DNA from: Nitrospinaceae bacterium
GTDB taxonomy: Bacteria > Nitrospinota > Nitrospinia > Nitrospinales > Nitrospinaceae
Assembly: GCA_965223665.1 (NCBI GenBank)
Contig: OZ245011.1
Location: 3,232,001-3,296,000, forward strand
Direction: 5' to 3'
DNA: 64,000 nt
The notes under the pieces are model-generated. The model did no database searches. It worked only from the letters and a program-made list of their open reading frames with translations, and was not told the origin of the DNA. Both the position numbers and the translations under genes were made by a program. Each line of letters opens with the position of its first letter. Positions within the stretch are counted from its first letter, which is position 1. Below, piece after piece: positions 1-64,000 of this stretch.

Positions 1-1
1 T

Positions 2-919
2 TGCTCCTTAAAAAATGCCTTAGATAAAAAAATTCCACCCAAAACTGAAGACAATTTATTAATTTCCACATGGAACATCCGTTCGTTTTCTTCTCTTACC
101 CGTAAATGGACGGCTTCAGACAAAGATAGTCCTAAGCGTGACCTGCGTGGATTGCGTGCCATCATAGAAATAATTTCTCGGTTTGATGTGATAGCCATTC
201 AGGAAGTAAAGGGTAATCTTAGAGCATTGCGCGATACCATGCGTTTTTTAGGCGACGATTGGGGATTTCTAATGACGGATGTGACCGCTGGCAAAGCAGG
301 GAATAAGGAACGGTTGGCGTTTTTTTTTCAACGAACACGAGTTCGCCCTACGGGTTTGGCTGCCGAACTGGTTGTGCAACCTGAAAGGTTAGATGCTTTG
401 AATGAAGGATCCCTAAGAGAACAATTTGCGCGAACTCCCTATGCCGTGAGTTTTCAAAGGGGAAAAGCAACATTTATTTTAGTAACCCTACACATTTTAT
501 TTGGAAAGGTTCCTAAGGATCGCCTTCCGGAGTTAAAAGAAATTGCAGATATGTTTCGAGATTGGGCTCGACGCAGCAATCGATTTCATCATAATTTATT
601 ATGTTTGGGAGATTTTAATATTGATCGCGTGGGAAGCCCATTATTTGATGCATTTACATCTACAGGATTGACGATACCAAAAGAACTTGAAAATTTACCC
701 AGAACAATATTTGATGATCCGGACGATCCTACCGACAAATATTACGACCAAATTGCTTGGTTTAGTTCCAGTAAAGGGGCTCTTATTGATCTCCAGGTAT
801 CTAAAGGAGGAAATTTTGATTTCCTGCCCTATGTTTACACAGATTTGGACTTGAGCCGAATTCAAGTATCCTATCGACTATCTGACCATTTACCACTTTG
901 GGTTGAGTTTGCAATATAA
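2..919 (+). CDS. Endonuclease/exonuclease/phosphatase (DNase I-like) family protein, 5'-truncated by the window edge
   Basis: Frame +2 is open from position 2 (CSLKNALDKKIPPKTEDNLLISTWNIRSF...), so the gene extends upstream of the track start at 152. EEP motifs TWNI, IQE, GDFN, YDQI and SDH are present. Confidence 0.85.
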   Translation, partial: CSLKNALDKKIPPKTEDNLLISTWNIRSFSSLTRKWTASDKDSPKRDLRGLRAIIEIISRFDVIAIQEVKGNLRALRDTMRFLGDDWGFLMTDVTAGKAGNKERLAFFFQRTRVRPTGLAAELVVQPERLDALNEGSLREQFARTPYAVSFQRGKATFILVTLHILFGKVPKDRLPELKEIADMFRDWARRSNRFHHNLLCLGDFNIDRVGSPLFDAFTSTGLTIPKELENLPRTIFDDPDDPTDKYYDQIAWFSSSKGALIDLQVSKGGNFDFLPYVYTDLDLSRIQVSYRLSDHLPLWVEFAI

Positions 920-922
920 TCG

Positions 923-1369
923 ATGGAACCACCACTAAAAATCGTTGCTACCTATTCCATGCCCTATCAGGCGCATTTGGCCAAATCTCGGTTGGAAACA
1001 GAGGGGATTTCAGCATTTATTCGCGATGAGCATTTAATTAGTATCGACTGGTTATACTCTCCTGCCTTGGGAGGGGTGAAATTAGAAGTTCCGGAAGGCC
1101 AATGGGAAGAAGCAAAGCAAATATTAGAAACTTCCATTCCTAATGATTTGGAAGAAATGGAAATAATTGAAGGTGACCCAGCTCAAATACCTCCAACTGA
1201 AATAATGACACAATTGGAATGCGCGAACTGTGGCAGTCAGGGTTTTGTAGAGAAAAAGAAAAATCCTGTATCAGGATTTATCAATGGGGTCTTTTTAGGA
1301 ATCCCATATTTTTGGTTTGGCCAGCCTTATTTGTGTAGAGCTTGTGGGCATGTTTTTCGTAAAAGATAA
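923..1369 (+). CDS. DUF2007 (putative signal-transducing) domain protein with C-terminal zinc ribbon
   Basis: AHLAKSRLETEGI...GGVKLEV matches the DUF2007 pattern. CANC and CRAC flank a hydrophobic segment. Confidence 0.7.
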   Translation: MEPPLKIVATYSMPYQAHLAKSRLETEGISAFIRDEHLISIDWLYSPALGGVKLEVPEGQWEEAKQILETSIPNDLEEMEIIEGDPAQIPPTEIMTQLECANCGSQGFVEKKKNPVSGFINGVFLGIPYFWFGQPYLCRACGHVFRKR

Positions 1370-1373
1370 ATTT

Positions 1374-2564
1374 TTAAGTGGTATATTCTGCATTAATTCG
1401 AACATAATCATATGAGAGATCGCAGCCAAACACCTCAGCTTGACCTTTCCCAATGTTTAATCCAATTTGAATGCTGATATATTTATTTTTCATTCGTTTT
1501 TGCAGTATCGATGTTGAAAGATTTGGAACCGGAAGACCATTTTGAACCAATGGAACCTCGTTGAGAGATATGTCAATTTTATTGGTATCAATTGGAACCC
1601 CCGCATAACCCACTGCGCAAATAATGCGTCCCCAATTTGGATCTTGTCCAAATATTGCCGTTTGTACTAGTTTGGAATTTGCTACTGTACGTGCAACGGT
1701 TTCGGCATTTTGGGAGTTTTTAGCACCGGATACTTTTACGGTTACGAATTTTGTAACCCCTTCTCCATCTTTTACAACCTTAAAGGCTAACTCCCGACAC
1801 AATTCAGTTAATGCCGAAACAAATGTTTCAAATTTTTTTGAGCCATCCTTTACAGGGTTATTGGATTTTTCTCCATTTGCGAGTAAAAGTACCATATCAT
1901 TGGTACTCGTTTCCCCGTCAACTGTAATTCGGTTAAAAGTAGTATCAACTGCAATTTTAAGAGCTCTTTGTAAATCTTTTTTCCCCATCGAAATATTTGT
2001 TACCAAAAAGGAAAGCATAGTTGCCATGTTTGGTTGAATCATTCCAGATCCTTTGCAAATACCTCCAATCACAACATCATCATATTGAATGCCAGCCGAT
2101 TTACTGACCAAATCTGTTGTCATTATGGCTTCAGCTGCTTGAGTCCATCCCTTGGGGGACAGTTTGTTTACAAGTACAGGCATTTTTTCTATGATTTTTT
2201 GACTAGGTAATGGAACACCAATTACTCCTGTCGAAGCGATTAATACTTGGTTTGCGGAAACCCCAAAATTTTCGCTCACGGCTTTCACAATTGAATGGCA
2301 GTCTTGAATACCTCTTTCTCCCGTGCAAGCATTAGCATTACCGCTATTTACAATTATGGCTCGAATTGATTTAGATGTTTTTAAAGTTTGGCGGCTTATC
2401 GTTACTGTTGGAGAGCAAACTTTATTTTTAGTAAACACTCCCGCACCTACGGCAGGGCCGATTGAAGCAATTAAAGCTAAGTCTTTTTGCCCTTGATTTT
2501 TTATTCCACAATCGATTCCTGCTACCTCAAATCCAGGAACGTTAAATTTTTTCAATAGTTTCAT
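1374..2564 (-). CDS. argJ: Bifunctional glutamate N-acetyltransferase/amino-acid acetyltransferase ArgJ
   Basis: NSGNANACTG, KGSGMIQPNMATML autocleavage motif, DGETSTND, C-terminal YVRINAEYTT. Confidence 0.97.
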   Translation of the reverse strand: MKLLKKFNVPGFEVAGIDCGIKNQGQKDLALIASIGPAVGAGVFTKNKVCSPTVTISRQTLKTSKSIRAIIVNSGNANACTGERGIQDCHSIVKAVSENFGVSANQVLIASTGVIGVPLPSQKIIEKMPVLVNKLSPKGWTQAAEAIMTTDLVSKSAGIQYDDVVIGGICKGSGMIQPNMATMLSFLVTNISMGKKDLQRALKIAVDTTFNRITVDGETSTNDMVLLLANGEKSNNPVKDGSKKFETFVSALTELCRELAFKVVKDGEGVTKFVTVKVSGAKNSQNAETVARTVANSKLVQTAIFGQDPNWGRIICAVGYAGVPIDTNKIDISLNEVPLVQNGLPVPNLSTSILQKRMKNKYISIQIGLNIGKGQAEVFGCDLSYDYVRINAEYTT

Positions 2565-2569
2565 TTTTT

Positions 2570-3607
2570 TTAGGGAAACTGAGGGGGAAAATTCAAGCCT
2601 AATGTTTCATCAATGCCAAACATAATATTCATATTTTGCACAGCCTGACTAGAAGCCCCTTTCATTAAGTTGTCAATCGCACTTGTAAGGATTGCCCGTT
2701 GATTTCGCTTGTCAAATTGAATTCCTATATCACAAAAGTTTGATCCCATTACATAATGAGTATTTGCGAATTGACCCTCCGGCAAAACTCTAATGAAATG
2801 TTCGTTTTGAAAGAAATCAGTAAATGCCTTAATTAAATTTTCTCGGTTCCATTTTGAAGTAGTATTAATATAGACCGTTGTCAATATTCCCCGGATCATA
2901 GGCATTAAATGCGGGGAAAAGGTAACCGTCACTTTTTTCTTGGAAAGCAGACTTAGTTCCTGTTCGATTTCAGGAGTATGTCGATGTTCCGCTAAACCAT
3001 AAGCAGAAACCCCATCGTGGCTTTCACAAAAATGTGTACCTAAACTTAATTTGCGGCCTGCCCCGGATACCCCGGATTTAGAATCAATTACAATTGAGTC
3101 AAAATCCATTCCACTAAGTTTCATTAATGGGGCTAAAGCCAAAATTGCCCCTGTGGGGTAACAACCGGGATTGGCGACCAAACGAGCTGAACGAATAGAA
3201 TCTCGATGTAACTCGGGCAAGCCATAAACTGCCTCTTTAAGAGATTCACTATTTATATGCGGAGTTTGGTACCAATGTTCGTAAACGTCCGCATCTTGCA
3301 ATCGGTAGTCCGCACTCAGATCCACAATCTTGCATTTTCCATTTTGTAGGTCAGGAACCTGCTTCATGGAAGTGGTATGTGGAAGTGCAAGAAACAGCAA
3401 ATCACATTCTTCGGCTATGGAGGGTTCCAATTTAACTAAAGAGTGATCCATCCACCCTCTTAATGAGGGAGCGACTTCCTGAATTTTTTTCCCGGCATGG
3501 GAATCTGCAGTTAGAGTTTGTATTTTTACTTCGGGATGGTTTAACAATAAACGAAGTAACTCAATTCCTGTGTATCCCGTTGCGCCAGCAATACTTACTT
3601 TTATCAT
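2570..3607 (-). CDS. argC: N-acetyl-gamma-glutamyl-phosphate reductase
   Basis: GATGYTG, ANPGCYPT, SGVSGAGR, IDNLMKGAS motifs; adjacent to argJ. Confidence 0.97.
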   Translation of the reverse strand: MIKVSIAGATGYTGIELLRLLLNHPEVKIQTLTADSHAGKKIQEVAPSLRGWMDHSLVKLEPSIAEECDLLFLALPHTTSMKQVPDLQNGKCKIVDLSADYRLQDADVYEHWYQTPHINSESLKEAVYGLPELHRDSIRSARLVANPGCYPTGAILALAPLMKLSGMDFDSIVIDSKSGVSGAGRKLSLGTHFCESHDGVSAYGLAEHRHTPEIEQELSLLSKKKVTVTFSPHLMPMIRGILTTVYINTTSKWNRENLIKAFTDFFQNEHFIRVLPEGQFANTHYVMGSNFCDIGIQFDKRNQRAILTSAIDNLMKGASSQAVQNMNIMFGIDETLGLNFPPQFP

Positions 3608-3621
3608 GGTTTATTTTCAAT

Positions 3622-3654
3622 AAAAAAGGGAAGACCCGAATAACGGATCTTCCC
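3622..3654 (-). terminator. Intrinsic terminator after rpsI
   Basis: Minus strand reads GGGAAGATCCG-TTATT-CGGGTCTTCCC (11-bp stem with one G-U pair) followed by TTTTTT. Confidence 0.8.
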
Positions 3655-3692
3655 AGACTGATTTTATAAAATAAATGAACTAATTAGTTTTC

Positions 3693-4082
3693 TTAACGTT
3701 TTGAGAATTGGAACCGTTTTCGTGCACCACGTCGACCATATTTTTTTCTTTCAACTTCACGTGAATCTCTAGTTAAGAAACCTGCTTTTTTTAGAGTAGA
3801 TCGTAAATCAGGATTGGCTGTTTGCAAAGCCTTGGAAATACCTAAACGTAAAGCACCCGCTTGTCCAGATAACCCTCCACCCAATACGGTTGCATTTACA
3901 TCAAAAGAACCCAGAGTCTCGGTCAACACTAATGGTTGTCGTACGACCATTTCAGCGGTGGGTCGACGAAAATAGGAAGCTAAGTCCTTCTTATTTACCA
4001 TAATGTTTCCATCGCCTGGAGTAAGCCAAACCTTAGCAATCGCTTCTTTTCTTCGTCCAGTGGCGTAAGACCGATCTTCCAT
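3693..4082 (-). CDS. rpsI: 30S ribosomal protein S9
   Basis: [22 protein letters not shown]...QFSKR motifs. Confidence 0.98.
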
Positions 4083-4114
4083 AGTTAAATTCTCACACTT
4101 AAAAGTTGTTTATA

Positions 4115-4543
4115 TTAAACCGTTACGGTGTCGGGTTTTTGGCCCCCATGAGGGTGCTGATCATTATCGTAAATTCGGTAATTTTTTTGCAAAGACCGGC
4201 CTAGCCGAGTCTTTGGAAGCATACCGTCAATGGCTTTCTTTAGTAAATCTCGTGGTCGCTTTTCCAACAATTGTTTTGCAGTAGCTGATTTGATTCCACC
4301 TACCCAACCGGTATGACGATAATAAATTTTTTGGTCCCATTTATTCCCGGTAAGCTTAACTTTTTCTGCATTGATGATAATTACGTTATCTCCGGTATCA
4401 ACATGCGGTGTATAAATGGGTTTGGTTTTTCCTCGAATAACAGCGGCAGCTTTACTTGCCACTCGGCCTACAGGCTGGTCCTTGGCATCAATTAAAACCC
4501 AGCCTTTAACCACTTCACCTTTTTTAGCAACATACGTTTTCAT
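4115..4543 (-). CDS. rplM: 50S ribosomal protein L13
   Basis: KPIYTPHVDTGD, YYRHTGWVGG, GMLPK motifs. ATG at 4543 preferred over the track start at 4549. Confidence 0.98.
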   Translation of the reverse strand: MKTYVAKKGEVVKGWVLIDAKDQPVGRVASKAAAVIRGKTKPIYTPHVDTGDNVIIINAEKVKLTGNKWDQKIYYRHTGWVGGIKSATAKQLLEKRPRDLLKKAIDGMLPKTRLGRSLQKNYRIYDNDQHPHGGQKPDTVTV

Positions 4544-4606
4544 GCGCAATTTCTCTAACAGTCTGAATTGTAAGGGTAAATCATTTCAGGAATGATTGAA
4601 TCGTAT

Positions 4607-4635
4607 ATCATAGGAAAATGAACACCTAATGTCAA
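4607..4635 (-). promoter_or_regulatory. Sigma-70 promoter of rplM-rpsI
   Basis: Minus strand TTGACA (4635-4630), 17-nt spacer, TATGAT (4612-4607). Confidence 0.75.
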
Positions 4636-4677
4636 GAAAATCCCGGCTTTTGGGTAAGTAATGAGAATTTAAGTGGT

Positions 4678-6081
4678 TTAATGGGTTCTCAATTTACTTT
4701 TGATTCTCTTTACTGCCTGATTGGCCTGACTTACAATTTCATCAGGGGAGACATTATCTTCTAAAACCAATTTTCCGTTTTGCATTAGAGTTTTTCCATT
4801 TACAAATACATATTTTACGTTACGGGGTTGCGCATTAAAAACTATAGAGTTTATGGGGTTCCAACTTGAGCCGTTATTGACCCCATTCATATCAAGAATA
4901 ATTAAGTCGGCAAATTTACCTGGAGTCAGGGACCCAATTTCATTGTCCATATTGAGGGCTTCGGCTCCCCCGAGAGTTGCCATCCGTAAAATATCCTTAA
5001 CCCCAGGAAAAGAGACAGGATTCAAAGATACAGCGCGTTGCATTCCTACAGCAGCTCTCATATTTGAAAACATATCGCTGGTATCATTGGTGCCTCCGTC
5101 TAAACCTAAACCAATTTTGATCCCTGCATTATATAATTTTTCTATTGGCATTACCCCAGAGGCTAACCGCATATTGCTTAGAGGATTATGTGAGATGGAG
5201 ACGTCATATTTTTTTAACTGAGCTATTTCAAATGAAGAAATGTGAATGACATGGTTCGCAAAAATTTTGCTCCGGAAGGCTCCAGTCTTATTTAAAAGTT
5301 GGAAAGGATTTTCACTTCTTTGAAGTTTACTTTCCAAAAGATGGATGTTAAGAGGCAAATTATATTTTTGAGAAATACCCGACATCACCTGAAGTCCTTC
5401 AGCAGTTGAAGGGGCTGGATGGGCGCATACTTGCAATGAAGCTAAGGGATTGGGATCAGTAAACCGGGTTTTAATGAATTCAATGTCACTCTCAATCTGG
5501 TTGCTCCGTTTATAACAGTAAGCAAAAATAAATCTTAAGCCAGACTTCTCCAACGCTTTTAAGTTTCCTTTGGTAAATTCCGGGGTGAAACTATGTGAGT
5601 TGTCTAAAACTGTGGTGACTCCAGTAGAAATGAGATCAAGAGTGCTTAGACGAACCCCACTATAAGCCTCGGATTCATCTATATTATTTTTGCCCATGGG
5701 GAAGACACATTCTTTGAGCCAACCCATGAGTTCTTTATCTGCCCCACATCCACGAATAAGAGACTGCCACAAATGGTTATGGACATCGACAAAACCTGGT
5801 AATAAAATTTTCTCTCGGCCATTTATTTCGTTTGCATTGGAAGATTTAAGATTTTTGCCAACAGAAATTATTTGGTGGTCAAAAAGAACATCTGAGTTTT
5901 TTATAATACCCAATGAGCCTTCACCCAACTTGGCGTCCATGGTAATAACTATGTCCGCATTTTTAACAAGTGTTTTAGGGGCCGCACTGGGTTTGGAAAA
6001 AACGGTAGAGGTTAATCCTAATGCTAATAAACAAATATAAAAGGCAGCTTGGTATTTTTTGAATGAAGTGAAATCCAGCAT
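4678..6081 (-). CDS. Amidohydrolase (MTA/SAH-deaminase, TrzA/AtzA-like family) with apparent N-terminal signal peptide
   Basis: PGFVDVHNHLW (HxH), IHLLE, HNPLSNMRLASG, GLDG, GSLTPGKFADL. N-terminus KK...FYICLLALGLTSTVFS. Confidence 0.8.
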   Translation of the reverse strand: MLDFTSFKKYQAAFYICLLALGLTSTVFSKPSAAPKTLVKNADIVITMDAKLGEGSLGIIKNSDVLFDHQIISVGKNLKSSNANEINGREKILLPGFVDVHNHLWQSLIRGCGADKELMGWLKECVFPMGKNNIDESEAYSGVRLSTLDLISTGVTTVLDNSHSFTPEFTKGNLKALEKSGLRFIFAYCYKRSNQIESDIEFIKTRFTDPNPLASLQVCAHPAPSTAEGLQVMSGISQKYNLPLNIHLLESKLQRSENPFQLLNKTGAFRSKIFANHVIHISSFEIAQLKKYDVSISHNPLSNMRLASGVMPIEKLYNAGIKIGLGLDGGTNDTSDMFSNMRAAVGMQRAVSLNPVSFPGVKDILRMATLGGAEALNMDNEIGSLTPGKFADLIILDMNGVNNGSSWNPINSIVFNAQPRNVKYVFVNGKTLMQNGKLVLEDNVSPDEIVSQANQAVKRIKSKLRTH

Positions 6082-6213
6082 AGAACTTCCTTTGTGTCAT
6101 GTGGTAAGCTTGCAACTTAGCAGTTAAATTTTAATGTCCATTATTTTTTACCAGAAAAAAATATTTAAAAAATTAAAAACGTTTTTTAATTGCCATTATA
6201 AATAAACACCACT

Positions 6214-8196
6214 ATGTCAGAATTAAAATCCCATTCTTCAGAACAGAAATTGTCACCGGAAATTCCAGAATCTCCATCGCTTGAATCTAATGACCAGTTG
6301 GATGTTACTATCCAAAAAGCTATTGATTATCATTTTTCCACTCAATACCCGGAAGGTTATTGGGTAGAAGAATTAGAATCTAATCCAACTATCACGGCAG
6401 AATATGTTTTTTTAATGCATTTTCTGGGTATTAATGATCCTGAAAGAAGAGAGAAATGCAAAAATTATTTGCTGAAATATCAAAGAAAAGATGGGGGATG
6501 GAATATATACTTCGGTGCCCCGAGTGAGATTAGTACTACAGTGGAGGCTTATATTGCATTAAAAATGACAGGCGTGCCACATAATGCTCCTGAAATGGTA
6601 AGAGCCCGGGAATGCATTTTTGCTAAAGGGGGAATCCGTAAAGTAAGAGTATTTACAAAAATATTTTTGGCCATGTTGGGTCAAAGCTCTTGGGAATTTG
6701 TTCCAGCGACACCAGTAGAATTGATACTACTGCCGAATTGGTTTTACTTCAATATATACGAAATGTCGAGTTGGTCTCGAGGAACTGTGGTTCCTCTTAG
6801 TATCATCTGCACAAAAAAACCGGTTTGGCCGTTACCGAGTGAACAATCTGTGCCAGAAATATTTACCGATGCTGACAAGGACCTTTCAATTAAAGTGAAG
6901 AAGTCGGGCTTAAACTGGCCTAATTTCTTCTTAATGATGGACAAGGTTATAAAAGTATTAGGAAAATGTTCCTGGAAACCATTCAGGAAATTTGCACTCA
7001 ATAAAGCCAAACGATGGACTTTGGATCATCAAGAGCCCGAAGGTGATTTCAGTGGCATTCAACCTGCAATGTTTAACTCTCTTATAGCGCTTAGCTTGTT
7101 GGGTTATGAATTGAATCATCCTGTAATGGTAAAAGGTTTAGAAGCTGTGGATCGTTTTATTATTGATCGGAAAGATCATTTGGTTGTGCAGGCTTGTGTA
7201 TCTCCCTTATGGGATACAGCTATTGCCTGTAACGCATTAATGGATTCTGGTGTTTCTCCAGATCATCCCAAATTAGTCCAAGCTGCTGAGTGGATTTGGA
7301 AAAAGCAGGTTTCCGAGCGGGGAGATTGGAAAATAAAAAATCCATCCACCCCTGCTGGAGGATGGTCATTCGAATTTTTTAATCAAAGTTACCCGGATAC
7401 AGATGATACTGCAGAAATTTTGATGGCATTAAATCGTATTCCCGTCGCAGATAAAGAAAAAAAGAATAAAGAATTCAATCGTGCTTTTACTTGGTTAATG
7501 AGTATGCAAAGTACAAACGGGGGTTGGGGAGCATTTGATCAAGACAATGATCATGAATTATTTAATCAAATTCCTTTTGCCGACCATGGAGCTATGTTGG
7601 ACCCACCTACCGTGGATGTTACGGGTAGAATCCTGTGGCTATTAGGACGAATTCAGCATGATCCTATTGATGCCCAAGTTCAAAGGGCAATTCAGTTTAT
7701 TCGAAAAGAACAAGAGGAGGATGGATGTTGGTTTGGTCGTTGGGGTGTAAATTACATTTATGGAACCTGGCTTGTTCTCTCTGGCCTCAATTCAATTGGT
7801 GAAGATATGAGCCAATCCTATATTTGTAAAGCTGTAGATTGGTTGAAGAAACATCAAAACTCTGATGGTGGTTGGGGAGAAACTTGTGAAAGTTATTCTG
7901 ATCCCACCTTGCGCGGCCAGGGGACAAGTACCAATTCTCAAACTGCATGGGCGGTGATGGCCTTAACGGAGGCGAGTGAAGGTAGTAGTTCCAATGCTAA
8001 AAAAGGAATTGATTATTTAATCCAAAACCAAAAACAAAATGGTTCCTGGTATGAAGATGAGTTTACCGGGACTGGCTTCCCTGGACATTTTTATATTAAG
8101 TATCATATGTACCAACAATTTTTCCCATTAATGGCGTTAGCCCGGTTCAAGCATTTCCAAGACCAAAAATTGGTTCCTGCCCGACAAGCTTCTTGA
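6214..8196 (+). CDS. shc: Squalene-hopene cyclase
   Basis: Catalytic YPDTDDTAE (DxDD) and several QW repeats (QRKDGGW, QSTNGGW, QNSDGGWGE, QKQNGSW). Confidence 0.96.
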   Translation: MSELKSHSSEQKLSPEIPESPSLESNDQLDVTIQKAIDYHFSTQYPEGYWVEELESNPTITAEYVFLMHFLGINDPERREKCKNYLLKYQRKDGGWNIYFGAPSEISTTVEAYIALKMTGVPHNAPEMVRARECIFAKGGIRKVRVFTKIFLAMLGQSSWEFVPATPVELILLPNWFYFNIYEMSSWSRGTVVPLSIICTKKPVWPLPSEQSVPEIFTDADKDLSIKVKKSGLNWPNFFLMMDKVIKVLGKCSWKPFRKFALNKAKRWTLDHQEPEGDFSGIQPAMFNSLIALSLLGYELNHPVMVKGLEAVDRFIIDRKDHLVVQACVSPLWDTAIACNALMDSGVSPDHPKLVQAAEWIWKKQVSERGDWKIKNPSTPAGGWSFEFFNQSYPDTDDTAEILMALNRIPVADKEKKNKEFNRAFTWLMSMQSTNGGWGAFDQDNDHELFNQIPFADHGAMLDPPTVDVTGRILWLLGRIQHDPIDAQVQRAIQFIRKEQEEDGCWFGRWGVNYIYGTWLVLSGLNSIGEDMSQSYICKAVDWLKKHQNSDGGWGETCESYSDPTLRGQGTSTNSQTAWAVMALTEASEGSSSNAKKGIDYLIQNQKQNGSWYEDEFTGTGFPGHFYIKYHMYQQFFPLMALARFKHFQDQKLVPARQAS

Positions 8197-8366
8197 AATT
8201 TTTCTAAATTTTTAAAAAAACTTATCGAGTGTTTTTGCTCAATAACAATTGATTTTCCATTAATAAAGTGTAGGTGCTGAATTACTTTGGAATTGACAAA
8301 TTTATTGGAAAATAAAAAATTTTGCTTACACTAAATTATATATTCCTAAATTTTTTTTAGATAAAT

Positions 8367-9368
8367 ATGATCACAGATTCTATTACTCAGCAAGAACAAT
8401 TTACTCAGGTTATTTTAAATAATGTTCATGATGCGATTATTATTATTAATAACCTGGGAGAAATAGTTTATTGGAATAATAGTGCTCATAAACTATTTGG
8501 ATGGTCCATAGATGAAGTTCGTGGAAAAAATTTGGGTAATTTGATAGTTCCTCAACGATATAGAAAAAGCCATTTCGAAGGAATCAGCCGGTTTTTGCAT
8601 ACCCAGAAAGGGAAAATTTTGGGAGAAATTATAGAAATCGAGGCAATGCATAAAAATGGAAAGGAGTTATCAGTAAATTTAACCATTTCGAATATTTCCT
8701 TTGAGAACTCAAATTTTTTTGTTGGAATCATTAGGGATGTTTCATCTAAAAAAAATCTAGAAGTTGAGCTTCATAAATATGCAGGAGAACTTGAAAAAAG
8801 TAACCAGGCTAAGGACGCACTTATTACTGAGCTTAGAGATCTAAAAAAAGAACTCGAACTTTCCGCACGTACAGACCCTCTCACCCAAATTCCTAACCGA
8901 AGAGATATGATTGAGAAGCTAAAGTATGAATTCCAACGTACTCGCCGGACGCAAAAACAGTTTTGTGTTTTGATGATGGATGTGGACCATTTTAAAACTA
9001 TAAATGATACGATTGGACATGATGGGGGGGATTATGTTCTGATTGAATTAGCGAATCTTTTGCAAGATAGTTCTCGAAAACAGGACATTATTTGTCGTTG
9101 GGGCGGGGAGGAGTTTTTATTTCTTTTACCAGATACAACCTTCGATGGTGGGGTAATTTTAGCTAATAGATTAATTAAAAAAACGGAATCACATTCTTTT
9201 AGTTATATGGAAAAATTAATTCCCGTTACTTTGAGCATTGGTCTGGGGACGCTTGACTTAGAAGAGGAAGATTTCCAGGATTGCATAAAAAGGGCAGATG
9301 AATCTTTGTATAAAGCAAAACGGCTGGGACGTAATCGGTTATTTCCTTTAAATGAACCCCAAATATGA
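8367..9368 (+). CDS. PAS-GGDEF diguanylate cyclase
   Basis: N-terminal PAS, coiled coil, TDPLT, DVDHFK, RxxD I-site (RKQD) and RWGGEEF active site. Confidence 0.92.
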   Translation: MITDSITQQEQFTQVILNNVHDAIIIINNLGEIVYWNNSAHKLFGWSIDEVRGKNLGNLIVPQRYRKSHFEGISRFLHTQKGKILGEIIEIEAMHKNGKELSVNLTISNISFENSNFFVGIIRDVSSKKNLEVELHKYAGELEKSNQAKDALITELRDLKKELELSARTDPLTQIPNRRDMIEKLKYEFQRTRRTQKQFCVLMMDVDHFKTINDTIGHDGGDYVLIELANLLQDSSRKQDIICRWGGEEFLFLLPDTTFDGGVILANRLIKKTESHSFSYMEKLIPVTLSIGLGTLDLEEEDFQDCIKRADESLYKAKRLGRNRLFPLNEPQI

Positions 9369-9415
9369 AATATTGTAGCAGTTTGATGCAGGAATGAATT
9401 AAATCTGGATGGAAA

Positions 9416-9976
9416 TTAAAAATGATGCAAAAGTTCCACTGCAAATTTAGTTCGGTTGAGTTTTTCAGTTGCAGAAGAAATTACCTCTCCACTTGCAATG
9501 TCGACCAAAGCGATATGTACATCAATATTAGATCCAATATCTCTTACAGTTCCATTTACAATAGCTTCCGCGTTAAGCGCATGTCCAATGCGTTTCGTCT
9601 CCTCTTGAGTATAAAGGAAAGAGGGCTGCAGGCTGAGTTTATTTAAGGTTTCTACAACTTCACCTCGTTGCGCGACTCGAAAAAATTTTCGTCTGGTGAT
9701 TGCTTCGACCACCCGGTTGGCCATGTATTCACCTAATACTGGAACCCGTCCTTGATCATCCACCAAATCCATAACAACTACTTTCGTGATTTCATATTCT
9801 TCAACATCTTGAGCAATTTTGTTGATTAAATCTTCGGACTTTTCTTCATAGTATTCAGAGTCTGTTTCTTTATCGAAAAATCTGTCCCATATTTTTGAAG
9901 GTTCCAACTTTAGCTCGCAACCTGTTAAAAGGGAAGCAGTTAACATTATTCCTAAGATAGAATGAAATTTTCTCAT
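9416..9976 (-). CDS. FlgO/CsgG-like outer-membrane lipoprotein
   Basis: Start re-called at ATG 9976 (SD GAGG upstream). Lipobox LTGC. C-terminal 'IGHALNAEAIVNGTV...IALVDIASGEVISSA' is typical of the FlgO/CsgG fold. Confidence 0.65.
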   Translation of the reverse strand: MRKFHSILGIMLTASLLTGCELKLEPSKIWDRFFDKETDSEYYEEKSEDLINKIAQDVEEYEITKVVVMDLVDDQGRVPVLGEYMANRVVEAITRRKFFRVAQRGEVVETLNKLSLQPSFLYTQEETKRIGHALNAEAIVNGTVRDIGSNIDVHIALVDIASGEVISSATEKLNRTKFAVELLHHF

Positions 9977-10023
9977 ACAATAATTCCTCGGTTGGCTTTT
10001 GGACCTGTTCAATTTAAAAATAC

Positions 10024-10040
10024 TGCAAGCCTAATGCCGG
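10024..10040 (-). promoter_or_regulatory. Sigma-54 (-24/-12) promoter of the FlgO-like gene
   Basis: Minus strand CCGGCATTAGGCTTGCA has GG-N10-GC, about 50 nt upstream of ATG 9976. Confidence 0.6.
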
Positions 10041-10282
10041 ATAGGATCTCAAGTGAACCTAATATTTTCAAATACTTTAATATGCTATTTTACAATAGGT
10101 TATATAGCGGATGTTTTGCTATAAAAGTTTAACTGGAAGGAAAAGATTTCCTATTTAAGCAAGAAGTAACGGGTTATATTTGCTTTTTCAAATCTTTAGG
10201 GAATGCCTTTGCTAGCATAGTTATTCAAATTCCTGTATAAAGTAGTAATCCAATTAATTAGGACCTAGCTGGAGAAGTTTGT

Positions 10283-11119
10283 ATGTTTGATCGAGTTTTT
10301 TATGGTTTTTTGGTGATTTGTTTATTTTTCTTGGTGGGTTGTGAAAACCCTAAAACTGCTGAAGAGCCGCTGCGCTTGCCCGAAAAAGAAAAAACCTGGG
10401 TTAAAACTGAAAAAGTGGAAAAAACCAAAAATAAGGCTCTAGCTCCTAAAGAAAAGAAACCTGAATTAATATCCATAAACCAGGAACTACGCCAAAAATT
10501 ATTACAAACATATTCTTCACAAGGGAAAATAACTGACGAAAAATCATGCCTCGCAATTTTGGATCCACTGGATAAAAAACGAATGGCGGTCCAGAGGGAA
10601 GGAGGGCTGTGGCATGCATTTGAAAGAATTCCTGAGATTCGTCTGCACTCTGATAATGGTTTTCAACTGGATAGCCAAATGAATAAGTTAATATTTTCTA
10701 TTAGGCATTTATGTAAAACTTCCCAAGGGGTACCCATGGATGCCTTAGCTACAAATGTTAACCAATCTATCAACGAAAAAGGAAAAGAAGGAACTAAAAA
10801 TGAATTGATTGATTGGGGAGAAGCTCCAAAAACGGCAGACAGTTGGATTGATTACGCAGAATCTTCTACAGAAAGGACCACACGAAAGGTCGATTTCTCA
10901 AATATTGAAAGTTTAATTCTTCAAGCGGGCCCCATGGTGGATTTATATGAAGAATTACTTCATCGTCAAATAGACCCCAACCAACCACAAACTTATTTAA
11001 CCGACGCTACTACTTTATTGGATGCTCTTCGGGAAACAATTGCCACAGATCAATACGTGGTGATGGCTCTTACAGAAGATCACGCGGTTCCATATAAAGA
11101 ATTTCGTGGTGAAATGTAG
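10283..11119 (+). CDS. Hypothetical lipoprotein
   Basis: 278-aa ORF, SD GGAG, lipobox LVGC. No family recognised. Confidence 0.7.
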   Translation: MFDRVFYGFLVICLFFLVGCENPKTAEEPLRLPEKEKTWVKTEKVEKTKNKALAPKEKKPELISINQELRQKLLQTYSSQGKITDEKSCLAILDPLDKKRMAVQREGGLWHAFERIPEIRLHSDNGFQLDSQMNKLIFSIRHLCKTSQGVPMDALATNVNQSINEKGKEGTKNELIDWGEAPKTADSWIDYAESSTERTTRKVDFSNIESLILQAGPMVDLYEELLHRQIDPNQPQTYLTDATTLLDALRETIATDQYVVMALTEDHAVPYKEFRGEM

Positions 11120-11125
11120 GGACTA

Positions 11126-11650
11126 TTACCTTCCTTCTCGCACCTCTATGTAATATCCGGAAATTCCTTGGGTATTTTTTGAAGAGGCTCGATAAGTCCC
11201 AATACTTTTAGGAGGCAAATGAATCCTCTGCCATTCAGTTATATCCTTGGTTGGAATCGTATTTTCATCTAAAAATTGAGTTCGGCCCTCTATTTGAAGT
11301 GGATATTCTGTATGATTTTGGAATACGGCCATAACTTCTTTAATACCTGAAGGAGAAGTTTTCATGGTATGGGTTTGTGTTGAAATTTTATAACGACGAA
11401 CAATTTGAGGAGGAGAATCAGGAGGAGGACCTACTCTCTGGCCCTGGCAATAAGTCACCCATACACTTTCAGATTCAAGAGAACGGTCTAAAATTTTGAC
11501 ACTATTCATTTTATAGCCTGATTGTGCAGGAGGGTCTGTCATAAAAGATTGGCAAGGGTCTTTTTGTTGGGTTGCGCAACCAACAAACAATCCTGATAAT
11601 ACCAAAATAGAAAAAAATAATTTAAAAAGCCGAGTCGTTAAGCCCTTCAT
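11126..11650 (-). CDS. YcfL/DUF1425-like lipoprotein
   Basis: Lipobox FVGC; 'FQNHTEYPLQIEGRTQFLDE...WQRIHLPP...YYIEVRE' pattern; linked to lpoB. Confidence 0.65.
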   Translation of the reverse strand: MKGLTTRLFKLFFSILVLSGLFVGCATQQKDPCQSFMTDPPAQSGYKMNSVKILDRSLESESVWVTYCQGQRVGPPPDSPPQIVRRYKISTQTHTMKTSPSGIKEVMAVFQNHTEYPLQIEGRTQFLDENTIPTKDITEWQRIHLPPKSIGTYRASSKNTQGISGYYIEVREGR

Positions 11651-11662
11651 TAGATGATCTCC

Positions 11663-12982
11663 CTAATTTAATTGAGCAGAACGGGATCGAAACCAAGCCA
11701 ACCCCGAATGATTGTTCGCAAACTTAATTTTTTTTGAGGAACGGAGATGTTGTAATTCACCGCCCTTTGAATCATAAAATAATGCTTCAATCTCAATAGG
11801 TTTTGTTTCTGATTGAAATGTATAAACGTGAACTCGATCGGGAAGATTTTTCCAAAATCGATTGTCCGCTCTTGTTTGTGCGGCACCTGCTACCCCTTGC
11901 TCAATTAACCCCAAGGCAGTTAATATGCCAGCAATAATTAGTCCCTCTTCGCTACGATGTCGCGCTGAAACAGCTACTCCTGCTAAACCAATTTGGGTCA
12001 ATGCCCGTCCACGTTCCCCATGAGATTTTTTAAATTCCACCTTGTCAGCTAAAATTTTATCAATTTTGCGACCTCCGCGAGTGCTGGCTTGCCAAAAGAT
12101 ATCTTCCATTTCATAAGCAGAAATTACGCCGTTCCGTATGAAAAATTTTGCTCCAACCTCAGGGACTCCTTCGCGTCGCTTAATTCTGAGTTCTGATCCT
12201 CCTGGGCCGGTAGCAATTTTGACAGGAGAAAATCCCGTTTCGGCAATTAATAGAACATTATCCTTTGGATTGGGTAGAATAAAATCAGGTCGGTGTTCTT
12301 TTACATGGTCGTAAGCTTCTTTAGCCATATCCCAATCTCCATTCATTTGAGAAGCCCAACCCTCTAAAAACATTAATAGAGCAAAATCATCTTGATATTT
12401 TTTATCCTCTGCTAACGCATCTTGTAATTGTCCACCCTTAAAACTGGCTCTGGCATTTTCATAATCACCTCGTCTTAAAAAAAGCAATCCGCGATAGTAA
12501 TAAGCCATTGCCCTTTCATAGGGCTCCCCTTTAAAGTCTTTTCGCCCCTCCTCGTACCATAAACTGCGGGCTCTTTCGGCGTTTTTATTCTCGGCCCAAA
12601 CAGATTCAATATTTAAAAGAGCAGTTTCTAAAGATTCTTCGGCCTTCTCATAAGCTCCCAAGTCCATGGCTGCCAATCCGGTTTCCATATGATTGAGAAC
12701 TAAATTACGGGGACCTTCATGAAGTATGCGTCGATAATTAGAATGCAGTTGTTCGGGTTTATCATGAAGGTAGGCCTGCATTTCCAATTCGGGTACCTCA
12801 TAATATTCATACTGAGTGGTTGAGGCACATCCTAAAGCACTGATAGTAAAACAGGCAATTGCCAACCAAGCTGCAAGTCGAATCCAAGAGAAAAAAGGAT
12901 GATCCTTAACGGTAAACGACGTCGTCGGTGCCTTCTTTCTTGAATTCATACTCACCACTCCAAATGATTTGTCCCGTTTCAA
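11663..12982 (-). CDS. COG3014-family TPR lipoprotein (true start probably downstream of the track start)
   Basis: Lipobox ALGC, 'FKGEPYERAMAYYYRGL', 'ADNRFWKNLPD'. The track start overlaps lpoB by 77 nt. Confidence 0.7.
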   Translation of the reverse strand: MKRDKSFGVVSMNSRKKAPTTSFTVKDHPFFSWIRLAAWLAIACFTISALGCASTTQYEYYEVPELEMQAYLHDKPEQLHSNYRRILHEGPRNLVLNHMETGLAAMDLGAYEKAEESLETALLNIESVWAENKNAERARSLWYEEGRKDFKGEPYERAMAYYYRGLLFLRRGDYENARASFKGGQLQDALAEDKKYQDDFALLMFLEGWASQMNGDWDMAKEAYDHVKEHRPDFILPNPKDNVLLIAETGFSPVKIATGPGGSELRIKRREGVPEVGAKFFIRNGVISAYEMEDIFWQASTRGGRKIDKILADKVEFKKSHGERGRALTQIGLAGVAVSARHRSEEGLIIAGILTALGLIEQGVAGAAQTRADNRFWKNLPDRVHVYTFQSETKPIEIEALFYDSKGGELQHLRSSKKIKFANNHSGLAWFRSRSAQLN

Positions 12983-13586
12983 GATCTATCATTTCGAAAA
13001 CTATGTAATGGGATCGAGACATTACGCCGGTTGTAGAATTTACTGCATCCAAGGTAGATATGGATCCACCTAATCTATAATCTCCTCCTAAGGTTGATTT
13101 TACATGTTCCAGAGTGCCCGCATCGACTTTAGGTGAACCACTTGATGTAGTATCTCGCTTTAAAGAACGTTCTTTATCGACAATGTCTTTGTAATGCCTT
13201 TGTACAAAAACCATCCTGGTTCCTGCAGCTCGCTGAAGTCCTACCCGCAGTTTGTTAGTGATAATCTTTTTATTAATACGGGTGGAACCTTCATTAGTGA
13301 AATATTCTGAATCAATGATTACGCGAGGAGGCGTATTTTGTTGGGCTAGAGCAGTAGTACCCAACATATCACGAATCATTTTGTCGGTCATACTTCTTAT
13401 GTCTTGCGATTCTATTCCGACACCCCCAACGGAACCAGGTGTAGAAGGGTCCTTATAAACTGTTCCACGACCGGGTGAATTATCTACCGGTCCAGTGGGA
13501 ACGGGTGTGTAGGGTTGCTGTTGTGCGCAAGCCGAGAACCCCACCAACAGTCCCCCAATTGCTAAAATTTTCCAATACATTTTCAT
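12906..13586 (-). CDS. lpoB: Penicillin-binding protein activator LpoB-family lipoprotein
   Basis: SD GGAGG, lipobox FSAC, 'GIESQDIRSMTDKM', 'FEMIDLETGQIIWS...FKK'. Confidence 0.75.
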   Translation of the reverse strand: MKMYWKILAIGGLLVGFSACAQQQPYTPVPTGPVDNSPGRGTVYKDPSTPGSVGGVGIESQDIRSMTDKMIRDMLGTTALAQQNTPPRVIIDSEYFTNEGSTRINKKIITNKLRVGLQRAAGTRMVFVQRHYKDIVDKERSLKRDTTSSGSPKVDAGTLEHVKSTLGGDYRLGGSISTLDAVNSTTGVMSRSHYIVFEMIDLETGQIIWSGEYEFKKEGTDDVVYR

Positions 13587-13970
13587 CCTCGCCTCCTAAG
13601 CAAGACGTTCATTGCCAATAAGAAAATCCGATCCCCTAATTATCCCAGACCCCTAAGCAAAAATAAAATTATAAATTTTTAATGAAACTAAGAATTTTTC
13701 TTTATTTTTGAAATTGGATGAATACCTGAAATAACCAATTGGGATCTAAATTAATAAATTTTTGGAGCCCAAGCATTTTCATTTTTAAACTTTATTTGGC
13801 CATAAATTATTAATTTTTTTATTTTTTTTAAATTTCTACATAAGGAAATTGTCCGAAAATCCCCTCTTTAAAATTAGATTTCATTCGAAAATCAAATTTT
13901 TCATTTACATTTTTATAGGAAAAGGTATAAAGTAACTTTAGGGAGGCAAAATCTTTACATTCTAGGGTCA

Positions 13971-14777
13971 ATGACCTCGCAGTTGTCTGGAATTCAAAAC
14001 AACTCTGAAACCACGATAAGTTTACCTGTTAACTTGTTATGGACCGGAGGTTGGGATTCTACTTTTCGTCTATTGTATTTACTATTAGTAGAGGAAAAAG
14101 CAGTCCAACCTATCTATATTGTCGATTCTGAAAGACCTTCTACGGGTTATGAAATCCGGGCAATGGAATCCATACGTAAAGAGGTTTTAGAGCTCTATCC
14201 TGCCACTAAAAGACTTTTTCTAACCACCATCTTTGATAAAAAAGATCAAATTCAGCCCGACCCGAATATCACTGAACAGTTTGAGCTTATCAAATCAAGA
14301 GTGCATATTGGTATTCAATATGATTGGTTAGCCCGGTATGCCGTCCAAAAAAACATCAGTGATTTAGAAATTGCCTATCAAAAAAGTATTCCACCTCATG
14401 ATTTGGATGTCATGTTATTTGCAGAATTGACCAGTCATGAAAACAATTTCCGCGTTAAAGAAAATCCAAGTTTTCACGCAATCAGTCTATTTAAATTCTT
14501 CAGGTTTCCTCTTGCGAATTTAACCAAATTGGAAATGGAACACTTAGCCAAAAAACATAATTTTTTCGAAATTATGAAAAAAACTTGGTTTTGCCATACG
14601 CCTAAGAAAAATGGAAAACCCTGTGAAGTTTGTCAGCCTTGTTTAATTGCGCGGAAAAGTGGCCATACCCATGGTTTACCTGAAACTTACTTTTTAAGAG
14701 ATTTATTGATTAGAGTATCGGGAAAAGTGAATTCCCTTAGCCAGGCTGTATTAAATAAATTATTCTTAAGTGGTTAG
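13971..14777 (+). CDS. QueC-like PP-loop ATPase (paralog 1)
   Basis: LWTGGWDST (SGGxDS-type PP-loop) and C-terminal TWFCHTP...PCEVCQPC zinc site. Confidence 0.75.
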   Translation: MTSQLSGIQNNSETTISLPVNLLWTGGWDSTFRLLYLLLVEEKAVQPIYIVDSERPSTGYEIRAMESIRKEVLELYPATKRLFLTTIFDKKDQIQPDPNITEQFELIKSRVHIGIQYDWLARYAVQKNISDLEIAYQKSIPPHDLDVMLFAELTSHENNFRVKENPSFHAISLFKFFRFPLANLTKLEMEHLAKKHNFFEIMKKTWFCHTPKKNGKPCEVCQPCLIARKSGHTHGLPETYFLRDLLIRVSGKVNSLSQAVLNKLFLSG

Positions 14778-14980
14778 TGGAGCTTCAAAATTAAAAATTT
14801 CTCCTAAACTATTTTGATTAATAAATCGTCAAATATATTGTTTTTCCCCTCCTTCTAAAAATTAAACTCCCTATTTAATTTATCTAATAAGGTAAAATAA
14901 GGCTTTCCCAAATAAGCTTTCTAATTGCTAAAATGTCCTTTATACTTCATCATTAAAAAAATCTTAACCTATTTACAATC

Positions 14981-15466
14981 ATGGCAGATTCCAATCCTGT
15001 TGTTGCAAGTATTCGCCATTCCATTGAAAAGAATGGTTTCCCAGATAAATCAGTAAAATTACCCTTCAAACCGGTATATGAAAGTTGTAAGCAAAATCAA
15101 ACTTCTTTGGCGGAGGTACTAAAAGCTTTAGAAACTCAGGGTATTAGGGGAACCTTTCAAGGAAATCATATTGTTTTTCGAAACCAGGAAAAGGCAGATG
15201 AGTTAAAACAATCTGAACAAACCAAAAAAACTGAGCCTGACCCTGCTTTATGGGAATTTATGGCTGGTATGAATCCAGGTGAAACATTCCCCGGTGCTTC
15301 CAATTTTGGTGACTTGCAAAACTTAATTCAAAAATTTTCTAATCAATTGACTCCAGATCAATGGTCAGAAATTCAAAAACAATTAGAAAATATGAGTGAA
15401 GAAGAAAAACAAAAAATTTTGACGTTATTTTCTCAAATGGTAAAACCTCCAAAAGATTCATCTTAA
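14981..15466 (+). CDS. Hypothetical protein
   Basis: 161-aa ORF with helical Q/E-rich C-terminus; no family recognised. Confidence 0.6.
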   Translation: MADSNPVVASIRHSIEKNGFPDKSVKLPFKPVYESCKQNQTSLAEVLKALETQGIRGTFQGNHIVFRNQEKADELKQSEQTKKTEPDPALWEFMAGMNPGETFPGASNFGDLQNLIQKFSNQLTPDQWSEIQKQLENMSEEEKQKILTLFSQMVKPPKDSS

Positions 15467-15510
15467 AAAATTTTTCAGCGAAATCGCGCTGTTATTGTTA
15501 GGAGTCTTTT

Positions 15511-15954
15511 ATGCGTGTTAAGGAATTGATGTCTACTAAATTACATACGGTTGGCCCTGATGATATGTTGGATAAGGTTTTCATATTATTCAACTTTGAA
15601 TCAATTCGTCATCTACCGGTTATAGAAAAAGGAAAAATAATTGGAATCCTTTCGGACCGGGATTTGAAGAAAATTTTGGGACCCAGAAGAAAATTGATTC
15701 AAGGTGAGGGTGGTACTCAATTTACAGTTAACGCTCGAAAGGTAAAAACCCTTATGAGCCGTAATGTGACTACCATTGGCCCTGAAGAAAAAACTACCGA
15801 CGCTGCTGCTATTATGGCAAAGAAAAAGATAGGTTGTTTACCGGTAGTAAAAAAAGGGCAATTAGTAGGTATCATAACAGCTACAGATATATTGAAAGCG
15901 TATGTCCAGCTTTCTATCAGTATGGAGAAGTTGGTAAAAAAATTCGAATTATAA
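15511..15954 (+). CDS. CBS-pair domain protein (AcuB-like)
   Basis: Tandem CBS motifs IRHLPV...GILSDRD and IGCLPV...GIITATD; SD AGGAG. Confidence 0.9.
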   Translation: MRVKELMSTKLHTVGPDDMLDKVFILFNFESIRHLPVIEKGKIIGILSDRDLKKILGPRRKLIQGEGGTQFTVNARKVKTLMSRNVTTIGPEEKTTDAAAIMAKKKIGCLPVVKKGQLVGIITATDILKAYVQLSISMEKLVKKFEL

Positions 15955-15967
15955 AAGGTCATCAACC

Positions 15968-16807
15968 ATGTTGATTTTTTCCAAAGACATTTCAGATCGT
16001 GATTTTAAGCATCCTCGAGAAAAGGAAGACGCTGATTTAAAGGAATACATGGAGTATCAGCGCAAACTCTACCCTTATACAGTGGTTAGATCCGGGTTGG
16101 ATTTAGCTTATAAAGAATTGGATGATATTTTAAATTACATTGAAAATGGAGAACAAAGAACTGAAGATTCTCAAAGGGAAGAATATCCTGAAGATGTTGG
16201 AGGATGGTATAAAAATCGATTTCCTTGGTCTGCTTCATTTTTAGAAATGCAAGATATGCACTCGGTCCTGGTGTACTTAATAAAAGCTATGGATTCGTTT
16301 CGTACTTTTGAAAAAGTCAACACTTACCATTTGGCGGTTCTTTATGATTCAGTTCATAATATTATAGAAGTTTATAATGAATTGTTAGAAACTAATTTTA
16401 ACGCGGCACGAGATATTCGTCTCAGTAATAATACTCGAGTTCATTTTGACGATTTTATAAACAATTACTGGCCTCATCTAGAATTTATGATTTTATCTAA
16501 ACCCGATTATCCTCACCAGGTTTTACAACCGCGAATTAGCAAAATTGAAAAATTTATTAAAGAGGCAATTGAATCGGGAATTAGCCCCCTGGAAGCTTTG
16601 GAAAGCGCTGCTAATTCTTTCAAGTTTGATGAAGGCACCTTGCCCCTTCTCCGTAGAGATCCGCTTCTTCCTGAATTAGCTCAATTAGAATCTTTGTCTT
16701 TAAATCAAAATCCTTATGAACCACCACTGTGCGATATTACTACCATTCAGTCACAATATGAAAAGAGCTTTGATGCCTTTAAAGAATTTGCTTCAAAAAA
16801 AGAATAG
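15968..16807 (+). CDS. Hypothetical protein
   Basis: 279-aa acidic soluble ORF starting 13 nt after the CBS gene; no family recognised. Confidence 0.65.
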   Translation: MLIFSKDISDRDFKHPREKEDADLKEYMEYQRKLYPYTVVRSGLDLAYKELDDILNYIENGEQRTEDSQREEYPEDVGGWYKNRFPWSASFLEMQDMHSVLVYLIKAMDSFRTFEKVNTYHLAVLYDSVHNIIEVYNELLETNFNAARDIRLSNNTRVHFDDFINNYWPHLEFMILSKPDYPHQVLQPRISKIEKFIKEAIESGISPLEALESAANSFKFDEGTLPLLRRDPLLPELAQLESLSLNQNPYEPPLCDITTIQSQYEKSFDAFKEFASKKE

Positions 16808-16883
16808 TCAACTAAAAGCAAAATTAAAAAAGCAGGCAACCACAACCGTTGAGTTTTAATTTTCCTTTATCTATACTGTACTG

Positions 16884-18230
16884 ATGAAAACGAATAATAA
16901 TCGTGGTTTTTGGGCATCTCGTATTGGATTTATTTTGGCGGCTTCGGGGTCCGCCGTTGGATTAGGTAATATATGGAAATTCCCTTACATTACTGGGCAA
17001 AATGGAGGGGGTGCTTTTGTTTTAATTTATCTCCTATGTATTGCGGTCATTGGTTTACCCATTATGCTATCCGAATTTGTATTAGGACGAAAAACTAATC
17101 TAAATCCCGTGGGTGCTTTTAATGCGCTAAAACCAAATTCTCCTTGGGTGGGAATTGGTTTCATGGGAGTACTTTCTGGATTTCTCATTCTATCATTTTA
17201 TGGAGTTGTAGGGGGATGGACTCTTGCATATACAGTTAAATCACTCACCCATGCTATTGACCACTTTGGAAATCCACAAGAAGCGGGGACCTATTTTTCA
17301 AACTTTATTTCAAACACCAAAGAAATTGTAATTTATCATACGATTTTTATGATTTTATGCATGGGTATAGTGATACGCGGAGTTCACGGAGGAATAGAAC
17401 GGGCTTGTGATATTTTAATGCCCACCTTAGTAGTAATGCTTATATTGCTTATGATTCGATCCCTAACTTTACCCGGTGCTATGGAAGGGGTAGCGTTTTA
17501 TTTAGAACCAGATTTTAGCAAGCTTGATTCTCAGGTGGTATTAATGGCCATGGGTCAAGCATTCTTTTCGTTAAGTTTGGGAATGGGATGTATGATTACC
17601 TATGGTAGTTATCTATCCTCCAAAGAAAATTTAACCTCGTGCACTTTATATGTCGTAATTTTCGATACCATGATTGCTCTACTTGTGGGCATGGTGATAT
17701 TCCCGGCTGTTTTCGCTATGGGACTGGAACCGGAGGGAGGCCCTAGTTTAGTATTTAAAGTATTGCCTACAGTATTTTCAACCATGCCTTTTGGAACCGT
17801 GGTTTCTTTTGTTTTTTTTGCCTTGCTAGCGATTGCTGCAGTTACGTCGGCAATTTCACTTTTAGAAGCGGTAGCTTCATTTTTTATTGATCAACTCGGA
17901 TGGAATAGAAAAAAAGCCGTACTGGTTATGGGAACAGTAATCTATTTATTTGGCATTCCTTCTGGTCTCTCCTTTGGACTTTTATCTGAAAATAAAATAT
18001 TTGGAATGACCTTTTTTGATTTGGTGGATAATTTATCTTCCAACTATTTGCTTCCATTGGGTGGAATGTTTACCGCAATATTCGTGGGGTGGGTTTGGGG
18101 AACAAAAGAAGCTCATAAAGAAATTGAACGTCATGAAACTGTATTTAGATGGGCAGCGTATTGGGAGTTTGTTCTTAAGTATTTTACACCTTTGGCTGTT
18201 GCGGCGGTTTTTCTGGCTAAAGTTTTGTAA
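16884..18230 (+). CDS. Sodium-dependent transporter, NSS (SNF/LeuT) family
   Basis: GSAVGLGNIWKFPY, NGGGAF, GQAFFSLSLG; about 11 hydrophobic segments. Confidence 0.95.
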   Translation: MKTNNNRGFWASRIGFILAASGSAVGLGNIWKFPYITGQNGGGAFVLIYLLCIAVIGLPIMLSEFVLGRKTNLNPVGAFNALKPNSPWVGIGFMGVLSGFLILSFYGVVGGWTLAYTVKSLTHAIDHFGNPQEAGTYFSNFISNTKEIVIYHTIFMILCMGIVIRGVHGGIERACDILMPTLVVMLILLMIRSLTLPGAMEGVAFYLEPDFSKLDSQVVLMAMGQAFFSLSLGMGCMITYGSYLSSKENLTSCTLYVVIFDTMIALLVGMVIFPAVFAMGLEPEGGPSLVFKVLPTVFSTMPFGTVVSFVFFALLAIAAVTSAISLLEAVASFFIDQLGWNRKKAVLVMGTVIYLFGIPSGLSFGLLSENKIFGMTFFDLVDNLSSNYLLPLGGMFTAIFVGWVWGTKEAHKEIERHETVFRWAAYWEFVLKYFTPLAVAAVFLAKVL

Positions 18231-18288
18231 TTTAAATGTTTCTTCGATTGAGCGAATTACTAAATTAAATTTTGGCAGGATAAGGAGT

Positions 18289-19071
18289 TTAGGAAAGTTT
18301 TCTTCTAATTATCTCTGGAACTGAGGAAACTTTAGATACAAATTGTATATATAAATCCCGAAACAAATTTGTTTTCGGCAATCCATGAGAGTATCCACTT
18401 TTTCTAGCCAGCTTGCAAGGTTGGCAAGTTTCACAGGGTTCGCCATTTTTTTTGGGGGTATGGCAAAACCAAGACAACTTCAAAATTTTAAAGAAGTTAT
18501 TTTTTTTTGAGATTTCTTCCATTTCAACTTTAGTAAGGTGGGCAATGGGAAAACGGAAATATTTAAATATGCTCATCTCTTCATAAGTTAAATTATCTTT
18601 TATTCGGCACTGATGGCCCTCTCCAATTATTTCATAGTAAAACCACTTATCAAAGGCAAGTGGTGGAACCGTTTTTTCAAAACATATTTCTAAATCATTA
18701 AATCCGTTTTGATCTGCATAACGAGCCAGCCAATCATATTGAGTCCCCAAACCCAGTTTGGATCTCATGGATTCATATTTTTGGGTAATAGTTGAATTGG
18801 GTTTTATTTCTTTTTTGTAACTTAATATTGTTGGTTGTAAAAGGGCCTTTGCCTTTTCAGGTAATTCTTCTCTTATTGAATTCATTGCTTTGAGTTCAAA
18901 CTCAGTGGATTTTCTGTTCTCGTCAACAATGTAATAGGGTTGTGTTTGTTTATTCTCTACAAGGAGAAGTTGTAAAAGGCGAAAAGTAGAATCAAAACCT
19001 CCTGTCCACATTAAATCAATAGACGACAAATTTTTATGAGGGTCTAATCTTTCTTTAAAAGGGGTTTCCAT
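18289..19071 (-). CDS. QueC-like PP-loop ATPase (paralog 3)
   Basis: MWTGGFDST and SWFCHTP...PCETCQPC. Confidence 0.75.
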   Translation of the reverse strand: METPFKERLDPHKNLSSIDLMWTGGFDSTFRLLQLLLVENKQTQPYYIVDENRKSTEFELKAMNSIREELPEKAKALLQPTILSYKKEIKPNSTITQKYESMRSKLGLGTQYDWLARYADQNGFNDLEICFEKTVPPLAFDKWFYYEIIGEGHQCRIKDNLTYEEMSIFKYFRFPIAHLTKVEMEEISKKNNFFKILKLSWFCHTPKKNGEPCETCQPCKLARKSGYSHGLPKTNLFRDLYIQFVSKVSSVPEIIRRKLS

Positions 19072-19134
19072 AAAATAGGGATCAAATATTTTTTATTCTT
19101 TGAAGTATTAAGAAATAAATAAAATGAGAGATAC

Positions 19135-19944
19135 CTAGAAAAGTCGTGAGATTTTCTTTTGGATCCTTTGAAATATATGAGTCACTTTTGATGATACTTT
19201 AACCCATATGTCTCTAAAGTAATTGGTTTCAGGTAAACCATGCGTATGTCCACTTTTTCTGGCTAACAAACAAGGACGACATACTTCGCAAGGATCACCA
19301 TTTTTCTTAGGCGTATGGCAAAACCAAGTCTTTGTTAAAATTTCAAAAAAGTGGTGTTTTTTTGCCAATTCTTCCATATCTAATTTGGTAAGGTGTGCTA
19401 CAGGATAACGAAAGTATTTGAACATGACCATTTCATTTCTCGAGGGAGATTCTTTAATTCGGCGATCATGGCCTTCACCAAAAAACTCAGGATAAAGTAT
19501 TTTATCAAACTTGCTGGGTGCTAATTTTTTTTCATGGCAAATTTCTAAATCATTTAGACCTTCCTGTATTGCATAGCGTGAAAGCCAGTCGTATTGGCTA
19601 CCAAGACCACCTATTTGAGAATCAATCTTGCTAAAATTCTCGGTAATGAAACTATTGGGTGGGATCTTTTCTTTGTGTCCCCAAATAATCGGGAGTAGTT
19701 TTTTTTCTGTTTTTGGATATCTCCGGATTAACTCTTCTCTAATAGATTCCATGGCTTCGAGTTCGAAACCTGTAGAGGGTCGATCATTATCAATAATGTA
19801 ATAGGGTTGAACGGATTTTTTTTCTACCAAAATCAAAAATACTAACCGAAATGTAGAATCCCAACCTCCAGTCCATAATAAATTAATGGGAAATTCTTCC
19901 ACAGTATTCGTATTTTGATCTATTTTTTGGTTAGATGTCTTCAT
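19135..19944 (-). CDS. QueC-like PP-loop ATPase (paralog 2)
   Basis: LWTGGWDST and TWFCHTP...PCEVCRPC. Confidence 0.75.
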   Translation of the reverse strand: MKTSNQKIDQNTNTVEEFPINLLWTGGWDSTFRLVFLILVEKKSVQPYYIIDNDRPSTGFELEAMESIREELIRRYPKTEKKLLPIIWGHKEKIPPNSFITENFSKIDSQIGGLGSQYDWLSRYAIQEGLNDLEICHEKKLAPSKFDKILYPEFFGEGHDRRIKESPSRNEMVMFKYFRYPVAHLTKLDMEELAKKHHFFEILTKTWFCHTPKKNGDPCEVCRPCLLARKSGHTHGLPETNYFRDIWVKVSSKVTHIFQRIQKKISRLF

Positions 19945-20252
19945 AGTTGAAGTTCTATTTTAGCATCGAAACTGCAAATTGAAAATCTTTACTCCTCTAT
20001 TGGGAACATTTCCCTTGTTCTGTATGGGAGCTTTGGGCTGGGTGACTAATAAATCCTTTAAAATTAAGGGGTAAATGGAATGAAGGTAAGTGATTTGGGA
20101 AAATACTTCATTTGTTTCTATATCTAGCAAAACAACACCCTATAAGGCATTTTCCCAACTTGTGTTAAAATTCCGTATCACAATGAAACTCAAGAACATA
20201 ACCGGATTTCCTTTTAAAATATCTTTTAATATTTTTATGGTGGAGGAGTGGG

Positions 20253-20918
20253 ATGAGTAAAAAAGTAGGCGTTATTTTATCAGGGTGCGGCGTATATGAT
20301 GGATCAGAAATTCATGAAGCTGTAATTACTTTATTAGCTCTGGATCGTGCGGGGGTAGAGGCAATTTGTATGGCTCCAAATGTTGAGCAATTACATGTTA
20401 TTAATCACCTTTCCGGGGAGGAATCAAAAGGAGAAACCAGGAATGTTTTAGTGGAATCGGCACGGATTGCCCGAGGAAATATTAAGGATATTTCAGAAAT
20501 TAAAGCGGATGATTTGGATGCAATTATTATCCCAGGAGGTTTTGGAGCTGCAAAAAATCTGTGTGACTTTGCGGTCAAGGGAGAAAATTGTGATGTTCAC
20601 CCGGAGGTGAGGCGATTAGTTAATGAATTTCGAGAAAAACAAAAGCCCCAGGCAGCATTATGCATTGCTCCAACAATGATAGCCAAAATTTACGAAAATA
20701 GTGGGGTTCAACCAACTCTTACAATAGGAAATGATGAAGGCACGGGAGAAAAGATTGAGGTAATGGGTAGCAAGCATCAAACCGCGACTGTTGTTGAAGC
20801 GGTGGTAGATTCCCAAAATAAAATCGTGAGCACACCCGCCTATATGTTGGGGCAATCCATTTCAGAAGTAGCGAAAGGTATTGAAAAAAGCGTCGACGAA
20901 TTGATAAAGATGCTTTAG
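20253..20918 (+). CDS. elbB: Glyoxalase ElbB (DJ-1/PfpI, ES1 family)
   Basis: LSGCGVYDGSEIHE, ESARIARG, PGGFGAAKNL, STPAYM; SD GGAGG. Confidence 0.95.
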   Translation: MSKKVGVILSGCGVYDGSEIHEAVITLLALDRAGVEAICMAPNVEQLHVINHLSGEESKGETRNVLVESARIARGNIKDISEIKADDLDAIIIPGGFGAAKNLCDFAVKGENCDVHPEVRRLVNEFREKQKPQAALCIAPTMIAKIYENSGVQPTLTIGNDEGTGEKIEVMGSKHQTATVVEAVVDSQNKIVSTPAYMLGQSISEVAKGIEKSVDELIKML

Positions 20919-20941
20919 CCTATTAATAGTTATACAGGTTT

Positions 20942-20963
20942 CCGGAGGGTTAACTCCCTCCGG
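20942..20963 (+). terminator. Hairpin, probable terminator after elbB
   Basis: CCGGAGGG-TTAACT-CCCTCCGG, an 8-bp GC-rich stem 23 nt after the stop; the U-tract is weak. Confidence 0.55.
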
Positions 20964-21074
20964 GCTTGATTTTCCCTAATTTCTTCTTAAAAAAAACCTT
21001 CAATTAACCATTTCTAAATCAGTTAAAGAATTTCTCCTGAAATACCGAATAAGTAAATATCTCAGGAAAATAAT

Positions 21075-22112
21075 ATGCATTCAAGAAATTTACACAGAAA
21101 AACTATTTTAATTACCGGGGGAGCAGGATTTATTGGTAGCAATTTTATTCGCCACATTCATGCTAAATACCCCAAATATAAAATCATTTTATTGGATGCT
21201 TTAACATATGCAGGAAACCTCGAAAATCTTCCTGAAAGTCTAAAAAAAGATACCGAATTTGAGTTTTATCAAGGGAATATTACTCATCGGGATACAGTTG
21301 TATCTCTTGTGAAAAGAAGTGATGTAGTCGTTCATTTTGCTGCTGAATCGCATGTAACGAAATCTATCTACAATAATCACATATTTTTTGAAACTGATGT
21401 TATTGGCACCCATGTGATTGCCGATGCCATTGCCAAACACCCGGTAGAGAGATTTATACATATCTCCTCTTCCGAGGTGTATGGCACCTCAATTAAGGAT
21501 CCTATGGATGAAGACCATCCTTTGAATCCAATGAGTCCCTACGCTGCGGCCAAAGCCGGAGCTGACAGATTAGTATATTCTTATATTCAAACCTATAAAT
21601 TACCCGCCATTATTGTTCGTCCTTTCAATAATTATGGTCCTTGTCAGCATCTTGAAAAAGCAATTCCAAACTTTATTATTAGCGCATTAAATAATAAGGA
21701 ATTGACCATTCACGGAACGGGTCAAAGTACACGGGATTGGATGTATGTTGGGGATACTTGTCTTGCTTTAGACAAAATTTTACATGCTGATCTGGACCTT
21801 ATAAAAGGGCATGCAATAAATTTAGGAACTGGAAAAGATACGAGCGTTCTTTCTATTGCACAAGAAATATTGGATATTTTAGGAAAACCAAGAAATCTGA
21901 TCCAATATGTGGATGATCGTCCCGGTCAGGTAAACCGCCATATCTCTTCAACTGCAAAATCTTATGCTTTATTGGGTTGGAAAAGTTCAACCTCTTTAAA
22001 AGAAGGTTTAAGAAAAACAATTCGATTTTATAGTGAAAACCAAAAGTGGTGGGAAAAAAACTTATGGATGAAAGAATCCTGGCACCCACAGACCGCTTCC
22101 GCAATAAAATGA
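21075..22112 (+). CDS. NDP-sugar 4,6-dehydratase, RmlB/RfbB-like
   Basis: GGAGFIG, DALTYAGN, HFAAESHV, YAAAK, NNYGP, RDWMYV. SSSEVYG replaces the usual STDEVYG. Confidence 0.8.
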   Translation: MHSRNLHRKTILITGGAGFIGSNFIRHIHAKYPKYKIILLDALTYAGNLENLPESLKKDTEFEFYQGNITHRDTVVSLVKRSDVVVHFAAESHVTKSIYNNHIFFETDVIGTHVIADAIAKHPVERFIHISSSEVYGTSIKDPMDEDHPLNPMSPYAAAKAGADRLVYSYIQTYKLPAIIVRPFNNYGPCQHLEKAIPNFIISALNNKELTIHGTGQSTRDWMYVGDTCLALDKILHADLDLIKGHAINLGTGKDTSVLSIAQEILDILGKPRNLIQYVDDRPGQVNRHISSTAKSYALLGWKSSTSLKEGLRKTIRFYSENQKWWEKNLWMKESWHPQTASAIK

Positions 22113-22377
22113 TTTTCTTTTTTCACAAGAAATTGGAAACTGTAATTTCAATTTTGACCAAAATTCGCAATATTAGGTTTAGTGGTAAATTTACTACCTA
22201 AAAATCCAAAGAATCTGAATTTTAAATACTCACCTATATAAACAAATCAAATTAGTTCTTTAATTTAATCATTATTCTGTCGATAAAGTACGAGAGGGAA
22301 AACTTTTAAATTGAAATCCATTCTCAAATGATAAAGCCCCAGGAGATTGTTTAGAACCCGTTGAAATTGGCTTAATT

Positions 22378-23565
22378 ATGTGGACATTTAAAAATTTACA
22401 AAAGTGGTTGCCCAGGATTTATTCTTTAGCTCCCTATTATTTTGGATGGAAACATGCTTTACCTCCAGCTCATGTATTTTTCGAAGTGACCTATCGCTGT
22501 AATTTGCGTTGTCAAATGTGTCACTATTTAGAAATTATTGAGGACACCGAAACCAATCGAACTTTTAAGAATGAGTTGTCTGCTGAAAAAATAAAATCCA
22601 TTATTAAAGGATTACCCAAATATAGCCTTATCACCTTTACCGGGGGTGAGGCTTTTATGAAGTCAGAATTTTTGGATATTCTAGAGTTTACCGCTTCCCG
22701 ACATAAAGTTCATATAATCACCAATGGAACCATGTTGAATGAGAGGGTGGTTAATTTCCTAATTCAAAGAAGAGTAAAATCTTTTTTTGGACCTGGTATT
22801 TTTTATATTGGAGTATCTCTAGAAGGAGTAGAAAAACTTCATGATGAGATTACTCAGGTTCCCGGTTCTTTTGCTAAAACCAAACAAGGGTTGGAGCGGT
22901 TAACCACAGCCAGAGGAAACAATAAATTTCCTTTGACTCATTTAACATGTGTCATTGATAAAAAAAATGTGATGGAATTGGTTCCGCTTTATTGTTATGC
23001 AGAATCATTGGGAATCAATGTTTGTAACTTTGCTTTAAAAAATCCTGCAGAATATAACCACTACGAAAACTATAATGACGAAATTCATCTCCGTCAGCCA
23101 GCACCTCTTGTTGAAGAAATTGACCCCGAAATCCTCAGAAAGCAACTCGATCAGTTAATTGAAAATAGTCAGAAATTTAATTCAAGGCTTCGTTTTTCTC
23201 CAAACTTTATAACCGTTGAGGAAATCGTGAGGTATTACACGAATCAAAGTTATTATAAAGATTATCGTTGCTACATTCCCTGGTCAAAAGCAGCCGTATC
23301 GGCATATGGAGATGTATTCAGTTGTCCACATTATCCCATTGGGAAAGCTGGGGAAGGTGAAGATACTCTGTCTTGGGATTCCCAAAGAGTAAAAAAATTT
23401 CGCAAGATGCTTAAAGAAGAAAAAATTTTTCCTGGCTGTTTAGGATGTTGTCAGTCCGAATATATTGGACCCACGCAAAAGAAACAATTAACACCCATTT
23501 CAATTCCTGCGCAAGAATTTTCCTCGAATAAGTTTATTAAGGACGAGATGATAATTTGCAAATGA
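22378..23565 (+). CDS. Radical SAM protein with SPASM/Twitch C-terminal domain
   Basis: CNLRCQMC, TGGE, C-terminal CYIPW...GDVFSC...CLGCC. Confidence 0.9.
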   Translation: MWTFKNLQKWLPRIYSLAPYYFGWKHALPPAHVFFEVTYRCNLRCQMCHYLEIIEDTETNRTFKNELSAEKIKSIIKGLPKYSLITFTGGEAFMKSEFLDILEFTASRHKVHIITNGTMLNERVVNFLIQRRVKSFFGPGIFYIGVSLEGVEKLHDEITQVPGSFAKTKQGLERLTTARGNNKFPLTHLTCVIDKKNVMELVPLYCYAESLGINVCNFALKNPAEYNHYENYNDEIHLRQPAPLVEEIDPEILRKQLDQLIENSQKFNSRLRFSPNFITVEEIVRYYTNQSYYKDYRCYIPWSKAAVSAYGDVFSCPHYPIGKAGEGEDTLSWDSQRVKKFRKMLKEEKIFPGCLGCCQSEYIGPTQKKQLTPISIPAQEFSSNKFIKDEMIICK

Positions 23566-23590
23566 ATTGTTTTTATAGAGGAACTTTTTT

Positions 23591-25015
23591 ATGAAAATTT
23601 TATTGCTGCGGCCTTCTGCTGAAAAAAAATCCATGGCTCGTTGTTTGCCTTTAGGATTAATAGCAGTAGGTTCGACCTTAAAACGGGCCGGTTACCAAGT
23701 CAAGATCCTTGATTTGAGAATTTCGGAAAACTCAGAACAAGATTTAAAAAACACCTTGAGCACATTTGAGCCTGATGTAGTAGGGATAGGAGTGATGACC
23801 ATTGAAAGCAGATATGGTTTTATGGAAGCAGCTCGAGTAAAAGAATTAATGCCTAATGTCCATGTTGTGATGGGAGGTCCTCATTGCAAACATGATCCTC
23901 AATATATTCTTAATCATAAAGAAATTGACTCAATGGTTATTGGGGAAGCTGACTATACTATTGTTGATTTGGTTCGTGCTTTAGAAAATAAAACTGATTT
24001 AAATGAAGTGGATGGGATTGCTTTTCGCAAGGGTGAGGAAATTATTACTACCAAAGCACGACCCGTTATTAAAGATTTAGATCCTCTTACCCAAGAATAT
24101 GATCTTATGCATTTGGAAAACTATTTCAATTTTAAGTGTTCAATGGATTTCTTTCCAGTCTATCGTTATCGGCGGTTTATGCCCATCGTCACTTCTCGTG
24201 GATGCCCATTCAAATGTACGTACTGTCATGACATATTTGCAAAATCAATTCAATACCGATCACCCGAAGTAGTCGTAAATGAAATGGAGTATCTAAAAAA
24301 TAAATACGATGTGCAAGAATTTCATATTGTCGACGATACCTTTAATTTAAATATTAACCGTGCCAAAACAATCATGGACTTGATCATCAAGCGCAATCTT
24401 AATATTCACATGACATTTCCTAATGGGGTGCGTGCAGACTTTTTTGATGATGAGTTGATCGAAAAAATGTCTCAAGCGGGTGTTTATCGAATGGCTCTCG
24501 GAATTGAATCCGGTTCCCAACGAATTCAGGACATGATTAAAAAGGATTTAGACATTAGCATTCTACCGGGAGTGGTTGAAAAATTATCCAGGGCAAGAAT
24601 TAGCGTGCACGGATTATTTATGCTTGGTTTCCCGACTGAAACACGAGAAGAGATGGAGCGGACTATCAATTTTGCCTGTAGTTTAGGTTTGACCACAGCT
24701 AATTTTTCAATTGTGATTCCTAATCCAGGGACAGAATTGAGAGACGATTTTATTTATGAGCGAGAGTTGGCTAACGATGGTTTTTCAGATTATTCGTTTG
24801 ATAAGGCAGAGTGTAATGCCAGCAAAGTGAGCGACGAAGACTTAGTGGCTTTAAAACGAGAGGCCAATCGCCGGTTTTACTTTAGTGCAAGTCGGGCTCG
24901 CTATGTGCTAAGGGCAATGGAACCACAATGGATTATAAAATCGGCTATGAAAACTCCATTTGCTCTTTTATGGCGAAATGCAATATCTCCCACCAATTCT
25001 CCGGTAATGAGCTAA
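23591..25015 (+). CDS. B12-binding radical SAM protein (class B methyltransferase-like)
   Basis: N-terminal B12-binding domain (PLGL...GGPH...GEAD), TSRGCPFKCTYC, GIESGS, MLGFPTET. Confidence 0.92.
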   Translation: MKILLLRPSAEKKSMARCLPLGLIAVGSTLKRAGYQVKILDLRISENSEQDLKNTLSTFEPDVVGIGVMTIESRYGFMEAARVKELMPNVHVVMGGPHCKHDPQYILNHKEIDSMVIGEADYTIVDLVRALENKTDLNEVDGIAFRKGEEIITTKARPVIKDLDPLTQEYDLMHLENYFNFKCSMDFFPVYRYRRFMPIVTSRGCPFKCTYCHDIFAKSIQYRSPEVVVNEMEYLKNKYDVQEFHIVDDTFNLNINRAKTIMDLIIKRNLNIHMTFPNGVRADFFDDELIEKMSQAGVYRMALGIESGSQRIQDMIKKDLDISILPGVVEKLSRARISVHGLFMLGFPTETREEMERTINFACSLGLTTANFSIVIPNPGTELRDDFIYERELANDGFSDYSFDKAECNASKVSDEDLVALKREANRRFYFSASRARYVLRAMEPQWIIKSAMKTPFALLWRNAISPTNSPVMS

Positions 25016-25019
25016 GGTT

Positions 25020-26003
25020 ATGGAACAATCAAGAATCTATACGTTACCTATAAAAGAAAACTCTTTACCTGATGCAAATACTCAAGTAGATGTTTCTGTG
25101 GTGGTCCCAGTCTTCAATGAGGAGCCTTTATTGGAAGAACTCCATTTTCGAATTAATAATGTTTGCAAAGAACTTAATAAAAGTTTCGAAATTCTTGTTG
25201 TAGATGATGGAAGTGCAGACGGGTCTTTTGCAAAACTAAATCAAATAAAAGAAGGAAACCCACATTTAAGGATCATTCGTTTCACTAGAAATTTTGGTCA
25301 ACAAGCGGCCGTATTGGCTGCCTTTCGTCATTGTCGAGGCGATATTGTGGTACAGATTGATTCTGATCTGCAAAATCCCCCAGAAGAGATCCCCAAACTT
25401 TTAAATGCAATGACGGAGGGAGTCGATCTTGTTACCACTCGAGCTCGAAAACGAGGGGACGGTGTGTTTCGTTCATTCGGGTCCCGGTTTTTATTGTGGT
25501 TAGGACAAGTTGTCTCGGGAAATTCGTTTAAATTGAGTTTAAGTTCCTTTCGGGCAATGCGTAAAAGCGTGCTGGAAAAAATTGAAATGTGTAGTGACCG
25601 TTCACGGTATATGGCGGTTTTGATGAGTTGGATGGCAGTTCCTTCCGTTGAGATTGAGGTAGAGCATCATCCGCGATCTCAGGGGAAAACCAAGTATCGG
25701 TTTTTTACATTAGTAAAATTGGCTCTAGATTTAATTACAGGCTTTTCCAATATGCCCCTTAGGGTAGTTACCTACCTGGGGTTTTTTAGCTCGGTTTTAG
25801 GATTCATTCTCTCAGCATTTTTATTGTATCAACGATTATTTCAAGGGATTTTGGTAGATGGATTTGTGGTTTTATCCGCTGTATTTTCATTTTTTGCAGG
25901 AGTTCAATTGTTTTCAGTTGGAATTTTAGGTGAGTATCTTGGGCGAGTTTATTTACAGGTTCAAAATCGTCCTGATTACATTATTGATAAGGTGATCGAC
26001 TGA
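25020..26003 (+). CDS. GT2 polyprenyl-phosphate glycosyltransferase (ArnC/GtrB-like)
   Basis: VPVFNEE, DDGSAD, RNFGQQAA, DSDLQNPP, two C-terminal TM helices, GEYLGRVY. Confidence 0.9.
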   Translation: MEQSRIYTLPIKENSLPDANTQVDVSVVVPVFNEEPLLEELHFRINNVCKELNKSFEILVVDDGSADGSFAKLNQIKEGNPHLRIIRFTRNFGQQAAVLAAFRHCRGDIVVQIDSDLQNPPEEIPKLLNAMTEGVDLVTTRARKRGDGVFRSFGSRFLLWLGQVVSGNSFKLSLSSFRAMRKSVLEKIEMCSDRSRYMAVLMSWMAVPSVEIEVEHHPRSQGKTKYRFFTLVKLALDLITGFSNMPLRVVTYLGFFSSVLGFILSAFLLYQRLFQGILVDGFVVLSAVFSFFAGVQLFSVGILGEYLGRVYLQVQNRPDYIIDKVID

Positions 26004-26845
26004 TGGACGTAAAAAAATTAACTTCCTTAATTATAGAGCCTACCAATACTTGCAACTTGCGTTGCTCTTTTTGTTTTGTCACTGAAGGTATGAATCGACC
26101 TGAGGGGTTTATGTCTTTCGAGCTTTTTAGAAAAGTAATTGATGATGTGCCTGAGTTAGAGCACCTATGCATGCACAATTGGGGAGAACCATTATTAAAT
26201 AAAGACATTTTTCGAATGTTTGATTATGCACATTCGAGCGGGGTGAAGCACATTGTAATGAATACCAATGGAACTTTGTTGACGTCTAAGATGATTGATC
26301 GAATTATTGAAAGTCCTCTTAGTATAATTCGATTTTCCATTGATGGATCCCCAGAAACCTTTAAACGAGTCCGTGGTATTGAGCTTTCCATGATTAAAGA
26401 AAATATTTTGAGACTTAAGGCTGAAAAGGAAAAACGAAGGCCAAATTTAGTAATAGGAGTAGTTTTTACTGTTGAAGACGAATCATGGGAAGATGCTGAT
26501 GAGTACATTAGTTATTGGAAGACCATCGTAGATCAAGTTAGATTGCAACCTAAGCTCACACAATCTCCTCGGCAAGAAATTTGTCCAGAACCCTTTGGAA
26601 AAGACTATGGAAAATTGGTTGTTCTTTGGGATGGCACCGTAATTCCTTGCTGTGTTGATTATAATGCTACTTTGAAATTAGGAAATGCAAGGAATGATTC
26701 AGTTTGGGATCTTTGGTATTCAAGCAAAATTTGGAAATTACGCGAGCAACATTTATCAGGGGACTTCCCTAAAACTTGTGAAAATTGCAATGAGTGTGAA
26801 ACAGTTAAAACAAGCAAACGATTCTTTTTTATGGAAGCTGTATGA
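26003..26845 (+). CDS. Radical SAM protein with Twitch/SPASM domain
   Basis: CNLRCSFC, GEPLL, CPEPF...WDGTVIPCCVD...CENC. TGATG coupling to the GT2 gene. Confidence 0.9.
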   Translation: MDVKKLTSLIIEPTNTCNLRCSFCFVTEGMNRPEGFMSFELFRKVIDDVPELEHLCMHNWGEPLLNKDIFRMFDYAHSSGVKHIVMNTNGTLLTSKMIDRIIESPLSIIRFSIDGSPETFKRVRGIELSMIKENILRLKAEKEKRRPNLVIGVVFTVEDESWEDADEYISYWKTIVDQVRLQPKLTQSPRQEICPEPFGKDYGKLVVLWDGTVIPCCVDYNATLKLGNARNDSVWDLWYSSKIWKLREQHLSGDFPKTCENCNECETVKTSKRFFFMEAV

Positions 26846-27651
26846 GCCTTGCAGATACAAAAATTCTTGAAGCACGAATTTTAGATGAAAACCGACGGGT
26901 CCATGCTTTGGAAAATGCCCAATATTTAGAGAGGCATCCAGAACAAACCAATTTTTATCAATCTAAAGTTCTAAAAATTTCCTTAAATGATTTTTTTGAA
27001 CATTTACCATCTAAAACCCAACCACATGTTTTGGATGTTGGTTGTGGAACTGGCTACCTGTTGATTCCGCTATTAAATCAAGGATGTCGAATGACAGGAG
27101 TGGACATTTCAAAAGAAATGATTGAGGCTTTAAAATTATCTGTTCCAAGGGAAAAACAGGGTTTAGTAGAATTAAATTGTAGCGATATAGAGGGATTCAT
27201 AAATAAAGATACTGGTCAATATGAAGGTATTGTTATTTCTGCTCTACTCCATCATTTATATGATTATGAATCCATATTGAAATCACTTTGTGATCGTTTA
27301 GTGCCTGGAGGAACTTTATTAATATTTTTTGAACCTTTAAAACAAAATATCTCATCAGGTTGGCGTTTTAAATTGCATAGAGCGTTGGGAAGGTTGGATG
27401 AAAATTGTTACCAACAAGTTATGAAAGCTCGAAATATTGCCCTGTTTGAAGAAGATTATGAATTGTCTGATTACCAACGAAAATTTGGTGGGATTAATCC
27501 CTGCAATGTGAGGAAGATTTTAAAAAGTCGGGGGATGGAAATAATAGGAATGGAAAAGTATTGTGCTCGTCGATTTGGCTTAAGCGCCTGGGTGGCAAAC
27601 CATCTGATTCATTCCCAAAATACGTTTAATTTACTTTGTCAACGTCGATGA
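26842..27651 (+). CDS. Class I SAM-dependent methyltransferase
   Basis: VLDVGCGTG, GVDIS, LHH, LVPGG. ATGA overlap with the upstream gene. Confidence 0.88.
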   Translation: MSLADTKILEARILDENRRVHALENAQYLERHPEQTNFYQSKVLKISLNDFFEHLPSKTQPHVLDVGCGTGYLLIPLLNQGCRMTGVDISKEMIEALKLSVPREKQGLVELNCSDIEGFINKDTGQYEGIVISALLHHLYDYESILKSLCDRLVPGGTLLIFFEPLKQNISSGWRFKLHRALGRLDENCYQQVMKARNIALFEEDYELSDYQRKFGGINPCNVRKILKSRGMEIIGMEKYCARRFGLSAWVANHLIHSQNTFNLLCQRR

Positions 27652-27662
27652 AATAGTGGTTT

Positions 27663-29141
27663 TTAATTAATATTTTTTTGACTTGCTAAAATTTTATCCA
27701 CTGTATTGGTTGTAGAAAGACCCTTTACTACTGGAATCAATTCAACTTTCCCTCCATATGCTTCCACGATTTCCCGTCCGACTACCTCGCCAATTTTATA
27801 GTCGTTTCCCTTCACCAGAACATTGGGCTGTATTTCGCGGATTAAATTTTCCGGGGTGTCTTCGTCAAAAATTACAATATAGTCTACGTCCTGTAATGCA
27901 GATAATATATTGGCACGTTCTTCTTGAGATTTTATAGGCCGATCGGGACCCTTTAATCGTTTTACAGAATCATCACTATTCAAACCTAATATTAAAATAT
28001 CGCCTTTACTTTTTGCTTGTTGAAGAAATTCAATATGCCCTCCATGAATTAAGTCATAGCATCCATTGGTAAAAACAATTTGTTTACCAATATTTTTGGC
28101 AAGGCTTACCATCCGTTTGGCCTCTTCTAAGTCAAGAACAGATTTTGAGGTCCGCAACATTTCTTCTTTTAGAAATTCATTAATTTCTTTGAGAGTGATT
28201 ACTGCCGTACCAATTTTTCCAACAACAATTCCGGCAGCCATATTAGAGATCCATGCGGCTTCTTCAAAAGTGAAATCACTGAATAAGGACATTCCAAAAA
28301 CGCTGATAACGGTATCCCCTGCTCCAGTGACATCATACACTTCCTTTGCGAGTGTAGAAATTTCAAACGGTTTTTGTTTTTTGGAATAAAGTATCATTCC
28401 ATTTTTTCCGCGTGTCAGCAATATGGCTTCAGATTTTGTCATATTCAACAAATATTCAGCGGCTCGATCCAAGTCTTCTCGGCTATTTATTTTAATAGGG
28501 GAAACACGCTCAATTTCTTTTTCATTAGGGGTGATGACGGTAACCCCATTATATTTGTTGAATTCTTTTCCCTTTGGGTCAACAACGATTTGTTTATCTG
28601 ATTTTTTTGCTTGGTCAATAATGGCCTGCATGACTTTGTCTGTCAAAATACCTTTGTCATAATCGGAGCAAATAACCCCATCCATTTCAGGGATGGTCTG
28701 GTTTAGAAAATCTATGAAACCAGTTTCCGCTTCTCGAGTGATAGGGCGATTATCCTCTTTGTCTATTCTTAAGACTTGCTGGTTGTGAGCAATTACACGT
28801 ACTTTAGAAGTGGTTGGGCGATTGGAAAATCGAAATATACCTCCAGTAGAAATGGATCGATTTTGAATCAATTCCAGTAGTCGGTCCCCTTTTTCATCTT
28901 TGCCAATACCCCCTGCAAGATGTACTTCGCAACCTAGAGCGACCAAATTATTAGCCACATTGGCGGCTCCACCCAATGAAATGTTTTCAGATTTGCATTC
29001 AAGAACCGGAACTGGAGCTTCGGGAGAAATGCGATTTACCGACCCCCAAACATACTCATCCAGAATAAGATCTCCCACAACCAGGATCTTAGGTCGTTTT
29101 TTATTGTCAAAAAAATGGGTAAATTTGGTTTTCATATTCAA
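27663..29141 (-). CDS. hldE: Bifunctional D-glycero-beta-D-manno-heptose-7-phosphate kinase/adenylyltransferase
   Basis: [25 protein letters not shown] kinase domain followed by [13 protein letters not shown] nucleotidyltransferase domain. Confidence 0.95.
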
Positions 29142-29698
29142 AGATTTTGTTCAAGTATTTCGCAAATAATGTGTCCAATAGTAATGTGGACTTCTTGAAT
29201 TCTTGCTGTGTCGGTTGAAGGAACTACAATAGCAAGGTCTACAATATCTTTAACTTCTCCCCCTTGGTTTCCGAGTAATCCAATGGTTTTGGTGCCAATA
29301 TTTTTTGCCGTTTGAATAGCTCGAATAACGTTTTTAGAATTTCCACTAGTGCTAATTCCTAATACAACATCCTCTTTTTGAGCTAAACCCTCGACTTGTC
29401 GGGAAAAAACGTGATCGTACCCATAGTCATTTCCGATTGCCGTCAGAATTGAAGTATCCACGGTCAGGGCAATAGCGGAAACAGATTTCCTTTCTTTCTT
29501 ATAACGACCGATTAATTCGGCTGCAATATGTTGCGCGTCCCCTGCGCTTCCTCCATTACCCATGAGAAGTAATTTCCCGCCATTATTTAAACTGCTTTTT
29601 ATTATTTCAATGGCTTTTTGGATTTCTTCTGACAGTGTATCAGCCACAATTTTTTTTAGTGAAGCGCTTTCATTTAAAAACTTTTTTATTTCTTCCAT
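29138..29698 (-). CDS. gmhA: Phosphoheptose isomerase
   Basis: [34 protein letters not shown]. Confidence 0.95.
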
Positions 29699-29709
29699 AG
29701 TCTGGTAAT

Positions 29710-30405
29710 TTAAATCATCCCTTCATCGGCGAAACTGTAAAATTGATCTCCTGCAATAATAATATGGTCGATCATAGAGATTCCTATGATTTGGCCTGTT
29801 TTGTAAACGCGATGTGTTATTTCAATGTCTGCTTGACTGGGTGAAGGATCTCCGCTGGGGTGATTATGAATCAGAACAATCTTTGCGGCAGATTCTCGTA
29901 TGGCTGGAATCATAACTTCACGAGGGTGAACAATGCTTGCATTTACACTGCCTTCCGAAATATTTATATCTTTAATAATATAGAGCTTAGGGTTGAGGAG
30001 TACAACCTTTACTATTTCCTTCCTCAGATTTTTCATAAATGGAGCAAATTGTTCCACAAAAGATTGACTCGTTTTCATCCTTTTTCGGACACCGGACTGT
30101 TGGGAGGCCATTCGTTTCCCCAGTTCTAAGGCGGCTTTTATTTGCGCAGCCTTGGCTGGTCCAATTCCATTTACATTTGATATTTCCTTGACAGAAGCTC
30201 GATCTAAATTTTGTAAACTCTCAAACTGGCTGAGTATTTCTCGACTAATGTCTACAGCGTTTTTTTTACTACGATGGTCGCCGGAACCCATCAATATTGC
30301 TAATAACTGTGCATCTGAAAGTTTGTCCTCTCCATAGCGAATTAACCGCTCCCGGGGTCGTTCATCTTCAGGCCAATCTTTAATGGATGAACCTTTTGGA
30401 GACAT
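29710..30405 (-). CDS. radC: RadC/UPF0758 JAB-domain protein (full length, with HhH)
   Basis: [40 protein letters not shown] 30405 preferred because the track start at 30423 overlaps uxs. Confidence 0.93.
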
Positions 30406-30409
30406 GGAT

Positions 30410-31363
30410 TCAATTATCACCATTTAAAGACGCGATTTGGTCCTTAAAATAGTTAATAGTGGCCTGCAATCCTACTTCTAACTCCACTTTGGGTTCCCAA
30501 TCTAAAAGTCTTTTAGCTTTTTCAATATCTGGTTGTCTCACTTTGGGATCATCCTCAGGTAGTGGTTTAAAAACGATTTTACTCTTGCTTTCGGTTACTT
30601 TCAAAATTTTCTCTGCCATTTCCAGTAGGGTCATTTCTTTAGGATTTCCAATGTTCACTGGATCGTGATGGTTAGAAGTAGCGAGTCGGTAAATTCCATC
30701 GACCAGATCATCAACATAACAGAAGCTTCTGGTTTGTTTGCCATCACCAAAAACTGTCAAGTTTTTCCCTGTGAGAGCCTGATGTAAAAAAGTGGGAATG
30801 GCTCTACCATCTCTAATTCGCATTCGAGGACCATAGGTATTAAAGATTCTAACAATCTTTGTATCTAAATTATGTGTCCTATGGTAAGCCATAACTAGAG
30901 CTTCAGAAAAACGTTTTGCTTCGTCATAAACTCCGCGAGGCCCAATAGGATTTACGTTTCCCCAATAATTTTCATTTTGTGGATGAATTTCCGGATCGCC
31001 ATAAACTTCAGAAGTTGAGGCTAATAAAAATGTAGACTTTTTATTCATTGCCAATCCCAAAGAATTATGAGTTCCCAGTGATCCAACTTTAAGGGTTTGA
31101 ATTGGCAATTCAAGGTAGTCAATCGGGCTGGCGGGAGAAGCAAAATGCAATAAAAAATCAAGATTTCCTTCTAACTCTATATATCGAGAAACATTGTGGC
31201 GAATAAACTCAAAATTTTCATTTCTCCTTAAATGAGAGATGTTATTTAAACTACCGGTAACAAGATTATCCATGCAAACCACCTGATGGCCTTTATTTAA
31301 AAAATATTCACATAGATGGGAACCTAGAAAACCTGCTCCTCCAGTAATTAGCGTTCTTGGCAT
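30410..31363 (-). CDS. UDP-glucuronate decarboxylase (UDP-xylose synthase) family SDR
   Basis: [54 protein letters not shown]. Confidence 0.9.
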
Positions 31364-31385
31364 GTAAATGATTCCTAGTTAGTGG

Positions 31386-32327
31386 TTAATTTTGGTGAGA
31401 AAGTAAAATATCGCCGGGTTTAATATTATTTCCTTGGAGAAAACTTTTAGCGGACATAGGCTTTTTCCCTTCCAGGCGAAGCTCTTTAATAATAATACGA
31501 CCATCTCCTGTTCCTACTTCTATTCCAAAATCAGAAACTCTGGCAATTGCCCCTGGTAAGTCATCAGATAACCCATCACTTATTTCAACTCTCAAAAGAC
31601 CCAATCGCTTATTATTTAGAAAAGTAAAAGCTCCTGGCCATGGTTGAACCCCTCGAATGAGGTTATAAATTTCAATACTCTTTTTTTCCCAAGAAACTAA
31701 TCCATTGTCTTTGGATAATTTTGGTGCGTAAGATGAATCTTCGTCATTTTGTGGAATAAACTCAATAGATTTATTTTCCAATGCATCCAAAGTTTTTAGG
31801 GTAAGTTGTCCTCCCTCATATGCAAGAGTATCGTGTAATTCTTTAGCTGTATCATTCCAATTGATTGATACTACTTTTTTTAGAAGCATGTCTCCCGTAT
31901 CTAAACCGCGATCCATCCGCATCGTTGTCACTCCGGTTTCTGTTTCCCCGTTAATAATAGCCCAATTTATAGGGGCGGCTCCACGGTATTTCGGCAGGAG
32001 AGAAGCGTGGATATTCATGCAAAAATTTTTTGGGACATTTAGTAAGTTTTCTCGCAAAATTTGCCCGTAGGCAATGACAATAATTAAGTCAGGTTTTAAC
32101 TGATTCAATACTTCCACAAACTCTTTTGAGCTGGCTTTTTCTGGTTGGAAGACAGTGATTCCTTCCCTTAAAGCAAATTGTTTTATTGGCGGAGCCTGGA
32201 GTTCTCTTCCACGACCCTTAGGACGATCAGGTTGTGTAACTACAGCCTGAACAAAATGTTTAGAACTGTGAAGGGCTTTTAAAGTAGGTAAGGCAAATTC
32301 AGGAGTTCCCATGAAGACAATGTTCAT
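31386..32327 (-). CDS. fmt: Methionyl-tRNA formyltransferase
   Basis: FMGTPEFA, QPDRPKGRG, HASLLPKYRGAAPI; follows def. Confidence 0.96.
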   Translation of the reverse strand: MNIVFMGTPEFALPTLKALHSSKHFVQAVVTQPDRPKGRGRELQAPPIKQFALREGITVFQPEKASSKEFVEVLNQLKPDLIIVIAYGQILRENLLNVPKNFCMNIHASLLPKYRGAAPINWAIINGETETGVTTMRMDRGLDTGDMLLKKVVSINWNDTAKELHDTLAYEGGQLTLKTLDALENKSIEFIPQNDEDSSYAPKLSKDNGLVSWEKKSIEIYNLIRGVQPWPGAFTFLNNKRLGLLRVEISDGLSDDLPGAIARVSDFGIEVGTGDGRIIIKELRLEGKKPMSAKSFLQGNNIKPGDILLSHQN

Positions 32328-32836
32328 GTCTTCATCTCTTTAAGCTTTTTTTTGAACTTTCTTTTTAAAAGGTCTCTTTTTATTTTTCCCAACATATCCC
32401 AAAATAATTTTCCATTAAGATGATCCATTTCATGTTGAAAAGCCCGTGCTAAGTAATCTTCGGCTTCAATTCGTAGGTCTTTGCCATCCAAGTCTACTCC
32501 TTTTATTTCTACATGTTTAAAACGTTTTACATCAGCAAACACTTCTGGAATGCTTAAGCATCCTTCTTGTCCAATTTGAGTGTCTTCAGATGCGGTAATT
32601 TCAGGGTTTACAATAACTAAGGGTTTACGTTCTTGCGATTCAAAACCCAGGTCAACCACAATTAATTGTGAGGGTAAGCCAATTTGGTTTGCAGCCAATC
32701 CCACCCCCTTGGCATCGAACATAGTTTCGATCATATCTTCAGAAAGATCAACCAGTTCCTGATTAATATTGGCAATTAGGTCGCATTTTTTTCTTAAAAC
32801 AGGGTCTAAACAATTTCGAATAGGTAATACGGACAT
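32324..32836 (-). CDS. def: Peptide deformylase
   Basis: GVGLAANQIG, EGCLS, QHEMDHL. Confidence 0.97.
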   Translation of the reverse strand: MSVLPIRNCLDPVLRKKCDLIANINQELVDLSEDMIETMFDAKGVGLAANQIGLPSQLIVVDLGFESQERKPLVIVNPEITASEDTQIGQEGCLSIPEVFADVKRFKHVEIKGVDLDGKDLRIEAEDYLARAFQHEMDHLNGKLFWDMLGKIKRDLLKRKFKKKLKEMKT

Positions 32837-32873
32837 AAACTATTTTTTATAGACAATTTAAGGAAGAAATTTT

Positions 32874-33566
32874 TTAAAACTTTGGATACAAGGGTGTTTC
32901 GTCAATATCATCCTCATTTTTCCAGCATTCGAATTCGGTTTCTGAGACCCACTTGATTTTAATATAAGCTGGAATCCGGGTTTCTTTATCCACTAATGCT
33001 GACTTTAATTGTTCACAGGATAAATCTTCAGCTCCTCGCATGTCTGCGCCTTTCAAGTTTGCTCCCGATAAATCAGCATTAGAGAATTTTCCCCCTTGCA
33101 AAATAGTCTGGGACAAATCTGCATTGGAGAAATCTGAATCCATAAAAATGGAACCGTACCCAATATCTGCACCGGCAAATTTAGCACCACCCGCTTTTAC
33201 CTCAGAAAAGTCGACCTTTGCTAAATTTGCTCCGGTAAAATCAGAATTGGTTATGTCTGCATCAAAAAAGTTTGTTCCTCCTAAATTGGATCCTCTTAAG
33301 TTTGCATCCATAACATCGGCCTGTGAAAAAATAGCCCCAATTAATATTGCCTTACTAAGATTTGATCCGCATAAATCTGCATAAGTAAAATCGGCTCCAC
33401 ATAAATCTACACCGGGTAATTGAAAGTTTGCAAGTGAAGGCAGGCCGACACCCTTTTTTAATAATTTTAATATAATTTCACCTTTTTCCACTATGAATTC
33501 TTCCGCGGTTGACTGGCGGTATTTTTCTAAGCGGTTTAAAAGGTCTTCTTTAGAAAAATCACTCAT
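32874..33566 (-). CDS. Pentapeptide-repeat protein
   Basis: Tandem A(D/N)(L/F)xx repeats such as ADFTY ADLCG SNLSK and ADLSG ANLKG ADMRG. Confidence 0.88.
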   Translation of the reverse strand: MSDFSKEDLLNRLEKYRQSTAEEFIVEKGEIILKLLKKGVGLPSLANFQLPGVDLCGADFTYADLCGSNLSKAILIGAIFSQADVMDANLRGSNLGGTNFFDADITNSDFTGANLAKVDFSEVKAGGAKFAGADIGYGSIFMDSDFSNADLSQTILQGGKFSNADLSGANLKGADMRGAEDLSCEQLKSALVDKETRIPAYIKIKWVSETEFECWKNEDDIDETPLYPKF

Positions 33567-33708
33567 AATTTTTTACTGGTAAATAAATTAAAAAAATTTT
33601 GAGAAACCCCTTTCCTCAAAAACAATTAAACACAATAATAAACCGTAATGGTCCTTTAGTGAATCAATATTTCAAAATATTAAAGGAATATTATAAAAGA
33701 GAAAATTA

Positions 33709-34680
33709 TTATTGTCCTAATCGTTTTTTTGGTAACAGGAAATTCTTAACATAATCTTGAATACTATCTTCAAGACTTAATAGAGACTCATTAAAGCCGG
33801 CGGCACAAATTTTTTTGATATCGGCTTGAGTATAATATTGGTATTGCTCTTGAATGGACTCTGGCATTTCAATAAACTGAATGGTAGTGTCTTTTCCTAT
33901 GGCAGAAAAAATTGAAACTGCCAGATCTTTCCAAGTGCGAGCTTTTCCAGTCCCCACATTATAAATTCCATTTATGTTTGGATTGTCCATAAAAAACAAA
34001 GTCATTCGAACCGCATCTTTTATATAAATAAAATCTCTTTTTTGGCCTCCATGAGAGTAATCAGGACGGTAAGATTTAAATAATTGGATGTATCCTTGAT
34101 CACGGGCTTGGAAATAACCTTTCAATACCATGCTTCGCATATCTTCTTTATGATATTCATTGGGACCGAAAACGTTAAAATATTTTAACCCTACTATACT
34201 TGATAGCAGACCCTTTTCCTTTGCCCATAAATCAAAATTGTGCTTACTTTTTCCATATAAATTTAATGGGTGATATTTATCAAGGTATAACTCATTATCT
34301 GAATAGCCTTGCTTGCCATTTCCATAAGTAGCTGCGCTGGAAGCGTAAATAAACCGCACATCTTTTTCCATGGCAAATAATGTTAATTCCTGTGTGTACT
34401 CGAGGTTGTTTTTATTAAGAAAAGTTTCATCGGTTTCGGTTGTAGAAGAGCAAGCGCCCATGTGAAAAATTGTTTCAACTCCCTTTAGTTGACGGGTTTG
34501 AACTTTTCTTAAAAAATCTTCCCGATCCATAAAAAAACCATAACGTAAGTAAGTTAAATTTTTTTCTTTTTCTGGGTGATCTTTTATATCTACGATAAGA
34601 ATATCAGTGATGCCTCTTTGATTTAAGGTGTGTACAATTGCGCTTCCAATAAATCCGGCTCCCCCGGTAACTACTATCAT
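33709..34680 (-). CDS. hldD: ADP-L-glycero-D-manno-heptose 6-epimerase
   Basis: GGAGFIGS, HMGACSSTTE, YASSAATYG, PLNLYGKSK, YFNVFGPNEYHK. Confidence 0.95.
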   Translation of the reverse strand: MIVVTGGAGFIGSAIVHTLNQRGITDILIVDIKDHPEKEKNLTYLRYGFFMDREDFLRKVQTRQLKGVETIFHMGACSSTTETDETFLNKNNLEYTQELTLFAMEKDVRFIYASSAATYGNGKQGYSDNELYLDKYHPLNLYGKSKHNFDLWAKEKGLLSSIVGLKYFNVFGPNEYHKEDMRSMVLKGYFQARDQGYIQLFKSYRPDYSHGGQKRDFIYIKDAVRMTLFFMDNPNINGIYNVGTGKARTWKDLAVSIFSAIGKDTTIQFIEMPESIQEQYQYYTQADIKKICAAGFNESLLSLEDSIQDYVKNFLLPKKRLGQ

Positions 34681-34704
34681 AGGAAAGCCCTAAAAAGATT
34701 TTGT

Positions 34705-35898
34705 TTAAGAAGATTCTTCCTTTTTAGGAGGGCTGTGCATAACTTCCCAATCAAAGTTAGGTAGCAAAGGGCTTTTTTTGGAGGGGGTTTTACGAGAAAG
34801 TCTTTTGAGATGGACCAATCGATTGCGACTTTCGGGGTGAGTTGAAAGAAATTCCTTCCATTGAAGTTCATCTTCCCCAGTTTTTTTATTTTCTTGACCC
34901 GTGTCATTTTGCCCTAACAATTCTTTTTCTTTTTGACCAAACTTTTCAAAAATTCCAATCATTCCCTCGGGATCAATTTGGGCCGCCAGGATCATTTTCA
35001 TTCCTTCACGGTCTGCTTCTGATTCCATTTTACGATTGTAATTCAGGGTTTCCAACTGATTCGCGGCGCCCATAATTGTATCCATGACTCCGTTGGTATC
35101 CCCTACGACGATGGCTAACAGAGCACCTGCAATGAACTGTCGAATAATACCGCGTGTTGAATGACGAAGCAATACATGTTGAAACTCATGTGACAAAACA
35201 CCCGCTAATTCCTCAGGAGATTCTGTTAAATCAATTAACCCTTGAAACACCACTATTGTTCCACCGGGTAGTGCCATGGCGTTAACCGTTTTACTGGGTT
35301 GAATATAAATTCGAAAGTCATAAGGCTGGTCTGGAAGAGTGGATAATAAACGCTCTTCGATTTGATCTAACGCAGCCTGAACCTGAGGAGAAGGTTCCTC
35401 GACCGGTTTAGGAAACATGGCTTGATATACTGTGTCCCCTAACTTTTGTTCCCACTCGGGAGGAACTTTTTGGGCAATTGTTTCCGTAACCTTAGGTAGA
35501 CCATAGTTCCAAAGGCCAAATAGAAAAGGAGGTATGGCTAATAAAGCCAAAACAATGACAATTACCCGAAAAGGCCGATTTTTAGGACGTTTCCAAAAGG
35601 AAACTAATGCACCCGGTGCAGCTTCGTAGGCTTTATTCAAAAATTCTTTGTCATGGATTAGTAGAGAAGGATGTCCGTAATTGGGACCTGAGGAAGACTT
35701 ATAATCTAACCGAATAGTCTCATTTTTACTCCCAAAATGGGTCAAACGGATATCTGAGTAATTCCAGGATCGACGGCGATTATCGGGAAAATTAAGAATT
35801 AACCGTTCTGGAGTAAACCCTACAACAACTTCAGTTTTGTTGGGACTTATTCCATCAAAAAATGTACCGGTAAATTCATACTTAGAAAATGTGGCCAC
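34705..35898 (-). CDS. M48-family membrane metallopeptidase with N-terminal cytoplasmic domain
   Basis: GTG start, one TM helix, NAMALPGG, HEFQH (HExxH), ESEAD, LSTHP; paired with YjgN. Confidence 0.88.
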   Translation of the reverse strand: MATFSKYEFTGTFFDGISPNKTEVVVGFTPERLILNFPDNRRRSWNYSDIRLTHFGSKNETIRLDYKSSSGPNYGHPSLLIHDKEFLNKAYEAAPGALVSFWKRPKNRPFRVIVIVLALLAIPPFLFGLWNYGLPKVTETIAQKVPPEWEQKLGDTVYQAMFPKPVEEPSPQVQAALDQIEERLLSTLPDQPYDFRIYIQPSKTVNAMALPGGTIVVFQGLIDLTESPEELAGVLSHEFQHVLLRHSTRGIIRQFIAGALLAIVVGDTNGVMDTIMGAANQLETLNYNRKMESEADREGMKMILAAQIDPEGMIGIFEKFGQKEKELLGQNDTGQENKKTGEDELQWKEFLSTHPESRNRLVHLKRLSRKTPSKKSPLLPNFDWEVMHSPPKKEESS

Positions 35899-35921
35899 TT
35901 AAAGATCCTTAGATACTTGTT

Positions 35922-37226
35922 TTAAAAGATGTCCATTTGAACATCAAACATATCTAAGGCGCCTTCTCCAATAGCTCCGCTCTTTTGGATTTCTTGAATG
36001 ACCTTGTCTAAATTAACTTCCCCTTCCATGGTCAAATGATCGGCAATAAATTTTTGGTTTCTTACCATTATCCAGGGGAAAGCGAGACCTATAGTAACGA
36101 TTAATAATAATAAGTTGACTATGTATAACTTGTAAAATTCCCAACCTGTAGCGGTGAATTTAAAGGTCCCTCCTGCAAAATGGGTTTTAGACCAAGTATA
36201 CCGAGCCAGATAAGCTTTATACCAAACAAAATAAATTCCAAACGTTACAATGGTTAATAATAAGGAAATTAAAAACTTCTTAAATATTTCTTTTCCTTCT
36301 CCAGTAAATTTGAAACTTTTATTCCCAAAGTGAGAGTTGCCTATCCAAAATTTGGCCATTTTCATTTGGAAAAAAGGAGTGTATAAGCCCAGAGTCAAGA
36401 AACTTAATAACATACCTTTAAAGTTCACCCATATGGCTTCTTTACGGGTGCCCCGAAAAGAGAATCGGATTCCTCGCCAGGAGCTTCGAGATAGCCGGTA
36501 ACGATAGGCCCCTACCATTAGCGCGGGGAGGCCAATGATAAAAACTATAGTCAGTATAGTTTCCATTAATTTGCCCATGGCTGGTCCTAACCAAGTATTT
36601 ACTGCTGCTAATACCGATACCATTGCCGCAACAATGAAAATAAAGAACAACCAACCTTTAAATAATTCTTTTCCGGTTCCATGATAAGAAAAACGATCGC
36701 CGGCAAAGGAGGTCTCTTCAAATAAATAACGGCGGACTTTTGTCTTTCCCCAAAAGTAAAAAATACCTAAAGTAAATACAGTAAGAATCCAATTGACTAA
36801 CATTACTTTTGCCAACTCCATTCCTGCTCCATGGAATTCAACCTTCATTTTCTTAAAAGGCATTTTGGGGGGGATGGGTACTACAGATTCGGTGCTTTCG
36901 ACTCCTTCATCTTTTGAAATATTTTCATCACTAGGAGATTCATTTGAACTCATTTCAGCAACTGAATCATTTATGGGGTAGGTTTCCGGCCTGGATTCCG
37001 CCAGAGAGCGTTCTACATCAAAACCCATACTTCGCAAATATTTTTCTGCGACTTCGGCTTTGCGGTTTGATATTGTTTTTTCAAACTGCCAAGGATTACC
37101 TTCCAAAAGCTTTTTGACAATTTCACCAGCTTGTTGGATTTCCATACGAAACATCATAGCCAACCTTGTCGCGGCTTGTTCTTCGTTTTGGCCGTCCCAT
37201 GAATTTAATACAATATAGTTGCTCAT
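35922..37226 (-). CDS. YjgN/DUF898 membrane protein with extra N-terminal soluble domain
   Basis: Repeated 'LTxxTLGIxxxW' and 'FxFxGxG.E' motifs of DUF898; about 125-aa N-terminal extension. Confidence 0.88.
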   Translation of the reverse strand: MSNYIVLNSWDGQNEEQAATRLAMMFRMEIQQAGEIVKKLLEGNPWQFEKTISNRKAEVAEKYLRSMGFDVERSLAESRPETYPINDSVAEMSSNESPSDENISKDEGVESTESVVPIPPKMPFKKMKVEFHGAGMELAKVMLVNWILTVFTLGIFYFWGKTKVRRYLFEETSFAGDRFSYHGTGKELFKGWLFFIFIVAAMVSVLAAVNTWLGPAMGKLMETILTIVFIIGLPALMVGAYRYRLSRSSWRGIRFSFRGTRKEAIWVNFKGMLLSFLTLGLYTPFFQMKMAKFWIGNSHFGNKSFKFTGEGKEIFKKFLISLLLTIVTFGIYFVWYKAYLARYTWSKTHFAGGTFKFTATGWEFYKLYIVNLLLLIVTIGLAFPWIMVRNQKFIADHLTMEGEVNLDKVIQEIQKSGAIGEGALDMFDVQMDIF

Positions 37227-37275
37227 CCTTCACCTCAAAAACCCAAATTAATTTGTGCTTTTCATTAATAATTTA

Positions 37276-37614
37276 TTAGCGCTTTTTTGTTAACGCTCCC
37301 CACATTTTTGAAAACATTCCAGGTTTTTTTCCATTAGTTTCGACTTCATCTTCAATACTGCTATCAAAATCGAAATCATCCTCAATGATTGGAATTCTTT
37401 CTACTTCAAATCCTAGGCTATTTAAGTAAGTTTCGGCCACTTCCGATTGGTCATTAGATACTTGATGTTCAAACTGCCAAGGATTTCCTCCTGATAAGTT
37501 TTCTACGATATCGGATGCTTGATGAGGATCCATGCGAAACACTTTGGAAATTTTTTCAGTGACATGATCCTGGTCTTCACCTTCCCATTTATTAAGCATT
37601 AAGTAATAGCTCAT
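37276..37614 (-). CDS. Small protein paralogous to the YjgN N-terminal domain
   Basis: SD AGGAG. First ~74 aa align without gaps to the start of 35922..37226 (FRM...GNPWQFE...AE.YL.S.GF.VER). Confidence 0.8.
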   Translation of the reverse strand: MSYYLMLNKWEGEDQDHVTEKISKVFRMDPHQASDIVENLSGGNPWQFEHQVSNDQSEVAETYLNSLGFEVERIPIIEDDFDFDSSIEDEVETNGKKPGMFSKMWGALTKKR

Positions 37615-37957
37615 GGCTGACAGATGCTCCTCATAAAAGTTGTGATTGAGATATTTCCAGTATCAAGGAAAGATGAATAAAAATAAAGTGAATTCTAATG
37701 TAAATCTATAGATATTGTTATTTGGAGACCAAATGTTAGGATTGGGGTAACTAATTTGGATTTAATTTTTATTGAATATGATTAAAAATTCTTATTTTGA
37801 GAAAAATTTTACAATTTTTGCCTGGAAATAAAGGGAGGAGTGATAAAAACAAAGCAAAATTTGGTTAGTAAATAGTGCTTGCTTCGAAGATTAAGGAATT
37901 CAAACCAATGAATTAGAGAATAATGAACCGAAAAAGAAGATACCAATACCAAAAGGT

Positions 37958-38158
37958 TTAAAACGGTGTTTGATAATACCGCATGGCTTTTTTTCGTTTT
38001 TTCATTGCCTCTTTAATTTTGCGCTTTTTCTTTAAAGAGGGTTTTTCATAAAATCGACGGGCCTTCAGTTCTTTAAATAGTCCCTCTTTATTTAATTCTC
38101 TCTTTAAAGTTTTTAGAGCTCGGTCAACCTGATTCTGATAAACAATGATTTGTAAAAT
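37958..38158 (-). CDS. rpsU: 30S ribosomal protein S21 (absent from ORF track; non-canonical start, probably ATT)
   Basis: Hand translation: (M)LQIIVYQNQVDRALKTLKRELNKEGLFKELKARRFYEKPSLKKKRKIKEAMKKRKKAMRYYQTPF*, with the bS21 YEKPS signature. SD AGGAG lies 5 nt upstream of ATT 38158. Confidence 0.9.
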   Translation of the reverse strand: MLQIIVYQNQVDRALKTLKRELNKEGLFKELKARRFYEKPSLKKKRKIKEAMKKRKKAMRYYQTPF

Positions 38159-38316
38159 ATAAACTCCTTTTGGAGTGAATTTTGATTATTTGGTAATTGA
38201 TCGAACTTCAGGAGTTTTAACTGAAGTTTTTTCTCCGGTTGTTTTGAAGGCTTTCTATTAAGAGGAAGTCAACCGGTAGAGTTTTCACCCTACCGGAGAA
38301 AGCATTTTGGTTGCAA

Positions 38317-38517
38317 TTATTTGGGAATTACATTGGATGCCTGAGGGCCCTTTTGTCCCTCTGTTTTTTCGAATTCTACAGTTTGACCCTCAACCAAAGT
38401 TTTAAACCCATCACTTTGAATTGCGGAAAAATGAACAAAACAGTCTTCTCCATCGTCAGATTCTATAAAACCATAACCTTTGCTTTCATTAAACCATTTT
38501 ACTTTACCTACTGACAT
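38317..38517 (-). CDS. cspA: Cold-shock domain protein
   Basis: [15 protein letters not shown] (RNP1), FVHFSAI (RNP2), [15 protein letters not shown]. Confidence 0.96.
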
Positions 38518-38626
38518 GCTGTTACTCTCCTTGAGTTTTGGGTCAGCTAATCAAGTTGTCCTTAAATCAGCGTCTCCTAATCGTTAAGCAATAATTGATT
38601 TATTGGACATTTAAAGTTTTAATCGC

Positions 38627-38652
38627 AAAAAAAAACCATCCAAAGGATGGCT
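38627..38652 (-). terminator. Intrinsic-terminator-like hairpin upstream of cspA
   Basis: Minus strand AGCCATCC-TTT-GGATGG followed by T9, ending 110 nt before the cspA ATG. Confidence 0.65.
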
Positions 38653-38739
38653 GGGAAAATAAAATTCTTTAATATTTTATTTACTCTGAGCAATTTAAAC
38701 TAAAACAGTAAATGGCAAATCAACCAACTTATTAACGTC

Positions 38740-38768
38740 ACTGTATCATAATTAGACGTTTTACCCAA
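38740..38768 (-). promoter_or_regulatory. Candidate sigma-70 promoter for the cspA leader
   Basis: Minus strand TTGGGT (38768-38763), 17-nt spacer ending TGA (extended -10), TACAGT (38745-38740). Confidence 0.4.
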
Positions 38769-39396
38769 ACTGTAATTAAAAATTAGGACTAAAGATTCAC
38801 TATAAATAATCTTCCTTACCTTACCGAAAATCCTAAATTCCAAAAATTAAAAGAATTAAATAATTGGGTTTGGCAAAAAGCTCAACAAATTACCAATGGC
38901 AATTCAATCGCCAAGTAAAAAAATCTAATCTTGCAAGCTAAGCATTTAATTGGTAGTTGATTTGGTTGTGCTTAAAAAAAAATATTCATGGAAGGGTTAA
39001 AGAGAATTATTCTAAATTATAATGTCTAAAAATTCTTGTTTTTAGCTTATTTAAGCATTTTCTTGTCAACCTTTTTCGAGTAGCAGGATCCTCGATTTTA
39101 GATTAGATAAGCTGACCAAAGATCGAAAGGTTCTTAAATCAACATGGAATTAAGAAAGGAGTCTAATCAAAACCAAAACTTTGGGAACGGATTTTTCCTT
39201 TACCTAATTGAAATCAAACTCGGCAGATTCATCATTATCTTTTACAATTGAGCCTGTTTGATTTAAAATAAGCCTAAGTTAAAAATAAACCGATCACTTC
39301 TTCCCTAAAAGCGAATCTACCTTTTAATTTCTCTTTTTAATTTAAGCTGTTTTCTAGAAAAAGAAAGCAGAGGGTTTTATTATTAGGATTGGAACC

Positions 39397-40335
39397 ATGA
39401 GTGAAAGAAAAAATATTGAGTCCATGTCCTTGGCAGAACTAAGGCAATATGCGAAGGACCATAAGATTTCCGGGGTTTCTAAACTAAAAAAATCCGATTT
39501 ATTGGAATTTCTCAAACAGGAAACATTACAAGTTTCAAAAAGTAGAAAAACAACTTTGGCTAAAAAATACATTGGAAAAAAATCAAAATCTGTTGAAAAA
39601 AAACCTGTAAAGCGGAAAAAATTTGGAAGCCGGAAACTAAAAGCCCGATCTGTTGATAGTAAGAAAAAGTCGGATAAAGACAGATTCGAAAATATTCCTA
39701 ACCAAAAAGAAACTATAAAAATATCACATCCGCTTCAAGTAGAAGAGGATTTAGCTGCAAAGTTTATTATTGGAGATCCGCAAATTCATGATGAAACTTA
39801 TTCCGAAGAACCCGGTGAATTTCCGCTTCGCTATGGAGATCATAAATTATTTGCATTTCCAAGGGACCCGGAATGGGTTTTTATATACTGGGATTTGCAG
39901 GAGGGACATATTCAAAAGGGGTTAAACCAGTTAAATTGTAGCAGGGAAGAAGTGCGATGGGTATTAAGAGTGTTACCTTTGGAAGCAGAGGATCACAATT
40001 CATCTTTTTTTGATGCGAATATTCACCCTGACGCCCAAAGTTGGTATTTGCAAATAGCACCTCCCGGAAAAAGTTTCTATATAGAATTAGGTTTAATTAA
40101 CTCTGAAGGTTCTTTTTATTCTTTGATTAGATCCAATAAATTTACCTTGCCTCCTAATAGTCCGAGTGAAAATATAAATAAAGATTGGATGTTGAACCCA
40201 GAGCAACACAAGCAACATTATTCTAACTGGAGTTTTCCAAAAGGATCGACTCTTCAAAATAAGAATTCGCCAGAACCAAAAACCGGATATGGTCTCAGTA
40301 GTTATCAATTTTCATCTTCTTTATCCAATAAATAA
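39397..40335 (+). CDS. DUF4912-domain protein with N-terminal Rho-N-like domain and Lys-rich linker
   Basis: 'LAELRQYAKDHKISGVSKLKKSDLL' (Rho-N-like) and 'LRYGDHKLFAFPRDPEWVFIYWDL...YIELG...RSN...P' (DUF4912); upstream of GH57. Confidence 0.8.
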   Translation: MSERKNIESMSLAELRQYAKDHKISGVSKLKKSDLLEFLKQETLQVSKSRKTTLAKKYIGKKSKSVEKKPVKRKKFGSRKLKARSVDSKKKSDKDRFENIPNQKETIKISHPLQVEEDLAAKFIIGDPQIHDETYSEEPGEFPLRYGDHKLFAFPRDPEWVFIYWDLQEGHIQKGLNQLNCSREEVRWVLRVLPLEAEDHNSSFFDANIHPDAQSWYLQIAPPGKSFYIELGLINSEGSFYSLIRSNKFTLPPNSPSENINKDWMLNPEQHKQHYSNWSFPKGSTLQNKNSPEPKTGYGLSSYQFSSSLSNK

Positions 40336-40355
40336 GTAGAAAGTAGACCAACCTT

Positions 40356-41936
40356 ATGTCAAAAGGATATCTTTGTTTAGTCTTGCACGCTCATCTTCCA
40401 TTTGTACGCCACCCAGAATACGAGGAATTTCTTGAGGAAGATTGGTTATATCAGGCTATTACTGAAACCTATATTCCCTTAATTAGAGTGTTTGGGAATT
40501 TAATTAAGGATGACATACCTTTTAAAATTACTATGTCTTTAAGTCCAACGCTTCTTTCAATGTTGGGAGACCCCTTACTTCAATCCAGATATATTCGGTT
40601 TTTAGATAGATCCACAGAATTAGCCGAAAAAGAAATTAATAGAACAAAGAAAGATCCAAATTTTCATTCTGTAGCCTGGATGTATAAAGAAAAACTTCAG
40701 GAAGCAAAGGATATATTTGAAAATCGGTATACGGAAAATTTAGTTGAAGCTTTTAAAAACTTTCAAGATCAGGGGAATTTGGAAATAATTACCTGTGGTG
40801 CCACCCATGGATACTTACCTTTAATGCATTTATATCCTGGTGCCATGCGGGCACAGATACAAGTGGCGGTCCAAACCCATGAAAAATTTTTAGGAAGAAA
40901 GCCAAAAGGTATTTGGCTTCCAGAATGTGCTTATGAGCCCGGGATTGAAAAATTTTTAAAGGAAGCGGGAATTGACTTTTTCTTTTTGGATACACATGGA
41001 ATTTTACATGCGAACCCAAGGCCAAAACATGGTGTTTATGCTCCTTTATATTGTGAAAATGGAGTGGCGGCATTTGGAAGGGATATTGAGTCTTCCAAAC
41101 AGGTATGGAGTTCAAAAGAGGGCTATCCAGGAGATTTTAGTTATCGAGATTTTTATCGGGATATTGGTTTTGATTTGGAATATGAATATATTCGTCCTTA
41201 TATAGCAACCACCGGTGATCGTAAAATGACAGGTTTTAAGTATCACAGGATTACTAATGAAGGTAATTATAAAGAAGTTTATTGCCAAAAAATGGCCTTG
41301 GAAAAAGCTGCGGATCATGCAGGTAATTTCATGTTCAATCGTGAACGGCAAATAGAGCATTTAAATTATGTTATGGGTCAACCCCCCATAGTAGTGGCAC
41401 CCTATGATGCTGAATTATTCGGGCATTGGTGGTACGAGGGGCCAGACTGGTTGAATTATTTAATTCGACGGGCTGTATATGATCAAAACGTATTCGAGCT
41501 TATAACCCCATCAGGCTATTTGGAAAAACATACCCAAAATCAGGTATCGACCCCGACCATTTCAAGTTGGGGGTTCAAAGGATTTCATGAGCATTGGTTG
41601 AGTCACAAGAATGATTGGATATACCGTCATTTGCATAAGGCTACTGAACGGATGATCGAATTATCAAGGCAATATTCGGATGCCCATGGCTTAGTAGAGC
41701 GCACCCTAAATCAGGCAGCCAGAGAATTATTATTAGCACAAAGTAGCGATTGGGCGTTTATAATGTTTGCAGAAACTATGGTAGAATATGCAATCAGAAG
41801 GACCAAGGGGCACCTACATCAATTTAACAGGTTGTATGATGCAATTAAAGCGGGGTCCATAGATGAGCGTTTTTTGATTTCTCTTGAGGAAAAAAATAAT
41901 ATTTTTCCTGATATAAACTTTCGAGTATTTAGTTAA
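40356..41936 (+). CDS. GH57 1,4-alpha-glucan branching enzyme (DUF1957)
   Basis: HAHLPFV, THGYLP, WLPECAY (nucleophile Glu), PYDAELFGHWW (acid/base Asp), LAQSSDW. Confidence 0.93.
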   Translation: MSKGYLCLVLHAHLPFVRHPEYEEFLEEDWLYQAITETYIPLIRVFGNLIKDDIPFKITMSLSPTLLSMLGDPLLQSRYIRFLDRSTELAEKEINRTKKDPNFHSVAWMYKEKLQEAKDIFENRYTENLVEAFKNFQDQGNLEIITCGATHGYLPLMHLYPGAMRAQIQVAVQTHEKFLGRKPKGIWLPECAYEPGIEKFLKEAGIDFFFLDTHGILHANPRPKHGVYAPLYCENGVAAFGRDIESSKQVWSSKEGYPGDFSYRDFYRDIGFDLEYEYIRPYIATTGDRKMTGFKYHRITNEGNYKEVYCQKMALEKAADHAGNFMFNRERQIEHLNYVMGQPPIVVAPYDAELFGHWWYEGPDWLNYLIRRAVYDQNVFELITPSGYLEKHTQNQVSTPTISSWGFKGFHEHWLSHKNDWIYRHLHKATERMIELSRQYSDAHGLVERTLNQAARELLLAQSSDWAFIMFAETMVEYAIRRTKGHLHQFNRLYDAIKAGSIDERFLISLEEKNNIFPDINFRVFS

Positions 41937-42001
41937 GTGTTTTTAGGTATTAGAAATTAGTTTTAACCATTTTATTAACAATTTAGACCCCAAACTAGAT
42001 T

Positions 42002-42571
42002 ATGAAAATTCAAACTATTCACGATTATGTAGAAAGATTAGGAAATCTTGTTCGTGTGCAAGCGCGAAAATCAGGAAGTAGTCACGATTTACAACCAGTG
42101 CAAGTAGAAGCGTTACATTATTTGTCCGTATGTAATAAGTACTCTGATACTTTGTTGACGGTTGCAGAGTACTTGGGTTTAACAAAGGGCACCACTTCAC
42201 AGACGATAAAAGTTTTGGAGACAAGAGGTTTCCTGACTAAAAAGCCTGATAAAAAAGACGGGCGCGTGGCTCACTTAAAAGTAACATCTAAAGGAAAACG
42301 GTTTATTGATAAAGCCATTCCTGCTCCAGTTTTAAAAGAGGGAACAAAGCTTATTTCATCTAAAAAACAAGATGATATCATTTCGAGCTTAAAGCTTTTA
42401 TTAGATTCCTGCCAAAAAGGAAATAAATTAAAAACTTTCGGAAGTTGTCATTCTTGCCGACACTATTTGAAATCTGGTAAAAGCAGTTATTGCCAGCTTT
42501 TTGATGAGCAGGTAACTAAGGAAGAAACTAATCAAATCTGCCGCGAGCATGAATACGTTGTAGGGAAATAA
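42002..42571 (+). CDS. MarR-family regulator with Cys-rich C-terminus
   Basis: Winged HTH 'LGLTKGTTSQTIKVLE..G...D.R'; tail FGSCHSC...C...ICREH. Confidence 0.85.
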   Translation: MKIQTIHDYVERLGNLVRVQARKSGSSHDLQPVQVEALHYLSVCNKYSDTLLTVAEYLGLTKGTTSQTIKVLETRGFLTKKPDKKDGRVAHLKVTSKGKRFIDKAIPAPVLKEGTKLISSKKQDDIISSLKLLLDSCQKGNKLKTFGSCHSCRHYLKSGKSSYCQLFDEQVTKEETNQICREHEYVVGK

Positions 42572-43088
42572 TCTTTTAAACTTTACCCTAAGTAAAATTG
42601 GAAGGTTTTTAATAGTTGTGACTTCTGATTAGAAAAATGTAAATTCTTCAATTCCTAATTTAGGAAAGAGATGTCGATTACTTTTTCTTTTAAAAATATC
42701 TTTCATGGGAACATTATAATTAATTTCTCACAATAAAAGACTTGCAAAACTTGAGCAGAATTAATTTGATAAAAGTTTGAACATTTGAGTTTTTATAGCA
42801 TCGGAGATTTTCTGACTAGATATGTGAGTGAATCTCCGTTGCTTTCAAATGTGGTTAGATTTTAAGAATACTTAGAAAGGATGTTTTATTTATAAAAATG
42901 GAAATATTTCCCCAGATTATTGCAATAAAAGTATTTAAATAGTCTTGTTTTACTTGATACCCATTTATTTGAAAAAATACCTCTATTTTTTTTAAGTTCC
43001 TTAGCTTTACCCACCTTTGGCTCTAGAATTCCTCTAATTTTAGGCTATAATTCTCACATTATTACATATCCAAATAGCCATTTATAAA

Positions 43089-44300
43089 ATGAAAAAATAT
43101 TTTATTGTTATTTGTAACGGATTATCAGATGAACCTTTTGCGGAAAAGGACAATCTTACGCCTCTACAAATGGCAGATATTCCAAATTTTGACAGATTAG
43201 CTTCAGAGGGGAGATGTGGTTCTGTTCAAACTATTCCTGATGGATTGGCAGTAGGAGAAGAAATTTCTTATCTTTCATTATTGGGGTTCGATTCTGAAAA
43301 ATATCAAGCCGGAACAGGCAACTATTTAGCTCGAGCCTTAGACCTTGAATTAAATTCTGGAGAAATAGCTTTGGTTTGTGATTTTGTGATACTTCAATCC
43401 AGCCATAATGACATGATAATGAAAGATTATACTGCTGGTCAGATTTCTTCAGAAGTGGCCGAATCTTTGCTGAAAGCTTTAAATGAGCAAATCGTTGATG
43501 AAAACTTAACTTTTCACTATGGAGCCGGACATCAGCATTTATTAGTCTTAAAACATTCTCCTTTTAAAGGAAAATTAATTCCTCCCAATGAATTGATTGG
43601 GGAGGGGATTAGACAATATATGCCTCAAGGTTTAGAGTACAAAGAGTTAGTGTATATAATGAACCAAGCACAAATCATTTTGCATCATCATCCTTACAAT
43701 AAAAAAAGAATGCAGGATGGAAAGGATGCTATCAACAGTATTTGGATTTGGGGGGAAGGAGAAGAGCCTTCAGAACCATTACCATCTTTTTTCAGTCGAT
43801 TTGAAAAAAGAGGCTGTATTATCACTGCTTCGCTTGTAATGAAAGGGCTTGGAAAAACCGTTGGTTTAGAAGTTAAAACTGTAGAACAAGGAACAGGATA
43901 TATCGATTCAGATATTGAGACTAAAACTCAAGCTGCCATCAAAGCATTAAAAGATCATGATGTTGTTTTTTTACATATTGCTGGGGGTGAGCATGTTTCT
44001 TTGCAGGGTAATATTGACGATAAAATACAAATGATAGAAGAAATTGATCAAAAAGTGTTAGGCTCGATATTTGAATTTATAGAAACCAGAAGGGATGTCA
44101 ACTTGCTTTTGGTAGAGCCACATAGGAGTTCCGCGAATTTAATGAAATACAATAATGTAGCTGTTCCCTTTGTTACTTTCAACTCAGAAAACAAACCGGA
44201 TTCAGTAGAAAAATTTGATGAAGAAATATTAAGAACAGGATCTAATCATTTAAAAAATGGAACTAATTTGATTGAGGAATTTCTTAAAAATACGTTATGA
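43089..44300 (+). CDS. ApgM (cofactor-independent phosphoglycerate mutase / proposed homoserine kinase) homolog with degenerate active site
   Basis: Scaffold motifs [28 protein letters not shown]...[10 protein letters not shown] are kept; metal and nucleophile residues are substituted. Confidence 0.8.
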
Positions 44301-45580
44301 CCACGAATTTAATTGTCCAAAAATACGGCGGAACTTCAGTTGGAAGTATTGACCGAATAAAAAAAGTTGCTGAACGAATTAAAGAAACTCGAGAGTTGGG
44401 AAATAACGTTTTGGTTGTAGTATCCGCCATGGCTGGTGAAACTGATAAATTGCTCACTATGGCTCGAGAATTGTCCGACCAACCCCAACGTCGTGAAATT
44501 GATCTTTTGCTTTCATCCGGTGAAAGGGTTTCAAGTGCCTTATTGTCTATTGCGTTGCATGAAATCGGATGTCCTGCAGTAGCATTGACGGGTCGCCAGA
44601 TGGGTCTGTTGACAGACAGTACCCATACTAGAGCAAGGATAAAAGAAATCAATTCAGGGCGTGCCAAAAAAATTCTAGATGAAAACCATGTAGTTGTTTG
44701 TGCAGGTTTTCAAGGAGTAAATGAATTTGGGGATGTCACAACTTTGGGACGGGGAGGGTCTGACACTTCTGCGGTTGCATTAGCGGTTTCCCTTAATGCG
44801 GACCAATGCGAAATTTATACCGATGTCAAAGGAGTTTATACGGCTGATCCCAGAGTAGTACCTAACGCGAGAAAATTAAATATGGTATCCTTTGATGAAA
44901 TGCTGGAAATGGCTAGTTTAGGGGCAAAGGTTTTACAAATTCGTTGTGTAGAATTTGCTAAAAAATATCAAATGCCCCTGGTGGTGCGGTCTTCCTACGA
45001 AGAAGATCAGGGCACTCAGATTTGTGAGGAGAATCTAAATATGGAACAACCCGTAGTATCTGGAATTATGTATGACAAGGATCAGTCAAAAATTACCATT
45101 AAAGGGGTCCCGGATCAGCCTGGAATTGCCGCTAAAATATTTGGAGCTCTTGCTGAAGCATCCATATCTATAGATATGATCATTCAAAATGTAAGCGCTG
45201 AGGGTCATACAGACATTTCATTTACTTTACCAACAACATTCCTGCAAGAGGCTATAGAATTAATGAATGATTCTGCGAATGAAGTGAAGGCCATGCAAGT
45301 TTCTTCAGATTCAGAAATTGTAAAAATTTCTGTGGTAGGGGCGGGAATGAGGAGTCATTCAGGAGTTGCAGCAAAAATATTCAAAGTTCTTTCGGATGAA
45401 TCCATTAATATTATTATGATAAGTACATCGGAAATTCGCGTTTCCTGCATCATAGATAAAAAATACCTGGAACTTGCGGTCCGCGCTTTGCATAAAGGAT
45501 TTGATTTAGAAAATGGTCCTGAGTATTTTTTGGAACCAGGCAAAACTGAAAAACAAATAAAAACCCATAAAGCGGGTTAA
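44297..45580 (+). CDS. lysC: Aspartate kinase (type II, two ACT domains)
   Basis: [43 protein letters not shown]. Confidence 0.96.
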
Positions 45581-45582
45581 AA

Positions 45583-47169
45583 ATGAGTTCAATAAAAATT
45601 TACGATACTACCTTAAGAGATGGTTCTCAAGCTGAAGAAATATCCTTCACGGTGGAAGATAAAATCCGTATAGCCCATAAACTAGACGAAAACGGAATCC
45701 ACTTTATTGAGGGTGGCTGGCCTGGATCAAATCCCAGGGATGTAGAGTTTTTTAAGCGAGCCCAACATTCTAAATTCAAGCAATCTCGACTTGTTGCCTT
45801 TGGAAGCACGCGGTCTCCAAAAAATACGGCTGAAGACGATCCCAATTTAAAACAGTTAATTGAAGCCCAAACTGAATCAATCACCATTTTTGGAAAAAGT
45901 TGGGATCTTCATGTTCATGAAGCTCTTTCCGCAAGTTTAGAAGAAAATTTGAAAATGGTTGCTGACAGTATCCAATTTTTAAAGAAGCATGTGTCTGAAG
46001 TTATTTTTGACGCAGAGCACTTTTTTGATGGTTATAAAAACAATCCGGATTATGCCTTAAGGGTCATTAAGGAAGCTGAAAATGCAGGTGCTGATTGGCT
46101 GATTCTTTGCGATACCAATGGTGGATCTATGCCTTGGGAAATATTTAGTATTTTTCAAACAATTAAAGAATCAACCAAAGTCAAAATGGGTATACATACT
46201 CACAATGATTCTGAACTTGGGGTGGCCAATGCTTTAGCTGCTGTCCAAGCTGGCGCCGAACAAGTTCAAGGAACAATAAATGGTTATGGAGAGCGGTGCG
46301 GAAATTGTAATTTAGTTTCAGTGATTCCGAATTTAAAATTTAAAATGGGCTTGGACTGTATAAATGAAATTCAAATCAAAGGACTAAAAGAATTATCATC
46401 TTTTGTTGACGAATTAGCCAATAGGGCTCATTGGAATCATCAACCATTTGTAGGAAAAAGTGCCTTTGCCCACAAGGGAGGGGTGCATGTGAGCGCAATT
46501 AGGAAAAACCGTGCCACCTATGAACACATTGACCCTGCTTTAGTAGGCAACCAAACTCGAATTTTGGTTTCTGATTTGTCTGGGAAAAGTAATATTGTAT
46601 ATAAAGCCCAGGAATTCGGAATCGATGTAGATTCGAAGGACCCCAAAATCCAAAATTTATTAACGAAATTAAAAGAGTCAGAAAATTTGGGATTTCAATT
46701 TGAAGGGGCCGAAGGTTCTTTTGAATTAATGATGAGAGAGGCGATGGGGCAAAAAAAGCAACATTTCGAGTTCATCGGTTTTCGAGTGATAGTTGAAAAG
46801 AGAATGGAAGATGAGGAACCGATTTCTGAAGCGACTGTTAAGCTTAAGGTGAATGGAGTTCAAGAAATTTCTGCGGCAGAGGGTAATGGGCCTGTAAATG
46901 CTTTAGATAAGGCAATTCGAAAGGCGCTAATAAAGTTTTATCCTGAGTTAGAAGAGGTAAGTTTAATCGATTATAAGGTAAGAATATTAGATGAAAAAAA
47001 AGGAACACGAGCAAAAACCCGGGTTCTTTTGGAATCGGGAGATCACCACTCCAAATGGGGGACAGTAGGTGTTTCTCAAGATATCATTGAAGCCAGTTGG
47101 CAGGCATTGATTGATAGTTTGCAATATAAACTCAATGCGTTTTCAAAAGGAAAGTCACCCCTCAGTTAA
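45583..47169 (+). CDS. cimA: Citramalate synthase
   Basis: [48 protein letters not shown]. Confidence 0.93.
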
Positions 47170-47277
47170 TTTTAGATTTTTCGTTTATAATAAAAACTTA
47201 GTTGACAGTAGAAAACTATTGATTTTTCGCGAAAAACTCTTACCATTGTAAAAGTGAAAACTTGAAAATGGGAGACC

Positions 47278-48831
47278 ATGCAAGGCTTGCCTACTACCCC
47301 AATGGGGGAGATCCCACACCAGCTCCCTCTAAAAATTTTACTGGTTGAAAGTAACGATGAAGATGCAAACTTACTGAAGCTGCTCTTAGGTCGTTTACAG
47401 AACCCCCCTTTTAGTTTGGAAGTAGTTTCCACACTAAAGGAAGGAATTAATTGTTTAGAAACTGGATCCATTGATTTAGTCATTTTAAACTTATTCCTTA
47501 AAGACAGCCAAGGGTTGGGAACTTTTAATGTTATTAATCAAAAGTTTCCCCATGTTGCTCTTGTGGTTTTTAGCACTGACCATAATGAAGATCTTGCCAT
47601 AAAAGTGATTCAAAAAGGTGCTCATGATTATTTGGTAAAAGAAAGTTTGGACTTAACCCATATCGTCCGCTCCATGCGTATTGCCTTTGATAATAAACAA
47701 ACGAAAATGGCATTACGAGCCCAGGAAGATCAAATAAAATCTGTTTTGAACCATTCCTTTGATACAATAGTCGTCTTTGATTTTAATGGGATTATCTTTT
47801 CAATAAATCCTTCGGGCGAAAAAACGTTTGGTTATAAAGCAGAAGAGGTCAGAGGTAAGCATATTAGCGAACTTTTACCAAATCCAATTTCCCAAGGGAA
47901 TGGGTCAGCTACTTCACAAAAAACACCATTTCCAAATATAAACTTTGCTATAAGTGACCAATTGATTGAATTTGTTGGCAAACATAAAGATGGGAACCGA
48001 ATTTCATTAGAAGTTTCTTTTAATGAAATTTTTCAGAATGATTGTAAATTAATAATGGGCATTTTTAGAGATATTACGGATCGTAAATTAGCGCAAGAAA
48101 AGTTAATCAAAGCTCAAAACGAATTAATACGTGCAGGAAAATTAGCTATATTAGGTGAAATGTCGGCAGAAATTAGCCATGAATTAAACCAACCTCTAGA
48201 GGCTATTCAAGCATACATAGACAATATTAATTTTTTGTTGGAACACAAGAGATATGAAGATGTGCAAAATAATTTTGAAGCGGTTTGTGATCTGACACAA
48301 CGAGCTGGAAATATTATTGATAATATAAAAAATAGATTATGTGATCAGTCATATGTTCCAGAATCTATTTCTGTCCAGGAAACATTGGAATCAACTCTTT
48401 CTTTATTATCTTTAGGAAATCGATTAAAAGATGTAGTGGTGGAAAAAAAATTCCCAAAAGAAATGTTGATTACCCAAGCGAATTCCCTAAAATTAGAACA
48501 AGCATTTTTAAACTTAATTACAAATGCCTTAGATGCAATGGATGGGGAAAAAAATAAAGTATTAACCCTATCGTTAGAAAGCAATAAAAATGAAATTTTA
48601 TTAAGCTTTAAAGATTCTGGCAAGGGTTTAAGTGAAAATGAACTTCCACATGTTTTTGAACCGTTTTTTACAACGAAAAACATCAAGAAAGGGTTGGGCT
48701 TGGGGCTTTCAATTTCTTCAAATATAATCAAAGAATTTGATGGTAGTATTGAAGTAAATAACAAATCCAATCGAGGGGCAGAGTTTATTGTCAGGCTACC
48801 TCTCCTATCTGAGCCTGTGAAAACTATTTAA
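47278..48831 (+). CDS. Soluble sensor histidine kinase: pseudo-receiver + PAS + HisKA + HATPase (DctB/NtrB-like core)
   Basis: REC-like N-terminus with Asn at the phosphoacceptor position (VILNL), PAS, LGEMSAEISHELNQPL, NALDA, DSGKG, FFTTK, GLGLGL. No TM segment seen. Confidence 0.9.
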   Translation: MQGLPTTPMGEIPHQLPLKILLVESNDEDANLLKLLLGRLQNPPFSLEVVSTLKEGINCLETGSIDLVILNLFLKDSQGLGTFNVINQKFPHVALVVFSTDHNEDLAIKVIQKGAHDYLVKESLDLTHIVRSMRIAFDNKQTKMALRAQEDQIKSVLNHSFDTIVVFDFNGIIFSINPSGEKTFGYKAEEVRGKHISELLPNPISQGNGSATSQKTPFPNINFAISDQLIEFVGKHKDGNRISLEVSFNEIFQNDCKLIMGIFRDITDRKLAQEKLIKAQNELIRAGKLAILGEMSAEISHELNQPLEAIQAYIDNINFLLEHKRYEDVQNNFEAVCDLTQRAGNIIDNIKNRLCDQSYVPESISVQETLESTLSLLSLGNRLKDVVVEKKFPKEMLITQANSLKLEQAFLNLITNALDAMDGEKNKVLTLSLESNKNEILLSFKDSGKGLSENELPHVFEPFFTTKNIKKGLGLGLSISSNIIKEFDGSIEVNNKSNRGAEFIVRLPLLSEPVKTI

Positions 48832-50198
48832 TGAGCGCGCAAGGCAAAGTCATTTTTGTAGATGACGAGAAGCATATCCGTCACTCCAGAAAACAGACCT
48901 TAGAATTAGTGGGTTATGAGGTTTCCTGTTTCTCCAACCCTAAAGACGCTCTTGCCATGATCTCCCCTAGGTGGGCCGGTATCATTGTGACTGATATAAA
49001 AATGCCTGATATGGATGGGTTTGAGTTTTTGCAACAGGTCATAATGATTGATAAAGAAATCCCAGTTGTGGTAATGACAGGGCATGGTGATGTCCCAATG
49101 GCAGTCAAAGCGATGCGTTTGGGAGCCTATGATTTCATTGAAAAACCCTGTTCTTCTGAACATTTTTTAGAAGCCATCAACCGAGCCATCGAAAAAAGAA
49201 AATTAATTTTAGAAAATCGTATCCTTCGCTCAGAAATTGAATCTCAAAAATCACCAGGAGTAAAAATTATCGGTAAGTCACCTTCCATTGAACAACTTAA
49301 ACAAGTCATAAGGAATGTTGCAGATTCCAATGTCGATGTATTAATTCAAGGTGAAACCGGTACAGGTAAAGAGTTGATTGCACGGTATTTGCATGACCAA
49401 AGCAAAAGGAATAAAAAAAGCTTTGTTCCATTAAACTGTGGAGGGTTTCCGGAAACTATTATTGAAAGTGAACTTTTTGGTCACGAAGCTGGAGCTTTTA
49501 CAGGTGCAGAAGCTCGGCGCATTGGCAAGTTTGAGCATGCGGATGGTGGAACTATTTTTTTGGATGAAATTGAAAGCATGCCCCTTAACTTACAAGTAAA
49601 ATTGTTAAGAGTCATTCAAGAAAGAGTTATCGAAAGATTAGGATCCAATGAAATTATACCTGTAGACATACGTGTAGTGGCGGCTACTAAGGTGGATCTT
49701 AAAGAGGCCAGTCAAAAAAATGAGTTTCGAGAAGATTTATTTTATAGACTCAATGTTGTTAAGGTAGACCTGCCCGCTTTAAGAGAGCGGAGAGAAGATA
49801 TTCCTCTTCTGTTCCAGTTTTTTGTCGCCGAAGCTTGTGACAGATATAATTATGAAGTTCCGATCATATCCCGAGATACCATTCAAAATTTAATGCTCAG
49901 GTCTTGGGAAGGGAATGTTCGTGAATTAAAAAATGAGGCTGAAAGGTTTGTTTTGGGGATGTCATTGAAGACAATTAACGAAGGAGTGAATTTACCAAAA
50001 TTTACTTTAAGTCCGCAGCAGGAAAAAACTTTGAGTTTGGCTACACAAGTGGATATGTTTGAAAAAACTGCAATTGAACAAGAATTAATTCGGCAAAAAG
50101 GTGATATTAAAAAAACCTACACTGCTTTAGGTATTCCAAGACAAACTTTATACGATAAAATGAATAAGTATGGCCTTAAACGTAAAGAATTTATTTAG
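48831..50198 (+). CDS. Sigma-54-dependent response regulator (DctD/NtrC family)
   Basis: REC (VDDE...TDIKMP...KP), GETGTGKE, intact GAFTGA, DEIE, Fis-type HTH. TAATG coupling to the kinase. Confidence 0.93.
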   Translation: MSAQGKVIFVDDEKHIRHSRKQTLELVGYEVSCFSNPKDALAMISPRWAGIIVTDIKMPDMDGFEFLQQVIMIDKEIPVVVMTGHGDVPMAVKAMRLGAYDFIEKPCSSEHFLEAINRAIEKRKLILENRILRSEIESQKSPGVKIIGKSPSIEQLKQVIRNVADSNVDVLIQGETGTGKELIARYLHDQSKRNKKSFVPLNCGGFPETIIESELFGHEAGAFTGAEARRIGKFEHADGGTIFLDEIESMPLNLQVKLLRVIQERVIERLGSNEIIPVDIRVVAATKVDLKEASQKNEFREDLFYRLNVVKVDLPALRERREDIPLLFQFFVAEACDRYNYEVPIISRDTIQNLMLRSWEGNVRELKNEAERFVLGMSLKTINEGVNLPKFTLSPQQEKTLSLATQVDMFEKTAIEQELIRQKGDIKKTYTALGIPRQTLYDKMNKYGLKRKEFI

Positions 50199-50256
50199 TC
50201 CTTTCTATTTTATGAATAAATTTACTTAATGAGCTGGACTTTCGTTCCAGTTTTAA

Positions 50257-50293
50257 CAAATAATGTACGAATTTCCAGATTGTACATTATTTG
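50257..50293. repeat. Perfect 12-bp inverted repeat, candidate enhancer (UAS) for the cheA promoter
   Basis: CAAATAATGTAC (50257-50268), 13-nt spacer, GTACATTATTTG (50282-50293). Confidence 0.5.
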
Positions 50294-50357
50294 ATCTTTC
50301 CCGCCTCTAAAAAATCATTAAAAAACCCTTCTTTAAAAGACTGTAATTAAACAGTTT

Positions 50358-50374
50358 TTGGCACTTCTTTTGCT
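50358..50374 (+). promoter_or_regulatory. Sigma-54 (-24/-12) promoter of cheA-cheW
   Basis: TTGGCACTTCTTTTGCT matches TGGCAC-N5-TTGC; GG at 50360-61, GC at 50372-73. Confidence 0.85.
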
Positions 50375-50479
50375 TGTTCCTAAAGTACCCATTCCATTAC
50401 AATTACAGAAAATTTGAAGAAAATAGAGTTTCAAATTTCTTGAAATACTGGGAAAAATAAAATATTTAAGGAGATTTCC

Positions 50480-53224
50480 ATGGACGATATGTGGCCGATT
50501 ATCAATGAATTTTTAACGGAAAGCTACGAGAATCTTGATCAGTTAGATCAAGACTTAGTAGAGTTAGAGGCCCATCCGGATGAACAAAGCTTATTAGCTA
50601 GTATTTTCAGAACTATTCATACTATAAAAGGAACTTGCGGGTTCTTGGGATTTACAAAATTAGAATCTGTTGCCCATGTCGGAGAAAATCTTTTAAGTAA
50701 ACTTCGAGATGGTGAATTGAGTATGACCCCTGCAATTGCAAGCGCCCTTCTTTCAATGGTTGACGCAATTCGACAAGTTTTATCCTGCATTGAAAAAGAC
50801 CAAAATGAAGGAGATGTGGATTATTCTGCCTTGGTAGAAACTTTAACTCGACTACAAGCTGGAGAAGATGTTGAGCTTGATAAGGTATCTACGCCTCAAG
50901 CGCCAACAGATAAATCCGACTCATCCCCCGAAGAATCAAAAAGTGAAGAACTGGGAGTGGCGGTTTCAGCCGAAGAAAAAACAGAAAACGCTTCATCATC
51001 TACTTCAGATTCCTCTGGAAAATCTCCCTTAGAACAATTGGGTGGACATGTTTTTATCGAATTAACAGTAGATATGCTCTATGACAAATTAATTAAAGAT
51101 GAAAGAGTAAATCAATTTTTTGAAGGATTGGATTTAGTTGTCCTTCGCCGGAATATGCGGGAATTTCTTGTTGGTTCACTTAAAGAACCTTCTGAAGATC
51201 TAAGCTCAGAATTGAAGGATTCTCATCAAACCTTGGCGGAAAAAGGGTTTGCCGATTCCCATTTTGAAGTTGTAATGGAAAACTTGGGAACTACCCTCCA
51301 GGCATTAAATATGAAAGAAGAGTTTGCTAGCTTGGTTACAGCAAAAGTCCTTTCAGTTAAGGATAAACTTCTAAATAAAGGAGATTCAAAAAGTACTTCT
51401 TCAGAACAACCCAATTCGGCAATTGTTTCTAGTGAAAGTGTGCAATCTGGCCAAGAATCCAAGCCAACGCAAGAAATTCAAAAAGTATCTGAAAAAAATG
51501 AAAATCCTTCCTCTTCCAGTGAAAGTAAACCTTCCAATCCGGGAACTCCTCCAAGTCGATCTTCTGAGAGTATACGTGTCGATGTAGAAATGTTGGATTC
51601 CTTAATGAATTTAGTTGGAGAACTTGTTTTAGCACGAAATCAAATAATGCAGTTTACAACAACCGAAAAAGATGCGACCTTTATTGCCACAACTCAACAT
51701 CTTAATCAATTGACAACAGAGTTGCAGGAAGGGGTTATGAAAACTCGGATGCAACCCATTGGGAACATTTGGAATAAGTTTCCTAGGGTAGTAAGAGATT
51801 TATCCCATTCTGTAAATAAACAGGTCCGTTTGGAAATGGAAGGAAAAGAGACGGAGCTTGATAAAACACTAATTGAAGCGATTAAGGATCCTCTAACACA
51901 TATTGTACGTAATTCAGTGGATCACGGAATTGAATCACCTGAGGCCCGGCAATCAAAGGGAAAAAATCCGGAGGGAGTATTAAAGCTTCGTGCGTATCAT
52001 GAGGGTGGTCAGGTTAATATTGACATCATTGATGATGGGGGTGGAATTGATCCTGAAAAGATCCGTCAAAAAGCGCTATCCAAAAATTTAATCACTCAAC
52101 AGCAATCTACAAAAATGAGTGACCGGGAAGTCGTCAATTTGATTTTTAACCCCGGTTTTTCTACCGCCGAAAAAGTTTCAAATATTTCGGGTCGCGGCGT
52201 AGGAATGGATGTTGTCAAAACTAATATAGAGAAGATTGGTGGAACAGTTGATATTCAAACAAAAGTTAATGAAGGTACTTCCTTAAAAGTTAAAATCCCT
52301 TTAACTTTGGCAATTATTCCAGCTTTGGTGGTGAAATGCGGAGGTTGGCGATATGCCATTCCACAAGTAAGTTTAGTTGAATTAGTAAGATTAGAAGCTG
52401 ACCAGGCGACCCACGGTATTGAGGAAATCCAGGGAGCTCCTGTTTACCGGCTTAGAGGAAATTTACTTCCGTTGGTTTATCTTCATCAAGAATTAGATGT
52501 TAAACAACAATTAGAGGAAGCAGGGGTGGTTAATATTGTGGTCCTCCAAGCAGACAAGCGGCAGTTTGGCCTCGTAGTAGATGGAATTCTTGATACTGAA
52601 GAAATTGTTGTTAAACCTTTGGGTAAGCAATTAAAAGGAATTACTGCATTTGCCGGAGCAACAATAATGGGAGATGGAAAAGTAGCTTTAATTCTAGATG
52701 TGATGGGTTTAGCTCAAAAAGCAAGGGTTCTTTCAGAAGCTTCTCACGGACAATCTGCATCCGACGCAACAGAAAAATCAACATCGAGAAATGGAGAATT
52801 ACAAACTCTATTGATTTTCTCTTTGGGACAAGAAGGACGTATGGCGGTCCCGCTATCCATGGTGGCCCGTTTAGAAGAATTCAAACGAGGTACCATAGAG
52901 CATTCGGGTGATCAAGATGTGGTCCAATATCGCGGTGAGATAATGCCATTAATTTATTTATCCGATGTTTTTGGAGGAATGCGACCTGAGACCGAAGAAA
53001 TGCAAGTTATAGTTTACTCTGCACAAGGTCGCAGCGTAGGGGTTGTAGTAGGAGAAATAATTGATATTGTCGAAGAGATGGTTACAGTTAAGCAGGGTTC
53101 TGGTGGGCAAGGTGTATTAGGATCGGCCGTTGTCCATGGTAAGGTTACAGATTTATTGGATGTCGAAGGGGTAATACGTTCTGCGGATCCAAGTTTTTAC
53201 GATGAATCATTGATGGTGGGTTAA
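50480..53224 (+). CDS. cheA: Chemotaxis histidine kinase CheA with inserted truncated-hemoglobin domain and extra C-terminal CheW domain
   Basis: HPT (IFRTIHTIKG), globin-like aa ~182-300, P3 (SIRVDV...LMNLVGELV), P4 (RNSVDHGIE, SGRGVGMDVV), P5 and a second CheW-like domain; SD AAGGAG. Confidence 0.95.
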   Translation: MDDMWPIINEFLTESYENLDQLDQDLVELEAHPDEQSLLASIFRTIHTIKGTCGFLGFTKLESVAHVGENLLSKLRDGELSMTPAIASALLSMVDAIRQVLSCIEKDQNEGDVDYSALVETLTRLQAGEDVELDKVSTPQAPTDKSDSSPEESKSEELGVAVSAEEKTENASSSTSDSSGKSPLEQLGGHVFIELTVDMLYDKLIKDERVNQFFEGLDLVVLRRNMREFLVGSLKEPSEDLSSELKDSHQTLAEKGFADSHFEVVMENLGTTLQALNMKEEFASLVTAKVLSVKDKLLNKGDSKSTSSEQPNSAIVSSESVQSGQESKPTQEIQKVSEKNENPSSSSESKPSNPGTPPSRSSESIRVDVEMLDSLMNLVGELVLARNQIMQFTTTEKDATFIATTQHLNQLTTELQEGVMKTRMQPIGNIWNKFPRVVRDLSHSVNKQVRLEMEGKETELDKTLIEAIKDPLTHIVRNSVDHGIESPEARQSKGKNPEGVLKLRAYHEGGQVNIDIIDDGGGIDPEKIRQKALSKNLITQQQSTKMSDREVVNLIFNPGFSTAEKVSNISGRGVGMDVVKTNIEKIGGTVDIQTKVNEGTSLKVKIPLTLAIIPALVVKCGGWRYAIPQVSLVELVRLEADQATHGIEEIQGAPVYRLRGNLLPLVYLHQELDVKQQLEEAGVVNIVVLQADKRQFGLVVDGILDTEEIVVKPLGKQLKGITAFAGATIMGDGKVALILDVMGLAQKARVLSEASHGQSASDATEKSTSRNGELQTLLIFSLGQEGRMAVPLSMVARLEEFKRGTIEHSGDQDVVQYRGEIMPLIYLSDVFGGMRPETEEMQVIVYSAQGRSVGVVVGEIIDIVEEMVTVKQGSGGQGVLGSAVVHGKVTDLLDVEGVIRSADPSFYDESLMVG

Positions 53225-53235
53225 GGAGGAAATAA

Positions 53236-53682
53236 ATGTCAAGCACTACCAAACAATATTGTACTTTCTATTTAGATAATCACTATTTTGGAATTGATGT
53301 ATTAGACGTACAAGAGGTATTTCGTTTTCAAGAAATGACTACTGTGCCTTTAGCCCCTAAAGTAATACGAGGATTAATCAATTTGAGAGGTCAGATCATT
53401 ACAGGAATTGATTTACGGCAAAGGTTGGCTATGGAAGAAAATGCTGACGAAAAACCCCCAATGAATGTTGTGGTTCGTACTCAAGAGGATGTGGTGAGTT
53501 TGTTGGTGGATGAAATTGGTGATGTAATGGAAATTTCTGACGATCATTATGAATCACCACCTGATACTCTTGATGAAAAAATTCGAGAATTGATCACCGG
53601 GGTATATAAACTTGATGGAAAACTACTTTTAGTATTAGACATTAATCGTGTTATGGATTTAAAAGTAGCCATTGCAGCATAA
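53236..53682 (+). CDS. cheW: Chemotaxis coupling protein CheW
   Basis: VQEV, GLINLRGQI, LLVDEIGDV; SD AAGGAGG. Confidence 0.95.
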   Translation: MSSTTKQYCTFYLDNHYFGIDVLDVQEVFRFQEMTTVPLAPKVIRGLINLRGQIITGIDLRQRLAMEENADEKPPMNVVVRTQEDVVSLLVDEIGDVMEISDDHYESPPDTLDEKIRELITGVYKLDGKLLLVLDINRVMDLKVAIAA

Positions 53683-53741
53683 TTGTTTTTGAAATGTTTA
53701 TTTGCTGAAGTGCTTTAAAGGCTTCAGTGAATAACTTTCTA

Positions 53742-56700
53742 TTAAAGGGCGGTTCTTAAAAAAGTATCCATTGAATCCCTATAAAGTGACCTAACCTTTT
53801 TGGTCACTTTTAAATATTCTTCCATAAATAAATTTCCTTGTTCTTCAAAATCCTTTCCGGGGAAATTTAACATTCTGCCCAGTACTCCCAAAGTTTCTTT
53901 ATCTTGGGGAAGATAATTTGAGTACCGCGAATTTAGGAGTCTTAACGCGCACTCTAAATTACGAAGAAAATGATAGTATTTTCCGAGTTCTTCTCCCTGT
54001 TCGTAAGGTAAAATTCCATAGGAGGACAAATTCTGAATTAAATGGAATACATTTGTTTCCCGAAGCTTAGGGTAACGATGTCCATGCATCATTTGTAGAA
54101 TTTGTACCATGAATTCGATATCTGCCAGACCCCCAAAACCTAATTTTACATTTTTCCCCTTCTTTATCTCCTGACCAATTTCTTTTTCCATTCTTTCACG
54201 TAATCTTGCAATTTCAATTAAGGAATCGTATTTAAATTTTTTGGGGTAACTAAATCCCTGTGCAATTTCAATAAACTTTTTTCCCACCTCTGGATTACCT
54301 GCCACAAAGCGTGCACGGGTCATCGCCTGTTGTTCCCAAATTTGACCTCGATGGTTAAAGTAATCTTTATAACCATTCAAAGAAATTACTAAAGCCCCAC
54401 GACTTCCTTCAGGTCTAAGATCAGTATCGATTTTGTAAGCAAGGCCTTCAGAAGTCATTTCTGTGGAAAGTTGATATACTTTTTGTGCGAGAGACGAGTA
54501 CCAACTCACTAAATCTCCTTCAATGTATTTTTTAAAATTTTCATTTTCCTCATAAACAAATACAATATCTAAATCCGAACCAAAATTTAATTCCTTTCCC
54601 CCTAGTTTTCCTAATCCAATGATTGCAAATTGATGAGAAATCGGATTCAAAGAATTTTGAAATGCCTTATGTGTTAAAGCTAAATTTAAAACATTTTTTA
54701 AATAAATATCTGCCAAGTTCGATAAATCTGCCAAAGTCTCCGGCAGTCCTGTTTCACCTATTAAATATTTGATTCCAATTCGCAATTCTTCTCCGTTTTT
54801 AAACTTTCGGAGAAAAACATTTTTATTATTTTCTCCATCTTGTTTTTCTAAAGCATCGTTAAGATCTTTGGTCATTTCCTCCGGAGTTTTAAATCGGTAA
54901 ATTGACCCTGGATTAGACAATACATCAATTAAATAGGGCCGTTTTACCAGAAGTTGAGAAAGGACTTCACTTCCACCAAATAAAATTAAAAGTAATTCTA
55001 AAAACTTTTCATTTTCAGTAAATATAGCCAAAAAGGCATCTCGGGATTGACTTGCTTCCACAAACTTGACTAAATTTTCTATTGCAGAATTTGGATTGGG
55101 TACTTTTTTACAAAATTCTAATAGTGTTGGAAGCATCGAATAGAAGTCTCGAATACTACGTTCACTCGGATGAGAAAACTTGGGGCCATCGCGCAAATTT
55201 TTCAAGAAAGTAAAAGTTCTTTCTGGGTCTTTATAGTTAAAATCATTTAGCAACTCTGGACTGAATCTGGATTCTAGTTTTTTTTGGGCATCCCACTTTT
55301 GAAAAGTATTGTCTGCCGCTTTCTGATCTTTATCTTCTTTAAATAAATTAGCAAACATTTTAGCGACATATTCTGTATGTCTTTCAAATTCTGAGTTCAA
55401 AGCTAATACTAAGGCTTCATTGGTAGTACCTTTTAACCCCATTTTCCTTGCCAACACGGCTAAGTCGGTTTCATTTTTTGGTAGATGGTATGTTTGTAAA
55501 CCAAATGATATTTGAACTCGATTTTCTAAATTTCTCAGGAAAATATAAGCTTCTTTTAATTTTAAATATTCTTCTTCATTTAGAAAATCACGATTTCTTA
55601 ATTTTTTTAATACGTTCAAAGTATTTGCTTCTCGAAGTTGAATGTCCTGACCTCCAAATAAAAGCTGATATGCTTGGACAATGAATTCGACTTCACGGAT
55701 TCCTCCTGGCCCGAGTTTAATATGTCCTTTTTCTAACTTTTTCTTTTTTAAATCCAGGTCTACCTTTTTTTTAAGATTTTTAATTTCTTCAATGGCATTG
55801 AAATCCAAGCTTTTTCGATAAATGAAAGGTCGGATCATTGAAAAAAACTCTTCTCCTAAAGTTTCACTACCTGCTGAAACCCGAGCTTTAATTAAAGCTT
55901 GCCGTTCCCAGGTTCTTCCCCAGGATTGATAATAAATTTCGCAACTTGCCAGTGAGTTTACAATTTCCCCACTTTTTCCTTCCGGTCGAAGGTCGAGATC
56001 GACCCGAAAGACGTTTCCTTCTGAGGTGATCTCATTTATGGTTTGTGTGACTAACCTTGCAAACTTAGTATGATATTCGTGGTTGCTGATAGATGTGGTA
56101 GATGTATTATGGGGATCTTGAGACTGAGTTTCTCCCATACTGGAACCGTATATATAAATGAGATCAACATCTGAGCTGTAATTAAGTTCTTTTCCGCCAA
56201 GTTTTCCCATTGATAAAACTGTAAATTCAGATTCTAAAATTTTTCCATTTGGGTCTTTGAAAATGGGAGTTCCATATTTCTTTTTTAAAACTTTTTCCGA
56301 GTAATCGCAGGCAATTTGTAAACAGACATCTGCTAAATCAGATAAATTCTCCACATTTTCTTTCAGGGAGACTAAGCCCATTAAGTCACGCAAACCTATC
56401 CTTATATATTCACGTTTTTTAAACTTTCTTAAAAGCGATGGGATTTGTTCGTTTGAATAATTGAGGCCCGCCATTTCGTAAAACTCACGATAAAGCACGT
56501 TCTTGGTTTTAGAAACGGTTAGCATTCCTTCTTGGCTAAGCCAGTCAATATAAGAAGGATTACTTAAGAGAGTGTCTGTAAGGACTTGGCTTCCAGAGAA
56601 TAGTGTTATTAATGTTTTTAAAAATTCAGGAGAAAGAGCTAAAAGAGAATATAAATGTTCTTTATCTAATATTTTTTCCGTTAATCGGTCAAAATTATTT

Positions 56701-56921
56701 AAGGCGGTATCCGCTTTGTAAGAATTTTTTAGACAGTTAAAAAGTGAAGGAAAAAATGTTGGGTATAAATCTCTGAAATTTGCTTGGAGGGAGATGTTAG
56801 AAAAAATTTGCCAAGCTTTTTGAGGCTCGTCAAGATTTAGTTGGCGAAGAACATCATCAAATTGTTCTTCCCAAGGTGTTTTTTCAAAAATAAGATGAGG
56901 TAAGTCCGTAAGCTCAATCAT
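53742..56921 (-). CDS. glnE: Glutamine synthetase adenylyltransferase/deadenylylase
   Basis: Two nucleotidyltransferase domains: MGKLGGKELNYSSDVDL...DLRPEG and LGKLGGKELNFGSDLD...DLRPEG. Confidence 0.95.
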   Translation of the reverse strand: MIELTDLPHLIFEKTPWEEQFDDVLRQLNLDEPQKAWQIFSNISLQANFRDLYPTFFPSLFNCLKNSYKADTALNNFDRLTEKILDKEHLYSLLALSPEFLKTLITLFSGSQVLTDTLLSNPSYIDWLSQEGMLTVSKTKNVLYREFYEMAGLNYSNEQIPSLLRKFKKREYIRIGLRDLMGLVSLKENVENLSDLADVCLQIACDYSEKVLKKKYGTPIFKDPNGKILESEFTVLSMGKLGGKELNYSSDVDLIYIYGSSMGETQSQDPHNTSTTSISNHEYHTKFARLVTQTINEITSEGNVFRVDLDLRPEGKSGEIVNSLASCEIYYQSWGRTWERQALIKARVSAGSETLGEEFFSMIRPFIYRKSLDFNAIEEIKNLKKKVDLDLKKKKLEKGHIKLGPGGIREVEFIVQAYQLLFGGQDIQLREANTLNVLKKLRNRDFLNEEEYLKLKEAYIFLRNLENRVQISFGLQTYHLPKNETDLAVLARKMGLKGTTNEALVLALNSEFERHTEYVAKMFANLFKEDKDQKAADNTFQKWDAQKKLESRFSPELLNDFNYKDPERTFTFLKNLRDGPKFSHPSERSIRDFYSMLPTLLEFCKKVPNPNSAIENLVKFVEASQSRDAFLAIFTENEKFLELLLILFGGSEVLSQLLVKRPYLIDVLSNPGSIYRFKTPEEMTKDLNDALEKQDGENNKNVFLRKFKNGEELRIGIKYLIGETGLPETLADLSNLADIYLKNVLNLALTHKAFQNSLNPISHQFAIIGLGKLGGKELNFGSDLDIVFVYEENENFKKYIEGDLVSWYSSLAQKVYQLSTEMTSEGLAYKIDTDLRPEGSRGALVISLNGYKDYFNHRGQIWEQQAMTRARFVAGNPEVGKKFIEIAQGFSYPKKFKYDSLIEIARLRERMEKEIGQEIKKGKNVKLGFGGLADIEFMVQILQMMHGHRYPKLRETNVFHLIQNLSSYGILPYEQGEELGKYYHFLRNLECALRLLNSRYSNYLPQDKETLGVLGRMLNFPGKDFEEQGNLFMEEYLKVTKKVRSLYRDSMDTFLRTAL

Positions 56922-56956
56922 TGGTTTCCTAAAACTGAACCCCGGTAAAATAAATT

Positions 56957-56986
56957 ATAACCTCCCTGAATTTTCAGGGAGGTTAT
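56957..56986 (-). terminator. Strong hairpin between glnA and glnE
   Basis: ATAACCTCCCTGA-ATTT-TCAGGGAGGTTAT, a perfect 13-bp stem. The minus-strand U-tract is weak, so read-through into glnE is likely. Confidence 0.7.
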
Positions 56987-57025
56987 TTTATTATGAACAA
57001 AAGATAATTTTAACAAGAATTTGGA

Positions 57026-58438
57026 TTAAGCATCATAGTATAAGAAAAACTCATAAGGATGCGGTCGGAGACGAATTTCATCCAATTCAGTTTCCTGTTT
57101 ATAGGAAATCCATCTGTCCACAACATCTTGAGTAAAAACATCTCCTTTTAATAGAAACTCATGATCCTGTTCCAATGCACCCAAAGCTTCCTCGAGAGAA
57201 CCGGGCAACCGGGGAATGTTAGCAAGTTCTTCAGGTCCCAAAGCATAAATATCTTTATCCATTGGTTCGCCAGGATCAATTTTGTTTTCAATTCCATCTA
57301 AACCTGCCATTAACATTGCGGTAAAAGCTAAATATCCATTACTGGTCGGATCTGGAAATCGACATTCTAGTCGTTTGGCTTTTGGGCTTGGCGAATACAT
57401 TGGAATTCGAACCGCCGCACTTCTATTTCGACTACTATAAGCTAAGTTCACAGGAGCCTCAAAACCTGGAACTAATCGTTTGTAAGAGTTTGCTGTTGGA
57501 GCAACAAAAGCTGCTAAGGCCCTTGCATGTTTCAGTATTCCTCCAATGTAGTGCAATCCCATTTCACTAAAACCTGCATAACCATTCCCTGCAAATAATG
57601 GATTGCCATCCTTCCAGATACTTTGATGAACATGCATTCCGGATCCATTATCTCCATAGATTGGTTTCGGCATAAATGTAGCAGTTTTATTATGTTGTCT
57701 TGCTACATTTTTAACAATGTATTTATACCACATTAAATTATCACCACATTTTACTAGTGGAGAATAACGCATATCAATTTCACATTGACCGCCAGAAGCA
57801 ACTTCATGATGGTGACATTCCATATCGATGCCTACCTTTTGCATTAGCAAAGTCATTTCTGTTCGCATATCTGCCAGGCTATCACTTGGGGAGACAGGAA
57901 AGTATCCCTCTTTATACCTTGGTTTATAACCCAGGTTAGGGCCTTCATCACGACCTGTATTCCAGTTTCCTTCTTTAGAATCTACATAATACGCAGCCAT
58001 ATTGATATCGGATTCATATCTGACATCATCAAATACAAAAAATTCTGGTTCAGGACCAAAATAAGCAGTATCGCCCAGACCTGTTGACTTTAAATAAGCC
58101 TCAGCCTTTTGCGCAATATTCCTGGGGTCACGTGTATATTTTTCTTTTGTAATTGGGTCCACAATATTACAAATCATACTTAGAGTGGGGACTTGGAAAA
58201 ATGGATCCATGACAGCGGTTTCACCATCTGGGATAACAAGCATATCGCTGGCATTAATTGCCTGCCAACCCCGGATACTCGAACCATCAAAACCTAACCC
58301 CTCCTCGAACATATGTTCTACAAGTTCACTGATCGGCACTGCAAAGTGTTGCCAGCTTCCAATGAGGTCCATAAATTTAAGGTCCACCATTTCCGCATTA
58401 TTTTGTTTTGCAAAATCAATTACCTCTTTTGGTGTCAT
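57026..58438 (-). CDS. glnA: Glutamine synthetase type I
   Basis: [40 protein letters not shown], adenylylation loop MDKDIY. Confidence 0.98.
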
Positions 58439-58540
58439 TAGACCCTCTCCTCCTTCTTTTTAGTTTGACCGTTTATCAAAGTTATTTATATAAATTAATT
58501 TTCTAATTGAAGAAATGGGAAACTGAATAAGCATTTGCTT

Positions 58541-58888
<348 letters not shown>

Positions 58889-59255
58889 TCATTTTTGTTC
58901 CGGCCATTAAATTTTTCGCACTAATATGCCAGTACAGTGTTAGAACTTTTCAATAAAATATAATCTTTGGAAGTTGCCTTAAATCACCAAGGCAAAACCC
59001 TACCATAAATTCCAAACATTACAAAGATTTTTGCAATTCGGAACTTATAGAGCTGATCGTTTCTAAATATAGAATCAATTATCATGCCAATAAGAACGTA
59101 TTTTTCCTTATTAGCCATGAGAATCGGAGGCGTTTAATTTTAAGGGTTTAGAAAAATTCCGGTTAATTATGTGATAAATTAAGGAAAAACTCAATCTTAA
59201 TTATTGCCAAAAAAATCATCATTTCAGAAAACCCTGCCTGAAAATATAGCAGTGC

Positions 59256-59897
59256 TTAACTTGAGCAATCTTCGGTAATTTTACAAAGAATTTCCGTTAA
59301 TTCGTTTTGTTTTTGCTCAATTTGTAGAGAATTTGCTTTTGAGGGAAGTATTATGGGAGAAGCAAATTTTACGGTACAACGTGAGAATGGCAAAGGGAGC
59401 ACTGAACGATCCCAACTTTGAAACTCATATTTTGGATGCGCGTCATAGGTTATTGGAAAAACAGGTGCTCCTGTGATTCTGGAAAGTTGCATGGAGCCCG
59501 CTTGCGCTTGATGTCTAGGGCCCCTTGACCCATCGGCCACGATTCCTACCCCCAAATCTTTTTTTAGTAACTTAACCATTTCCCTGGAGCCCCCAAATGT
59601 GTTTTTAAATGAAGATCCTCTGACAACTTTATAACCAAACAATTGGCAAAGTCTTGCAATCAGGTCCCCATCATGGCTGGGACTTACTAAAACCGTAAAG
59701 TTTTTTAGATTTCGAAAATAGAAAAATAAGTAAAAAAGTCGGCTATGCCAAAACACCAGGACGTATCTTCCAGTTTGGTTCCTAATAATTTTTTCAATTT
59801 CGGGGCTTAAATTTCTATGGCGTAAGGTTAAATACCAAAGGTAAAGAATAAAATACAATAGGGGTGGAAGAATGTAATTAAAGAGAAATCTTTTCAT
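59256..59897 (-). CDS. DUF374 lysophospholipid acyltransferase family (LpxJ-like late lipid A acyltransferase)
   Basis: WHSR, S.S.DGD, VRGSS, DGSRGP, SWDR..LPLPF; directly after lpxB. Confidence 0.8.
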   Translation of the reverse strand: MKRFLFNYILPPLLYFILYLWYLTLRHRNLSPEIEKIIRNQTGRYVLVFWHSRLFYLFFYFRNLKNFTVLVSPSHDGDLIARLCQLFGYKVVRGSSFKNTFGGSREMVKLLKKDLGVGIVADGSRGPRHQAQAGSMQLSRITGAPVFPITYDAHPKYEFQSWDRSVLPLPFSRCTVKFASPIILPSKANSLQIEQKQNELTEILCKITEDCSS

Positions 59898-61050
59898 TAG
59901 AAGTTCGATTAGGAAGGTTTAAAGCTGTAATAATACTATTTGCAATTCGGTCCAAAACCCCTGGTTGGCCGAGTGAACTTCTAACTTCCAACAAACGAGA
60001 ACGAACTGATTTAGATTTTTCAGGATCTAATAGTATTTTTTTTGCTTCCTGAAAAATATTTTCAGGATTTACCTGCTCATTTAAAAGTTCTGGAACTACA
60101 TCCTCCTCTGCCACAATATTAATTAATCCAAATCGAGTGATATCGGTCATCATTCTCCCAATTCGATAGGTTATGGGATGAACTCTGTAAATAATAACCA
60201 TTGGACAACCTAACATTCCTGCTTCCAAAGTTGCTGAACCTGAAGCCATTATAAGGAAATCACTGCAATTCATTACATCATAATTTCTGCCTGACAAAAG
60301 AGAAATGTTGAGAGGGTTTTTTCCCAGTCGTTTCCGAATAACATTAACATCTATGCTGTCGGCAACCGGTAAGAGAAACTGGCTATTTGGCAACTGTTCT
60401 TTGATACGCAATGCAGCTCCTAAGATATCTTTCAAAAGATAATTAATTTCACTCATTCGGCTACCCGGGAACAGCCCAATAATAGGTTCTTCGGGGTTTA
60501 GTTTGAAATCCCGTATGGCTTCTTCTCGAGAAACAGATGGTTTGACAATATCAACAAAAGGATGGCCTAAGAACTCTACATCCATTCCGGTTTCTTTGTA
60601 AATTTTTTCTTCAAATGGAAGTATTACATACATTTTTTTTCCTGTTTCATGAATTGTATGAATACGACTCATTCGAGAGGCCCAAATTTGGGGGCTGATA
60701 AAATAAAAAACGGGACAATTATATTTTTTGCAGTATTTGGCTAATCTTAAATTGAAAGCCGGGTAATTAACTAGAATGGCGCCAATATATTTCTGCTTTT
60801 TTAATTCTTTGACTAAAGTCCTAAATATTTTTATATGATGCCAAAGGGTGCTAAAAAATTCGAATAGGCCCATTCCTCCCATGCGATCAATGTTAAATTG
60901 AGTCTTAACTCCTGCGGCCTGCATTTTACTGCCCCCAACTCCTTCGAATTCTAAAGCAGGATAATTTTTTTTAAGGGCAGTGACTAAGTTTCCTCCATGC
61001 AAATCACCAGAAGCTTCCCCGGCTACAACTAGTATTTTTTGTGCGGACAT
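59878..61050 (-). CDS. lpxB: Lipid-A-disaccharide synthase
   Basis: AGEASGDLHG, SPQIWASR, LPFE, GHP, PGSR..E, SGSATLE. Confidence 0.95.
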   Translation of the reverse strand: MSAQKILVVAGEASGDLHGGNLVTALKKNYPALEFEGVGGSKMQAAGVKTQFNIDRMGGMGLFEFFSTLWHHIKIFRTLVKELKKQKYIGAILVNYPAFNLRLAKYCKKYNCPVFYFISPQIWASRMSRIHTIHETGKKMYVILPFEEKIYKETGMDVEFLGHPFVDIVKPSVSREEAIRDFKLNPEEPIIGLFPGSRMSEINYLLKDILGAALRIKEQLPNSQFLLPVADSIDVNVIRKRLGKNPLNISLLSGRNYDVMNCSDFLIMASGSATLEAGMLGCPMVIIYRVHPITYRIGRMMTDITRFGLINIVAEEDVVPELLNEQVNPENIFQEAKKILLDPEKSKSVRSRLLEVRSSLGQPGVLDRIANSIITALNLPNRTSNEKISL

Positions 61051-61065
61051 TGGTTGATAAAATTT

Positions 61066-61881
61066 TTAAACGGAAATAATGGAAAGCCCAGCACGATTAG
61101 CAACTTTGAGAACTTCTTCTCTATTTATTATCATGACTCTTCCCGCTTCTATTGCCAAAACGGAGGCTCTGCCGTTTATTAATCCTTGGATGGTTTTTGG
61201 GCCAATTCCAGGGCTATCGAATCGATAATCCTGATTGGTCCGACTGACTTTGATTATTGTACATTTACCTTTAGAAAACTGGCAGCCACGTTCTATAGTC
61301 AAATCTGTTCCCTCAACAGCTTCTACGGCAATTACTGATTTGTTTTTGACTACTATAGTTTGACCGATTTCTTGGTCTGCCATATATTTTGCAATGGGGA
61401 GCCCATACTCAATGTCTTTCATCTGTTTATCGGTTGGAGTCTTTTTAGTAAGAATTCCTTTCTCCGGATATAATTCTTTCATGAAATCCATTTGATCTAA
61501 AACTTTAAAACCTCTTTTTTCGATTTCATCAATGATGTGCATCATTACTGTTTTATCTTGGTTTGATTTCACGGCCATGAATGCCTTCAAAGTTTCCAAG
61601 TCAAACATTTGGGGTTTAAATATCATTTTCTTTTCAACTTTGCCCATAATAATTAAGTTCTTTACATTCTCATTTGCAAAAGTTTTTACAATTTTTCCCC
61701 CTTTGGCCATATTAATGTAATAACTACTATCAACATAGGGTTTTAAATCTTTGTGAATATCCTCCGTTAGCCCAATTGAAACAATGGAAATACCTTTTTC
61801 TTGAGCTTTTTTAACAAAGTAAACGGGAATTTCACCTGCTCCAGCAATCAATCCAATTTTACTATTTATTTGGTCTGTCAT
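61066..61881 (-). CDS. lpxI: UDP-2,3-diacylglucosamine diphosphatase LpxI
   Basis: IAGAGEIP, IGQTIV, AVEAVEGTD, QDYRFDSPGIG; located between lpxA and lpxB. Confidence 0.88.
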   Translation of the reverse strand: MTDQINSKIGLIAGAGEIPVYFVKKAQEKGISIVSIGLTEDIHKDLKPYVDSSYYINMAKGGKIVKTFANENVKNLIIMGKVEKKMIFKPQMFDLETLKAFMAVKSNQDKTVMMHIIDEIEKRGFKVLDQMDFMKELYPEKGILTKKTPTDKQMKDIEYGLPIAKYMADQEIGQTIVVKNKSVIAVEAVEGTDLTIERGCQFSKGKCTIIKVSRTNQDYRFDSPGIGPKTIQGLINGRASVLAIEAGRVMIINREEVLKVANRAGLSIISV

Positions 61882-61959
61882 AATGATTCAGCAAAAAAGT
61901 TTCGTTTTTGAAATATGGTTTCCCAGGGAGGGAGATTTGGTAGGAAAAAAACGAGGTGA

Positions 61960-62925
61960 TTATGCGACTTCGGCTCGTTTTAATGCATCCACAATTTCAA
62001 GGGCAATTTCTAAAGAATATAATTCCTTATCTACTGCCACCATTCTGGGAGAACCATTTTTCGCACAATCAAGAAAGTGTTGGAGTTCAAGTTTTAAAGG
62101 ATTTTCTTTATGAACAAAAATCCTTTCCACAAGGGACTCTTGTTTATAACGAAGGGCATCCTTACTTAAAATATGTTCTGAAGAGGAATGTCGATGTACA
62201 TAAATTTCCTGGTCAGTGTAATCCAAGATTACATAGGAGTCTTTTTGAGTAACCGACAAGGTTCGGACTTTGTTTTGAGATGCACGGCTAGCCACAATGT
62301 TAGCAATACATCCATTTTCGAACTCCAACTGGACAGAAACTAAATCATCTTTTTCGGTGAAAACTGATTTCCCCATGACTTGCATGCGAACCACCTTGCT
62401 TTGAATGAGATTCAATAAAATATCTATGTCATGGATCATTATGTCCAAGACAACGCCATCATCCTTCATTCGTTGCACAAAAGGTCCCATTCGTTTGCAT
62501 TCAACAAAAATAGGATCTGTAACCAATTTATCCAATTCCTGAACTGCGCCATTGAAGCGTTCGACATGGCCAATATGTAAGGTAAGCCCTTTACCATTTG
62601 CTAAATTGAATAACTCCCGAGCCTGGTCAAGATCGTCGGTACAAGGTTTTTCTAATAATACGTGAATTCCAGAGGATAAAAATTCTTTTGCAATGGGGTA
62701 GTGCAATTTTGTAGGAACCGCTATCACCACAGAATCTACTTTATCAAAAATTTCACGATAATCATTTACAAAAGGAATGCCAAATCTTTGGGATATATGG
62801 TTGCAACGGTTTTGATCCACATCCGCTACACAAACAAGTTCAACATCTCTCGTCTCACTCAGGGCGCCTACATGATACTCTCCCATTTTCCCAATTCCGA
62901 CCACTCCAATTCTAGAATTCTTCAT
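61960..62925 (-). CDS. Gfo/Idh/MocA oxidoreductase, GnnA-like
   Basis: GIGKMG, LLEKP, GHVERFN, DIMIHDID; sits inside the lpx operon. Confidence 0.8.
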   Translation of the reverse strand: MKNSRIGVVGIGKMGEYHVGALSETRDVELVCVADVDQNRCNHISQRFGIPFVNDYREIFDKVDSVVIAVPTKLHYPIAKEFLSSGIHVLLEKPCTDDLDQARELFNLANGKGLTLHIGHVERFNGAVQELDKLVTDPIFVECKRMGPFVQRMKDDGVVLDIMIHDIDILLNLIQSKVVRMQVMGKSVFTEKDDLVSVQLEFENGCIANIVASRASQNKVRTLSVTQKDSYVILDYTDQEIYVHRHSSSEHILSKDALRYKQESLVERIFVHKENPLKLELQHFLDCAKNGSPRMVAVDKELYSLEIALEIVDALKRAEVA

Positions 62926-63710
62926 TTACCAATAAACCCCCGTTCTGAATTCTTCATGAAGTCAATAAGGTATCTGATTTCATCGCACATTTCAATTTCA
63001 CTTTCAATTTTTTCGATTACTTGAGAATTATTTAATCCTGACTCTTTAATGATTTTAAAAGCGCTTTTAATTGCCAATCGAACATTGGCTTTTATATTTC
63101 TTCGTCGCATACCTACAGAATTAATACTTAACAATCGGGCTGGAGCTCCCGAGACCGTGGAAAAGGGTAAAACATCCTGGTTTACACCCGACATTCCACC
63201 AACCATAGCACTTTGGCCAATTCGAATAAACTGATGTAGGCCTACCATTCCGGAAATAAAAGCAAAATCATCAACTATAATGTGTCCTGACAAACCCGTG
63301 TAATTAACTACAACAACAAAATTACCCACTTGGCAATCATGAGCGACGTGGGAATAGGCCATAAACATGCAATTGTCGCCAATTAAAGTTTTTCCATTTT
63401 CATTACTGGATCGATGGATTGTCACAAATTCACGAACCGTAGTATTATCCCCTATTTGTACAGAGGAAGAAATGTCTTTATCAAACCCCAAAATTTGTGG
63501 TTCGCCTCCTATGGATGCACCTTGAAATATTTGACAATTCTTTCCAATAACCGTATTGCCTTCAATATTAACGTGAGCGGCAATATTTGTTCCGTCCCCA
63601 ATTTTTGTATTGGGTCCAATTACGGAAAAAGGAGCAATACTCACATTTTTACCCAATTGAGCTGTATCGTGAATAATAGCAGACTTCGAAATTTCCATTA
63701 AATGTACCAT
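62922..63710 (-). CDS. lpxA: Acyl-ACP--UDP-N-acetylglucosamine acyltransferase
   Basis: Hexapeptide repeats, GGEPQ, REFVTIHR, MAYSHVAHDC, HQF. Start could instead be ATG 63698. Confidence 0.95.
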   Translation of the reverse strand: MVHLMEISKSAIIHDTAQLGKNVSIAPFSVIGPNTKIGDGTNIAAHVNIEGNTVIGKNCQIFQGASIGGEPQILGFDKDISSSVQIGDNTTVREFVTIHRSSNENGKTLIGDNCMFMAYSHVAHDCQVGNFVVVVNYTGLSGHIIVDDFAFISGMVGLHQFIRIGQSAMVGGMSGVNQDVLPFSTVSGAPARLLSINSVGMRRRNIKANVRLAIKSAFKIIKESGLNNSQVIEKIESEIEMCDEIRYLIDFMKNSERGFIGK

Positions 63711-63816
63711 TACTGGGTTATTAAGTTATATGCTTGGGATATCCAGTGAGGATTAGTGAGATAAGCCACTGATTACAAATATATAATTTGATATTAAACT
63801 GGAATCAATAATATTT

Positions 63817-63999
63817 TCAAGCTTTTCCTAGAATAGCTTGCAGTGTCCCCTGGGTAGCTAACTCGTCATCAACAAAGGCTGAACCCTCAAACCGGAATAG
63901 TTCTCCTCTTTGCTTGATTTTTAATAACTCTAAGCGTAACACATCTCCAGGCACTACTGGCCTTCGAAACTTAACGCCATCTACCCCAGTAAATAGAAT
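63817..63999 (-). CDS. fabZ: 3-hydroxyacyl-ACP dehydratase FabZ, C-terminal part (truncated by the window edge)
   Basis: Hand translation ILFTGVDGVKFRRPVVPGDVLRLELLKIKQRGELFRFEGSAFVDDELATQGTLQAILGKA*; canonical position upstream of lpxA. Confidence 0.9.
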   Translation of the reverse strand: MLFTGVDGVKFRRPVVPGDVLRLELLKIKQRGELFRFEGSAFVDDELATQGTLQAILGKA

Positions 64000-64000
64000 T

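Follow-up and report, generated by a model that had tools for sequence, protein, structure and literature searches.

Can a chemotaxis kinase carry a gas sensor of its own? In the textbook model, CheA is a signal-blind kinase that obtains all sensory input via receptors, and the region between its P1 and P3 domains is occupied by P2, which docks CheY and CheB. The locus described here lies in a window of 64,000 nucleotides, the whole stretch of DNA that was analysed, from a Nitrospinaceae bacterium (assembly GCA_965223665.1, contig OZ245011.1, positions 3,232,001 to 3,296,000). It encodes a CheA in which, according to the original prediction, a group I truncated haemoglobin (trHb) stands in place of P2 and might allow the kinase to respond to O2, NO or nitrite without a receptor. 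The 119 residues quoted in that prediction (CheA aa 182-300) are the exact translation of the forward-strand interval listed for the globin in Table 1.

The surrounding kinase has the core domains of a CheA. Specifically, Hpt, H-kinase_dim, HATPase_c and CheW-like domains were all found in it with Pfam, and NCBIfam CheA models match it with E-values of 1e-139 and 4e-127, both under the equivalog cut-offs. It is the only CheA of a flagellated genome that also encodes 8 MCPs, 1 CheB and 2 CheR, so that any effect of the globin would reach the whole chemotaxis output. The NtrC-type activator encoded directly upstream, in an order that is repeated in a related genome (G002), suggested a Che3-like transcriptional pathway, which was set aside because this is the only CheA and the genome is flagellated. 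A sigma-54-type promoter consensus precedes the cheA ATG and is the single match in 64 kb, with 0.01 expected. G001, a genome of the same genus, has the site before its cheA as well, and the exact consensus is limited to this genus: G003 has a version with one mismatch, and the remaining relatives examined showed no such consensus ahead of cheA.

Table 1. Features of the cheA locus, in window coordinates
Feature	Position	Strand	Description
REC-PAS-HisKA-HATPase hybrid kinase	47278..48831	+	upstream of the NtrC-type activator
NtrC-type sigma-54 activator (REC-AAA+-HTH)	48831..50198	+	directly upstream of cheA
Sigma-54-type promoter consensus, TGGCAC-N5-TTGCT	50359..50374	+	106-121 nt upstream of the cheA ATG
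cheA ORF	50480..53224	+	914 aa; Hpt(P1)-linker-trHb-linker-P3-P4-two CheW-like; Pfam
P1 (Hpt)	50501..50776	+	aa 8-99; Pfam
His47 of P1 (HTIKG motif)	50618-50620	+	predicted phospho-accepting His; invariant in 12/12 aligned orthologues
Linker 1	50777..51022	+	aa 100-181; S/E/D-rich from ~aa 130
Group I truncated haemoglobin domain	51023..51379	+	aa 182-300; profile, PDB match and predicted fold
Proximal His249 of the globin	51224-51226	+	
Further globin pocket residues			Asn225, Val265
Linker 2	51380..51562	+	aa 301-361; S/P/Q/K-rich
P3 dimerisation domain (H-kinase_dim)	51563..51745	+	aa 362-422; Pfam
P4 kinase domain (HATPase_c)	51887..52306	+	aa 470-609; Pfam
Two CheW-like (P5) domains	52322..53185 (52322-52720, 52808-53185)	+	Pfam
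cheW	53236..53682	+	148 aa; the genome's sole stand-alone CheW gene

Profile, PDB sequence match and predicted fold agree that the insert is a group I 2/2 globin, which confirms the assignment at the level of sequence and structural model. The Bac_globin profile (PF01152) scores 21.1 bits against the whole CheA, a marginal result at a cut-off of 21, and 26.0 bits (E 1.1e-5) against aa 174-307 alone, with an HMM envelope for the globin at aa 178-300. In a phmmer search of PDB sequences, the best match is Synechococcus GlbN (2ksc, E 1.3e-15), accompanied by Synechocystis GlbN (E 1e-11) and by the Chlamydomonas, Tetrahymena and M. tuberculosis HbN proteins (E down to 5e-8); the group I globins span E-values of about 1e-15 to 1e-6, compared with 0.23 for the best group II entry. 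The AlphaFold2 model of aa 174-307 (pLDDT 85.1, pTM 0.79) adopts the predicted 2/2 fold, and its top Foldseek matches in the PDB are all group I truncated haemoglobins (TM 0.72-0.87). Pfam gave no Protoglobin match in the window CheA. A recent duplication of one of the genome's own globins was rejected as the source of the domain, since the three stand-alone Bac_globin genes score 30-75 bits against a group I profile and the CheA domain 128 bits.

The haem pocket offers a more nuanced picture. All residues named in the original prediction occupy the positions it gave them, namely the AB-loop LGG (187-189), Tyr201, Phe214, Leu222, Met226, His249 and the G-helix HF (261-262). We take Tyr201, Phe214, Leu222, Met226 and His249 to be B10, CD1, E7, E11 and F8, respectively, combining a HMMER alignment to 2ksc with the numbering of GlbN, and Val265 is presumably G8, the position at which group I globins should have no Trp. 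All 43 globins of one alignment and all nine CheA-embedded globins of another share His249; it is also present in the CheA P0160, and it corresponds to a HisF8 described as strictly conserved (PMC4720485). Likewise invariant in the nine CheA-embedded globins are Phe214, Leu222, the AB-loop GG and the G-helix HF. Two Gly-Gly motifs, in the AB and EF loops, are conserved in groups N and O (PMC4720485); the window protein keeps the first (G188-G189), and the anticipated loss of the second is real, with Lys235-Glu236 in its place here and the motif likewise replaced in G001, while the other seven of the nine CheA-embedded globins keep it. A basic residue at E10 supports haem binding (PMC4720485), and E10 is Asn in the window protein, neither basic nor His. 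The distal pocket is apolar, being lined by Leu E7, Met E11 and Val G8, and Tyr B10 is its lone polar residue. In clade N, hydrophobic side chains at E7, E11 and G8 are correlated with a low affinity for O2 (PMC4720485), so that the pocket would fit reversible sensing better than scavenging. Met226 (E11) is a candidate sixth ligand in the window protein, as are the Met residues that P0160 has at both E10 and E11 and the E11 His of G040, and hexacoordination of the haem is, at this point, pure speculation from sequence. We read the domain as folded and probably haem-binding.

What, then, does the globin replace? No match to P2 (PF07194), a domain that not every CheA has, was obtained in the window CheA at E <= 1, and the Pfam P2 domain is absent from all 17 Nitrospinota CheAs scanned. 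Of the relatives whose slot between P1 and P3 was examined, 2 have a linker alone there and 4 have a second Hpt domain. The wording "in place of P2" therefore holds for the position of the globin and fails as a direct swap: a more apt reading is that this CheA lacks P2 and has a variable slot, for which the globin is one of the cassettes. Because a second Hpt can occupy the same slot, the slot may simply tolerate inserts. Additionally, two CheAs do without any insert, an orthologue from G015 (Nitrospina-like genus g2) and a CheA from G003 (genus g3), which makes the globin dispensable for the core function of the kinase.

Dispensable or not, the globin domain is under strong purifying selection. 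Compared with G001, its 119 codons show 38 synonymous and 8 non-synonymous differences (dN/dS 0.035), and the corresponding values are 0.020 for P5 and 0.010 for P3-P4. The flanks are S/E-rich, as had been proposed, with 15 Ser and 12 Glu in 82 residues on one side and 17 Ser in 57 on the other, and they evolve fast (dN/dS 0.33 for aa 131-181 of linker 1 and 0.11 for aa 301-355 of linker 2). The resemblance of the globin to P5 and P3-P4, together with the higher values of the linkers, indicates that the domain is maintained while its tethers are free to drift.

The globin-CheA fusion is also not a one-off, as it is conserved across Nitrospinota and recurs elsewhere. Among 120 sampled Nitrospinota genomes, 72 bear a CheA, and 12 of these encode the arrangement Hpt-globin-P3-P4-CheW-CheW (11 confirmed with Pfam, plus G001, assigned by 89% identity); at least three CheAs from beyond this sample share the globin architecture. 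P0160 has the order Hpt-globin-P3-P4-CheW-REC. The wider census of related globins covers the best 150 of 715 representative matches, and a Pfam scan of 20 long matches yielded 2 CheAs with globin, 3 CheW-globin and 7 MCP-globin proteins. Word-indexed searches among long proteins gave 2, 2 and 2 fusions, which are lower bounds on the spread. Within Nitrospinota, MCPs with a C-terminal globin occur in 5 related genomes, and in one relative a multi-globin MCP is encoded directly upstream of cheA. A single-protein locus scan yielded 2 loci.

Within this family the window copy is the most divergent, with 21-26 Pfam bits compared with 23.5-56.6 in relatives (most of them 43-57). In the globin tree it pairs with the G001 copy, on a branch that is long at 1.38 changes per site, and the pair from G040 and G050 is on a long branch as well. 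Resolution of the tree is poor, with 28 of its 52 inner branches open, and in the unconstrained tree the globins embedded in CheA do not group as a single clade; an AU test from which three long-branch rows were left out (CheA_P0122, own_L001_3 and own_L002_4) did not reject a single clade of the 12 Nitrospinota CheA globins (p-AU 0.755).

These observations suggest that CheA itself may sense oxygen or nitric oxide. Specifically, we see an even chance that the tethered globin is a gas or redox input module that biases the kinase at the chemoreceptor array. In such a model, the globin would be held at the array by two long flexible linkers between P1 and P3 and would respond to O2, NO or the redox state of the haem iron; a ligand at the haem would alter the contact of the globin with the kinase core or P1, and this change would in turn bias CheA autophosphorylation. 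The result would be an internal aerotaxis or NO-taxis signal on top of the signals from the 8 MCPs, whose presence means that "without a receptor", as originally proposed, could at most describe an added input. That MCPs and CheW carry globins of this type too ties it to chemosensing and speaks for such a sensor. Against it stand the divergence of the window copy, the most pronounced in the family and including the missing EF Gly-Gly and basic E10, and the long disordered linkers, which provide no rigid allosteric path and differ from the helical coupling of HemAT-type sensors. The dispensability of the globin for the kinase core and the possible tolerance of the slot for inserts also weigh against it. 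A complex prediction with P1, P3-P4, globin and haem (score 0.00, mark 0.32) was uninformative either way.

The presence of the globin on three array proteins would, however, also fit a job that depends on localisation only, such as that of an enzyme. The domain might be a NO dioxygenase, a peroxidase or an O2 buffer that is anchored at the array without signalling and protects or conditions it, here via CheA and elsewhere via CheW or MCPs. Nitrite oxidisers do face NO and nitrite stress, and flexible tethering to three different array proteins would fit a need for location alone; yet the genome already has its three stand-alone Bac_globin genes, one copy per CheA offers little catalytic capacity, and we know of no array component that needs protection by a globin. 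Although the nearest solved relatives are stand-alone trHbN proteins and M. tuberculosis HbN is a NO dioxygenase (PMC3493545), the pocket, having Leu at E7 and Met at E11, is without the Gln that in HbN occupies E11 and joins the hydrogen-bond network of Tyr B10 (PMC4720485). Such an enzyme or buffer is, on balance, unlikely.

Our estimate is similarly low for a ligand-independent platform, in which the globin fold, with or without haem, would use the P2 slot to bind CheY, CheB, another array protein or its own counterpart in the CheA dimer. The globin does share the position of P2, whose role is CheY/CheB docking, and its flexible linkers, the second Hpt found in the slot of relatives is another CheY-facing domain, and strong purifying selection would fit any conserved binding surface. 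The invariant residues, however, are those of the haem pocket (His F8, Phe CD1, Leu E7, GG and HF) and outline no evident surface patch, CheY docking would hardly explain the same globin on MCP C-termini and CheW, and to our knowledge no 2/2 globin has been reported to bind a receiver domain. Finally, the haem may have been lost in the window genus, leaving a folded spacer that sets the distance between P1 and P3. Several features count for such a relic: the EF-loop Gly-Gly is missing from the window and G001 copies, the window copy has no basic residue at E10, these two copies score lower with Pfam than all others and sit on a long branch, and non-haem globin families such as RsbR and photoglobin exist (PMC8717448). 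Nevertheless, His249, Tyr201 and Phe214 are kept, a dN/dS of 0.035 is much lower than the values of the genuine spacers on both sides, and the orthologues with a linker alone imply that a spacer needs no folded domain, which together leave this explanation very little room.

If the tethered globin is indeed a gas or redox input, its implications extend beyond a single genome. More tentatively, 2/2 haemoglobins may constitute an unrecognised class of chemotaxis input, carried on CheA, CheW and MCP C-termini and gating the kinase by O2, NO or haem redox state, with the sole CheA of this bacterium acting as its own gas sensor; this wider proposal is possible, with the balance of probability somewhat against it. 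Conservation in Nitrospinota and the CheW and MCP fusions in other lineages point to such a broader 2/2-globin-coupled chemosensory family. Nitrospinota include the main marine nitrite oxidisers, which live along steep O2 and nitrite gradients, and a gas-sensing CheA could allow them to hold position at oxic-anoxic interfaces independently of receptors. A cofactor-binding sensor fold within the kinase would represent a different wiring of chemotaxis, here in the only CheA of the cell. Consistent with the original statement that no characterised trHb-CheA fusion was known, literature searches found no paper describing one. Bacterial chimeric T globins are placed only in groups T2 and T3 in a 2020 globin review (PMC7475203), and the word "truncated" does not occur in a 2026 aerotaxis review (PMC13401364).

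Comparison with known systems places the CheA globin between several of them. With the stand-alone trHbN/GlbN proteins (2ksc, 1s69 of Synechocystis, 1idr of HbN and 6cii of Chlamydomonas THB1) it shares fold, family, His F8, Tyr B10, Phe CD1 and the AB-loop GG, and its Leu E7 presumably matches that of M. tuberculosis HbN. Unlike them, it is embedded in a 914-aa kinase on two disordered linkers and has Met rather than Gln at E11, Asn at E10 and no EF-loop GG. P2 and the globin have in common the place between P1 and P3, the flexible linkers and dispensability for the kinase core, whereas their folds are unrelated; the shared position is known here, and CheY binding by the globin is conjectural. 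CheA variants such as the multi-Hpt ChpA type and CheA-REC hybrids illustrate that the P1-P3 region and the C-terminus tolerate modular change, but their extra domains serve phosphotransfer, whereas the globin is predicted to be a cofactor-binding, sensor-type domain. In haem-PAS sensors with a displaceable distal ligand (EcDOS with Met95, FixL and Aer2), haem ligand exchange drives output; their fold is different, and the likeness lies in the candidate sixth ligands, as Met226 could be a displaceable one if CheA does sense gas. If the CheA globin is a sensor, its functional parallel would be HemAT and the globin-coupled sensors (GCS), in which a haem globin acts in a chemotaxis pathway for aerotaxis (PMC13401364) and a 3/3 sensor globin forms the N-terminal part of a receptor or enzyme (PMC7475203), joined to a C-terminal transmitter. 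The CheA globin, a 2/2 domain located internally within a kinase and without a Protoglobin match, is not a member of that family, but it may work alike.

The group I 2/2 globin cassette in the sole CheA of the Nitrospinaceae bacterium is real and conserved, and apparently undescribed. The 119 residues that the original prediction quoted as a group I truncated haemoglobin (trHb) within this kinase are reproduced exactly on translation. The Bac_globin score on the whole protein is marginal (21.1 bits vs a cut-off of 21), and aa 174-307 alone reach 26.0 bits. The assignment is nevertheless firm, because phmmer against all PDB sequences matches this region to Synechococcus GlbN (2ksc; E 1.3e-15), Synechocystis GlbN (1e-11), Chlamydomonas and Tetrahymena trHbs (1e-10 to 1e-9) and M. 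tuberculosis HbN (5e-8), with group II globins at 0.23 at best, and because the AlphaFold2 model built from a 43-row alignment (pLDDT 85.1, pTM 0.79) has group I trHbs as its top Foldseek matches in the PDB (TM 0.72-0.87).

Features of the cheA region and of related loci (window positions unless a locus or CheA residues are named)
Feature	Position	Strand	Detail
Rho_N + DUF4912 protein, then GH57 branching enzyme	39397-41936	+	
NtrC-type sigma-54 activator gene	48831-50198	+	near promoter consensus of cheA
Sigma-54 promoter consensus TGGCACTTCTTTTGCT	50359-50374	+	TGGCAC-N5-TTGCT, perfect; 106-121 nt before cheA start
cheA	50480-53224	+	single open frame, 914 aa
Globin segment	51023-51379	+	CheA aa 182-300, 119 residues
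glnE (1059 aa adenylyltransferase), glnA, glnB (PII)	53742-58879	-	converges on cheA-cheW pair
Hpt	CheA aa 8-99		Pfam
Linker 1	CheA aa 131-181		
Bac_globin PF01152	CheA aa 185-284		Pfam
Linker 2	CheA aa 301-355		
H-kinase_dim	CheA aa 362-422		Pfam
HATPase_c	CheA aa 470-609		Pfam
Two CheW-like domains	CheA		Pfam
PAS-MCP (672 aa, soluble), PilZ (116 aa), stand-alone Bac_globin (140 aa, 41.9 bits)	G000:C1:1668579-1672079 (L026)	-	window's own genome
MCP, 1034 aa, three to four tandem N-terminal trHb domains	G014 L017 1068-4172		directly upstream of globin-cheA

The genome (4.35 Mb, 98.6% complete) encodes a single H-kinase_dim match, that of the window cheA, together with one cheW gene apart from the two CheW-like domains of CheA, eight MCP signalling domains, one CheB, two CheR and seven Flagellin-N matches; chemotaxis in this flagellated cell therefore relies on a single kinase, the CheA with the globin. 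Genes for a REC-PAS histidine kinase and the sigma-54 activator lie 5' of cheA, and cheW lies 3'. The promoter consensus, the sole match within 64 kb vs 0.01 expected, is kept in the same-genus genome G001 and, with one mismatch, in G003, and was not found in the other relatives checked. No evidence was found for a functional link between the glnE-glnA-glnB row and the chemotaxis genes. The G+C content of the window is 37%.

The fusion extends well beyond one genome. Of 120 Nitrospinota genomes, 72 contain a CheA P3 match, and the CheA-globin profile matches 52 at E <= 1e-5. Pfam scans of long open frames confirmed the order Hpt-Bac_globin-P3-P4-CheW-CheW in ten relatives (G002, G009, G012, G014, G038, G040, G050, G066, G089 and G098; globin scores 23.5-56.6 bits), which, with the window and G001 (counted by its 89% identical globin domain), brings the total to 12 genomes, spread over seven genera of two families. 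Resolution is poor in a quick maximum-likelihood tree of 55 globin domains, where the window's globin and that of G001 share a long branch; after removal of three long-branch rows, a single clade holding all 12 Nitrospinota CheA globins was not rejected by the AU test (p-AU 0.755), and constraining the tree raised the log-likelihood by 15.2 units over the quick free tree. Beyond the Nitrospinota sample, protein P0103 reads Hpt-globin-P3-P4 with a frameshifted end, P0160 reads Hpt-globin-P3-P4-CheW-REC, and P0122 is a CheA whose P1-P3 slot holds a weak globin. The fusion is not apparent from public names: the G038 protein is 'chemotaxis protein CheW' at NCBI, P0122 is plain CheA at IMG, and 'truncated hemoglobin YjbI' appears, among the names checked, only in the IMG name of P0075.

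The proposal that the globin sits 'in place of P2' holds for its position between P1 and P3, and not for a direct swap. Specifically, Pfam finds no P2 in any of 17 Nitrospinota CheAs (E <= 1 for the window; 1e-3, 1e-4 and 0.01 for the others), and in relatives the slot holds either a low-complexity linker alone (G015, L055; G003, L054) or a second Hpt (G034, L051; G023, L052; G097, L053; G063, L056). The P2-less CheA thus takes up different cassettes at this place, the globin among them, and its core kinase can do without the globin; G015, with its linker-only CheA, shares a genus with four globin carriers. In genus g4, four near-complete genomes lack any P3 match, and a full-length CheA query gave only weak kinase-domain matches there (G004, G011, G006).

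The CheA-globin is also one member of a broader group of chemotaxis proteins with a fused trHb. An exhaustive representative search returned 715 matches at E <= 1e-3, of which the best 150, lacking the window's own cluster, were examined, and all 84 proteins of at least 200 aa among them were scanned with Pfam. The first 20 comprised two CheAs with globin, three CheW-globin proteins, seven MCPs with an N- or C-terminal globin, one HisKA-HATPase-REC-globin, one globin-cytochrome c554, one globin-ankyrin and five with globin only. The other 64, mostly with several globin domains, gave at E <= 1e-10 nothing beyond Bac_globin and overlapping Protoglobin except one ankyrin and one stray viral-family match. 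MCPs with a C-terminal globin occur in five Nitrospinota genomes, and G010 and G034 encode MCPsignal-globin proteins of ~240 aa. The PAS-MCP/PilZ/Bac_globin row of the window's genome, with a second MCP ~4 kb away, is possibly a split counterpart of such MCP-globin fusions. The source name of P0118 (HisKA-HATPase-REC-trHb) assigns it to the protist Aplanochytrium, and P0065 (688 aa) joins a trHb to cytochrome c554. P0004-P0011 and other top matches are giant proteins (P0004, 1882 aa) in which up to ~8-12 group I trHb domains stand in tandem, in some cases together with ankyrin repeats. Probably multi-unit T1 globins of eukaryotes, they outrank all bacterial matches because scores add up over repeats.

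Helix positions were taken from a HMMER alignment to 2ksc, and on the GlbN numbering we take Tyr201 to be B10, Phe214 CD1, Leu222 E7, Asn225 E10, Met226 E11, His249 F8 and Val265 G8. Tyr201, Phe214, Leu222, Met226 and His249 are indeed present in the sequence, as is the predicted loss of the EF-loop GG. His249 (His76 in the alignment) is the sole invariant column of a 43-sequence globin alignment, in which Gly188-Gly189, Tyr201, Phe214, Phe229 and His261 are at least 90% conserved. Across nine CheA-embedded globins, the AB-loop GG, Phe CD1, Leu E7, His F8 and the G-helix HF are invariant and B10 is Tyr (6/9) or Phe (3/9), while E11 is Met in the window and G001, Gln in G038 and G012, Glu in G014, G009 and G002, His in G040 and Leu in P0103. 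Only the window's globin and that of G001 lack the second Gly-Gly motif, and E10, one of eight globin replacements between these two, is Asn in the window vs His in G001. According to the available text of PMC4720485, HisF8 is strictly conserved, groups N and O share two conserved GG motifs, haem binding is aided by a basic E10, and hydrophobic E7, E11 and G8 residues accompany low O2 affinity in clade N. By this comparison, the window globin keeps the iron ligand in an unusually apolar pocket with two atypical features, and haem binding is considered likely.

Could the domain instead be a non-haem relic? A codon-by-codon comparison of the window cheA with that of G001 (Nei-Gojobori; 799 codons aligned, up to the end of the available locus) opposes a decaying spacer: dN/dS is 0.035 in the globin (38 synonymous and 8 non-synonymous differences over 119 codons) vs 0.33 and 0.11 in linkers 1 and 2. 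With P1 at 0 (zero non-synonymous changes), P3-P4 at 0.010 and the first CheW-like region at 0.020, constraint on the globin resembles that on the catalytic domains and does not extend to its tethers. Haem ligand and pocket are conserved, the domain is strongly constrained, and fusion to CheA, CheW and MCPs recurs; together these point to a role that would be haem-dependent and tied to the chemosensory array. Within such a setting, gas or redox sensing is plausible; rival readings besides the relic take the globin as an array-anchored enzyme or buffer, or as a ligand-independent docking domain.

The original prediction knew of no characterised trHb-CheA fusion, and full-text searches likewise turned up no account of a truncated haemoglobin built into CheA, CheW or an MCP, although subscription papers may list the architecture. 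In the available text of PMC7475203, the chimeric T globins of bacteria fall in groups T2/O and T3/P, and those of group T1 come from eukaryotes. 'Truncated' and 'trHb' have zero occurrences in the available text of the 2026 aerotaxis review PMC13401364, and term searches of the available text of PMC8717448, PMC3770913 and PMC8788690 returned no globin-chemotaxis fusions of this type.

HemAT works by rigid helical allostery; the CheA globin differs in its disordered tethers, which argue against such coupling and therefore favour a tethered regulator. The contacts of such a regulator with P1 or the P3-P4 core would vary with haem ligation or redox state, and the apolar pocket would fit reversible, lower-affinity ligand binding. 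EcDOS uses a displaceable sixth haem ligand, and Met (window, P0160) or His (G040) at E11 might, speculatively, play a similar part. The CheA-globin is a variant of two kinds already known, the haem-globin sensors and the modular CheA.
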